Positions 1-64,000 of a DNA stretch of 64,000 bases are shown piece by piece. Numbering within the stretch: position 1 is the first letter of the stretch; each line of letters begins with the position of its first letter. This DNA is from Octopus vulgaris (taxonomy: Eukaryota): the NCBI GenBank assembly GCA_951406725.2, contig OX597820.1, forward strand, positions 22,630,001-22,694,000, in the 5' to 3' direction. The notes under the pieces were generated by a model that saw nothing but the letters and a program-made list of their open reading frames with translations, ran no database searches and was not told the origin of the DNA. Position numbers and translations under genes: made by a program.

Positions 1-263
1 TGATAGACAGAAACTGAAAGAAGCCTGTTGTATATATGTATATATATATGTGTGTGTGTATTGTGTGTCTGTATTTGTCCTCCCAACATCGCTTGACAAC
101 CGATGCTGGTGTGTTTACGTCCCTGTAACTTAGTGGTTCAGCAAAATAGACTGATAGAATAAGTACTAGGCTTACAAAGAATAAGTCCTGGGGTTAATTT
201 ATTCGACTAAAGGCGGTGCTCCAGCATGGCCACAGTCAAATGACTGAAACAAGTAAAAGAGTA
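1..263 (+). mobile_element. tRNA-derived CORE-like SINE family A, 3' part
   Basis: Matches the family tail ...GGTGCTCCAGCATGGCCACAGTCAAATGACTGAAACAAGTAAAAGAG seen in many copies in this window. Confidence 0.85.
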
Positions 264-425
264 ATACTAAGCAAGATAGGGTTTCCAGACTGATGATGCA
301 AACTGTGGACCTACCATAGCCATATACAGTTTTGAATAGATACCTGGAGAGCTGCTGACGAGGGTTTTACTGAATACTAGTCTGAATGTTGATGGCATAG
401 AATGTAACATGGCATGCTATGGTCT

Positions 426-901
426 ACCCTTTTGATACCAACCTGACTGAAACCACCTCTGGCTCTGTAGTACAAATGTCTTGTTTTCATAAGTTTTGAA
501 TTAAAATCTTCCACCAAACCTTGGTCACAATTTATGTTCCTCATACTAGCTTAATGGTGACTAAGTTATTTTACTAAATTCTTTATTATATTTGAAATTA
601 ATTGAAAGAAATACAGAGTGTCTTAACAGAAATATGGTAACAAAAAGGTTAAAATATATAATAGAGAAACAATTCTTAACCCTTTTGATACCAATCTGAC
701 TGAAACTGCCTCTGGCACTGTAGTACAAATGTCTTGCTTTCATAAGTTTTGAATTAAAACCTTCCACCAAACCTTAGTCACAATTTATGTTCCTAACACT
801 AGCTTAACGGTAACTAAGTTATTTTACTAAGCTCTTTGTTATATTTAAAATTAATTGAAAGAAACATAGAGCATCTCAAAATAAATACGGTAATGAAAGG
901 A
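426..901. mobile_element. Two tandem copies of a piggyBac-type MITE (family M1)
   Basis: About 225-bp units starting (TTAA)CCCTTTTGATACCAA and ending AAAGG(TTAA); copies at about 426-652 and 676-901. Confidence 0.75.
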
Positions 902-1131
902 ATAAAGGGGTGGTGGTAGTGGTGGTTGTGGTCATGATTGCAATATAGGTTTTGCAAGGTATGCAAATTTTTGACTTCTGCAGGTAACACAGCAAATGGT
1001 TGATGATGGCATTACAGAACAGTTTAGATTTATTTAGATTGCACTGATTAACTTTAATTACCATTCCAGAGTTGATGAAATAGCCAAGAGATATATTAAT
1101 TCAATTAAATTAATTCCTTCTGCTACCAAAT

Positions 1132-1159
1132 AACAACAACAACGATGATGATGATGATT

Positions 1160-1190
<31 letters not shown>

Positions 1191-1266
1191 TGATGATGAT
1201 GATAATGATGATGATAATAATAACAATAATAATAATAATAATGATAATAATAATAATAATAATACT
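1132..1266. repeat. (AAT/GAT/AAC)n compound microsatellite
   Basis: Directly visible; accounts for the poly-Ile and poly-Leu pseudo-ORFs. Confidence 0.95.
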
Positions 1267-1662
1267 AAATAAATAAATAAATATGTCATGCCTTGCGAAA
1301 ATAAGTATTGATGCGATATACAACTATAGTAAAATGAAATCATAATTAATTTTTAAAATATTTATCGAATCTGCATTTAGAATTATATTGTTATTATTTG
1401 TCTTTTTCCTTTATGCCTGTGGTAATAAATGAAATCACGATGTCTCCAGCAGGATTTTTTTGAAGATCAAATCCAGTTGTGGCAAACTTTGCTTTCCATC
1501 CTTCTGGGGGGGTTGGTAAAATAACTATTAGTTGAGTAGTGAGGGTTGATTTTTATCATGTCTAACCTCCCCACAAATTTGTGATTTGGGGCTAATATGA
1601 GAAATTATTATTTCTATTTTCAATGTTTTTTATTGTGTATGACAGATGTGGTTGGTTGGTTG

Positions 1663-2069
1663 GTTGTGTGGTAAGAAGTTTCCTTCCCAACCACATAGTT
1701 TCAGGTTCAGTCTCACTGTGTGGTACCTTGGGCATATGCTTTCTGCTATAACACCTCCAGGCCAACTAAAGCCTTATGAGTGGATTTGATAAATGGAAAC
1801 TGAAAAACAAGCCCATCGTGTGTGTGTTTGTATCTGTTTGTCTTGACATTTTGTGATAGTTGTAAATGAGTGTTTTGTCATACAAGCCATGCTATTCATT
1901 TCCAATATTCTGCAAAAACAAGCCTGGCTGTGGGGAAATATTACTTTCCTTGGAAACAGGTGGGATTCGGTGACAAGAAGGACACCAGGCAGTAGAAAAT
2001 TTGCCTCAATAAATCCCATTTGACCAATGCAAGTATGGACAAGTGGACGTTGAAACCATGACGATGATG
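1663..2069 (+). mobile_element. SINE with family A head and RTE-like 3' tail
   Basis: Head GTGTGGTAAGAAG...GGTTCAGTCTC, CORE-like TGGTACCTTGGGCA, and tail GTGGACGTTGAAACCATGACGATGATGA resembling the RTE 3' end. Confidence 0.7.
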
Positions 2070-2639
2070 ACCAACCCTAACTTTGCATGTTTGTGAGTTC
2101 AATACTTGGAAAGAATCTCATACATGATGGTCACAGCTAGAAAACATTTGACTCTAGGTTTGATTAGTTATGCTTAACCTGGGGCTAAATTAACAACCAC
2201 AACAACAACTAGCAGAGTTATAAGAGCATCAGATAGAATTTGTTCTAATCAACTCTGGTTTCTCCTCACCCCGAGCGGATAAATCTTTCGCCTTTTACGA
2301 TGATGAACCTATGACCCAAGTTCAAAAGCCATCAATGTCAAACTGCCTTTCCTCCCCTGGGGTCTAATAAAAAAAACAGTATCAATCTAGGGCTATGGAT
2401 TGATGGAACTGTAAGAACTGTAGACCAAAAGAACTGTAGTATCTGTTCTGCCTCTCTGTGTATTCTGAGCTCAAATCCCACTATGTCCTACTTGGATGGT
2501 GGACTTAATCTTCTGCTAGGGTTGGATTAAGACTCATAGAGGACCTAAGCACTTAAAAGATTTTGGCAACCCTATATATATGTAATTCAAAATATAAACA
2601 ATAATAAGCCATAAAATGTATTTTTATTTTTCAAATAGA

Positions 2640-2857
2640 TTAACCCTTTAGCATTTATCTGGTCAAAAGTATTTTGCCTGTTTTATGTTAAAACTGGCCA
2701 GATCTGGTCTCTCACACCAACCCTACAATATTGTTTGAAAAATGAACAGCTACCTCATCAAAATCTCATAGCTACAAGATAATGCATGATTAGTTCAAAA
2801 CCATGTGACTAAAAAAGTATTACTTATGACAGAATAATGTGAATACTAAAGGGTTAA
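2640..2857. mobile_element. piggyBac-type MITE (family M2)
   Basis: TTAA-CCCTTTAGCATT...AATACTAAAGGG-TTAA terminal inverted repeats with TTAA flanks. Confidence 0.8.
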
Positions 2858-3819
2858 AATAGAAAATAATGTTTATTTTTGTATATTTCCACTTTATTTA
2901 TATTTGAAAAGTTTTCTCCTACATTTTTTTTAATTGCAAAGTCTTTGATCGGATCAGATCCTCAAAATTAATCTTACATAACACATCTGCTTCTACACTT
3001 AGAAGAGATAAATCATTCCAAATATTATTTTAACAAGTTTAAAGTGATTTCTTTTGTGCTGTAAACCATTTACCATTCTTGCGGTGACCCCCACTCCCTT
3101 GATGTCTGAAGCATTCAGTGCTTATTTTGCTTAGTGGCTAATCCTGTACAGTCTGCTGCCCAGTCTAATACCACTGTCTGGAATATTAAGTACCTTAAAC
3201 AGAAAAGTCAATGGTTGCAAGCATTTGGACTAGGACTTTGGTTTGAGAAAACCTTCCTGTCTCTCTCTCATTTTTCTGCCAGTCTTGGAGGCTCTGCACA
3301 GCAAACTCAAGTAACAAGAAAAAGAAAAAGAAAGATAAACAACAATAACACTCTCAGTTGCGTTATTTTCTTTACAATTTCTTCAGAGAGTAAACAAAAC
3401 TACATTGTTGATAAGCAACTAATTGAAAAGAACAAAATATATAAATTCACGAAACTTTCATGAATGGAAAGTTCTAAATGAGAGATAATAACAGAAAATA
3501 CAATTACATCTTTGATAACAATTTCTGTTATTCAAGCCAAAAGAGTTAACACAGTTCTGAAATCACTTGCAGGCCTATATAAAGCTGATTATTTCAAGGT
3601 AAATCTAACAAACCTGCCCAGTGTATCTTCAGACATGTAATCAAACCATTCTGTTGCAGTGATGATGGAATATAGAGGAATGTAATAATGGTTCTTTTTG
3701 TATGTCTTGGTGTTATTTTCGGACTGTTCTTATCTTATACATTTTTGTGATTGTGTGATGTGTGTTAATTAGCACGTCATCCAGTGGGATATATAGGGGT
3801 GTTTGTGTGCTGTGTGTTG

Positions 3820-3858
<39 letters not shown>

Positions 3859-3891
3859 GCTAGATGCACACATATATGTATGTATGTGTAG

Positions 3892-3937
<46 letters not shown>

Positions 3938-4037
3938 ATATATTAATGTATGTTTGTATGTTTTTCATAGAAGATAGGAAACAAACAACACCACTTGTAT
4001 AACGATTATGCTTGTTTACAATGCGAAGACAAAGATA

Positions 4038-4107
<70 letters not shown>

Positions 4108-4126
4108 TATATTATATAAACATGAT

Positions 4127-4272
4127 ATTTTTCTTTCTGTCCAAACCCACTCGGAAGGCTTTGGTTGACCTGGGGCTATAGTAGAAGACACTTGCTCAAG
4201 GTGCCACACAATGGGACTGAACCTGAGACCACATGGTTGGGAAGCAAAGTTCTCAACCACACAGCCATGCCT
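4127..4272 (-). mobile_element. SINE family A head fragment
   Basis: Reverse complement of the tRNA-like head plus CORE-like segment. Confidence 0.75.
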
Positions 4273-4371
4273 GCCTGGGCCTTTCATGATAAAAAAATAT
4301 CATGGAACAGCTTAGCATACAGAAAACTTAAGATGAATCTTAAGTAAGTGAACTGCAGTTTATAAGCTTTA

Positions 4372-4745
4372 TACTCTTTTACTCTTTTACTTGTTTCAGT
4401 CAGTTGACTATGGCCATGCTGGAGCACCACCTTTAGTCAAGCAAATCGAGCCCAGGACTTATTCTTTGTAAGCCTAGTACTTATTCTATTGGTCTCTTTT
4501 GCCAAACTGCTAAGTTACGGAGACGCAAACACACCAGCATCGGTTGTCAAGCGATGTTGGGGGGACAAACACAGACACACCGATGCTGGTGTGTTTGCGT
4601 CCCCGTAACTTAGCAGTTTGGCAAAAGAGACCAGTAGAATAAGTACTAGGCTTACAAAGAATAAGTCCTGGGCTCGATTTGCTCGACTAAATGTGGTGCT
4701 CCAGCATGGCCACAGTCAAATGACTGAAACAAGAAAAAGAGTATA
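4372..4745. repeat. Fold-back inverted duplication of a SINE A tail
   Basis: Arms at about 4378-4544 and 4579-4745 are reverse complements with a loop of about 34 nt. Confidence 0.9.
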
Positions 4746-5304
4746 TACAAAAAAAAAGTAAAGGAGATGGCCTTGGATTGTTTCACTGTTAATTTATCCC
4801 TCATCAGAGACCAAATAGCTCCTCATTCTTCTGCACACAAAAAGAACTTAACCACCAATAGCTATTTATATCAAACACAAACTAGAACCTGGTTAGGCCT
4901 GTTTGCATACTGTTCGTTTGTCTGTGGTGTTAATAAATAATAAAATACTTATGCACAGTATAGATAAGAAAACTTGAGATAAATTATATGTGTAAACATC
5001 TTGTTACTCTCTTAATAGCCAGAAATAAACACTTATGTTGTTTGATCAAGAAGCTTTTGTTTTTCAACCACATGGCTTTAGGTTCGGTCCCACAGTGAGA
5101 TACCTTGGTTAGATATTTTCTACTATAGCCCCATATCAACCAAAGCCTTGTGGTTAGATTTGTTACATGGAAACTGAAAGAAGCCTGTCATCTATTTGTG
5201 TGAGTGTGTGTGTGTGTGTGTACGTGCATGGCTATGTGATTGTGTCTTCTTGTCTGCATAATATCTCTCTCTCTCTTTCTCTCTCGATATATATATATAT
5301 ATAC

Positions 5305-5370
<66 letters not shown>

Positions 5371-5796
5371 ACTATCTATTTAGTTTTTAATCACATCCTA
5401 CAAAATATATTGTAAATATACTTTGAAGTAAATGCAGTATAAATCTCATAAGGAAAAAATTGAAGTAGAAACGTAAATATCTTCATTTATATTCTCTAAT
5501 TTTGACTACTACAGTGTGTATATATCATCATCATCATCATCATCATCGTTTAACGTCCGCTTTCCGCGCTAGCACGGGTTGGACGGTTTGACCGGGTCTG
5601 GGAAGCCAGGGGCCGCTCCAGGCTCCAGTCTGAATCTGGCAGAGTTTCTACGGCTGGATGCCCTTCCTAACGCCAACCACTCCGTGAGTGGATTGGGTGC
5701 TTTTTACGTGCCACCTGCACAGGGCCGGAGGGTCCGGCATCGTCATGATCGGATTCGAGCATTTTAACGTGTCAGCGGCACGGGGGCAACGAGGTC

Positions 5797-5935
5797 CGGG
5801 GTACTTTGGGGATCGGGGTATTTTGGGGATCCAGGGTACTTTGGGGATCCGGGGTACTTTGGGGATCCGGGGTACTTAGAATGGGTAGGGGGGTACTTAG
5901 AATGGGTAGGGGGTACTTAGAATGGGTAGGGGGTA
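5797..5935 (+). repeat. G-rich tandem repeats (about 18-bp GGGGTACTTTGGGGATCC and about 21-bp GGGGGTACTTAGAATGGGTA units) at the LINE ORF/3' UTR junction
   Basis: About 4 plus 3 copies are directly visible. Confidence 0.9.
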
Positions 5936-8900
5936 TGTGGAATTGCTGCAGAAAGCAGCCCGGGTCTTTGTAGTCACAGCATATCTCCAGAGATCTCGGT
6001 CCTTCGCCATTGCCTCAGTGAGGCCCAATGCTCTGAGGTCATGCTTGACCACCTCATCCCATGTCTTCCTGGGTCTACCTCTCCCCCTGATACCTTCAAC
6101 TGTTTGGGAGTGGCACTTCTTCACACATCTCTCTTCATCCATCCGCAGCACATGACCATACCATCGCAAGCGTCGCTCTTGCACACCACATCTGATGCTT
6201 CTTATATCCAGCATTTCTCTCAGGATACTTACACTCTGTTTTGCGTGCACACTGACACTACACATCCAGCGGATCATGCTAGCTTCATTTCTTTCAAGTC
6301 TACGCATGTCTTCTGCAGTCACAGCCCATGTTTCATTACCGTGAAGCATGGCAGTTCGCACACATGCATCATATAATCTACCTTTTGCTCTGAGGGAGAG
6401 GCCTTTTGTTGCCAGTAGGGGTAGGAGCTTTCTGAACTTTGCCCAGGCTATTCGTATTCTAGTGGTGATACTCTCTGTGCATCCACCTCCGCTACTAACT
6501 TGGTCTCCCAGGTAGCGGAAACTATCAACTACTTCTAGTTTCTCTCCCTGGAGTGTGATGGAATCTGTTTTCTGAGTGTCTGTTGTGTCTATTGTCCCTG
6601 TGCATCTGCCGCACATGAAAGCTATCTTATCTGTTAATTTCCCTTTAATGTTGCTGCACCTCTTATGTGTCCATAACTTACATTGGGTGCATCTTATGGA
6701 GTTTCTACCTGTACCTTTCCTACAGGTTGAGCAGGGCCACCTACCCGAGGGGATGTGTGTTGAGTACCTCTTGCTGCTTACTAATACTTTGGTCTTTGCT
6801 ACATTTATTCTAAGGCCCTTTGATTCCAACCCTTGCTTCCATACCCGAAATTTCTCTTCTAGTTCCGGTAGTGATTCTGCTATGAGAGCTAGGTCATCGG
6901 CATAGAGGAGCTCCCAGGGGCATCCCGTTTTGAATTCCTCTGTTATTGCTTGAAGGACTATGATGAACAAAAGGGGACTGAGGGCTGAGCCCTGGTGCAC
7001 ACCTACTTCTACTCGGAATTCTTCACTATATTCGTTGCCAATCCTAACCTTGCTAACAGCCTCTCTGTATAGAGCCTGTACAGCCCTTATTAGCCATTCT
7101 TCAATCTCCAGTTTCCGCATCGACCACCAGATAAGGGAACGGGGAACCCTGTCAAAGGCTTTCTCCAAGTCTACAAAAGCTATGTAGAGGGGTTTATCTT
7201 TAGCTAGGTACTTCTCCTGCAGTTGTCGGACCAGGAATATAGCATCAGTGGTGCTTCTACCTGGTACAAAACCGAACTGCATTTCATCTAAACAAATTCT
7301 CTCCCTAATGAGATTGGTTATGACCTTCTCTGAGACCTTCATCACCTGGTCCAACAGTTTGATACCTCTGTAGTTATTTCTATCTAGAGCATCACCCTTA
7401 CCCTTGTAGCAGTTGACTATGGTACTGCTGCACCAGTCATTGGGTATGGCTCCATTGTGAACTACCTGGTTTACAATGCGGGTGACTATGGCATGGCCCA
7501 CATAGCCAGCTGTTTTAAGCATCTCAGCAGTGATTCCTGATAGGCCAGGGGCTTTGCCTGGTTTCATATCCTTAATTGCCTTATCTACAAGGGAGCTGTC
7601 TATTCGGGTAGCTGGTCCCTCTACTGGGTCAACATTTGGCAGGCTCTCCTCCTCCCATTCATTCTCCTCATTTAGCAGTCTTTCATAATGGCTTCTCCAA
7701 GCCTCTTTCTTTTCACTAGTAGTAAAAGCAAGTGCCCCATCATCCATGCGGACACATTTCTCTCCTATAACATCGCTATTTTCTCTGACACACTGTCTGG
7801 CAATCCGAAATACTTCAGCTCTTTGATCCTCGCGACGCTGGACATTGGCAAACTTCTTCTTTTCTGCTACATCTTTGGCAATGTATACCTGCCGCCCAGC
7901 CTCCCTTTTGGCTATCTGGTACAGTTCCCTGCTGCCCCCATCCTTCCAGGCTTTCCAGGCCCGTCTCTTTTCACAGATGGCTTTATCTACTGCACTATTC
8001 CACCACCACGTAATTCTAGGTCTGGAAGGGACTTTGCACCATCCACAAACTTGGTCTGTGGCACTCAACAAGCTGTCCCGTAGGAATTCCCAGCTACCTT
8101 CTATGTCTGACGTCTGAAGCTCCTCTTCCCTCTCATCAAATTTCTTGATGAGTATGTCCCTAAATTTCTGACCATGCGAAGGGTTCTTTAGCCTCCAAAT
8201 CCTTCTTTTCTGGATTGGTTTGTTTCTTGGAGTCCTTCTGGCCTCAAGCTTAAAGTCACTGATGATTAGTCTATGCTGAGGGATACATTCTTCACCCGGG
8301 AGGGTCTTTGTATTCAAGAGCAACCCTGCATCCCGTTGTCTGGTGAGGATGAAGTCTATTTGGCTAGCGGAGTCTCCTGACTGATAAGTTATAAGGTGGC
8401 AGACTGGCTTCTTGAAGTTAGTGTTGCAGATTGAAAGGTTACATGCATCACAGAATTCCAGTAGTCTAGTTCCCTCATCATTTCTGGTGCCAATACCATA
8501 TCCACCATGTACCCCAGTGAAGATACCCGATTCCCGCCCAACATGCCCGTTAAAATCTCCACCTACAAGATGAGGTCCTTGTTACTAGTCTTTGAAGTAG
8601 CCTGCAGAAGGGTATCATAAAAGTTGTCCTTCTGATCATTTGGTAGTCCCGCTTGTGGGGCATAGGCTGAGATAATCATAGCTGTGCCACTCTGTAGGAC
8701 CAACCTGAGCTTAAGCACTCTATCACAAACCCTGACAACCTCTATGACCTTATCCACCCATTCCTCCGCAAGGAGAATGCCTACACCCCCTACACCTTCC
8801 GCGTTACCTTGCCAGTAGAGTTTGTATCTAAGTGCCTTGCCCGTGAGGACCCTAGCCGAAGCATCTCTCCATCTTACCTCTTGTATGCAGCATACATCAA

Positions 8901-9131
8901 CCTGTCTTCTCTCTAGCATCTCTACAATCTCACTAGACTTGCCTGTCAATGTACCAACATTGATAGTGCCAACTCTGAAAACTGGGAAGGAGATGTGGGG
9001 GGGACAGGGGGATTCGGCGCCTGAGAAGAGGAGGGTTGTAGTGGTGGTGATAGTTTTCGTGGTATTTTTCTTTTGATCTCTCTTCCAACCTGACCACGCC
9101 GTGGGCAGGAGCTGGTGTTAGCAGTGGACAT
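5897..9131 (-). pseudogene. LINE ORF: AP endonuclease, reverse transcriptase and PHD finger; two apparent 1-nt frameshifts (about 9000 and about 8567)
   Basis: APE motifs VGTINVGTL, CCIQEVRW, GDFNGHVG, QIDFIL, QHRL. RT motifs NYRGIKLL, QFGF, AFVDLEKAFDRV, GVHQGSALSPLLF, LYADD, FRYLG. Frame is stop-free from 8566 to 5897; ATG at 9131. Confidence 0.92.
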
Positions 9132-9317
9132 TTGTTATCGTCACTGAGTAACGTAATTAGGTAGAGGAAAGAAATACAGATATTCTAGAGTTGAGTTGGG
9201 GAGGTCTAGTTGAGGCGGGTAATATAGGGGAGCAACCAGTGGGGAAGGTTGGGGTAAGGAGGAACGATGGCAGGAAGGGTTGGTGTAGGTTCCTAAGAAA
9301 TAAAAACGTAGGATATT

Positions 9318-9626
9318 ACGAGGCGGGAGGGTACTAAAGGGGATGGTCGGATTGACGAGGCGGGAGGGTACTAAAAGGGGATGGTCGGATTGAGGCAGTG
9401 TCAGGAGGAAGCGTAAGATCGGTGGGCAGTTGATGAGCTATGGCGCTAGCAGCTTGTCTTAAGCATATGAGGAGAAGGGTACTAAAAGGGGATGGTCGGA
9501 TTGACGAGGCGGGAGGGTACTAAAAGGGGATGGTCGGATTGAGGCAGTGTCAGGAGGAAGCGTAAGATCGGTGGGCAGTTGATGAGCTATGGCGCTAGCA
9601 GCTTGTCTTAAGCATATGAGGAGAAG
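9318..9626. repeat. Tandem duplication (about 150-bp unit x2 with internal subrepeats) in the LINE 5' UTR
   Basis: The block GAGGCGGGAGGGTACTAAAAGGGGATGGTCGGATTGAGGCAGTG...AAGCATATGAGGAGAAG occurs twice. Confidence 0.9.
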
Positions 9627-9715
9627 TGGTAGTGGGGGGAGGAGGAGGGAGTAGGGCGTACCCAGTGTAGATGAGTAAGGCGTATACGGTGTAGATGGAG
9701 AGAACGGGGTATACT

Positions 9716-9890
9716 GGTATTGGTGGGGGGGGGGGGGTGAGAACAGTGTTCAACGGTATTGGTGGTGGGGGTGAGAACAGTGTTCAACGGTATTGGTGGT
9801 GGGGGTGAGAACAGTGTTCAACGGTATTGGTGGTGGGGGTGAGAACAGTGTTCAACGGTATTGGTGGTGGGGGTGAGAACAGTGTTCAAT
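9716..9890. repeat. 34-bp minisatellite x5 at the putative LINE 5' end
   Basis: GGTATTGGTGGTGGGGGTGAGAACAGTGTTCAAC starts at 9716 (expanded poly-G), 9755, 9789, 9823 and 9857. Confidence 0.93.
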
Positions 9891-10049
9891 GAGAGAGAGA
9901 GATTATGAAGACAAGAAGATACAATCACATAACTACACACACACAAACACACATATATTTATATTCTGTTATTCTTTTACTTGTTTCAGTCATTTGACTG
10001 CAGCCATACGGGAACATTGCCTTAAGGGGTTGTCCCCTCAATGATTAGC

Positions 10050-11046
10050 CAGAGATGATTTTTAAAATGAGAATATCTGAAATTAACTCAGTTGCTCTCA
10101 CAAACGAGAATACTAAAAATGAACCCAACCACTCTCAGAAATTAATTAAAAAAAAAACAGGAAAATAATCCAGAATCCTTGTCCAGTACCTGATCAATCC
10201 CAATGATAGTCATGGAATGTGAAGGTGGCTTGCTGGCCATGTTTGCAATGCAGTGTGTATGTCATCTGCAGATGGGAACAAGAACAGTTTTCTCTATGAA
10301 GGCCTTTTTTAGACTATCCACTGATATAGTGTCTTTATGACTGTTTAGGTCTGTAGTGAAAAATTTATCTGTGCATGAAAGAAAATGGAAAGGATCTGCA
10401 TATAGTGCTGTTAATGGAGGTTTAACAACATCATTGTGCACAAAAACGTGAGTCTAAGAAGTAAAGCTTCTTTCAATGCAGAGCTAGAAATGCAATTGTC
10501 AAGTAGGTAAGAGGTTTTAAACGGGAGTGATCTAGTAAAAATTGGTAAAACTAAAAATTGTCAAGGATAAATTGAATTTATTATTGTTACTGAATATGTT
10601 AGTGTTATTTAATTTCTGAACGGTTTCGCTGCCGTTTGTTTGTGTAATTTGATTTTTTTGTGTCTTTATCTCTTAGTTTCTACTAAGAGATGCGAGTAAA
10701 ATTGATAATAGAGAAACGAAAATAAAACTTTGGAACAAAAGCAACGCCACCATAACTTACATGGAAACCATGAGCGTGCTTTCAAGGGAGATAATCAGAG
10801 AAGGACTTGGAAGTCAACGTAAGATTGTATTACTTCATGTAAAGTAAATATAACAAATAATCCAGAATCCTTGTCTGGTACCAGATCGATCCCCAAATCT
10901 AACCAGTTTGTGCCAGTCATGAGGCCAGACATCCCTGAAAGTTTCATCTGAATCCACCCAGCAGTTCTCGAGATATCTTGTCCACAGATATGCAAACATG
11001 ACTGAAAACAATATCTCCACATTCGTTAAGGCAAAAGTAATAATAA
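10050..11046 (-). mobile_element. Probable Helentron-associated (HINE/DINE-1-like) non-autonomous element
   Basis: Minus strand begins TTATTACTTTTGCC...GTGGAGATATTGTTTTCA...GGATTCAGATGAAACTT, typical of HINE 5' ends. Internal direct repeat AATCCAGAATCCTTGTC at about 10166 and 10859. Left boundary uncertain. Confidence 0.5.
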
Positions 11047-11049
11047 TAA

Positions 11050-11268
11050 TCCTTTCAACATAAGCAACAAGGCCTGAAACTTTGGGAGAGGGGGGGGCTA
11101 GTCGACAGCATCAACCCCAATATTTCACTGGTAATTAATTTATCAACCCTGTAAAGATGAAAGGCAAAGTCAACCTCGGCGTTATTTGAACTCAGAATGT
11201 AGCAACAGGTGAAATACTGTTAAGCATTTCACCCAATGTGCTAACAATTCTACCAGCTTGCCACCTTT
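11050..11268 (-). mobile_element. MetaSINE-like tRNA SINE (family B) within (AAT)n
   Basis: GCCTTTCATC...GGTTGATAAATTAATTACCAG core on the minus strand; AAT repeats on both flanks. Confidence 0.8.
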
Positions 11269-11299
11269 AATAATGATAATAATAATAATAATAATGCTC

Positions 11300-11790
11300 A
11301 ATTGTCTTGGTATAAAAGATGGGCTACAGCAAATATTCTACTCAATACCACAGATTTGCTTGTCAGTTGTTTGACCTTAACCAGTTGACCATGTCCCTTA
11401 GTGGCTGACGATATGTGCATCTCTGATCATGAGCAGAAGTAGTGGGGGAGCATCATAGCTATGTGTTGAGAGGGATTCTTTGGAGTTTGAATAATTCACT
11501 TCTGGAAACATGGGTGTTTCGTTCAACATCCTTAAACAATACTTATTCAGGGACCTTTTGAGTAGGATGGGCTACTCGACCAGAAGAAAATTCTAACTGG
11601 GCCCCACCTGCAAGGTCATGTGCTGTTTATCTTGATATGAGATCACCATGTCGCACACATATGGTTGTAATGCATGTGCCTGGTGTACCCTTATCAAACT
11701 TGTAGTCTTGATGGGTATACTGGGCTTCGTATATTTTACCCTAGCGTCACTTTGATGGCATGCACTGCTCTCTCACTCAATAATAATAAT
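11300..11790. mobile_element. Interspersed repeat flanked by (AAT)n (family D)
   Basis: Shares about 120 bp with 56278-56400 (GTCTTGGTATAAAAGATGGGCTACAGCAAATATTC...GTGCATCTCTG). Class unknown. Confidence 0.6.
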
Positions 11791-12176
11791 AATAGAGGAT
11801 TTCCTTTCCTGTCTCTTAGACATATATTTCAAGTGAAAAAAATGAACAGTAAATATCACCAGCTGCTCTTCTAATTGAAGTGAACACATTCACAAAGCTA
11901 AACATCAGCTGGCTGACCAGGAATCCTACAATTAAAACACACAGATGCTAGAATAGACATTAATTCCAAAAACCCCGTCAGAAAGAAAGAAAAAAAAAAA
12001 TCAATAGATCTGACTTTTCTTTCATGGCAGATGTTAAATTGAATTTTCCACAGAATGCAACGTATCCAATGTAGCAAACATCACAAGAAGAAGAATATTG
12101 TAATAATGTTTCTAATTTTAGCAGAAGGTCAGCAATTTCAATTAAAATGACCCATTTTAATAAATAGGTATATGTA

Positions 12177-12765
12177 AGGCAGTGAGCTGGCAGAATTGTC
12201 ATAGGCATAGGAGTGGCTGTGTGGTAAGTAGCTTGCTTACCAACCACATGGTTCCGGGTTTAGTCCCACTGCATGGCACCTTGGGTTAGTGCCTTCTACT
12301 ATAGCTTTGGGTTGACCAAAGCCTTGTGAGTGGATTTGGTAGACGGAAACTGAAAGAAGCCCATCGTATATATATATATGTATGTGTGTGTGTATATCTT
12401 TATGTGTCTGTGTTTGTCACCCCAACATTGCTTGACAACCAATGCTGGTGTGTTTACATCCCCATAACTTAGCGGTTCAGCAAAAGAGACCGATAGAATA
12501 AGTACTAGGCTTACAAAGAATAAATCCTAGGGACTAAAGGTGGTGCTCCAGCATGGCCACAGTCAAATGACTGAAACACATAAAAGAATACCAGGTAAAA
12601 TGTTTAGAGGCATTTTGGTGACCTTTATATTCTGAGTTCAAATCTACCAAGGCTAACATTGCCTTTCATCCATTTGGGGTCAATAAAATGAGTACCACTG
12701 GGGTTGATGTGATTGACTTACCCCACCCCTAAATATTGCCAGTTCCATGCCAAAATTTGAAACCA
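12177..12765 (+). mobile_element. MetaSINE-like element split by a nested SINE A
   Basis: Head AAGGCAGTGAGCTGGCAGAATTGT at about 12177-12200 resumes at about 12590 (ACCAGGTAAAATG...GCCTTTCATCC...AAATTTGAAACC). Confidence 0.8.
12205..12589 (+). mobile_element. Full-length SINE family A
   Basis: tRNA-like head GGAGTGGCTGTGTGGTAAG...GGTTTAGTCCC, CORE-like TGGCACCTTGGG, internal (TA)(TG) repeat and conserved tail. Confidence 0.88.
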
Positions 12766-13051
12766 ATATATAGGTGTGTGTGTGTGTGTGTTTGCATGAA
12801 TTGGTGTCTCCTTGTCTTGAAATCTAATGATTGTTGTAAACAAGAGTCACTGTCACGCAAGTGGTATCCTTCATTTCCAAATTTTCGTGAAAATACATCC
12901 AACTATGAGGAAATAATACTTTACCTTGAAACAGGTGAGGCTTGGTGACAGGAAAGGCATCAGGCCACAGAAAATCTGTCTCACCAAATTCCATCAGATA
13001 AATACCAGATATATTTTTCTTTGAAATTCATAACTCATTAGGAAGCATTAC

Positions 13052-13439
13052 ACTCTTTTACTGTTTTACTTGTTTCAGTCACTTGACTGCGGCCATGCTG
13101 GAGCACCACCTTTAGTTGAGAAAATCAGCCCCGGGACTTATTCTTTGTAAGCCTAGTACTTATTCTATCGGTTTCTTTTGCTGAACTGCTAAATTACGGG
13201 GACGTAAACACACCAGCATTGGTTGTCAAGCGATGTTGAGGGAACAAACACAGACACACATATATACATATACACGACAGGCTTCTTTTCAGTTTCCGTC
13301 TACCAAATCCACTCACAAGGCTTTGGTTGGCCAGAGGCTATAGTAGAAGACACTTGACCAAGGTGCCACGCGGTGGGACTGAACCCGGAACCATGTGGTT
13401 AGTAAGCAAGCTACTTACCACACAGCCACTCCTGCGCCT
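13052..13439 (-). mobile_element. Full-length SINE family A
   Basis: Reverse-complement copy of the family consensus. Confidence 0.88.
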
Positions 13440-13659
13440 TGAGTAGCAACTGTTATTTCCTATTTGATTACCTCTAAAAAGTATGGAAATAGCTACTTCC
13501 TTCAAACTTTGCTTTTGTTACATTTTTGAAACCCCAAAAGAATGAAAGGCAAAGTTGGCCTCAGCCAAATTTGAACCAAGAACATGCAGAGAGACAACAT
13601 GCCGCTAAGCATTTTGCCTGCTGTGCTTACAATTCTGCAAGTTTGCCACCTTTATAATA

Positions 13660-14960
13660 TGCTATGATGCTCCACTACTCTTGCTCGGTATTTTGGCAAA
13701 AGATATACATATTGTTGCCATCATGTATCATATACCTGCTGCACATTGATAACACTACAATGGAAGTCTTCCCAATTGAGCATGCGTCCTCCAGCTGCCT
13801 TACCACTCCCACCCAACCAGCTCTTGATTTTGTCCATCCATTTCATTTTTTTTTCCAGCTTCCTGATCTATCACTCTCTACTCTTCCATGATGATGCTTT
13901 TCAAACCTCTGCTTCTTTGAATATTGCCATAATAGATGAGCTTTTGTTTTTCACAATTTTCAAGAGTTGCCATCTTTCACCTCCTTGCTGTAACACCCAC
14001 TCATCTGTCCAAAGGTACTCATAAGAGACTTGTAACATTCTCCTATACGCTAACACATCAAATGCGTTATGTTCTCTTTTACTCGTTTCAGTCATTTGAC
14101 TGTGGCCGTGCTGGAGCACCGCCTTTATCCAAGCAAATCAACCCCAGGACTTATTCTTTGTTAGTCTAGTACTTATTCTATCGGTTTCTTTTGCTGAAGC
14201 ATTAAGTTACGGGGACGTAAACACACCAGCATCAGTTGTCAAGTGATGTTGGGGGGACAAACACAGACACACAAACATACATATATATATATACGACGGG
14301 CTTCTTTCAGTTTCCGTCTACCAAATTCACTCACAAGGCTTTGCTATAGTAGAAGACACTTGCCCAAGGTGTCACGCAGTGGGACTGAACCCGGAACCAT
14401 GTGGTTGTTAAGCAAGCTACTTACCACACAGCCACTCCTGCACCTAAAATTTGTTCAGAGTCCTTGCTTCACAACCACGAGTATCTACTGGCCAAATGAG
14501 CACTCACACCAGACTTGTTTTTAACTTAGTTGGGACATTTTTGCTACTCCAGATGTTATAAAGCTTTTCCATGAGTGTTCTTGCCATGGCTAGCCATGTC
14601 CCAATTTCTTTCTTACATGTGGCTTCATCAGAAATTTGGGCTTCAGAATACTTGAACGATTTCAACCTGTCTGAGCCTCTCACTATCCAGTTTGATGTCA
14701 ACATTTACTTTCTCTTTTGTTTTTTTATGCTTGAGATAAAGGTCATGCATATTTAATACACACATATGACATATACGGAAAGATTGTTGCAAAGCAACTA
14801 ATAAATGCACAAAGTGGTAAATGGAACATAAGAACAATCCTTGATGTTGGCAAGCTACACCTAGTCACAAAATTCAACAAGATAAACTCAAAATCTATGG
14901 AATTGCAAAAACTAGATGGTGAGGCAGTGATCATTTCATAATTCTTGGGGAAACACACAC
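13660..14960 (-). pseudogene. Degraded RTE/BovB-like LINE 3' fragment interrupted by a SINE
   Basis: Peptide remnants FKYSEAQISDEATCKKEIGTWLAMART...LKTSLV and NAFDVLAYRRMLQVSY...DEWVLQQ resemble the RTE RT C-terminal region. Confidence 0.7.
14073..14444 (-). mobile_element. SINE family A nested in the old LINE
   Basis: Family consensus on the minus strand. Confidence 0.85.
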
Positions 14961-15019
14961 TGCCAACTGTTCAGTGCAAAACGAACAATAATAAAAAGGG
15001 GTTGTAATCATAGTGAATA

Positions 15020-15202
15020 TATGTGACCGCGTGTGTACTGTTGGCGATTTTTTTCCCTCTGTCTTCCCTTCTCCTATGTTTCCGACGAAGAGCTCCACTC
15101 GAAACGTTAAACTCTCCTTCTTTCCTGAGTGTCCAATAATACTATATTTGTTCCACGTCCTCCCATTGTTGTGTTTTTTTGTGCTTTCATGTTTGGATTA
15201 AC
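15020..15202 (+). mobile_element. Penelope-like pLTR remnant with a minimal hammerhead motif
   Basis: GTTT-CCGACGA-A-GAG-CTCCA-CTC-GAAACGTT-AAAC at 15078-15112; followed by (TA)n. Confidence 0.55.
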
Positions 15203-15233
<31 letters not shown>

Positions 15234-15489
15234 GTATAAGTACGAGTGAGTTGACAACTTTGTACATACAATCACTGAACTATTTAACAACTGAATTTCA
15301 TTTAACTTTCTGCTTTCATGTATACTGTTCATATTAGTCAGACTGATGTTCTCATCTTGATTGTTACTGTGATTTAACTGAAGCTAAACAGGTCAAGAGA
15401 TACAGAGAACAAAATGAGAGCAGCGTACACCTGTAGATCAAACAAAGGAATGGGTTTGACATTCTGATACAATGACTAAGTTCAACACA

Positions 15490-15560
15490 AGACACCTGAA
15501 GAAGGCTGGAGTGTACAACAGTTGAAACATAGTGAAAAGCAACACTCAAGAAGAGGACAC
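15490..15560 (+). mobile_element. Penelope-like/hammerhead remnant related to the 51.5-52.0 kb element
   Basis: AGACAC-CTGAAGA-A-GGCTG...CAGTT-GAAACATA-GTG aligns with 51903-51945. Confidence 0.55.
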
Positions 15561-15709
15561 CACTTTGACTAATATAAACAGTTTACATAATATATTCCTG
15601 ATCTCATGAATTTAGAATTGTATTTCTGCTTTCACTTGATGAAATATTGAAAATACGTGGATAAGGAAAATTTTCTCACCATGGATTTTTAAACATTTTT
15701 ATTGAATTT

Positions 15710-16052
15710 TTTTTACTTGTTTCAGTCATTTGACTGTGGTCATGCTGGAGCACCGCCTTTAGTCGAACACATTGACCCCAGGACTTATTCTTTGTAAACC
15801 TAGCACTTATTCTATCGTTCTCTTTTGCCGAACCGCTAAGTTACAGGGATGTAAACACACCACCATCGGTTGTCAAGCGATGTTGGGAGGACAAACAGAC
15901 TCACATACATACATACATATATACGACAGGCTTCTTTCAGTTTCCGTCTACCAGGCTATAGTAGAAGACACTTGCCCAAGGTGCCACGCAGTGGGACTGA
16001 ACCCGGAACCATGTGGTTGGTAAGCAAGCTACTTACCACACAGCCACTCTCC
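15710..16052 (-). mobile_element. SINE family A with internal deletion
   Basis: Family consensus on the minus strand. Confidence 0.85.
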
Positions 16053-16554
16053 TCTGAAATTTTTAGACTAAGTAGAACTAACAGTGAACTTAAATTGGAG
16101 AGAGATAGGGATAGAGAGAGAATGAAGATTAATTAACTGGTCCCAATGGCTACAAACACACCATTCTCTCTCTTTCTTTCTACTTTTTTTCTTTGTATAC
16201 GTGAAGTGGGGAGATGTGCTTGCAGCAATTGGAGTTGTTTAATACATTTTGATGTTTCTCTCATTTTCTTCCTTTCTCTCTCTCTCTTCTATATGTGTGT
16301 GTTTCTACAAGTACATGAATGTGTTTACCTCCAGTGCCAAAAGACACTCATCACCAAACATGTTCAATGTCCAGTCCAATTCCCAGTGTCCAGACAGCTG
16401 AACCCCATCATCTCATTCCGATTGTATGTACTTTGGGTTTCCTTTGCTCTTTCTTTACTTGACATCATTACTGCTTTCTGTCTCTTTGTTTACTCTTTTT
16501 CAACACATTGCATGGAGGGCACCTGGGCATTGCATAAGCTCAGTATTATCATTA

Positions 16555-16949
16555 CTAGCAGTATAGCCCAGCGTTGCTCGGGTTTGTTTTCTTTTCGACC
16601 CTTTAGAATTGGAATTTTTGAAAAGTAAAAATTTTGCATTATGTAGCTTGTTATTCTCTTTAAATGAACATTTTTCTGGTTGAAATACACCGAAAAATGG
16701 TGACATAGTAAAAAAATTGTAAAAAATATGGATTTTCATAGAAAAAAAGCACCGTTTTGATGTAAATAATTTTTCATCTTAATATGGTCCGATTTGAATT
16801 TTTTCTTCTATGGAATGAAGAGCAAGCCTTCTTCTATCATACTTTCAATTTTGGTCAACTTGCACTGCAGGGTCTCAGAGAAGTTAGTGTTAGTTAAAGG
16901 CTGCCAAACCTGCCACACACAAAGACAACTTCAGCTTTATATATGAAGA
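16555..16949 (-). mobile_element. Non-autonomous Helitron
   Basis: Minus strand has 5' TC (A|TCTTCATATATAAAG), a subterminal hairpin CCCGAGC-AAC-GCTGGG and a 3' CTAG|T end; inserted between A and T. Confidence 0.8.
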
Positions 16950-17444
16950 TAAATAACTGTTCAACTTATTTAAGAAATTAAACAGTTCTAATGAAATAGT
17001 CTTTGTTAGTATGAATTCAAACAAAAACACTAAATTTATATTAAAAAAAAAACTGGATTTTTTTTTAAAGATAAATCTCTAAAAATTTCTTTTAAAATCT
17101 AAATATATAGAATTCCAAGTAAAATCTGTTTCTAGAACAAACAAATGCTCTCTTGGAAATAATGCTGCAAAATTAATTAGAAATTAAACTCAACATCATG
17201 TAATGTCCATTTTCTAGGCAGGCATGGCTTGGACGTTTTGAGAGGATCTGAAGAGTCCAAGGACAGCATCATGCTCTAGTGCTTGCATTGATAGGGTTTT
17301 CTAGAGCTGGTAATTATTCCTAATGCCAACCACTTTATAGCATGTACTGGGTGCTTGTTTGTGTCACTAACACTCATGAGGTTGCTGTACAGCTCACAAG
17401 TAATAAAAAAAAAAGGTAAAGTTACCTTCTTAAGTGATGCAGAC

Positions 17445-17645
17445 TCATAAAGGCTGGTTTCTATGGCGTATACACTCCCCACCTGGATGGGATACCTGTC
17501 TATTATAGGGATTACTCATTTTTGCCAGCTGAGTGGACTGGAGCAATGTGAAATGAAGCATTTTGCTCAAGAACACAAATCGTCCGGTCCAGGAATCGAA
17601 ACCACAAGTCCAACACCCTAACCACTAAGCCACACACCTCCACTT
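17445..17645 (-). mobile_element. tRNA-derived SINE family C
   Basis: Head GTGGCTTAGTGGTTAGG...GGTTTCGATTCC and core TGTGTTCTTGAGCAAAA...TGCTCCAGTCCACTCAGCTG. Related copies at about 29095-29325, 44483-44720 and 60105-60285. Confidence 0.75.
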
Positions 17646-17737
17646 CAGCTCACAACTCTAAGAACCTTGAGGGGAGTGGGGTGAGCTTTATGTTTGGAGA
17701 TTAGGAGCCAGAGCTGAACAGGTTTCTTCTTGTAGAG

Positions 17738-18337
17738 CAATAGTTCTCAACCAGGGTCCATATAAGATTTTGTTGCTAAAGTTTATGTACAATGAATAAG
17801 TTTTATTTCTACAGTACACAAAATATTTTATCTTTTACTTTTTTCAGTCATTAAACCACAACCATGCTGGAGCAGCACCTGGACAGATTTTAGTCAAACT
17901 AATCAGCTCCAGTACTTATTTTCTTTATAAGCCTGGTACTTATTCTATTGGTCTCTTTTGCTGAGCTGCTTAGTTATGGGGACTTACACCAGCATTCGGT
18001 TGTCAAGCAGTGGTGGGGGCAAATAGACACACGCTGGGCTTCTTTCAGCTTCCATATACCAAATCCATTTACAAGGCTTTGGGTTGGCCCAAGGCTATAG
18101 TAGAAGACACTTGCCCAAAGTGCCATGCAGTGGGAGACTGAACCTGGAATGATGTGACTGGGAAACAAACTTCTTACCACACAGCCATGCCTGTGGCTAT
18201 AATATTTTTTTCTTTTTATACAATTCCTAATATTTAATTATACGAATATAATAAGAAAACTGAATGCATGAGGGTCCACCTGAACAAAATAGGAATCAAA
18301 GGGGGTCCAGAGGCCAAAAATTGGTTGAGAGCCACTG
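17738..18337. mobile_element. hAT/Charlie-like MITE containing a nested SINE A (about 17830-18195)
   Basis: TIRs CAATAGTTCTCAACC / GGTTGAGAGCCACTG; degenerate 8-bp TSD TTGTAGAG / CTGTTGAG. Confidence 0.7.
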
Positions 18338-18511
18338 CTGTTGAGGAAATACAAGGCTACTCAACGTATTAAGGATTATACTCTGGGTATATCTTAGTGC
18401 TAGGAATTCTGATTGTTAAGGAATATTTCCGATATGAAGAAAAAATAAAATTTTTCTTTAGTGAAATTAAATATTGAGCTTGTTTATCAGTCATGTTTAT
18501 ATTCATTAAAA

Positions 18512-18850
18512 AGGGTAAAAACTTCCTTTGGTCATGAATAACCATGGGATTGCACCTAGAAAGTTACCCTCTGAGGCACAATCTGGGCAAGGTTGTTTGT
18601 AGAAGATCAGCAGTCATCCATGCATACCAGCCTCTCCTCTCCACACCACTGATGTTATCCTAGGGAAAGGCAAAGGCTGATACAGCTTGGCACTAGTGAC
18701 GTCGCAACTCATTTCTACAGGTGAGTGAACTGGAGCAACATAAAATAGAGTGTCTTGCTCAAGAACACAACACGCAGCCCCATCCGGGAATCAAACTCAT
18801 TACCTCGTGATTGTGAGCCTGACGCTCTAACCACTGAACCATAACACTTG
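18512..18850 (-). mobile_element. tRNA-derived SINE family C (long-tail variant)
   Basis: Colinear with 47845-48180 along its whole length; tRNA-like head at the right end. Confidence 0.8.
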
Positions 18851-18911
18851 CAAAATCAAGTTCCTGAAAGAGCATAATACAAAAATAACCAAAGAATTTT
18901 CTTATCCTGTT

Positions 18912-19295
18912 TTTTATTCTTTTACTTGTTTCAGTCATTTGACTGCGGCCATGCTGGAGCACCCCCTTTGGACGAACAAATCCTAACCCTAACCCAGGAC
19001 TTATTTTTTATAAGCCTAGTACTTACTCTCTTGGTCTCTTTTGCCGAACAGCAGTTACAGGGATGTAAACACACCGACATGGTTGTCAAGCAATGGTGAG
19101 GGACAAACACAAATGCATATATATATACATATATACAATGGGCTTCTTTCAGTTTCTCTCTACCAAATCTACTCACAAGGCTTTGGTCGGCCCGAGGCTA
19201 CAGTAGAAGACACTTACCCAAGGTGCCACACAATGGGACTGAACCCAGAACCATGTGGTTGGTAAGCAAGCTACTTACCACACAGCCATTCCTGC
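18912..19295 (-). mobile_element. SINE family A
   Basis: Family consensus on the minus strand. Confidence 0.85.
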
Positions 19296-19909
19296 AAAAA
19301 ATGGAAAAAAAATGAAGAATGGGGAAAATAAACTAATAATTAAAAAAAAATCAATCTAAAACTGTAAATGCTAAGAATCTAACAAGAATCCAATTACGTT
19401 GTTTTTCCTCTCTTCTTTTAATTGATGTTTAATTCTTTAGCATTTAAATCAGCCATATCCAGCTCAAAAATCTATCTGTTTATGTTCAAAGTGGCCAGAT
19501 TAGGCCTCTCATACCTGCCCTACAATGTCATTCTGAAGAGAAACAGTCTCACCGTCAGAATCTCGAAGCTTCAAGACAATGCCTGATTAATTCAAATCAA
19601 AGCGTTGCATTTCGCGGAGTAATCCTCACCAATTAACATCCTCCTTCCTTGCTGGCATGAGTGGGAAGGATTGACAGGAACTGGCCAGGCAGGAGCCTGT
19701 GCCATGCTTCTCTGTCTGTTTTGGCATGGTTTTTTACGGTTGGATGCCCTTCCTAACAATAATCCGGACCACCTAAGAGTTAACGAGCAAAACAGTGACT
19801 TGGTATTGGTGTAACATCGCCTGTATGCTGCTTAGGGCAAACTGATAACAAATGAGATGGAAAAAAAAAAACTGTTCATTAAGAGAATGGCATTAAAAAG
19901 AAGCAATGT

Positions 19910-19959
19910 TTTATTGGGAAACACCACAAAGTCTAGCAAAGGTCCGCGCATCATTTATT
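19910..19959 (-). promoter_or_regulatory. Candidate distal polyadenylation signals (AATAAA x2)
   Basis: Minus-strand AATAAA at 19959-19954 followed by GU-rich TTTGTGGTGTTT, and a second AATAAA at 19915-19910 followed by a U-rich tract. AATAAA is common in this AT-rich DNA. Confidence 0.3.
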
Positions 19960-22358
19960 ATTAAAATGCAGCAAATTTACATGGTTTAACAATTTTTGGG
20001 AATTTAAATTTTTTTTTGTTTGTTTTATAATAAGTCCAGACAAATGCTCTTTTTCTCATCACATTTGACTCCCATAAAACTGAGACTATCACTTTAAACA
20101 ATGGAGAACCAGGCTTCTGAGTACAAAACTTAAAATGTTGTGTAAGGAACACAGAATTTCATGTTCTTTTTTTTTTTATATTTATTTTGGAGGGTAGTGG
20201 TGGTGGTGGTCGTGGTTATTTTCATGTATGCCAGCACGTGAACGTGTATGTATGTCTGTATGTTTGTATGTGTGAGAAAGAGAGAGAGAGAGAGAAGAGA
20301 AAGAAGAGGTATGGGCAATGAGATTACCATGATTACCTCCCTTGTTTATGAGACGTAGCTTTCTTATAATAATTGGAATGAAAAATGTTTTAAAATGTTT
20401 TATGTAGCAAAGAAATGATTAAAAAAAAAAAGGATGAAAATAAATTAAAAAATAATGCATCTCGACAGAAAATAACTTGAAGAGTGTATTCCCTAACCAT
20501 GTCCTGAAAGAAAGAGAGAGTGAGAGAGAAAGAGAAAGAACGGTGGGGGTAGTTGCTATGCAGTTATTGCATTTGATTTTCTTATGGTTTGAAAATTATA
20601 TTAAATAAATAAATAAATAAAATAAATAAAATATGTTTTCTTGGGTTAAAAAAAAAAACAATAATAATCCTTATACGTCATGTAATTTTCACAAAGCATT
20701 TCTCAATTGCCAGGTGTGACCTGCAGCAAACCATGTAACTAATCCATTAAATAATTAAATTTATACATGGATTAATTAATTAATTAATAATAATAAAAAT
20801 TAAAAAAACAACCCCAGAATAAATGAAGTTCTAAAACTGTCACCCCCACCCACCCCACCCCAACTCTCTAGAATTGTTGTATAGTTGGTTTGGTTGTTGG
20901 AAATGATGCCTAAACGAGGCCATGAAATATGAAACTTGCAAAGGAATTATGTAACCAAGATATCCAAAAGGGAGGGGGGAATGAATCAATTTTAAGATTT
21001 ATAGTAAAGTGTCTGGAGAGAGAGAGAGAGAAACAACCCTTAAAGGATAAAACTTGTACTGAATCTGGTCCCTCCATCACTGCTCCTTAGAGGTTTTGAA
21101 AAGGAAAAAATTACTTGCTCAAATTAAATTTAGATTCATAGAAATTGCATTTTCCACACCCCTTTATTATTATTATTATTATTATCATTATATTTATTAT
21201 CAATTTTTCTTTTTTTTTTGTCATCTTCACTAGCAGCCAAGAGCTACAAATTGTTCTCAATACTATAACATACATTTCCCTTTCTTGAGTAAAACTACAA
21301 ACAAACATGATTCTTACTGTCTTTGAAGAACAAGTTACGGTTTACGGAGAGAGAGAGAGAAAGAGATAGATAGAGAAAGAGTACCAAAGATAAGAATTGA
21401 GATGAAAAAAAATCAATGAATGCTAGGAGGGAAAAAAAAACTAAAAAAAAAAAAATCTCAAGGAGTTCTCATCAAGTTGTAATGGATATGTCAGCAGTGT
21501 AGATAGATAGTTCTGGTAACGATATTGGTGCAGTGGGCCTTTTGAAAAACTCAACAGGAAAGACAAGAGTCAAAATTGCCAGCAATTATTTAATAGTTTT
21601 TTTTTTTTTGGAGTTTTTTTTTTTGTTTTGATTTTTTTTTGTTTTATAACAAGAAAGTCCCAAATAGAGAGAGAAACACTGAAATGAAAATGCCAGACAC
21701 AAATGTAGCAACATACAGAGGCTTGCATGCACAGACAGACAGAATTTTGTTTGTATTTTTTTTCTGTTTTTTTTTTTTTTCAAATTTCATCCTTATTTCC
21801 AGCAAAGTAAAACATACAAGTTCATTTTTCGAAGTTGGTTTTTTTTTGATTAAAACCCAAAGAAAAAAAAAAAAAAAAAAAAAACATGATAGGGAGAGAA
21901 GAGGACATGTAGAAAAAAAAAATCCAAACGGAAAACAAAGAAAAACAAATGAAACACTCACAAAAAACAGTGAGTACCAGTACTTAGTTATGTAAATGCT
22001 TATGTTTCTATGAATGCAATTATGTGTGCAAATGTGTGTTTACTTGTCTGTGTATGCACATGTTTGTTGGTGTGTGTGTGTGTGTATTACCTTATTTTTA
22101 TTTTTTCACCACCAGGGTCATTTCATTTGATAGATAGATATGTCAGGCTCAACGCAATGTAGGAGCTTTTGCTGAAATTGTTAAATGTAAATCAGTTCAG
22201 TATATAAAACCAACAAGGATCTTGAAAACAACTGGAATTCCATTAGCCCGGAATAGTGAGCAAGCATATATGTATGACAGGAGTGCATATGTATGTGTGT
22301 GTATGTGAGAGAGAGAGAGCAAGAGAGAAAGAAAAAGACAGTGTATGTAATTTAGAGA

Positions 22359-22411
<53 letters not shown>

Positions 22412-22783
22412 CACATGTGAGCTTTATGTCATAGAACATACTGCAACCATTAACATTTTAACAAGACTTATGTTAAGATCGCACAGTGTGTATAAGTATA
22501 TATATATATATGTATCTATTATATCTTTTTACTGATATCTGGTTTCAGAAAGCCATGTCAAACTTCAACAATAACAAGTCTAAGATTAAAGGACGTATCA
22601 ATCACTGATACAATTTGATCACATGAGTCAATTATTTATTTTCTGACAAATCATTAAAAAAGAAATTAAATTAACTTGAGAAGAAAAAGAAAAATACTCC
22701 CCCTCCCCAAAAAACTAATAAATTCTTTTGCCATGTAGGTACCTATAGGTTATGTGCCTACATGTGTATGTATATGTGTGTGT

Positions 22784-22826
<43 letters not shown>

Positions 22827-22852
22827 TAGAGTAGTTTGGTGAAGCATTGTGT

Positions 22853-23137
22853 GGGATTTATTGAGTAAAGCTAGAAAATATTAAAAGGTTCAAAGTAAAC
22901 TACAAAAGGAAAACAAAAAGTTGCAGTTATACCTTATATTTTGGGGCTATAACCCTTCTTCAGGACATTTGGAAATGCAAGGAAAGGAAAATATTTTCCA
23001 TCACTTGCTTTTCCAAATGTCCTGCAGAAGAGGTTATAGCCCCAAAATACAAGGTATAGCTGCAACTTTGTTTTGTTTTCCTTTTGTAGTTTACTTTAAA
23101 CCTCCTCACATTGTTCCAGCCTTACGCAACAAATCTC
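22853..23137. repeat. Long inverted repeat, possibly Penelope-derived
   Basis: Arms of about 135 bp centred on GGAAAATATTTTCC (22987-23000); each arm carries a CTGAAGAAGGGTTATAGCCCCAAAA-like motif. Confidence 0.85.
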
Positions 23138-23663
23138 TTTAACATAAATTAGTGTTTAGAATGTAGGTGTTCACACAAACTGCTCATTTACACATATAAC
23201 AAAAACAAAATATTTTTAAGATAAAATATGCTAACACACATTTGATAAAGTAGAAATTAACTAACAATACTTGCATCTAAATTAACAGAACATATTGGGT
23301 TTAATTAGAGAGGAACTGAATTTGTGATTTTTGTGATTCAAGCCAGTAATCTGCAATTTCTTGAAATAATACGGAGACAGGCATAGATAAAAAGTGACGT
23401 TCTGGAATCCTGTTCACATTTTCATTAGTAGAAATGATGAAATATTAAGAGTATTCTAAAGTAAAAACATTTAAAAAAAATAATAAAAAAAAAACAACAG
23501 AAGTACATCTAGTAAGTTGACCCTGGTAGGAAATAATTTTTTCAGACAAGAAATAAAAAAATTGTTAAAAGGAAAAATAACAAAAACAAAGAAATAACAG
23601 AAATTAACGTACTTACAGGTTTCATTTTGAAACTTATTTATTTTTCAAATGTAATAATAATAA

Positions 23664-23880
23664 TGGTTTCAGATTTTGGCACAAGGCCAGTAATTTTGGT
23701 GGAGGGGTAGGTCAAATTATGTCAACCCCAGTGCTTAACTGGTACTTATTTTATCGACCCCCAAAAGGATGAAAGGCAAAGTGAACCTCGGAGGAAATTG
23801 AACCCAGAATGTATTGATGAGCAAAATGCCACTAAGCATTTTGCCTGGCATGCTAACGATTCTGCCAGCTCGCCACCTTT
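23664..23880 (-). mobile_element. MetaSINE-like family B
   Basis: Full family consensus between AAT repeats. Confidence 0.85.
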
Positions 23881-24099
23881 AATGATAATAATGCAAGAAC
23901 AAGTTGTAACTAGGGGAACAGAGTTACTTAGCTAGTAAGAGACAGTCATCTACTTCTTGGTCAACTAATATCTCCTGTACTCTTCTGCCTTTATATTCAG
24001 TTTAAAGCTGGAAATCAGAAAGTGAAGCAAGAACCAAGAACATTGTGGGTATCTGTATACACATGCACAGGTATCTATGCTTATATATATATATATATA

Positions 24100-24337
24100 T
24101 TAGAAGAAATAAGGTACTCAGAAATCTGGATGGTTTTATATTTACAGATATTTATTAATATGTCACATGTTTTTATAAATCATGTATTAGCGCTTGCATC
24201 CACTCTAGTGGAGTCGTCAATCTGACAACTCTACTAGAGTGGATGCAAGCGCTAATATATTTATAAAAACATGTGACATTAATAAACATCTGTAAATATA
24301 AAACCATCCAGATTTCTGAGTACCTTATTTCTTCTAA
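24100..24337. repeat. Near-perfect palindrome in a (TA)n tract
   Basis: Arms of about 117 bp with a 3-nt loop (GTCA-ATC-TGAC); mirrored ORFs ILEEIRYSEIWMVLYLQ appear on both strands. Confidence 0.92.
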
Positions 24338-24366
24338 TATATAACACCTGTACATCATCTCCAAAC

Positions 24367-24407
<41 letters not shown>

Positions 24408-27400
24408 GTATATATAGTATACCTCATGTGTACAGTTAGCTGTACACCTGCTACTGTTGAATTTAGATCTCTACATAGATTATCATCATCCAGTCTACTT
24501 TCAGTATAGTGGCTTGATCACTACCATACCTACATGTATAACTGGTTATGACATACAGAGTAAATGGAGGAGAAATTATGATAAATACAAGTTATATCAT
24601 TTGTTCCCTACGTTTCACTATTGTAGTTGTTGTGGTTAAGCATCCAATACAGAAGTTCCAAACAACCTCAATGGTGAAACATATGTAGGGTACAAATAAT
24701 ACAAACTTGTGTTTATTACAATTCATCCTATACACTCACACAGACACACACATGTATTTCATGTGTATATGCATGTGGGTTTTTTTGTTACACACAATGA
24801 TTATTTTTTACATATGCATGACACCTCAGATTTACAGGCAAGATAAAATGCCATGTGGTGGCATTCATTTTAACCACCTCCACATGGCAGTACTGATGTA
24901 AGCCATAGCACTGCAACTGAAGATTGAAATCCCCAAGAACCAAGGAGCATCAGCTGATTGAGAACTTACTGCTTGCATCAGTGCTTGTCACTTATACACA
25001 CACATGGGGACAGCTAGCTGGAGTTTCATAGGTGTACATGCGAGTGTTTTCATATAAATGAAAAGGAATTTATATCTACAGGGCTTTTTAAAAGTTCTTC
25101 AAATTCAAAAACGTACAACATATGACCAATGGTCAGCCACAGTTGAAACTGGTTACCAATGACATAGATCTTGCTTTGTCTTATTAACAAACAACCTTTC
25201 ACCCTTGGAGCCACAAGATTTTATTAAGATCTTTCCTTCCTGTTTGATTCTGCAAGGGAACTGGGTGGGCTGGGACCACAAGCAAACAAATAAATAGAGT
25301 AAATAAATAAGGTCTCTGCTGAACTTGGCTGCTGTCCTTCCATTCATAATACAATCATAGGAATACATGGCTTTCATTCCTCTTCTTAAGGAAAGGGATG
25401 GTAGGAAGGGAGGGGCTCTAGGATACCTTTCTAACAAACAACTTGCTATATATTTACAAATATCTGTATGAACAAAGGGCATGTATGTATATATGAATGT
25501 ATATAGCTGAGCTGTGGCAGTGAGCTATGGGATAATCAAAGTTGAAAAAAAAAAAAGGAGATTTTAAGAAGAAGAAAGGAGATGGTTTAAAAAGAGAATC
25601 AAGAAAAAGAAAAATGAGGGAGAGAGAGAAAATAGTAAATAAGGTGAAGAAATGAAGACCAAATGTGATTTGATTAAAGCAAAGGTAACAATAGATAGCA
25701 GCAAAATTAGATGGATTTAAAATGACGAAATAAAATAAATTATTAGATCTCTTTTATATACATGTTGATACTATCAATGTCAACCTTTACCAGATGTCTT
25801 CCTGGTGAATCTGTAGCAGTGTTGGAGACTTTATTTTTTTATGATTGTACCAAATTTTCTAAATGAAGTTTAAAGGATTAAGCATTTTTTTTGTTGCTTT
25901 GTTGGAAAGAAATAAAAGAGTGATTTTTTGAAATTTTATTTTTTGTACCTTCGCTCTCACTGAATGGGAAATCTCTCAAGCTTGTTATAAATAATAATGA
26001 TGATGGTGATGATGATATGATAAGCAAACAATGTTACTCAAAAAATTACCAAAAAAAAAAAAAACAAAAACCCAAAAGCCCAGATGTATCAGAAGATAAC
26101 TGAAAAACTAGGTTTATGTTAATGACGAAAGATTTTCATGATTGATGGATAATTGTGAGTAACAGACTTTAATAATGGAGCAGAAGTCCAACAGAATAAT
26201 TGATGACCCAAAAACTGGACACATTGAGTGACGACTAGGTTTAAAGGAATCTCAATATTCAGTTAGTTTTCTGGCAATGACTAGCTGGACAATATAGGAC
26301 TGGTTGTCTTAGGATTTAGGACTGAAAGGCCTGTAATCTAAGTAGCCAAGACATTAATGATGAACGCATATTAAATTAACTGCTAATTGATTAATTAATT
26401 AATTATAAACACTCCTGAGAGTAAATATTGCTTGGAACAGTGCAGTCAGATTTTTTTTTTTTTAAATAAAAGCTCACTTCTGAATATGTAAAACTGATGA
26501 TTTAAGAATGACATGGGAGAGGGGGAAAGAAAAAAAGAAAAAAGAGAGAGAGAGAGGGTAGTTTGTGTGAGCCCTCCAAGTGAAGAAGTATCTGAACTTA
26601 GAGTCTGTTTGAGCAATATTCAGTGATATGCAAAAGCAAATGGCAACAAATTTGAGTGTGGCCAAACAAAGGAGTAGGTGAAAGGTTTATAATAACTTAG
26701 GAAAACAAACTGTTAAGCCTTTCCTGAAAGAATACCCTGACTTTTTTTTTTCTAGAAACAAATCGAGACAGAAGCCATGACACTTAAAGTTTGTATGCTA
26801 CCTGTAAATAGCTTCTCGACATTTGTTTAAAGGTAATATAAACAGAATTGAACTAAGAACAAGTACATATATTTAATAAACCTGTCTCTCACTATACACG
26901 TGTCTCTCATACATACAATACATCTACATTTTTCTTAACACCACTATAACTACTTAATTAATTAAAATACTTAAGCTACATAAGCAGGTTGTAAAACAGC
27001 AATAAATACACATATCAGGTTACTTTCTTAACACATCAATCTTTCAAATTAGCCGAGACTCAAATATATTTTAGAAGTAATTGAAGAAACACAAGAAGCA
27101 GCAGCAGCAGCGTACAGTGAAAGAGAGAGTCTTGTCAATACCAATTTTTAGGGAGTCCAAAGAGTCTAAACAATTGCGAATAAATTAACTGAATAAATTA
27201 CAGTATAAATATTTTAAATGAAGAAAACATGGGATGGTGGTGGTTGTTGTTGTTTAACCCCAGGTAAGTCCTGCACCACTTCAGCAGATCTATGATCAAG
27301 AGTATTCATGTCTTGATCATTCTGTCTGCTTTTTCTATGCGCAGGAAGGGAATCTGGGACCACATTGTGCAATGCATCCTTTTTTTTTTTTTTAGATGGC

Positions 27401-29768
27401 GATTTGGCTGCTATTTCTAACAGGTTAAGTGACCAAGGGATGTTCAAATGAGATAAGAACACTGTGAGTGACCCTTCAAGTATTGGTGAATAACAGACTT
27501 TGACAAAGATTAGCTTACAACCCTTTTAAGAGAGCATATCATCTTGGTGGTTACAAATGTCAATAGGTCCTTGTCCCACCCCCCTAAAAAAAAGGGACAC
27601 CAAAACTTTAGATGGATTCCAAAATGACAAGGTTTTGCATACATGTTGGTATTGTGAATAACGATAATAATAATAATAATAAAAAGCAACCCCACCCCTC
27701 ATGATAGTTTAAATTATGTGGGTTTTGTGAAGAGCTGTGATGTCAACCGGCTAAGCTATAGATCATCATTACCATTTTTCCGAGCACAAAAATGGTAATA
27801 GCATGGAATAGCATGTTGTTACGAAAAGTTCTTTATTAGAAAAGAAACGTGCAACAACCAGTTGGAGTTTAACTGTTAAAATAGCTCTTTTCAAATTCTT
27901 GTAGGAAAGTTCATTTTTATATTTGGGGACCATACAATCAGAGATACTTGACAGAATGCTTAGATTTTGGGATGTTAGGATTTCTTCATTTTCCTTTAAA
28001 CAAACCTCATTTCCTATCCTGAAGTATCATACTGGCTTTGGTTTATTATTATTGAATATTCACAAGAGAGAGGTAAAATGAGAAACAAAAAATATCAGTA
28101 AAATATTTTGTGAAATAAAATAAAGTTTTGTATGGTACATTAACAGAGAAATTAAACAACTTGTCTCTTATTTACAAGTGAAAAGTAAATTATTCTTTTC
28201 CTATCCACACACACACACAGACATGAAATACAGACCACAAGAAAGAGTTGTAATATCACCTGCAGGATTCAAGTGCCGTATCTGTTGTAAACTACATAGC
28301 CGTGCTAACCACTACACCAAAGTGCCAAGACAACTTTTTACCATCTACATTAGTAGATTTAAACAACTACGACATATTTTACATATATATATATATATAT
28401 ATATAAACAAACACATAAAAACACATATATTCATTCTTCAGTTTTCCCATACTAGTATGGGTTGGACAAATAAACTACTGAGGCATTATTTTAAATACAC
28501 ACATACAAAACAATTTTTCCTTTCTCTTATCCTTCTATCAGTCTTTCTCCACATTTTCAATTATTATTGAAGAACAGATATACCTCACCACACTGAAGCT
28601 GTACACTGTGCTATTATAGATCAACAAAGATAAGAGGGAAAGCATAATTTACTATATACACACACACACACACAGATATACAATACAGCTAAAAGAATAT
28701 GCCAAAAGGCATGACATATTACCAAAGAGTATGGGCATAGTAGATCAGTTCTACACTCAACTCCTATCTCCAATACAAATCAGACATTAGACAGTCTTCA
28801 TAACTCCAGATAGGCCAGAATGCAGAGTCTGTGTGCTATATACAGAAAAGGAATACTAATAAAAAAAAATTGGTATTAATGACTTAATGTACACATGCTT
28901 TGTGACATTGGTAGACATGAATTATGTGAGCATTAAATTCAGTTAAGAGAACAAGTGCCACTGGTATTACTGGTATTTTTTGCCAAGTAATGCAAATGAA
29001 TGAGATGGTCCGCATTTTGTCATATAACTGGGCTTTATACTCATATAACTGATGTCTGCCAATCTCACAAAATACATGTACATTATGGTGAGTCCATAAG
29101 GAGCATAGGACTGGGTTCCTGGTTTCTCTGGCATATATACTCTTCCCTAGGTGGGATGCCAGTCTGTTGCAGGTTTACTCATTTTTAGCAGCTGAGTGAA
29201 CTGGAGCAACATGAAATGAAGTGTTTTGCTCAAGAGTACAATGCATCATCTACTCCTGGAATCAAAACCACAATCTTACGATCATGAGTCCAACACCCTA
29301 ACCACTAAGCCATGCGCCTCCACCTACATATACATTATGCAAGGCATTAATACCGACTATGTTTTTCCTGCGTTTCTTTTCTATATGTATATACAGGTAC
29401 ACACACAAATGAAGTTAACCAATTAAAAAGAAAACAAACAAACCAAAAGAAAAAGGAAAAAAAAATTCCAACAAAATCAGATTAAAATTCATAAAGAAAA
29501 AAATTTCTGACAAAATACAAAAAAAAAAGAAAATGGAAAAAGATGAATAAGCAAATGAAAGGATTACTAACAATGTCCTTTTGGATAGGGAATAGTAAAA
29601 TGCACTGGATTTATAATGGAGATTGAATTAATTGAAAGATTAAAGCAGCTGTAATAATAAAAACAATTTTTAAAACTTCTCTAAGCACCAATGATTTAAA
29701 AGTTCCATTCTATCATATTTTATTAATAATAATAATAATAATAATGATAATAATGATGATGATGATTA

Positions 29769-30214
29769 TGGTTTCAAATTTTGGCATAAGGCCAGCAATT
29801 TCAAAGGAGGGATAAATCTATTACATCAATCCCAGCGCACAACTGGTATTTATTGTATGGGCCCTGTAAGAAGGTAGAGTCAACCTATGTGGAATTTGAA
29901 CTCAGAATGTAAAGACAGACAAAATACCATACCATTAAGCATTTTGTCCAGTGTACTAACAATTCTGCCAGTTCATCACTCTAATAATAATAATAATAAC
30001 AGTTTCAAATGTTGGTGCAAGGCCAGCAATTTTAAGGGGGGGGGAGGGTTAGTTGATGCCCCAACTCCAGTATGTGACACTTATTTTATCGACCCTGAAA
30101 GGACGAAAGGCAAAGTTGACCTGGGTGGAATTTGAAAGCAGGACATACAGAGCTGAATAAAATACCACTAAGCATTTCACATCTGCACTAAAAATTCTGT
30201 TAGCTTGCCATCTT

Positions 30215-30263
<49 letters not shown>

Positions 30264-30970
30264 CAATCCTTTCTACTGGAAGCACAAGGCCTCAAATTTG
30301 GGGGAAGGGATCAAGTCAATTACATTGATCCCCAGTACGTAACTGGTACTAATTTTATCAACCCCGAAAGGATGAAAGGCAAAGTCGACTTCGGCGGAAT
30401 TTGAACAGACAAAATAACGCTAAGCATTTCGCCCGGTGTGCTAACAATTCTGCGAGCTTGCCGCCTTTTTGATAATAATAATAATAAATAATTATATAAA
30501 CAACTTCTTACATAGGCACAGTGCCTCAAATTTGGGGAAGAGGAGGAGAGACTAGTCAACTATATATCAATTCCAGTATTTCACTGGTACTTTATTTTAC
30601 TGACGTGACCCCCAACCCCCACTGCCAGAAGGATGAAAGCCAAAGCTGATTTTGATGCAATTTGAATTCAGAAACATGAAAAATGCTGGAAGAAACTACC
30701 ACAAGGCATTTCATCTGATATTCTAATGATTCTGCTAATAATAATAATAATGATAATAATTAGGCACAAGGCCAGCTATTCTGAAGGGAGGGAAGGGTTT
30801 AGTCAATTGCATCGACCCCTAGTACCTGACTGGTATTTATTTTATTTCCCCGCCATTTGCAGAGGGAAGAAAAGTGAACCTGACCATGGAAGGGTTTGAA
30901 TGTAAAAGCCAGAAAATATACCGCAAGGTATTTTTGTCTGATGCTGTAACGATCCAGCCAGCTCGCTGCC

Positions 30971-31006
<36 letters not shown>

Positions 31007-31460
31007 GTTTAAAATTTTGGCACAAGGCCAGCAATTTTTGGGAGGTAGATAAGTTGATACACTGACCTCAGTGTTCAAACTGGTACTTATCTATTGACCC
31101 CCCCACCCCCAAAGGATGAAAGCAAAGTCAACCTCGGGAGCATTTGAACCCAGAATGTAAAAGATGGATGAAATGCCGCTAAGCATTTTGTGCAGTGTGC
31201 TAATGATTCCGCCAGCTCACCAATAATAATAATAATAATAATAACGGCTTCAAATTTGTTTGGCACAAGGCCAGCAATTTCAGAGGAGGGGTAAGTTTAT
31301 TATATCAATTTCAGTATTCGAATGGTGCATTTATTCTTTTAATCCAAAAGGATGAAAGGCAAAGTCGACCTCGACAGAATTTGAACTCAGAACAAAAACA
31401 GACGAAATACTGCTAAGCATTTTGTCCGGTGTGCTAATGATTCTGCCAGCTTGCCACTTT
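29769..31460 (-). mobile_element. Head-to-tail array of seven MetaSINE-like (family B) copies separated by (AAT)n
   Basis: Copies at about 29769-29982, 30001-30216, 30267-30470, 30503-30737, 30761-30972, 31006-31222 and 31246-31460, all in the same orientation. Confidence 0.88.
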
Positions 31461-33693
31461 ATAATAATAATAATAAATTTAATGTTAGTTGTAATTACAA
31501 CATCTTTCTGTTTTATTATTACTATCATCATTATTTTAATTATTAATTACCGAGACTAGAAAACAAAGTGTGTTAAAGTTTTGAATGGTTTTGATATAGG
31601 TAGGAAGTTTTTCATTTTGTTTTGTTGCTGTTATTTTTTATCTCCATTTTATTTATTATTATTATTATTTTTTTCGCTGCTGCTAGTCACATAAACTACA
31701 CGCTTCTCTGTTAAAAGGTACATGAGAGCAAGAAAGGGGGAGGAGGTAGAGGAAGAGGAGAGAATGAGTGATGGAAGAAGAAGAAGAAGAAAATAGAAGG
31801 GAAAAAAAAGGTAAAAGTAAACAGAAGGGACAGCCTATATATTTGATGTTGGGGATTCATTCTGTCTCCTCTTGGAATGTTCCTTTGTTCATTGAAAGGA
31901 AGAGAGGTGGAAATTTCTGGAAATGAAAAAAAAAAAAGAAGAAGCAAAAAAGGTTGTTGTTGTTGCAGTTGCCTGTTATGTTTACTGGGTGTTGAATAAC
32001 GTTATATGTAATGCTTAGGGTATTGGATTTCCAGATTGTTGTTGTTGCTGTTGTTGTTGTTGTCGATAACTGATTGAATTTATTGAAAGAGTAACGTTTC
32101 AAATGTAATGGTTTTTTTTTCTTAATTTTTTTTTTTCCATTTTTTTTTTCGGTGCTGAAATGAGTCTAGTTTACAATTCTCTAACAGTGCATATTTACTT
32201 CACAAGAGCTAAAAAACAACAAAGTCACATGTAGCAGTGACTAAACTAATACAGTAAAGTAAGTCTAGATGGATTTTTTTTTTTTGTTTCAAAGAAATCA
32301 TTTTTTTTTTGTTTTTGAAATGTTTTTAAAGTTTTTAAAAGGTATCTAATAATACTTTTGTCATTATAAACTGGCGATCAGGATCTGCTAGGTACATGAT
32401 GATGGGTTTCAAATCCCTTCAAAAAGTACTCTATAATACACTATACATACCCCCATTCCAATTCAACTGTCTGAAAAGTTCTTTTGTTCTTTTTTAAATA
32501 TTATTATTATCATCATTATTATTTTGTAGTTCTTTTTCTTCTTTTATTTTTCCAGTTTTATTTCATGGAATAGTTGTGATATAACCATTTTTGTTTGTTT
32601 GCTTGTTATATTTATCTCTCTCTTTTTCTTTTTTTTTTTTATCACGCAAATTTGCAAATACTAGTAACACGAGCTCCTCACACAATGTGCAGAAGCAATG
32701 AGGCGGTATATGAGAAGCGGGCTGCTTGGATGTCAACACAGTTGACGAGGTCGGCCCACTATTAACAGACAAATAGACGGACAGCTATATGAGTATTTTT
32801 TTTTTGTTTTCTTTGAATGCAAGAGATTTCTTTCAAGACAAATGAAATGAAATGGAAAAATTTTTTTGGAAAAAAAAAAAAAAAAGATTTTCTCCATTAA
32901 ATATGGACGACAACACCTGCTGTCACGTACGATAGTTAGAGCATGCATACATCCACACATCCACACATTCGTACAACCTCCTTTGCACAGGCAAACATGC
33001 ATGTATGTACAGATACATGTGAATGCATACAAACATGCATGGATGCTTAAGTGCATGATGGTAATGTTTCTTTTTCTTTTTTCTTTTATTTTTCCATTTA
33101 TTTATTATTTTTTATACAGTTGCTCATATAAGTACGTACATCACAGCACATCCACGTTGCAATATAGAAAAAATGGGACAAATCAAAATTGCACTAGCTC
33201 AACTAGCGAAATGGGTCACTTAGCAGACGGACCTTACTGCCTTATCGGACCCTGGAATTAGTGATGTGGCACAACGGGAGGAGAGAAAAAAAAAAAGGGG
33301 AAAAAAAAAAGATGTTGGTATTATTTGTTGACTGCTTCCAGAAATGAGAAGTTGTTGTTGTTGTTGTTTGATCAATCAGTTTTGGAACAGTCCCAGCAAT
33401 TTTGACTTGAAGCAGTGTTGGTTGGAGGGTGAGATGCCAGTATGGCAAAGATATGGGGTTTTATAGGCACTGCCCTGATTATTACCCACAGACTGACCAG
33501 AGGTCAACTTGCTGTTGACAGCAGGATTAAAAGTGGGTGCATGTTTTCTTTTCACCAACATGTAGGCCATCACCACCACATTGGACACAGCAGTTTCAGG
33601 TTGGAAAAAAGACAGTCTGTGACCCTGCATGCAGATCGGCTACTGTCTAAAAACCTAGCATGAATAAACCGTAATAAGTACACATAGATATGA

Positions 33694-33966
33694 TCAGTAG
33701 TTGCGCATATTTTCTGTGGTCCGGCGAGACAATGACGAAGGATCAGGTCCTCGCCGGGTCCGCTGGGGTGACTGTTGCTGTCCTGCAAATGATTCCCCTG
33801 TTGTTGTTGTAGTAGTAGTAGTAGTTGTTGTTGTCGTAGTGGTGCTTGTTGATGCTGGTGTTGCCGACTCAACAGTTTCTTCTGTGGAACCTTCACGGCC
33901 TTTTGTATCCTTAGTTTTGAATTTTTTACGCCAAGATGGAGCACGTCTGAATTTCCCACCTTCGCC
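33694..33966 (-). CDS. PPFIA: liprin-alpha terminal coding exon (C-terminal tail)
   Basis: Long pyrimidine tract and ccag|GGC acceptor, phase 0. Translates GEGGKFRRAPSWRKKFKTKDTKGREGSTEE...(T)15...RRTTENMRNY*. FRRAPSWRKKF is the conserved post-SAM3 liprin-alpha motif. Confidence 0.92.
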   Translation of the reverse strand, partial: GEGGKFRRAPSWRKKFKTKDTKGREGSTEETVESATPASTSTTTTTTTTTTTTTTTGESFAGQQQSPQRTRRGPDPSSLSRRTTENMRNY

Positions 33967-35197
33967 CTGGATTCAAAAATGGAACAGGAAAAAAAAAAAA
34001 AAAAAAAAAAAGGAAAAGAGAAAATGATATAAATTTATTAATATTTTTGCAACAAAATGAATGACAGTGTTTAAATGTAAAAGATGCTGTAAAAGAAAAA
34101 AATTAAATAGATTAAAAAAATATGATAATAGCAACAAACTATATGTTGTAGAGAAGTGAATGACTTCGACGATGAAGAAGGAAGCAGCCAGTTTTCATCT
34201 CTGATTACTGAACAAGAAGCTACATCATTAACTAGACAAATTTTCGTAAACAAATAAGAAATAAAAGTTCCTTATGTTTGTCATTTTTTTTATTATATTT
34301 AGAAGATAACCGAAGATAGCAATGCAACATGTGAACAAATTTATTTTAACAAAGAATGTAAGGAGCTCTGTTACCAAGTGATGAGAAAAGAACCTCTAGT
34401 TAAGTACAATATGAAAATATTTGACAAAGAAAACTGATTCCAACTAATATAGTAAATGTATATGTAAAAGGAACAGAATGAGTTTCTGTCTAATAACACA
34501 CGCACACACACAAATTATATAGAAAGGAAAATAATCTTAAAGACATTCAAAAGATAGCCTGACAGCTAAATTAGTTGGAAGGTAACAATATAATAAACAG
34601 GAGACTTTTGATTGATTGATTGGAGGAAAAAGAAAAAGAGAGAGAGAGAAGCAGTGCTTGGGTAGGAGTGAGTAAGCCTCATCATTTTCTAATTTCTAAA
34701 ACCTAAATTAATCAATCACTGTACCAAATTTACCCCCAGTTCAATGTCACAATTGATGAAACATTCAATATATGAAAGTTTTCAATATTCCTGTGATGTT
34801 CATTTCTTCTATTTTAAGATGTGAATTACCATTTCCATAGCTTTGTTTTGTAACAAACTCCCACACACATACACTGCACACCCCAAGAACCCTGAAGATC
34901 CTTCCAAGAGCTTTCTGATTTACAGAGCGCATCAGAAAAATTTCCCCTATTTTATATGGCTATTGTTGTGGCACTAATGAAGTTAGGCAAGTGGCAATGG
35001 TGTCTGCATGTAGCTAATGTTTTACCATTTTCTTTTACAGTTACTATCATGGTTTGGACCAGTATGCTCCGTGTTTGCTGTTGAAACATTTACCAAGAAG
35101 GGTGAATGAGAGCAGTTTCTTTTTGCAGCACTTTAAACGTTCAGAAGAGGTGGGCAGACTTTCAAATGGATTGAGATTTGATTAAGATACTAATTAT

Positions 35198-35437
35198 TTC
35201 CTTTTGCATTTAAACCAGCAATATCTAGCCCAAATACTTTATTTTGCTTTAAGTTCAAACTGCCCAGATCCAACCTCTTACACCTACCCTACAATGCCAT
35301 TCTAAAAATATACAATCACATCATCAAAATCTCAAAGCTATGAGGTAATGCATGACTAATTCAAAACAATGTGAATAAATACCTGTTACGTTTAACAGAG
35401 TAATTTGAATGCAGAAGGATTTACAAAAGGGTTTAAG
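35198..35437. mobile_element. MITE family M2, degenerate
   Basis: Internal ACCTACCCTACAATG...AAAGCTATGAGGTAATGCATG is shared with 2640-2857. Confidence 0.7.
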
Positions 35438-36045
35438 TGAGTTTCATTAAATCTCCCAGTCACCTATGGTTTTATTTTATTTCCTTTTTCAAAAGGTGAA
35501 TGAATTTTTAAAGCTAGATATCATACAATTCAATGCAGAGCCTGAACCATCCAAGATTCTGATCCACCTACACTGAATTCAATCATTTACTTTCCAAATA
35601 TTCTTTACTTTTTACTCACCACAAACTTAGCCTTTACCAAGCCACAACCTCTAATTTGATAAAATTATCTGACTATTCCCCGATCAAGGCAGCACTCTTA
35701 ACAGCTTTCCATTTCTTCAAGTCATCTAAATGGTCACAATTTTGTAAAAACACTTCTGACCAATAGCTGTAAATATTCTTCACTTTCTAACCAATATAAT
35801 CTTCTGAAGTATGTTCTACTACATCACATTCCATATTGAAATCCAATGACACCCAACACTCCAAAACCCCAAGAGCTTCACTCACAGCTAAACACTGCTT
35901 ACAACATTTGGAATGAGTTACATTCCATCTCAAGCTAAGAGGCATTAACATGAGTTGACACAGGAGCCTCCATGCCCAAGAAATCTTCTTTAGATTTTAT
36001 TTTATGATCTTAAGAGACATTTACTCACTACCATATGCAAACTCA

Positions 36046-36079
<34 letters not shown>

Positions 36080-36769
36080 GCATAAAAATCTCTAAGATAA
36101 GTTCCCCATCCATCTCTTATTTCTCCAATCAGAAATTTCCTGTTGATTGCCCTCTCTCTCTCACCCCACTCCAACCTATTCTATCAAATTTACTGCTCCA
36201 TAAGGTTGTCTACTATACTCATAGTTATATAACAACAGACACATATACACACGAATCCACTCTTCATCCTTAAATAACCTGCAGTACCTAGACAGACATC
36301 TTATGCTAAACACTGTACAAATTACCTAGATATGTCAAACATTGATAATTTTCATGAATACAGACCCCCAACAGCATCCTCCAATAGGGAAAAGACAAGC
36401 TAATCTACTTTGATAAAACCAAAACATAATTACCATACATAGCAAGGAAACCTTTTTGAATTACACTAACCATTTGCACGCATAGCATACAACTAACGCT
36501 TGTAAGGTGATTACAAATACTAGAGCTTTTCTAATGATACCAAACTCACAAGGGCCTTTCTGATGATCACACACATATAACACTGTCAAAAGTGCATCTT
36601 AAAAACTAGAATCTCTCTTTCAAATGAGACAAATCTTAGCACAGCTCCTGTATCTATGATGGTGATGTGGTTACACACAAAGACCAAATCCAAAACAAAA
36701 AAGCAATTCGGCTGATTGGTAACAAAACATTCGACAATAAAGGTGCTATTTCAAGGTGACACATTCGTA

Positions 36770-37430
36770 GGGGTGGAGTATAGTTGATTAAATTGACTCC
36801 TGTAAATGACAGGTTACTAGTTTTATTGACTCTGCAGAGATGAAAGATAAACTTGACTGTAATAGGGTTTCAACTCAGAACATAAGGAAATAAAATCTTG
36901 TATTATACTGTCTCTGCCACTCCTCTGTTTAATGATAAGAATTTTTTCAAATTCAAGCACAAGGACAGCAAGTTTTAAGGGTGAGGAAGCAGCTAGTCAA
37001 TTCATCAAACCTAGGTACTTTAATTGATGTTTGACAGGATTTGAACTCAGAATGTAACAAGCTGTAACTAAATACTACAAGGCATTTTGTCTGATGCTCT
37101 CATGACTCTGCTAACACACTGCCCTCTGTCCAATAATAATGGTTTCTTTCATGAATACAAGATTGCAAATTTTTTTTTTTTTAGTTGAGTCAAATTATAT
37201 TGATGCCAGTATTTGAGAGGTAATCAGTGAACCAACCCTTGAAAGAATGAAATGTAAATCACTTTTTATTTTGATAAAGAAAAGTCACAAGGTGAAATTT
37301 CAAAGAGGAATAAGCACCAGTACATACACGCACACATGTGCACACACATACATACATACATACACAGACTGGTGCTTATTTTACTAAACCTGAAAGCATG
37401 AAAAGCAAAGTCAACCCTGGCAAGAATAAT
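36770..37430 (-). mobile_element. Older degenerate cluster of MetaSINE-like fragments
   Basis: Repeated GATGAAAG...AACTCAGAA and GCACAAGG segments separated by AAT units. Confidence 0.55.
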
Positions 37431-37966
37431 AATCATAACAACTGAATGAAAAACAAAGAGATACAGCAGCAATGGAAAGAAAAGATCAATAACAACTTGA
37501 ATATGAAATCTAAAAGAAAAGCCTTCTAAATCTACTTTGTGATCATGCAAACACACACACACATACATTTAGAACAAATTTTTTAAAAATACAAACAAAC
37601 AAACAAACAAACAAGTGGGAAAATTTATTTTACTAAATCCACTTTCTGGAAAACCGTTTAGTCCAGTCACCTCAAAATTCACAGAGCTGCATCTGAATTT
37701 TATTCTAAAGAAAAGCCAACTAAATTAATAAAATAAAAATTTTAAAAAAAGGTTCTAATAAACAAGCATAAATAATACATATGTTAACAAACACCAAAGG
37801 AAGAATTGGGCAGAAAGAACTGAAAATTTTTTTAAAAAAACCAAAAAAAAAAGAATCATGCTTAAAACAGAAACCCCCACACATACCCACTAACAATAGA
37901 AAACAATATTCCCTAGAATATGCAATAATAATGTACTTATACAAACACACACAGACACAAACACCT

Positions 37967-38137
37967 TTAACCATTTAGCTAGATCTGGTCACTCACACCT
38001 ACCCTACAATGTAATTCTAAAAATAAATAATCACATCACTGAAATTCTGAAGCTATGAGGTAATGCAGGATTAATTCAAAACAATGGGAATTATAAGCAT
38101 TACATTTGACTGAGTAGTCTGAATGCTTAAGGGTTAA
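37967..38137. mobile_element. MITE family M2 with internal deletion
   Basis: TTAA-CCATTTAGC...AATGCTTAAGGG-TTAA. Confidence 0.75.
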
Positions 38138-40007
38138 CTAATGTAACTACACACAAGTAAAAATAAAGAGACCAGCATCGTCCATGCATAAACTGTTTTG
38201 GCATGCCTCATTAACTTTGACCAAAAATAATAATGAAATAAAATAAAAACAAGAACAAAACTGAAAAAAGTTACTAAACTAAATATCAAACTATTTACTA
38301 CAAAATCCTAGGCCAGAAGCACTGATCTAGATTATTTAGCATTGTCTCAGACTAACTATGGATTACACACACACAAAACAAAAATTGAAATTTTAAAACA
38401 AAGGAAAAAAAGTGAAAAGTGGAGGGGGTGTTTAAAAAAAAATCAAAATAAGAAAAGGAATAAAAAATTTTTTTCAATGTTTGCCAGGATATGTATGGGG
38501 TGTTGAAGAGATTGTTAGTGAATGAGGTGTGTAATACTTAAAACAATAAAGCTATTAGACAAAACAACTTAAAACACACACACACATGGAAAAAAAAGAT
38601 GAAATTAAAAAAATGAAAAACAACAAAAAAACAGTAAAACAAGAGGAAGAAATGTATTAAAATGAAGCAGTTGTAAAATATTTGTGAGGCAGTTGAGATG
38701 AGATTGTGAAGACAGGTAATAATTGAAAGAGATGTGGTGAATTCAGGAAAATAGTGAATGGTCAGCAGTGAATGTTTGGAAATAAAAATGACCTTGTGAC
38801 ACGTGGAATAAATGAAATATCTATGGGGTGAGAATATATTTGAACAAACACATTGGGAAAGAATAAGGATGATTTTGAAGAATAGTTTCGTGAGCAGCAT
38901 GATAATGTTGGATGGGGATAAGAATTTTTTCTATTTTTTTTTAAATCAGAAAAGAAAAAAAAAAATGAAAAAATGAGATAACTTCCATAAAGAGATAACT
39001 TTATATTAAAATTAAAAAAACAAACAATAAAATGATTTCATCTAATTTCCTTCCTTTCACATTGACAACTGAAAAAAAAAAGACACCCACCTCTTTTTGA
39101 GACAGTATATAAATGAGGTAAAAAGTTAAGAATTATTGGAACTCTGTTAGTTTTTAGTTGAAGTTAGTTGCAACACACACACATTTTCAAAGATCCCAGT
39201 GCCATGTGTTTCCCAACCAGGATGCTGTGAAACTACTTAAAACACTTAACCAAGGTAATAGTCCAGAGAACAATTATAAAATAAAAAATAATTTTGAAAA
39301 ATCACAAAAGTAACATAAATTGAGGAAGAGCACCACAGATGAAAATATGACTTTGGCATAGAAACAAAATGTTTACACAAAAACACTGGTCAAGTGGAAT
39401 TGAATGGTATTCTTGATATCTTGCTACATGTTTTTGGAGTGGCATCAAAGATTAAATGAATTCCAGTAGCCTTCCAGCTAACTGATTTCTATTAATCTGT
39501 GAAAAAAACAGACAACCATAAACGTGATAAGGGAGTATCTTATAAGTGATGGGGGTATCTTTGTAAATTGGTGAAGAACAAACATGACAAAGACTTGCTT
39601 CAAATTCATTGGTCCCCCCATCCCAGTTTTCATGTCATCACACACACACACGACTGGTTTCTGTACAGTTTGTGTCTAACAAATTTGCACTGCAAAGGCA
39701 CTGGTTAATCCAAGGTTCAATATAACATATGGTAAGACAAAACCCAGAACCCATGGTTGCAAAGCAAACTTTTTTTTACCACACAACCATGTTTTGCACC
39801 GAGAAGTAATAATGCCAGAATTTATACCACAGCTATTTATAGGGTTCAACGTACAAGCCTGAATGTTTTGGCAGTGATGGTAAAATTTACCAGAAGACTG
39901 TTTCCATTGAGAAACCTAAACTAATAAGCTGTGTTTCAATCTAATTTACTCTACTAATTTACAAATGACACTAATTTTGTGTTTGTGCAAACCAAAAGCA
40001 AGTATTA

Positions 40008-40255
40008 CCGTAAATCCTCGAGTATAATACGCAGAGGATTTTTAGGGGGCTGCACCTTTGAAAAACCTAAACCTTGTGTATAATACACACCTTTTCTCTA
40101 ACTTGAGTCAAGGATGTCTATATAATGTCCTTGGTTTGTAAAAATGTATTGCTTAGAAAATATTTTTCACTTTTAACCTTGTATATAGTACGCACCAGGG
40201 ATTTTGACCGTTAAATTTTGGGGAAAAAATGTAGCTTATACTTGAGGATTTACGG
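40008..40255. mobile_element. Tc1/mariner-pogo-type MITE
   Basis: TA|CCGTAAATCCTCGAGTATAA ... TTATACTTGAGGATTTACGG|TA: about 20-bp TIRs with TA TSD. Confidence 0.85.
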
Positions 40256-40655
40256 TACTTGTACTTCATACATGTATGTATGGATAGATAGATGGATGGA
40301 TGGTGATCAGCCATTTCTGAAGATGGCAATTCAATTGTTTGACCAAATGAATTACCTGCTCATTAAAGTGCCATTCTAGGGAAACACTGAATGCTTAATA
40401 TAATTCTCAGGCAGAACCAAAGGCTGTACCTTTGAATTATAGGTCCAACCTATTAAATGGGCTTCTATACAGTTTCCATTTATCCAATTTTCCCCACAAG
40501 ATTTGGGCATATCTAAGGTTATAGAAAATGTATTTGTCCACATTGCCATGCAGTGGAGTCAAACCCAGCCCCTTGAGGTTGTAAAGTAAACCTTTTAATC
40601 ATTTAGCTGTACTGTACCTATACAAACATTGACACACACACACAGGGTACCATTC

Positions 40656-40792
40656 TTAACCTTTAGCATGCTGTAGGTGCATCATGTTGCTGTACAAGTT
40701 TTCTCCCCTCTCAATATGGTACAATGTACCTACAGCTACAGGGGAGAAAATTCATATGGCAACATGATGTGCCTCAGCATGCTAAAGGTTAA
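40656..40792. mobile_element. Small fold-back TTAA MITE
   Basis: TTAA-CCTTTAGCATGCTG...TTCTCCCCT / AGGGGAGAA...CAGCATGCTAAAGG-TTAA; imperfect TIRs of about 50 bp. Confidence 0.8.
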
Positions 40793-42893
40793 AAAGGAAA
40801 TACAGATATCAAAATATAACAGAATTTTAAAAATATGGTGGTGAACCTCCCAACTTTGATCAGTGTTTGCTCATCTTTGTAATGACATACAGTGATAAAA
40901 TTTAATCAAGAGAGGAAATCTGGTGCACATAACATTTAACTAGTTCTAAACATCTTTAACCAGTTTGCTTTTCCATATTTTTTCTCATAATGGAATAAAT
41001 TTCATGATTCCCTTTCAAAATACACACACACACACCTTAATTAATTCACAGTGTATTTTTTTTAAAGATAATTCCCTCAGTTGTTAAAAGCTTCTTAAAC
41101 TACATCTTTTGCTTAAATTTCATTCAGAAAACCTTGGTCCTGAACAGCAATGTTATCAACACCAAAATATCTACTTAAAAAGGAAAATAAAAAAAAAAAA
41201 CAACAAAAAAACCTATCCAACATCAAAAAGAACACACCAAGAATGTTTACGTGGAGACTGTTTTGAGAATGAGGCAATAAAGCCACAGACAAAAACAGGT
41301 CTATTTAACACCAATGATATAACAGAAATCTTTGAATGAATTTAATTTTTTTTCTATGAAAGAAAGAGCAAATGAGCTGTTGTTTATACTGAATCCATTT
41401 TAGCAGGATGGAGGTAAAAAAACTCAGGTAAAACAGGAGTGTAGTATGTGCGTGCTTCAACTGAGTTCCCAAAGATAAGTGAAGAATAATATAATAAATA
41501 CATCAATTTACTTAAATAAATAGAAAAAAATATCTGAACTAAAAAAGAATGCATGGAAAATGAAAGAGATGGAAAGACATTTGTTTTACTAGATGTATAA
41601 ACTGCTGACACATTCCAACTGAAAAAATGATTTTATATCGATAAAGTTTCAACCTAAATTTAAAATTCTTAAAAAAGATGCAGCATTCTTTGAAAAAAAA
41701 AAATATGGATGAATTTTTTTTCTTTCAAATTAAACTTTGAATGGGATGTTTAAAAAGTATCAGAGAAAAAAAAATAATAAAGAAAAGGTAATTGAGCAGA
41801 AAGAGAGAAAGAGAGACAAAAGAAGAAACAAAACAATTGAAATGTTTTTCTCTCTTTTCTAAAAAAAATCTAGAATTAATAATTAAATGAATAAATTAAG
41901 CAAATAACAAAGTAAAAAAATGACATTTTTAAAACAGATGTCAACCAACCTTCCAGTAAAAGTGACAGGAGGTGAGGAGGTCACTGTTTTAATAAATGAG
42001 GAAGAAGAAGAAATGGTCATCGAAATGAGAGATTGTTTTTCTCTACTGATGATATGAAGTCAGGTAAGCAGTTAAGGAACTACTATGGATGGACTACTCA
42101 CCATTGAAGGGAGGAGGGAGTCACACTTAACACTGTATCAAAAGTCACTGGAAGTAGTTGGTAGGTCAGATCAAGTGCTCATCCCACGAGGGTGGTCCCT
42201 GTACGCTTAGCGGTAGCCTGCTGTGCACCTTGCAGAAAAAGTAGTAGCAGACTTCTAAGTGCATGGCAGAAATATATCACTTGTGACAACAGCTAGCATC
42301 ATCAGTAGTGGCAGCAGAAAGAGGAGGGCAACGACGATGTAGCAGGCAGCATGAGTGGCAACGATGACGAATTTGTATGCAGTACAAGAAATCTTTAGTG
42401 ACAAGGGTGGTGGTGGAGGTAGTGGTGGTTGGGGGCATTGGGGGTAGAGTTTGAGAGTGTTACAAGTGGGAGAGGGTTTCGAAATAAAAAAACAAGATGA
42501 CTGGTTGGTAGATATAAATTAATCATTTATTTGAGGAGATGAAGTTCAGATAATAGGAACAGATGAAAAAAAGAGTCATTCTCCACCAGGAGCAAATCGT
42601 GATGAAGAAAGATACAAATGACATGTCTGTTCTTTAAATGGAGATAATGGATAAAAAAACTTTTAAGTTTTTCCGTTTTCTTTGGCGTAAGATTAATTTA
42701 CTTTAATCTGAAAGGCTAGTGATACCGAATAAAGAAAACTATATTTTAGATGACAGTATTTTATTTTCTTAAAGAAATAATGTGCATCCTTTCACGGAAA
42801 ACTTTTGATAATTTTGCAAGCCTATTTTAGGATTAACCTTAACAAGTTAACATAAACTACTTTTAGATCACCAGCTAATCCATTTACTACTAA

Positions 42894-43119
42894 TCAATCC
42901 TTTCGTTACCAACCTGGCTGAAACCGGCTCTGGCTCTGAGTACAAATGTTTTGTTTTCATAAGTTTTGAATTAAAATCTCCCACCAAACCTTAGCCACAA
43001 TTTATGTTCCTAACACTAGCTGAATGATAACTAAGTTATTTTACTAAATTATTTGTTATATCTAAAATAATTGAAAGAAACAGAGCATCTCAAAATAAAT
43101 ACAGTAATGAAAGGGTTAA
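42894..43119. mobile_element. MITE family M1
   Basis: CCTTTCGTTAC...GTAATGAAAGGG-TTAA; colinear with 676-901. Confidence 0.8.
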
Positions 43120-43940
43120 ACATGTCTGAACTTAGAATAATCTGAAGAATGAAGGAAACTTCAAAACTTTTTAGTAGAGAAGTATTAATTGTGGAAAGCT
43201 TAGCTCCAAGAATTTTTGTTGAAGAGGAGGGCCTTGCCTGAAATATCAGTTCTCACTTTTTCCAAACTGACTTACTCCCCTTCGTGAACATTTTTGTAAT
43301 TAAAATTCAGCCAATCTTGCTACAATATCAATTTAAATTATGATCCTAACAAAGGCTAACTCAAAATTGAAGGAATACTATTTACTATACATAGTTGATG
43401 TAAAATGAAGCTCCCGAGCCCATCATAATATATCTTGGAACAGACAGTGGTAAATTCTTAGTAAACTTTGTTTGTAATGCAATTTTGCTACCTTGATGAA
43501 ACCATACTGAATTCTATTTCTCCTTCCCAATAAATCCAAGGTTTTATTTCCATAAAGGAACCTTAATATATATATATTTTAAGTAGAAAGAATAGCCATA
43601 ACTCTTTGACTGCTATTTCTAAATTCGGTGTGTGGTGAGGCAAATCGTTGCTAAACCCTTAATTACTTAGTATTAATATATATATATATATATATATTCC
43701 ATTTCTCAGTTTATTGCATTCTTCAAACAATTATTTATCGCATCAACTTAGATATAATTTAATTTTCAAAACCTGCAATTATAGTTTAGTTTTTAAAAAG
43801 AAACCTGGTTGCTCTCCTGAGATAAGTCCTTAAATATTTTACTTTTACAGTCGTTGTCAAACCAGAATGTGTTTGTATATTGTTCCACTCAAACAAACAA
43901 TTAACAAGTTAGTTTTTTTTATTTCATATAAATTATATTA

Positions 43941-44158
43941 ATCTTTTCTACTCTAGGTACAAGGCCCGAAATTTTTGGAGAGGGGGGGGCAGTCGATTAG
44001 ATCAACCCCAGTATGCAACTGGTACTTAATTTATTGACCCTGAAAGGATGAAAGACAAAGTCAACCTCAGCAGAATTTAAACTGAGAATGTAAAGACAGA
44101 TGAAGCACCACTAAGCATTTCACACGGTGTGCTAACGTTTTTGCCAGCTCGCCGCCTT
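43941..44158 (-). mobile_element. MetaSINE-like family B
   Basis: Full family consensus. Confidence 0.85.
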
Positions 44159-47100
44159 ACATAAAGTATAATAATGAAGGACTAACTAAATCTGAATGAT
44201 TTGAACATGAAAATGTAGTATGAACTGGGCCACATGACACCATTTATTAGCAAACAGGAAGTCAAATGCTAAAATAAGGACATTGTTCACACAATTTTCG
44301 GCTAGGTATAGGGACTTTAAATATAAACTCTGGACGACAAGCATTTCCAATAAGTTTATTTCTCAAATTAGGTAACAAATTTGGAGACAAAAGTAGTCAA
44401 ATGAGCATTTATTTGCTCATAAATTGAGCACACATTCTAATTATGTTACAGTTTTAAATATTAGATTTAACTTCATCCCAGGTGAATGTGTGTGGCCTAG
44501 TGATTAGGATGTTGCACTCTCAAGTGCAAGATTATAATTTCAATTCCCAGACCAAGTGGTTCATTGTGTATTCTTTAGCAAAATACTTAATTTCATGTTG
44601 CTCCAGCTCACTCAATTGTAAATAAGTAGCACTTTGGAGGACTGGTGTCTCATCCAGGAGGTTGTGATCTTGGTCACTTATATGTCATGGAAATCGAGTA
44701 ACCAGAGCCACAAGTCCTAGAACAGTCATGTCTAGAGGACATATATGCCAGTTTCAATAGTGAGCCTATTATTAGGAAAACTATTGGACTTATAGTTTCA
44801 AGAACTATTCAGAGTACTATTATAAATTATGAGCTTAATTGCTATTTAAGAATTTCTTTCACAATGTTAACAGTCTAGCATATAGTAATGGTGAGAGTAT
44901 TAGTTTTCAAAGTTTAGTGTTTATTACAATGTACACAGAACTAGAAAGAAGACAAAAAATGCCAGGATTCCAAAAATTTTCACCCCACCACCCAACCCTT
45001 CCACAATTTTCCATTACCCGAAACAGTTACCACATTTTTCTTTTTTTTTTTTTTTTTTTTTTGCTGTTTCCTACTTATTTTGACTAGGGACAGGTTGAAT
45101 AAATGTCTTACCTACAGATAACCAGACGTTTGGGAAAAATGTTTAAATCTTAGCTTATCATTCTATCCAAGTTTGGCATTGGTAATTCCAAATAAAAATA
45201 AAAAAAACTAAGGAAGGACTCAGTTTAGGATGATGACAATGATGATGATGATGATGGTGATACAAGTTTTGAATTGAGATCCAACGGGCAGAAACATGCA
45301 AGGAATAACCGGAAACTAAAAAATACACCAGCTATTCAGATTATTATTCTAGTTGATATAGCACCTGTAGTTTCTTATATGTTAAACAATTAAGAAGAGT
45401 TGAAGGTGGTTTGATGGTTGTTGGCACTGAAGTGTATATTATTTGCCTCCCATGAAATATTAGTAAACATTTGGTGTCAGACTGATTAAAATTAGAAAAA
45501 TCAACTCAGATATGAAACCGGGAAAGTTTAAAATTTAACTTGATTAAGGTTATTAATTAGATGGTCAAATTGAATTAGTACAAACTTATTTTAGACACAC
45601 ATGAAAAGCAAACTATATATTCCTATTTTATACACACGGACAAGTGTGTGTGCATGTGTGTGAATATGTATATATATGTACATGTATACACATCCATGTG
45701 TGTATATATCTTTATGAACACATACATACATATATATAAAGACATACACATACATAAGCATACACATAGACATACATTAACATTTGAGCTAGTTAGTTGA
45801 CATTTGTTATTCACACAAATGTTTTTTTTTTACTTTATGAAACCAAACTGTAATTTGGGAGGTTTATTAGTTAATAAATAGAAAATTTATCAGGGATCTG
45901 ATGCAGACAAAACCAAATATTGAGGGTTTTTTTTTAAGTAATAGGATTAAACAAATATTTCCATGAAATATAAAAATATCTGTGAGAAATTTCAGAATTA
46001 GCCCAAGTTTAATGCCATCAATTTAAATATCTATCACGTATAGTTTTTAAAACTAATCTTAATTTTAAACAGGAGTTTAAATTATTGCTCAGATTCAATT
46101 ATCATTTTTGATGGTTTAAACACAAGGGCCTTTATAAAAGCTATCTCAATAAATTATTTTATCAATCTGGGAGACTGATTACAAGAAATCTATATTACTG
46201 ATAATCTTTATAAGATTTTACTAAATACTTAGGGATTACTAAATTAGAATATGTTATGAAATGCTTGAATTTTTATTTATCTAAAGGGTTGATATTATTT
46301 TCTCCTATCTCTTTTTAAGCTATAGAATGCAAATATTAGAAACAAATGGCTGTACAGTAACTGTTGCTGAATAAAATAAGACCTTACTTTTTAGCTATTT
46401 CTCTAAGGGTTAAATTTTTTTTTAAAAACTGGCTTATCAGTTATTGTAACTATGATAACCTAAATATTTTCAGATAATTTTCACTTAATTTATTGTCAGT
46501 TATTTCTTGAACTAAAACACAAGAAAACACAAACATTATTTTGCGAATAGCTTATGACCAAAATGTCACAGACATGTCACCAAAGTTAAGGAGAATTTTG
46601 TTTGAAAAGATAGCTTTTAAGAGATATATATACAAACACACACACACACACATAGATATTGTGCAGTGAGGTATGTATATATGGGTATAGAAATATGCAG
46701 AAATGAAATTAGAATTTAAGGGACTGGGAGAAAAGAGTGGAAGAGAAACAAGCAAAAGACACAGCAACAAAAATTACAAAGGCCAGAAGTATCTTTAGTG
46801 ATGGAAAGGTTAAATCTTGCAACCATTGTCAACAAAGTGAAAAAATATACAAAATCTCAAACAAATATACAACAACAAAACAACAACAAAAATTAATTAA
46901 AAAAACAACACACTAAAACTTCCTTAAATCTTCATACATACTAAATGGGACAGTTAAGCAAACATTAATTAATAAATATAATAATAAAAGCCTATCTGCC
47001 AAAATAATATATTTTTTAAAAAATAAAATAAATAACAATAATAATAATTGCAATTTATTTATATTTTTTTTAAACAATAAAAAAATATATTCAGGCCACT

Positions 47101-47844
47101 TCAATGCATTTCTTTTACTATTTATGTTAGTGTAATCAGTGCCCTTGTGGCAAATTAAGAAACAATTATTTCATGGTAGATATTATAGAATATCCTTAAG
47201 AAGTGCCTTTTTTTTTTCTCTTACTCTTCATTTTTTTTTTATTGCAAATAGAATGACAATCAACAAAAATCAAATGAATAAATACAATATTTGGTTATGG
47301 ATCATTTTGGGAATGGGAGAACCCTGGCTTACACCATTATTTATTCGATAACTACAAGTTTTAATAAATTCTTCACTGTTCCTCTCACTACATACACTCG
47401 CTGTTTTCTTGGAAAGTTAATACAACATTAACACCCACCACCTCGAGTTCAGTTAGAAAATACCTAACATTCTGAGCATATTCTCATAGTTTGTGATCAT
47501 CTAGAGTTACAAAGCAAAGGGCAAACAAACATAGCTGACTCCACTGATATGCAAACAGATATGGTTATAAATGTACAGTTTGCTGCTGTTAAACTGAATA
47601 TCTTGACAGGTCAGAAGTTGGTGTATTCGGGAATAAATTCTCCCCGAGAATAGCTAAAAGGAAGATAAATCCCAGAAAGACTATTAACCAAAGTGTTTGC
47701 AGTAAATAGATCCTCTTGGTGAAAGTGGATGAATAGTTAATCAATTTCATTCATTGTAGAGGAAGGAGCAGGCAATAGGGTTGAAAGAACCCCATCAGTT
47801 ACTATTAAATATTCATATATTAGAATTAAGTTAATACCTATATA

Positions 47845-48180
47845 AAGGGTAAAGACCCCCTTTTGGTCATGAATGACCATGGGATTGCACCTAGTAAGTT
47901 ACCTTCCGAGCAACATTGTTTATGGAAGACCAGCAGTCGCCCATCCATACCAACCTCCCCTCTTCATGCCACCAATGTTATATCCAAGGGAAAGGCAAAG
48001 GCCGGTACAGCTTGGCACCAGTGGCGTTGCAACTCATTTCTGCAGATGAGTAAACAGGAACAACATAAAATAAAGTGTTTTGCTCAACAAGAACATAACA
48101 CACAACCTGGTTCAGGAATTGAACTCACTACTTCATGATTGTGAGCTCAATGCTCTAATCACTGAGCCATGCACCTTCAT
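47845..48180 (-). mobile_element. SINE family C (long-tail variant)
   Basis: Colinear with 18512-18850. Confidence 0.8.
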
Positions 48181-48541
48181 GCTTTTTTTAACACCTACAT
48201 ATACTTATAGACTAAGATTCTGCAAATTCTTTAGCACATGCGCACACAAATGCACATGCATCCACATACCCACATAATGGGCTCTCATATCATTAAACAA
48301 TGGATGAGGTTCCACAGTTCCTTGCTGAACGCCAACACAGATAATTTGCTTACAGAGATCAAATGTTTGTGTTGCGCATAAGCACACCACCGCCATCAAA
48401 CTGACATTGCCTATAGAGGTGAACAAGTGTCCCATATGTCAGTAATGGAAAATGAAGCACAATGCACCACTTGGTGTGGGAATGGAAATCATGATTTCGC
48501 AATCACAAGTGCATCTTCATTCATACACACACACACACACA

Positions 48542-48912
48542 TTAGCCCTTTTGATACCAACCCAGCTGAAACTGTCTCTGGCTCTGTAGTAACAAATGTC
48601 TTGTTTTCATAAGATTAAAATCCTCCACCAAACATTAGTTACAGTTTATGTTCCTAACACTAGTTTAATGATAACTAAGTTATTTTACTAAATTCTCTGT
48701 TATATTTAAGATTAATAAAAAAAAAACACAGAGCATCATCATCATCATCATCATTTAACGTCTGTTTTCCATGCTAGCATGGGTTGGATGGTTTGACCGG
48801 GGTCTGGGAAGCCAGAAGGCTGCATCAAGCTCCAGTCTGATCTGGCAGTGTTTCTACAGCTAGATGCCCTTCCTAACGCCAACCACTCCGTGAGTGTAGT
48901 GGATAAGGGTTA
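48542..48912. mobile_element. MITE M1 with a 5'-truncated RTE 3' end inserted (about 48734-48903)
   Basis: The M1 sequence breaks at ACAGAGCATC into (TCA)n plus a sequence matching 5525-5693; the MITE end AAGGGTTAG follows. Confidence 0.8.
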
Positions 48913-50826
48913 GTAGCAGTTTGACTCAACTTCATATGACTTAAAGTCTCTTAGGCTGAACCCATCACCTCAGGTGTGCTACAAGATAGGTTTGTCCTAA
49001 GAGTCTACGGAAGCTGAGTGAAGCTTATTGAAAAATATACTTAACTCCTACAAAATGTGTTGAGTGCTACTTTCTTTTGTTAGTCCACTCACTTGTGTAC
49101 ATACATATATACACACAGAGAAATGATACAACTCTTAATAAAACAATATCTAAAGCATTCAGATAAAAATGAGACACAAGCTAAGTCCCTTGTTTTATCT
49201 ATCTTATACATACACACATATGTATATATACACATACTTAACTCATAATTGACTGAGCTGAGCAAGTTGATATAGTTATTAAAAGACACTATTTCTTACT
49301 ACCACTACTAAATACTAGATAAGCTTACAAAGGAGCCTCTACAGGGTCCCTAAAAATAGCAGTCTAATCCCCCCCACCAAAATAACACCCTGCAATCTTA
49401 AAAAGAAAGCATATATTAGCTAATGCAGTCTAAGATATGAAAAAAACAAGCAAAATTAGACAGGAAAGTCATGGCCGGAATACTGTTCATCATAGGTTTG
49501 CTTGATCAGGGCTTAACAAACAACTACATAATATAAAAAAAAAGAGAGAGAGATTCTTAAATAGCTAAACATCAGTTCAGCAATTATTTCTACCAAATTA
49601 CACACATTATCAATCAAAAGAATTGAAATTATATTGGCTGAGATACTAATTAATATTTCAGCTAAAGAAACAAATTGATAAGAAATTGGCAATAAGTATT
49701 TAAGAATACAATTATATAAACAGTAGCCTGGTTGATTTTGGTTGGTTGTTTGCTTTTTTTGTTTTCTTCTTTAAATTGAGAAAGAAACTAATTTCAATAC
49801 ATCTATGAATATTTTAATTAATTCAGAAAATTTCCTTTAATTAAACTAAAGTACGTAATTAATATCTGTGATTTGATTTACATCAATAATTCATACATAT
49901 GAATAATATATGAATATAGAAGGTGAGGGCTTGCGGGTGTGGTTAAAAAAGCTCGCTTTGCAACCATGTGGATTCAGGTTCAATTAGGTTCAGTTCCACT
50001 GGGCAACACCTCGGACAAGTGTTACAGCCTCAGGCCAATCAATTGCCTTATCAGTGAATTTGGTAGATGGAAACTGCATGGAAACCTATTGTGTGTGTGT
50101 GTAGTATATGCAGAACTATATAAAGATTTATATAAAAGATAGATAGTAGAAATACCAAGTATGAATATTGTGTTCATAGAAAAGGCTTACATTTCTGATT
50201 AGATGTGTTTTTGCAACTGTGAAAAGACGATAAAAAAGAAAAGAGGGAGGGCAGAGAGAGAAAGCTGATGTGTTGGTCATTCCATTATTTCTATTTGTAA
50301 CTATCCCAAGGAACTCATCTCCAACTAACTTGACCTGACTATCTCACTCTTGGTTGTGGTCCTTCTATTACCAGATTCATGACACTGATCATGCACTGAG
50401 CTTCTTAACTCTTCTCCCTTCCCTCCCATTCGCAATGGACTAAAATAAAAACTTTATACCTATCAGTGGCTAAAGAAACAAATTGATTCAAGAAATTGCT
50501 GCACATAAGTATTTAAGAATACAATTATATAAACAGTAGCCTGGTTGATCATATTACTGTGTGGTTAAGAAGTTTGTCTTCTAACCATGTGGCTTTGTGT
50601 TGAGACTCATCAAGCAACAGCTTAGGTCAGCCTCCACTAACACAGCCTTGTGAGTGCAATTTGGTAGAGGGAAACTAAAAAAAGCCCATCGTAAAAGTAT
50701 GTGTGTGTGTTTACATTTGTGGTTCTCTACAAATGATGTAGTTACAAACAGTGATATTTTGCCAATTTGCCTGTCAAAGAATAGTCTACTATCAACAGAA
50801 ATGGAATATAACTGTAAAACAATGCT

Positions 50827-51056
50827 TTAACACTTTTGTCACCAGGTTTCTGTTGAGATGCTCTGTGTTTCTTTCAATTAATTTTAAATATAACAAAGAA
50901 TTTAGTAAAATAACTTAGTTATCGTTAAGCTAATGTTAGGAACATAAATTGTGACTAAGGTTTGGTGGAAGATTTTAATTCAGAACTTTTGAAAACAAGA
51001 CATTTGTACTACAGAGCCAGAGATGGTTTCAGCTGGGTTGGTATCAAAAGAATTAA
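50827..51056. mobile_element. MITE family M1 (reverse orientation)
   Basis: Reverse complement of 676-901 with TTAA flanks. Confidence 0.8.
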
Positions 51057-51506
51057 TTATATATAGGTAAAAAACAGGTGTAAAATGAACTACACAAATC
51101 ATACATATGATTTTAGACTAGCTGCCCCACATCCCAGTGTGTCATAAAAGGGAACTAGAAGGGTTGGCAACACAAGGGATATCTAACAGTGAAACACTGA
51201 TCAAAATTACTATCCAACCCATGCCAGCAAGTAAAAACAGATGTGAAGTGCTGCTGCTGCTGATAATACTATACATACACACACACAGCCATTATTTTAC
51301 ATCTAGTTACCACGTTATGTATAGGATGGGTTATAACAGTCCACAACAAGAACCATGTGTTGCTCATTACATACATTATATATATAACGGCATAGTTTCC
51401 AATGTTAGAGACCCTTCCTAACACCAATTATTTTACATAGTGTACTGAGTGCATTTTATTTGGCACCAGCACTGGAGATGTTGTCAAGTTGTCAACAAGA
51501 CTAAAG

Positions 51507-51993
51507 ACATTATTTACATTTGATGGATATTTGTCCTCATCTTGCTTGCTGTTAACACAACGTTTTGGCTGATATACGCTCCAGCCTTCATCAGATGTCT
51601 TGGAGAAATTTCGAACCAGGGTTCTCATTCCTAAGGTATTTTTTGATGTTATTAATATTATTATTATTCAGCTCACTGCCTGGAATCGAACTTGGAATCT
51701 TGGGGTTAGTAACCTGCACTCTTAACCACTACACCATAACCCCATGGGCGTAGTGGTTAAGAGCGCGGGCTACTAACTCCAAGATTCCAAGTTCAATTCC
51801 AAACAGTGACCTGAACAATAATAATAATGATAATAATAATAATAATAACAACAACATCGAAAAATACCTTAGGAATGAGAACCCGGGTTCGAAATTTCCC
51901 CTAGACACCTGACGAAGGCTGGAGGGTATATCAGCCAAAATGTGTTAACAACAAACAAGATAAGGATAAATATCCATCAAATTTAAATAATGT
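51507..51993. mobile_element. Head-to-head inverted pair of tRNA-headed elements with hammerhead-like tails
   Basis: Arms 51507-51735 and 51747-51993. Each has an A box (TAGTGGTTAAG), a B box (GTTCRATTCC), (AAT)n, and CTGAYGA-A-GGCTG...CAGCC-AAAA. Confidence 0.85.
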
Positions 51994-52600
51994 ACATAAC
52001 TCCTCATCTCTTAAATATAGAACTGTAATGACATTATCCAGCTCTATTTTGTGTTTGTCTGTTCCCCAATCATTTTACATAGTGCACTGGGTGCATTTTA
52101 TCATGTGGCTGCCTCGTACTCTGCACGAGGAAAGGGTGACTTTACCAGTGTATGTTGTCCCTGGTCAGGACGATGTAACCAATAAGATGGTGACTGCAGA
52201 AAAGGAAACGATCAGAAGGGAAGAGAGAGATAAATGTGAGTATGGTGATGGTGGAATGATTAGGTGACAAAGAAATTAAGAAGTCAAGAGAATAAAGGAC
52301 ATCAATAAGGAGGGGATCTGAGGGAAAAGCCATATATATTTTTGGGTGAGAGAGAGAGAGAGAGAGAGAACAGTTGTGTTTTTTGTATCAGTGTTTTTGT
52401 GGGGGTTTATTTTGTATATTAAATTTACTGCAGATCTAGTTAGAATGTAGAAAGTTCATCATTGACCTGGGTCAGTTCTGATCAAGCAGACAAACTATAG
52501 AAGGCATTCTAGTCATGAATATTTTGCCAGTATCTATATCAGGGACATATTGTCCAGTATATCTTTCTTTTTTTTTTTGAAGACTTGTGCAATGTCAGAG

Positions 52601-52834
52601 CTAACCCTTTAGTACTCAAATTATTCTGTCAAAAGTAATGTTTAATTTATTCGCATTGTTTTGAATTAATTATGCATTATTTTGAAGCTTTGAGATTTTG
52701 ATGAGGTGGCTTAATTTTTTAGAATGATATTGTAGGGTTGGTGTGAGGGAGGGGAGTCAGATGTGGCCAATTTGAATATAAAACAGGTAGAATATTTTGG
52801 CCAGATATGGCTGATTTAAATGCTAAGGGGTTAA
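52601..52834. mobile_element. MITE family M2 (reverse orientation)
   Basis: TAACCCTTTAGTA...AATGCTAAGGGG-TTAA. Confidence 0.78.
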
Positions 52835-53446
52835 GGAAGATTTAAACGGTCATGTCCAACTTGAGTGGACACCTATGAGGATATCATTCTACAAGTGGTT
52901 TCCATCTTTTAATATCTCAAATGGAATCCTTTGGTTTTTAAGCCAATAGAGTGATGGCTTACCTGAGTGATGGCAACAATGTCACCACTTGTATGATGGT
53001 GAAGTTTGTTTACCATTATCATGCGATGTCAAGACACATCCACACACGAGTGCAATTAGCTTCTTTTCAGTTTCTGCCAACCAGATTAATTCACAAGGCT
53101 ACAATAGTGTTATTTTAGGGAGCTTTGACTGCTATTTTTAATATCTCAACCTCACATATAAAGGCTTCTTTTGTTCATTATTATTATTTAGCATCAGGTT
53201 AGAGCTATGTTAGAAGATATCCTAAACATGACCATCCTGTCATTTTGTATAAAAGGGACTATTTTGGCAATGTCACTGTCTTTTTTAAGACTGCTGGATG
53301 AGTGATTGGAAGGAGATTTGACTGCTATTTTTATAAAGTTTAGCTACCCCAAAAAAGATTCCATCATTGGCAGATATATACATATGTATGAATGTTGTGC
53401 ACCCGGAAGGAAGTTGAGACAGAAACCATCTATTTTAAATAGTACA

Positions 53447-53487
<41 letters not shown>

Positions 53488-53997
53488 CACATATGCACGT
53501 GTATACAAGTATTTAGATATACACCCTCTCAACTCACTGATTTTTGAATCATGGGAAACCAAATATTGTCTTTATGCATTGTTTCTTTTAAATTGATTTG
53601 TTTTATAAATTACATAAGAGATGGTTTTTTTAAAAAAAAATTGTTAAATAATGGAACAGACAACAAATTGTTGTTATTTGCATGACAAGAACAACAAGAA
53701 TCACCAAAGCAGCACGGAATTGATTGAAGGCAAAAAAAAAAGAAAAAAGAACCAAGACAAAAATAATGCATTATACTATGAAACGATGCAAGCTGAAGTG
53801 GTGCAATAGAAGTGAATTGGGAGTTTTGAAAAGAAAACTGCATGCAAGATAGAAAGAGAGAGATATAGAGAAAAAGGAATCTAGAAAGGGAGGAAGAGAA
53901 AGACAGAGAGAGAAAGAGTGGGAGAGAGAGATGCAGCAGACTTCCATGCTAAGAACAAAATTGATTCAGTTGAAATCAGCCATAACAATTAGCAATT

Positions 53998-54034
<37 letters not shown>

Positions 54035-55159
54035 CATACATATATATAGACACACATACACGCACTCAACCTCTGCTTGGAATCTAACTAATGACAAGAA
54101 ATTCCAATATATAAGAGAGCTCCAAGTCATTTTAGTTGGAAACAACAGGTCAGCATAAAATTAAAATTAGACACGATTTCAGAGCTAATTTTTGTTTTGT
54201 AAATATACATCTATACATAAGCATATATATATATAATTTACTCTTATTATATGTTCGTTAATCATTGAAATTAAACCCCATAGATTAGATATTATTGATG
54301 AGATTTATTTTTCTATTTACTTGAAAAAAATTTTATATATATGTATGATGGTGTATATAAAGTTTATTAAAAAGAGCGATGAGAAATCAAATTATATATA
54401 TGCCAATATGAAGAAAAAAATATATTAAATATTGAAGTTGAGCACGTCATTAAAGAAGATATAAGTAAATTGAAAGGACAGTGGTTGCTAGTGACTGTAT
54501 GGTAGTATGGATACTAATAACATGGATTTTTAACAAAGAGTGGAAACTATTTTGGGGGATTATTTTATTGCTAGATAGAATATAAGTTTCTTTTTATATC
54601 AATTCCAGATACAAAGATTTAAGATTTTAAATAAGTGGACAGATTTGATTTCATTGAAAATCCCAAATTGTGATATATAAGGTAGTGCACTTGTATTTTA
54701 ATAGAATGATTTGTATTAAGACATACTGATTAGATTCCATCTAATTTCTCAAATACTAATAACTAGAAAATAGAGACTAAAAAAAAAAAAAAAAATTAGT
54801 GTTAAAGATACGTCTTGACATATAATTTGTTTCTATACTTTTTGGGAACTAAGACGAAAATATTTAATTGCATTTTTATTTCTTTTATTTTTACAACTCC
54901 TTCGCAAAATTTAAAACGTAAAGCAAAGCCTTTAGTCAAGAGACAAGATGATCGAGCGACCCCCTTAAAAATAAAAACAAACAAACAAAGAGGAAAAGAG
55001 CACATGCCAAAATAATACATACAAAGCAAGTTTATAAGAAAATAAAATGAGATAATATAAAGTACAAAAGGAAGTGGGGGGGAGCAAGTAAATTGTATGA
55101 TAACACTGAAATGACAGAATCAGGGCAAAGAGACAGAAAAGACAAATAAGCAGATTGAG

Positions 55160-55200
<41 letters not shown>

Positions 55201-55203
<3 letters not shown>

Positions 55204-55499
55204 GAGGCACATGGCCTAGTGGTTAGAGCAGCAGACTAGTGGTCGAAGGATCAAGGGTTTGAATCTCAGACCGGGCGATAGGTGTGCTTATGAGCGAAAC
55301 ACCTAAGCACCACGTGGCTCCGGCAGAAGGTAATGGCTAACTTCTGTGGACTCTTTCGCCACAACTTTCTCTCACTTTTTCCTCCTGCATCTTGCAGCTC
55401 ACCTTCGACAGACCGGTGTCCCGTCCAGGTGGGGAACCTATATGCCAAGGAAACCGGCCCTTATGAGCCAGGCGTGGCTCGAGAAGGAACAAACAACAA
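55201..55499 (+). mobile_element. tRNA-derived SINE (family E) inserted in (TA)n
   Basis: Head TGGCCTAGTGGTTAGAGC...GGTTTGAATCTC, GC-rich body and (AAC) tail; TA repeats on both sides. Confidence 0.8.
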
Positions 55500-56199
55500 T
55501 ATATATATATATATATATGTGTCTCAATCTGTTTATTTATATATATATACATACACATAGATAGATATCTATCTATATATATATACATATGTAATTCTGA
55601 GGACTGTAAAGAATAAAATGTCAAACAATGAGACAAAACTTTTTGCAACAAAGTTCATAAGAACGTAAAAAAAAAATACATAATGGAGCAGTAGAAAGAA
55701 AAAAGAACAAAGAAAAGAAAGAAAAAAGCCGCAAACCATTTCCACTAAACAGGAAGGAACCTTTTGAAATCATGCTTTTAAATAGAAAAGCTAAGCACAC
55801 AAGACAAAACAAAAATACATAATACATTTCAACTTTTTCAGGCAACAATCTTATACAGAGAAATTTTAAAGATAAAAAAATATAAAGATCAAAAGACCAA
55901 TAAGACGGTATGAAACATTCAGGTTTATCTTTTTTGCTTTTTTTTCTAAATATTTTTTTTTTTTGAAAGCCTATAATTTTGAAGATGTTGTTCTGGACCT
56001 AGATTAATTCTCCTCTATGTATAAAGCATACTCATGCATGAAAACATGCCATTTTGCTAATTATTTCCATACATGATTGAATCTTAAAATATTAACAGGG
56101 TCATTCAACAACAAGTCAACATAAAATTTGAAAAGATAAAAAACAAAAAAAAAAAAAACTACAATTGAGTAATTCTATATTGTATAATAATAATAATAA

Positions 56200-56400
56200 A
56201 TGCCCTGATGCAGTACCAGGCAGTGGCTCTCGTGGCTTCTGATCCCAACTGATTGGAAGTGTTATCATGTACATTGTTTTGTCTTGGTATAAAAGATGGG
56301 CTACAGCAAATATTCTGCTCAATACCAGACTTGCTTGTCAGTTGCTTGACCTTAACCAGTTGACCATGTCCCCTAGTGGCTGACAATATGTGCATCTCTG
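56200..56400. mobile_element. Family D repeat fragment next to (AAT)n
   Basis: Overlapping homology with 11300-11425. Confidence 0.6.
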
Positions 56401-57393
56401 TATTCCTAGCAACTGTCCCACATGAATATGAATTGGATTTAAAACTACATTTATAAAATAAAAATAAATTAAATTAGAATAAAAACGTAACACATATTCT
56501 TAGTCAGCAGTGCCAAGTTGAACACAATTGTCACAGTAAGATGTGAACTGGTTCATTCAGTTTCAAGTTAGACAAGCCAAGCTATTCCTTATAAATGACA
56601 TTCATTTCCAAACAACCTGTGAAACACCAGGGCTCTCTAATACCCTATTTTTTCTTCTCATTTTATTCACCTTGCTGTGAGATAAATGATAACTCCTGTA
56701 CAGTAGTATGTAATAGTTATTACTTTTCTGGGAAAAATATTGCACCAAACTGTTTTTAACTCCAAGTTAGGCCTATAACAAAACAGATTATCATCAAAGG
56801 CATTCCAGCAGTATCTCATCTCATCTCATTTTCAGGTCCTTCCTGAGGAGATTCTGGCTGCTATTTCCAGCAGACGAAGTAACCACAAAGAGGCCTTAGT
56901 TGAATGTAGTAATTTCTTTCAACCAAAATGCAACTTTATCAGACTGGAAAATTAGCTAGATTAAACCTACTGGGAAAGTAAGGAGACATCAATGATGTTT
57001 GTGACATAACAGCTGTATGGTGACTATAAGGCACATTGCTGAGCGCTGAAAGTTGAATGACTACATTCCAAGAAGATTGAATTCATTATGGAAATAACTA
57101 GATCTTTCGGGAAGAATACTAGCTTTGCATTGTGTATATTATTTGTTAATGCACTTTAATTTCGATGATGCCAGCAGAGAAGGAAATTAAAGGAAAAGCC
57201 TAATTATTTTTCTTCTTAATCATTATCATAAACTGTTATGGCAGTTAATTAATAAATTGCAATGTTTAACTGCAGTGGCAAGCTGATAATGATAGCAAGT
57301 ACCTGAGCCTTACTCTGGTAACGGTGGTGTCAAATAAGGGTACTGAATGTCATACCTGTGACCAATACACATGCAATTTTTCAGCAAACCTAC

Positions 57394-57462
57394 CTCATCC
57401 AAGCGGCGCTCAGTCCCTAAAGCAAGCATATTATTAAATTCACGTTCTAATAATTGTCGGGT
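57394..57462 (-). CDS. PPFIA: liprin-alpha exon (end of SAM3)
   Basis: TRQLLEREFNNMLALGTERRLDE. Acceptor ttctacag|ACC, donor GAG|gtaggt; 69 nt, phase 0 to 0. Confidence 0.95.
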
Positions 57463-57999
57463 CTGTAGAAAGAGAAGATAAAAGAAAATATATATATTAT
57501 ACATACATATATAAAAAAGAAGTTGTAATAAAGTGGACAGTTATAATCAATTTAAAATTACAATAAAAATATGAAAAGACTGAATGGAGACAAATGATTG
57601 AGAAAAAGTGTGATCCAAGTTAGTTGAATATATTATTTCAAGTAACTGTGTAGCTTCTGTTGAATTACCAAATACAGCCAATTTGATTTAATTGCAAAGC
57701 TTGTAATATGGGAATTATGTAATTAAATGGAATAGGCAATTAAGTAAATTTGCATAGGAGGCAGATAATTTACAAGATTTCAATATGTTGTATGTAGAAA
57801 AATAAAGTGGCTATATTACACATTTTGGATTAGATTGGATTGCCCATGTTCAGTCCACAGCAGAATGAAGGCCTCAGCATGTTCTCTCCACTAGCCATGG
57901 TCTGATGTGGAGGCTGTGAATTTGAGCTTGAGATCATACTGGTTTGATGAACCTACTCTGCCATACTGGCTCGGCATGGCTTGGTAGAGGGGTGCCCAA

Positions 58000-58178
58000 G
58001 AATAGTTAAGTCAATTACATTGACTCCAGTGTGCAACCGGTACTCATTTTTATCAACCCCGAAAAGATGAAAGGCAAAGTTGGGCTTGGCGGAATCTGAA
58101 CTCAGAACCTACGGATGAACAAAATATCACTAAGCCTTTTGCTTGGTGTGCTAATGATTCTGTCAGCTTGCTGCCATA
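58000..58178 (-). mobile_element. MetaSINE-like family B
   Basis: Core GATGAAAGGCAAAG and GAACTCAGAAC segments. Confidence 0.75.
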
Positions 58179-58609
58179 TTGCAAATGTTTGTTTATTCAA
58201 CAAGCCCGAGGGCTGCTTTGGCAAGGTTTATAACAGCTGGATGCCCTTCCTAACACCAACTACTTCTCTACAGCATAAATTGGGTGCTTTTTTTCCTGGC
58301 ACCAGCACTAGTGGAGTCACCAAGGATCTTGCAAAACAAGAGCCCTTCACAAAGTGAGGGCACAATATTGAGGGAGGTGGCATTGTGCCAGGTGTAGAGA
58401 GGCTAAAGTAGGAAAGAGGGACAGGAACAAGTATCTCACTGTAGAGGAGATACATAGGTACCCTAGATAGATAAAATTTCAAGAAAGAACATAAAAGAAA
58501 GAAATTACTTAACAAAAACCACCCTACTGATGCTAGGATGGCAAAAAAAAAAAAGGATTTAAACAGGACAAAATACTTGAGAAATAAATAAGTAAAATGT
58601 GTAACTTAC

Positions 58610-58785
58610 TTGTGTATTTTGAGTGGGGATTTGTAGAGCTAATGCCATACTGTTATGGTCAAAACTTTCATCCAGCGCTACCAGAGCTCCATGGACTCCA
58701 GATTCAAATAAGTTATTTGCGAATTCCTTCAACCCAATGGACTGAACCCATTTAATGACTCGTTCATTTGTCCAGACAAGTACAT
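58610..58785 (-). CDS. PPFIA: liprin-alpha exon (SAM3 domain)
   Basis: (D)[58 protein letters not shown]. Acceptor ttttgcag|AT, donor CAA|gtaagt; 176 nt, phase 1 to 0. Confidence 0.96.
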
Positions 58786-60834
58786 CTGCAAAAACAAGAG
58801 GAAAAGAATGAAAACCATATCATGGAACTAGGAAAGGAATAAAGGAAAAAAATCCCAAATAGTCAATAAAATCCAATGAAGTTTTAAACTATTTTTCATT
58901 TAGTGTTTCAAAGACAGAGCAAAAAGACATTTTGCCCGAACAGTGTCCTACTAGCTATACAAAAAAAAGATGGATTGGATATGAGTAATATTTCATTTGG
59001 AATGTTGAAATGTATTTTTTATGAAACTGAAATTTAACTAGGGACCACCTATCAGTCCTTCTGTGTCACATCAGGTACTTAGAGTGCAGGAAAGGCTATT
59101 TGGTTAAGACATTTATTTGCTTAGCAACCACATGGTTCCAGGTTCAATCCTACAGGATGAAACCACCTTCAGCAAGTGTCTTTTACCATGACTTCAAATC
59201 AACCAATACCTTACGAGCTAAATCTGGTAGACGAAAACTGTGTGGAAGCTCACTGTGTGCACTTGTCTGTGTGTGTGTGTGTGCATGCACATACACATGC
59301 ATATATATCACCATCATGCTGGTCTGAGCTGAATGGTTTGACAGGAGCCACACCAAGTTTCACTGCCTGCTTTGGCATGGTCTCTATAGCTGGTATGTGT
59401 TGGACATTTTGAGAAGGAGTCAACAAGTCAGAGGAGTGTGTCGTGCTTCAAAGTCTGCTATGATATGGTTTCTGTAGCTGGATGCCTTTACTAACACCAA
59501 ACACTTACAATGGACTTTACAGCGTACAGGTAATCTGCAGGATGCAAACCCCACTCCTTGACTGAATACAGAAAAGAGGGAGGTAGCTTTTTTTGTTAGT
59601 TGTTGAGATGTTAAAGTATGAAAGAAAGGACATTAACAGGGTTTTTTTTTTGCTGTGGAGGACAAACATTATATAAGGTCAGGTCAGAGTAATCAAGGTG
59701 GAGCTGGGAAGAGAGACAAAGATAGTGGTGATGACATGTTAGAGTGTACCTTTAAGGTACATGAAGGTGAAAAGCAGTGAGTGTAAGGACAGAAGATTGG
59801 GAAAGGATGGATGGATAGAGGTTGTAAGAGTGTGTGGAGAGAGTAAGAGAGAGACATTACAAGCTTCCGGTGTCCATTTCCATCATAAGTCATTAGTCAT
59901 TAAACTGGTGCGTTCTAACAAGAATACAATTTGGGCAGAATGAATTCTGCTCAAATTGCTTAGAAACTCCCTTCTCACTTTTGCCATTTGCAGATGCAGG
60001 AAACCAAGGATTGGTTTGTTAGAAATGTATGATCAACAACACTTGTTCACAAAATATATGAGCCTTTTCCTTTCTCCTATTTGGGTAGTCCACATTAATC
60101 CATGAGGAGCATCAGGCTGGTTTCCTGGTCCATCCCAAGATTACTCATTTTTGGCATCTGAGTGAATTGGAGCAATATCAAATGAAGTGCTTTACACAAA
60201 AACTCAATGCACCGCCCAGTCCAGGAATTGAAACCAAAATCTTATGGTCATGAGTCCAACACCCTAACCACTAAGCTATGCACTGGTATTTAGCTGTGCT
60301 ATTTCCATCTCCACAAGATAAATTCATAATTTTTTTTATCATAGTAAGACAGATACACCTCCATATATAAATATACCAGTGGGCCATTTCCTATTTATAC
60401 CTTAAAATAGTTAATCTATTAATCCGTTCAGTTATCCAATTATTCACTTGCTTTTCTTAACAGCCATTTTTCCATCCCAGAAATTTCTGGATGGATGTTG
60501 TTCTTGTCACCAACTCTTACTTGTTTTTCAAACAAAGGATTCATTTTTTATTTTGCTGGTTTTAGAAAGCCAAGACTGACTGGTCATAATGTCAACAAGG
60601 AAAGTAAACATCATTTCACTATTTTACTCATATGGAGACAAGTGATACTGTGGAATGTCAGCATTTGTGTACATACACACAATATGCTCCATATATCAAT
60701 TCCACTCAGAAGGAGTTGGTCAACCCAGGGCTAGTGTAGAAGACTCAAGGTAGTGCTCAGTGGGACTGTGAAGTGAACTTCTTAGCCACAGAATAATGCT
60801 CATGCCTTTGAGAAAATAAAAAAAAAAACAGACC

Positions 60835-61190
60835 TTGTTGTGAGGTTAAGAAGACTGCTATGCAACCACATGGTTTTGGGTTCAGTCTCACTGCATGGCA
60901 CCTTGGGCAAGTATCTTGCACTATAGCCCTGGGCCAACAAATATCTAATGAGTGAATTTGGTAGAGAGAAACTATATGGCTGCCCATTATATATGAGTGT
61001 GTGGCCTTTGTGCCTGTGTTTGTTCCACCACTACTTGACATAGCAGTTCAGCAAAAGAGACTAATAGAGTAAGTACCAGACTTCGAAAATAAGCACTGGG
61101 ACCATTTTGTCCAACTGAAACACTTCAAGGCCCATTCATTGAATTGTACCCCAGTATGGGCAGAATCCAATGACTGAAATAAGCAAATGA
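60835..61190 (+). mobile_element. SINE family A, diverged
   Basis: Head, TGGCACCTTGGGCAAGT core and tail are recognisable. Confidence 0.75.
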
Positions 61191-61338
61191 AGACAATAAA
61201 AGTTTTAAAAAAATAAAAATTATATCTCAAGTTAATAAATTTAGTTTATCTTGATAACAGATGATAATTCAATATCCTGAAATTAGTGTTTGTGTAATTA
61301 ACTGTTTCACATTAAATGATTAAACAATGTTTACTGAC

Positions 61339-61436
61339 CTTTCATTTCAGACGAACTCTCTTCTCGGCGTCTTTCTAATTCTTTTCTATCATAATTTATT
61401 TTTTTCAAACTATTTATTCCATATTGTAAGCTTGTT
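61339..61436 (-). CDS. PPFIA: liprin-alpha exon (SAM2 end and linker)
   Basis: (R)TSLQYGINSLKKINYDRKELERRREESSSEMK(D). Acceptor ttttag|A, donor G|gtcagt; 98 nt, phase 2 to 1, compatible with both neighbours. Confidence 0.95.
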
Positions 61437-61866
61437 CTAAAAATAAAGTTATTAAAAATAACGAAGTGATAATTAGTTATAAATGGCGAGTAATTGTCTT
61501 CATGCAGTATTAATTACAAAGACAAAATAGTTGATTAAGTCATATTAGATAAGACCAGTTCTGTCATTAAATTCTTTTCTTTCTTCAGAGAAGTTAAAAT
61601 TTTCAAAAAAAATAAAATAAAATAAAATTTAATAATAGAATTCAAGAAATTAAGATTAATCACCACATGATAATTAATTGAACGAAAAACATATTTACAC
61701 AGAAATAGCTGCTTCATCACAAATGAGTGAACCATCATGTGTGAATAAAGATTTTAATCAAAACATAATGACAGGATTTTAAATAAATCTTCTAATTGTC
61801 ATCCTATTTTGGAAGTTACAGCACTGGGACTGATAGCAAAACTGTGTTTCTGACTGTGGTCCCTGT

Positions 61867-62095
61867 TTAACCCTTTAACATTTAAACCAGCCATATCCAG
61901 CCCAAATATTCTACTCGTTTTATGTTTGAACTGGACAGATTTGCCTTCGTACACTCATCTTAAAATATCGCTCTAAAAATGAATAATCACACCACTGAAA
62001 TCTCAAAGCTACAGGATAATGCATGGTTAATTCTAAACAATGTGAGTAAATAAGCATTACATTTGATAGAACAATCTGAATGCTAAAAGGGTGAA
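61867..62095. mobile_element. MITE family M2
   Basis: TTAA-CCCTTTAACATTT...AATGCTAAAAGGG. Confidence 0.8.
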
Positions 62096-62914
62096 GCATT
62101 CTCTCTTCAGTACAACCATTTATGTGAATGTTGCTGATGCTAATGTTGATGATGACTACGGACAATATAGTAATAAGACCAATGCACGAAGGATAAAGTT
62201 ATCTCCGGCTTTTAGGTCGCATAGAATCTATCATCATGCTCTTGGTGTGACTGGAGATATTGACAACCTTTTCATGGTTATATTTCTAATGAAGTAGACT
62301 AGGTATTTAATTCATCTTAGAAATAATGAAGAATTTTGGTGGGTAAGAAAACTAAATTCATCATAGTCAAATTTGAGTTCAGAACATAACAATTAGAGTG
62401 GAATGCTTTCATTCAAGTATTAACCCTTTCAGACCTGGGCCCATGTCTGACTTTCCCCTCCATCTGGGCTCCCAAGCAAAAAAAAACAAATAGTTGCAAA
62501 TTCAGCTAAAGGGTAACAATTGCAGGTAAACAAATGGACAGAATCAGCTGAATCTGTGTTTTCTACATCTGATGTGCACTACTGCATGTTACCGGGCATC
62601 TAGCAGAGATGACATTTAACCTATTTCTGCTTTAACAAGAATATGGGGCAACAGGGGGTAACAACATTTTTTTGTTGCTCTTTTTGGCTTTTATCACAGA
62701 CCCACAAGTGGTCTCAGGCAAGTTGGCAACACAATGGTCCACTGACTGATCTAACTGATGTTTGATGTCATCACATAAAAAAGATATAACAGATATATTG
62801 AGACTATAACTACTTTGGTCATTGATCTTCAGATGTTAAAAATCTTTCTAACACTTAGTATTTTAGTCACTGTAATCTTAGTGATCAAGAGATCGTTATC
62901 ACTAGTCCAAAAAG

Positions 62915-63262
62915 TGGCTGTGTGGTAACAAGTTTGTTTCCCAACCACATAGTTCTGGGTTCAGTCTCACTGTGTGGCACCTTGGACAAGTGTCTTTTAT
63001 AGTCCCAGACCAACAAAAGCCTTGTGACTGGATTTGATAGACAGAAGCTGAAAAGAAGCCTGTCATGTGTGTGTGTTGTGTTTGTGCCTTTGTTCTACCA
63101 TCACAGCTTGACAACCGGTGTCGGTGTGTTTACATCCCTGGAACCCAGTGGTTTGATGAAAGAGACTGATGGAATAAGTACCAGGCTTACAAAATAACAA
63201 ATACTGGAGTCAATCCGAGTGTCCCAGCATGACTGCAGTCAAATGAATGAAACAAATAAAAG
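62915..63262 (+). mobile_element. SINE family A
   Basis: Full head, core and tail consensus. Confidence 0.82.
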
Positions 63263-63406
63263 AAGATTAAAACTAATCAAAAAAAAAAAAAAAGGGAAGC
63301 ATCTCGCGTTTCCAGTCCAGATTATATTGGGTAACACAAACAACAGCATTTAAAAAAATAAATAATGAATAAAAATAAAATAAAATAAAGTTTAATTTAA
63401 ACTCAC

Positions 63407-63582
63407 CTGTGGAAGCTATCTACCATTTTTAGCTGACCACGTAAATCTTTTTTCGTCAAATGATCTAGCATCCGTGCATCCACTAGGCATTCCATAAACG
63501 TGCTCCTGTACTGTGGCAGACCCAGACTTGGCAACCATTCATTGCCTATCCATTCATGGTTCATATCACCAAATGCCAAAGG
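63407..63582 (-). CDS. PPFIA: liprin-alpha exon (SAM2 domain); gene continues beyond the right edge of the window
   Basis: Translates [58 protein letters not shown](R), recognisable as liprin-alpha SAM2. Acceptor ttattaaag|CCT, donor AG|gtgagt; 176 nt, phase 0 to 2. Confidence 0.96.
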
Positions 63583-64000
63583 CTTTAATAAGGTTTAATG
63601 AAAAAGAAGTTTTGTGTTATTTTAGCAGAGAATCATGATTTTTGAGACATCTTTCAAAACAACAGAATCATATAAGTAAAATATATATATACATATATTA
63701 GCATGTCAACTAATAGGATGAATTCACTCACTCATACACATAATTGTTTCAAACATAAAAACATACTTGTTGACTTCTGAAGAACGAGACTTAAATTTTG
63801 TAGAAATAACAGCCTACCATCTTAAGAAAAAGGAAGGACAGATTAGATAATATCATCTCCAAATCATGGCTGGAGTGCTTTTGATCACAGCTTGGTACGA
63901 TCAGAGTTGACTTGAGGTAAAACAATAATCTTTGAGAAGTTCCATACAATCTAGATTCATTTTGAACACACACACACACAAACATGTCAGTAATAACGGA

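Follow-up and report, generated by a model that had tools for sequence, protein, structure and literature searches.

Octopus liprin-alpha carries, twelve codons behind the stop codon of its terminal exon and in the same frame, the tripeptide YSC followed by a second stop. We consider it somewhat probable that this stretch is untranslated 3' UTR, which matches the PDZ-binding motif of other liprin-alpha proteins by coincidence. For such a hidden copy of the motif, coincidence is more likely than a switch, and if the copy is real, readthrough of the stop is a more likely route to it than editing. All positions given below refer to the window, i.e. the whole stretch of 64,000 nucleotides of Octopus vulgaris DNA that was analyzed.

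The gene is identified by homology as an octopod liprin-alpha, in agreement with the preliminary description of this DNA. Four upstream exons were 100% identical in tblastn to Octopus bimaculoides P0122/P0123 and 97-100% identical to the liprin-alpha of Argonauta (P0121). The encoded tandem C-terminal SAM region is orthologous to that of liprin-alpha and is followed by an RRAPSWRKKF tail, and the best named matches are liprin-alpha proteins. The features of the locus are:

63406 to 63582, minus strand: liprin-alpha coding exon, SAM region (tblastn, 100% to P0003, P0121 and P0122).
61340 to 61438, minus strand: liprin-alpha coding exon (tblastn, 91-100%).
58610 to 58786, minus strand: liprin-alpha coding exon, SAM_2 family region (homolog search, tblastn).
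57394 to 57465, minus strand: last constitutive coding exon, ending in ERRLDE (tblastn; joined to 33966 in X5 and X18 contigs).
42102 to 42228, minus strand: 127-nt cassette exon, VHSRLPLSVQGPPSWDEHLI then TGA (42168-42166), a second tail without YSC (tblastn; contigs of X5 and X18 join it to the terminal exon).
33697 to 33966, minus strand: coding part of the terminal exon, GEGGKFRRAPSW...TTENMRNY (tblastn, splice contigs, alignment).
33694 to 33696, minus strand: first stop TGA, which takes the place of the Ser in ancestral RTYSC, with adenosine context G-A-U and U as +4 base (sequence, alignment).
33658 to 33693, minus strand: in-frame second frame of 12 codons, SYLCVLITVYSC, a candidate only (open frame, AG scan, background comparison).
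33655 to 33657, minus strand: second stop TAG (sequence).
33611 to 33647, minus strand: predicted hairpin AGACAG(U)...(A)CUGUCU, starting 47 nt past the TGA (folding).
33085 to 33106, minus strand: earliest AATAAA hexamers after both stops (33106 and 33090), candidate poly(A) signals (sequence).

On the minus strand, the terminal exon reads GEGGKFRRAPSWRKKF...TTENMRNY from its start at 33966 and closes with ATG CGC AAC TAC TGA, where the TGA occupies 33696-33694 and its A is position 33694. Twelve sense codons and the TAG (33657-33655) follow, so that our re-reading of this strand reproduced the earlier reading exactly. The stretch is single-copy in the 2.8-Gb genome. The extension is U-rich and hydrophobic, its mean hydropathy of 1.7 ranking in the top 7% of the background; its YSC is preceded by ITV, and it is unlike the polar stretch that precedes RTYSC in fish and Owenia. 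Within the tail exon, a run of a Thr-codon trinucleotide (window 33851-33793, minus strand) varies in length among the cephalopod-type proteins P0004, P0121 and P0200.

In contigs of runs X5 and X18, which stem from two studies, two different exons are spliced to the acceptor at 33966: the one at 57465-57394 and the cassette at 42228-42102. Skipping and inclusion of the cassette had similar contig depth (15.0 and 13.4; 25.4 and 19.6), depth being a poor measure of expression. When the cassette is skipped, the tail ends in ...MRNY, and when it is included, the tail becomes VHSRLPLSVQGPPSWDEHLI (...DEHLI) and then stops; either spliced form must pass a stop before YSC. The stop of the cassette tail precedes the last junction by 64 nt, which we take to be a borderline position for nonsense-mediated decay. 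O. bimaculoides and P0003, a protein 95-98% identical to octopod sequences, share the 20-residue cassette peptide without a single difference. As judged from these comparisons, coleoids have added a conserved cassette tail without the YSC motif. The cassette closes with the three bases ATG, which continue in frame into the terminal exon, and protein P0200 starts with M-GEGG; this start suggests that the same junction of cassette and terminal exon exists in another coleoid.

The motif itself is well described in vertebrates. In vertebrate liprin-alpha, VRTYSC serves as a class II ligand for GRIP PDZ6, a binding that the preliminary description had stated correctly, and vertebrates produce liprin-alpha with and without it through splicing (PMC13311821, PMC8044993). 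Judging from fly and worm, PMC8044993 regards the motif as a vertebrate gain. Three proteins of the annelid Owenia fusiformis (P0013, P0176 and P0177) end in ERTYSC and fish proteins end in VRTYSC. Because the Owenia proteins carry RTYSC, it is not restricted to vertebrates, and contrary to PMC8044993 these tails make it more likely that RTYSC is bilaterian-old and was repeatedly lost. Insect and crustacean liprin-alpha matches also end without the motif. The protein P0084 of the nemertean Lineus ends in RTPNC.

We tabulated one tail per taxon, hand-picked from homolog searches. This yielded 24 mollusc-type tails, 18 from named species (including chiton, bivalves, gastropods and Argonauta) and 6 others. 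The same alignment column as octopus MRNY is the end of 21 of the 24; Aplysia aligns ambiguously, two tails continue as RTFSQ, and none of the 24 ends in YSC. When the final four residues of each of the 22 short tails were scored against ERTY/VRTY, the result was +6.1/+7.5, compared with -2.7 to -6.8 in the other four registers. By this alignment, RNY corresponds to the RTY of RTYSC and the octopus stop sits at the Ser position. The motif was thus cut by two residues early in molluscs, probably before chitons, bivalves and cephalopods split. Since the original motif was truncated in place, the YSC further downstream would be a second copy, which needs duplication or convergence. Annotation by its nature closes a protein at its first stop, so the tails date the stop and cannot exclude readthrough. 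The bivalve-type proteins P0209, P0212, P0222 and P0223 continue as RTFSQ or RTFSQQDIIDI and are the sole mollusc-type tails seen past the conserved stop position.

An in-frame YSC-stop is also what a recently cut tail would leave behind, and the TGA might in principle be an assembly error, a polymorphism or a nonsense change that recently shortened a longer tail. The first two possibilities, raised in the preliminary description, were not borne out, as Argonauta and two coleoid-type proteins end at the same residue. Furthermore, of 66 words sampled from 33400-33970, 18 runs contain every one and two contain 98%, although the words do not necessarily overlap the stop; runs with these words come from 8 studies (7 if one is the source of the assembly), and none of them is listed as RNA, the run labels being guesses. 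Given the shared end column and this run support, an assembly error or a nonsense change of recent date is very improbable, and we regard the whole explanation as largely refuted.

How far can chance account for the YSC-stop? In DNA of the same genome, 6 of 31,673 stop-to-stop segments finish with it, the present one included, and 15 of the 31,673 finish with [YF]SC-stop. The BLOSUM score of the final 4-6 residues was reached by 3 to 37 of these segments. A Markov simulation gave a chance of 0.5-4 in 10,000 for YSC-stop, and for its occurrence at the very next in-frame stop the chance is ~2 in 10,000 (1-12 in 10,000, depending on the definition). On the minus strand, the window and the DNA beyond it contain 8,973 stops, of which three are YSC-stops; two of these three lie in liprin-alpha introns (59950-59915 and 62718-62632). 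An in-frame SC-stop also occurs far down the UTR of the bivalve-type locus L003. No other exon ending in [YF]SC-stop was found in a usable place in the window and 100 kb beyond, or in the 133 kb downstream. RTYSL-stop matches in and near the window were considered as a motif exon and rejected, as they come from a dispersed repeat. This repeat, whose translation reads ...PRTYSL-stop, is a chance mimic with seven copies in 164 kb (window 4744-4652 and 198-172, minus strand; L068, L070, L073 and L075). Elsewhere in the window, an 894-codon open frame (8581-5900, minus strand) resembles by eye a LINE endonuclease/reverse transcriptase.

A putative partner for the motif is encoded in the octopus genome. 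A GRIP ortholog lies at G000:C1:129253170-129366800 (L045, L039 and L054-L062), with exons for several PDZ domains and both halves of PDZ6; its PDZ1 matches 2QT5 (E 1e-22) and its PDZ6 matches 1N7E/1N7F (E 4e-13). PDZ6 is split over two exons and looks intact, the first-half exon carrying the GVLGITISG loop. With a C-terminal Y-S-C and a GRIP PDZ6 in the same organism, the tail would by its sequence qualify as a class II GRIP PDZ6 ligand, only if it is translated. The hidden tail is a respectable candidate because YSC-stop is rare by chance and GRIP PDZ6 is present in the genome.

Conservation of the extension frame, for which the preliminary description had proposed mollusc 3' ends, was not seen in a comparison that comprised two second frames, both from bivalves and thus non-cephalopod; both are unrelated to that of octopus. 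A metagenome scan for related sequence returned two bivalve-type loci: in L003 the first stop is TAA, followed by the four codons IIAV and TAA TAA, and in L002 it is TAG, with the sequence ending 7 nt later. An oyster-type second frame reads TGA, RTTECVTNH, TGA; we derived it by hand by comparing code-4 gene calls of two frames, given that P0208, a protein from a named oyster, stops at HMMNY. First stops across molluscs are therefore mixed, with TGA in octopus and the oyster-type sequence, TAG in L002 and TAA in L003. According to PMC5100048, mixed first stops count against readthrough, a rule derived for much closer species than these molluscs, and old genes may acquire readthrough or lose it. 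The similarity between octopus and L003 UTR DNA was no better than in shuffles (101 of 300 reach it). Scans of prokaryote genomes and viruses gave no match to the region behind the stop, nine readings of the region in other frames or code 4 were absent from the protein collection, and an Atlas search returned only SAM clusters below 0.9. Oyster-type proteins P0202-P0204, P0213-P0218 and P0220, which read HMMNYWRTTECVTNHW... / HMMNYW..., were considered as products of stop-to-Trp editing and dismissed as code-4 calls, because P0203 and P0220, which are other frames of the same DNA, make other W residues TGA. Gene calls on animal contigs with TGA read as Trp can mimic stop-loss editing or readthrough in the protein collection.

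The extension could be opened in several ways, of which ADAR editing of UGA to UGI, read as Trp in neural mRNA, had been put forward in the preliminary description. Coleoids do recode neural mRNA heavily (PMC4384741, PMC9068888), and a single edit would suffice. However, ADAR favours 5' U/A and 3' G in a duplex, and the adenosine of this stop stands in G-A-U; every metazoan studied, O. bimaculoides included, strongly disfavours a 5' G, and most disfavour a 3' U (PMC9989829). A33694 is moreover predicted to be unpaired in longer folds (pairing probability 0.01-0.02 when 301-907 nt are folded; 0.28 with 151 nt), and its best duplex within 10 kb, with 16 pairs and none on the 5' side, was reached by 6 of 40 control adenosines. 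The two local pairings suggested earlier fared differently: the AGACAGU/ACUGUCU hairpin is predicted with pair probabilities of 0.95-1.0, whereas CUACUG/CAGUAG over the stop is outcompeted, and the region as a whole folds no better than shuffles (z = -0.13). Stop-to-Trp edits have been called non-existent in squid proteomics, based on an ORF-derived site list from earlier coding-sequence tables (bioRxiv 10.64898/2025.12.15.694494). Contigs of runs X5, X18, X21 and X23 placed on 33330-33985 left position 33694 uncovered, with X21 (organism D) reaching 33330-33422 only and X23 contributing nothing, so these contigs weigh neither way on editing. No protein ending in NYW-SYLC... was among the 10, 7 and 8 matches of three homolog searches. 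Liprin terms were absent from the supplement files examined for PMC8382921, PMC9068888, PMC4384741 and PMC9989829, the full site tables lying mostly outside these files. With its disfavoured neighbours and an adenosine predicted unpaired, we consider editing highly improbable. The same holds for a non-canonical acceptor (e.g. AC, at two AC dinucleotides in the extension) or a microexon that brings a YSC-ending frame into some mRNAs. Vertebrate liprin-alpha switches its motif by splicing (PMC8044993) and the octopus gene splices its tail alternatively; yet a dinucleotide scan of the 42 nt after the TGA found a single AG, inside the final TAG, so no canonical acceptor reaches the extension, as had been claimed. 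No U12-like signal was recognized by eye, and the sole junctions seen enter the terminal exon at 33966. UGA as a Sec codon was rejected as well, since an Rfam search of 30500-34100 at E up to 5 gave 9 weak matches, none of them to a SECIS family.

The contest is thus between functional readthrough and coincidence. A near-cognate tRNA, inserting Trp, Cys or Arg, might decode the UGA, likely in neurons, such that a minority of the protein gains 13 residues ending in YSC, the GRIP PDZ6 ligand; such a tail could have arisen from the old motif by a short duplication, or by convergence within cephalopods. We view this as somewhat unlikely, but as the strongest competitor. The open second frame, explained neither by splicing nor by a recent nonsense change, is what readthrough calls for. 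YSC-stop is rare by chance and identical to the motif in annelid and fish orthologs, which is older than vertebrates, and no alternative usable YSC exon exists in the window or 100 kb beyond. UGA is the commonest readthrough stop (PMC5100048) and occurs in the oyster-type sequence too, vertebrates regulate the same motif, by splicing (PMC13311821, PMC8044993), and neuronal readthrough reaches ~30% in fly kelch (bioRxiv 10.1101/2020.06.22.165522). GRIP with its intact-looking PDZ6 fits as well, but its presence by itself does not discriminate. Against readthrough stand the differing extensions of two bivalves, the mixed first stops and the hydrophobic, U-rich extension. The stop context is UGA-UCAU rather than UGA-C or UGA-CUAG (PMC5868278, PMC5100048), UGA and a +4 C being enriched in readthrough (PMC5100048); the +4 U, already recognized as not the strongest context, was seen again. 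The hairpin begins 47 nt out, compared to 8 and 31 nt in kelch (bioRxiv 10.1101/2020.06.22.165522), and has the above z of -0.13. A leaky context, either UGA-C / UGA-CUAG or a proximal stem-loop, is thus lacking, though it is not required in every known case. Among 52 eukaryotes, abundant readthrough was reported only in Pancrustacea, and the main text of that study names no mollusc (PMC5100048). Octopus ribosomes reportedly decode more accurately, according to a preprint that does not address stop codons (PMC13321053). Our literature searches found no report of liprin readthrough. Taking a readthrough prior of 1-2% for the gene, unmeasured in molluscs, times a 1-2% chance of the exact YSC, both our own estimates, gives the same order as the chance of 2-5 in 10,000, so on the motif alone we judge the odds to be close to even. 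In favor of coincidence we count the register, the shared end column, the differing second frames, the weak context, the hydrophobic extension and the chance YSC-stops in introns; against it we count the rarity of YSC-stop, its match to the motif of annelid and fish orthologs, the UGA stop and GRIP PDZ6 in the genome.

If the match is indeed coincidental, the protein from the terminal exon would end at MRNY, with ordinary termination at UGA-U, and any leak past the UGA would presumably be background-level and unselected. Octopus liprin-alpha would then work without a GRIP ligand, like fly and worm liprin-alpha. The competing scenario, in which cephalopods regained, or kept by duplication, the YSC tail cut off in molluscs and express it only on UGA readthrough, as an on/off PDZ ligand on a scaffold of the active zone that is controlled at the level of translation, is a possibility that falls short of being probable. 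If true, it would represent functional readthrough in a mollusc nervous system, the first in a mollusc as far as our searches reach, with a PDZ ligand gated at the ribosome. A subset of liprin-alpha would be tied to GRIP-dependent receptor traffic, and readthrough would do what vertebrates do by splicing. Even if the extension is not translated, the locus remains informative with regard to RTYSC in an annelid, its loss in molluscs via a stop two residues early and the coleoid cassette tail.

The octopus gene can be compared to four known systems. It resembles vertebrate liprin-alpha and its complex with GRIP1 PDZ6 (PDB 1N7F) in the orthologous gene and exon, the terminal YSC, the presence of GRIP PDZ6 and the alternative tails. 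Unlike vertebrate VRTYSC, however, the in-register octopus motif is cut (MRNY-stop), and the YSC behind the stop is preceded by ITV instead of VRT and reached by no spliced form. With the readthrough of peroxisomal signals in malate and lactate dehydrogenase (UGA_CUAG; PMC5868278) it shares a UGA first stop, a short second frame and a terminal motif as the proposed payload; in octopus, the context is UGA-UCAU without CUAG, and the payload would be a PDZ ligand. Drosophila kelch, headcase and Ptp10D, which undergo neuronal readthrough (bioRxiv 10.1101/2020.06.22.165522), are likewise neural genes with a UGA and a predicted downstream hairpin, but the octopus hairpin starts 47 nt past the stop and shuffled sequence folds just as stably, and abundant readthrough has not been reported outside Pancrustacea (PMC5100048). 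Finally, the main octopus product ends without the YSC ligand, and the motif is likewise missing from Dliprin-alpha of the fly and SYD-2 of the worm (PMC8044993); unlike these, molluscs keep the tail exon and lose its last two residues only.
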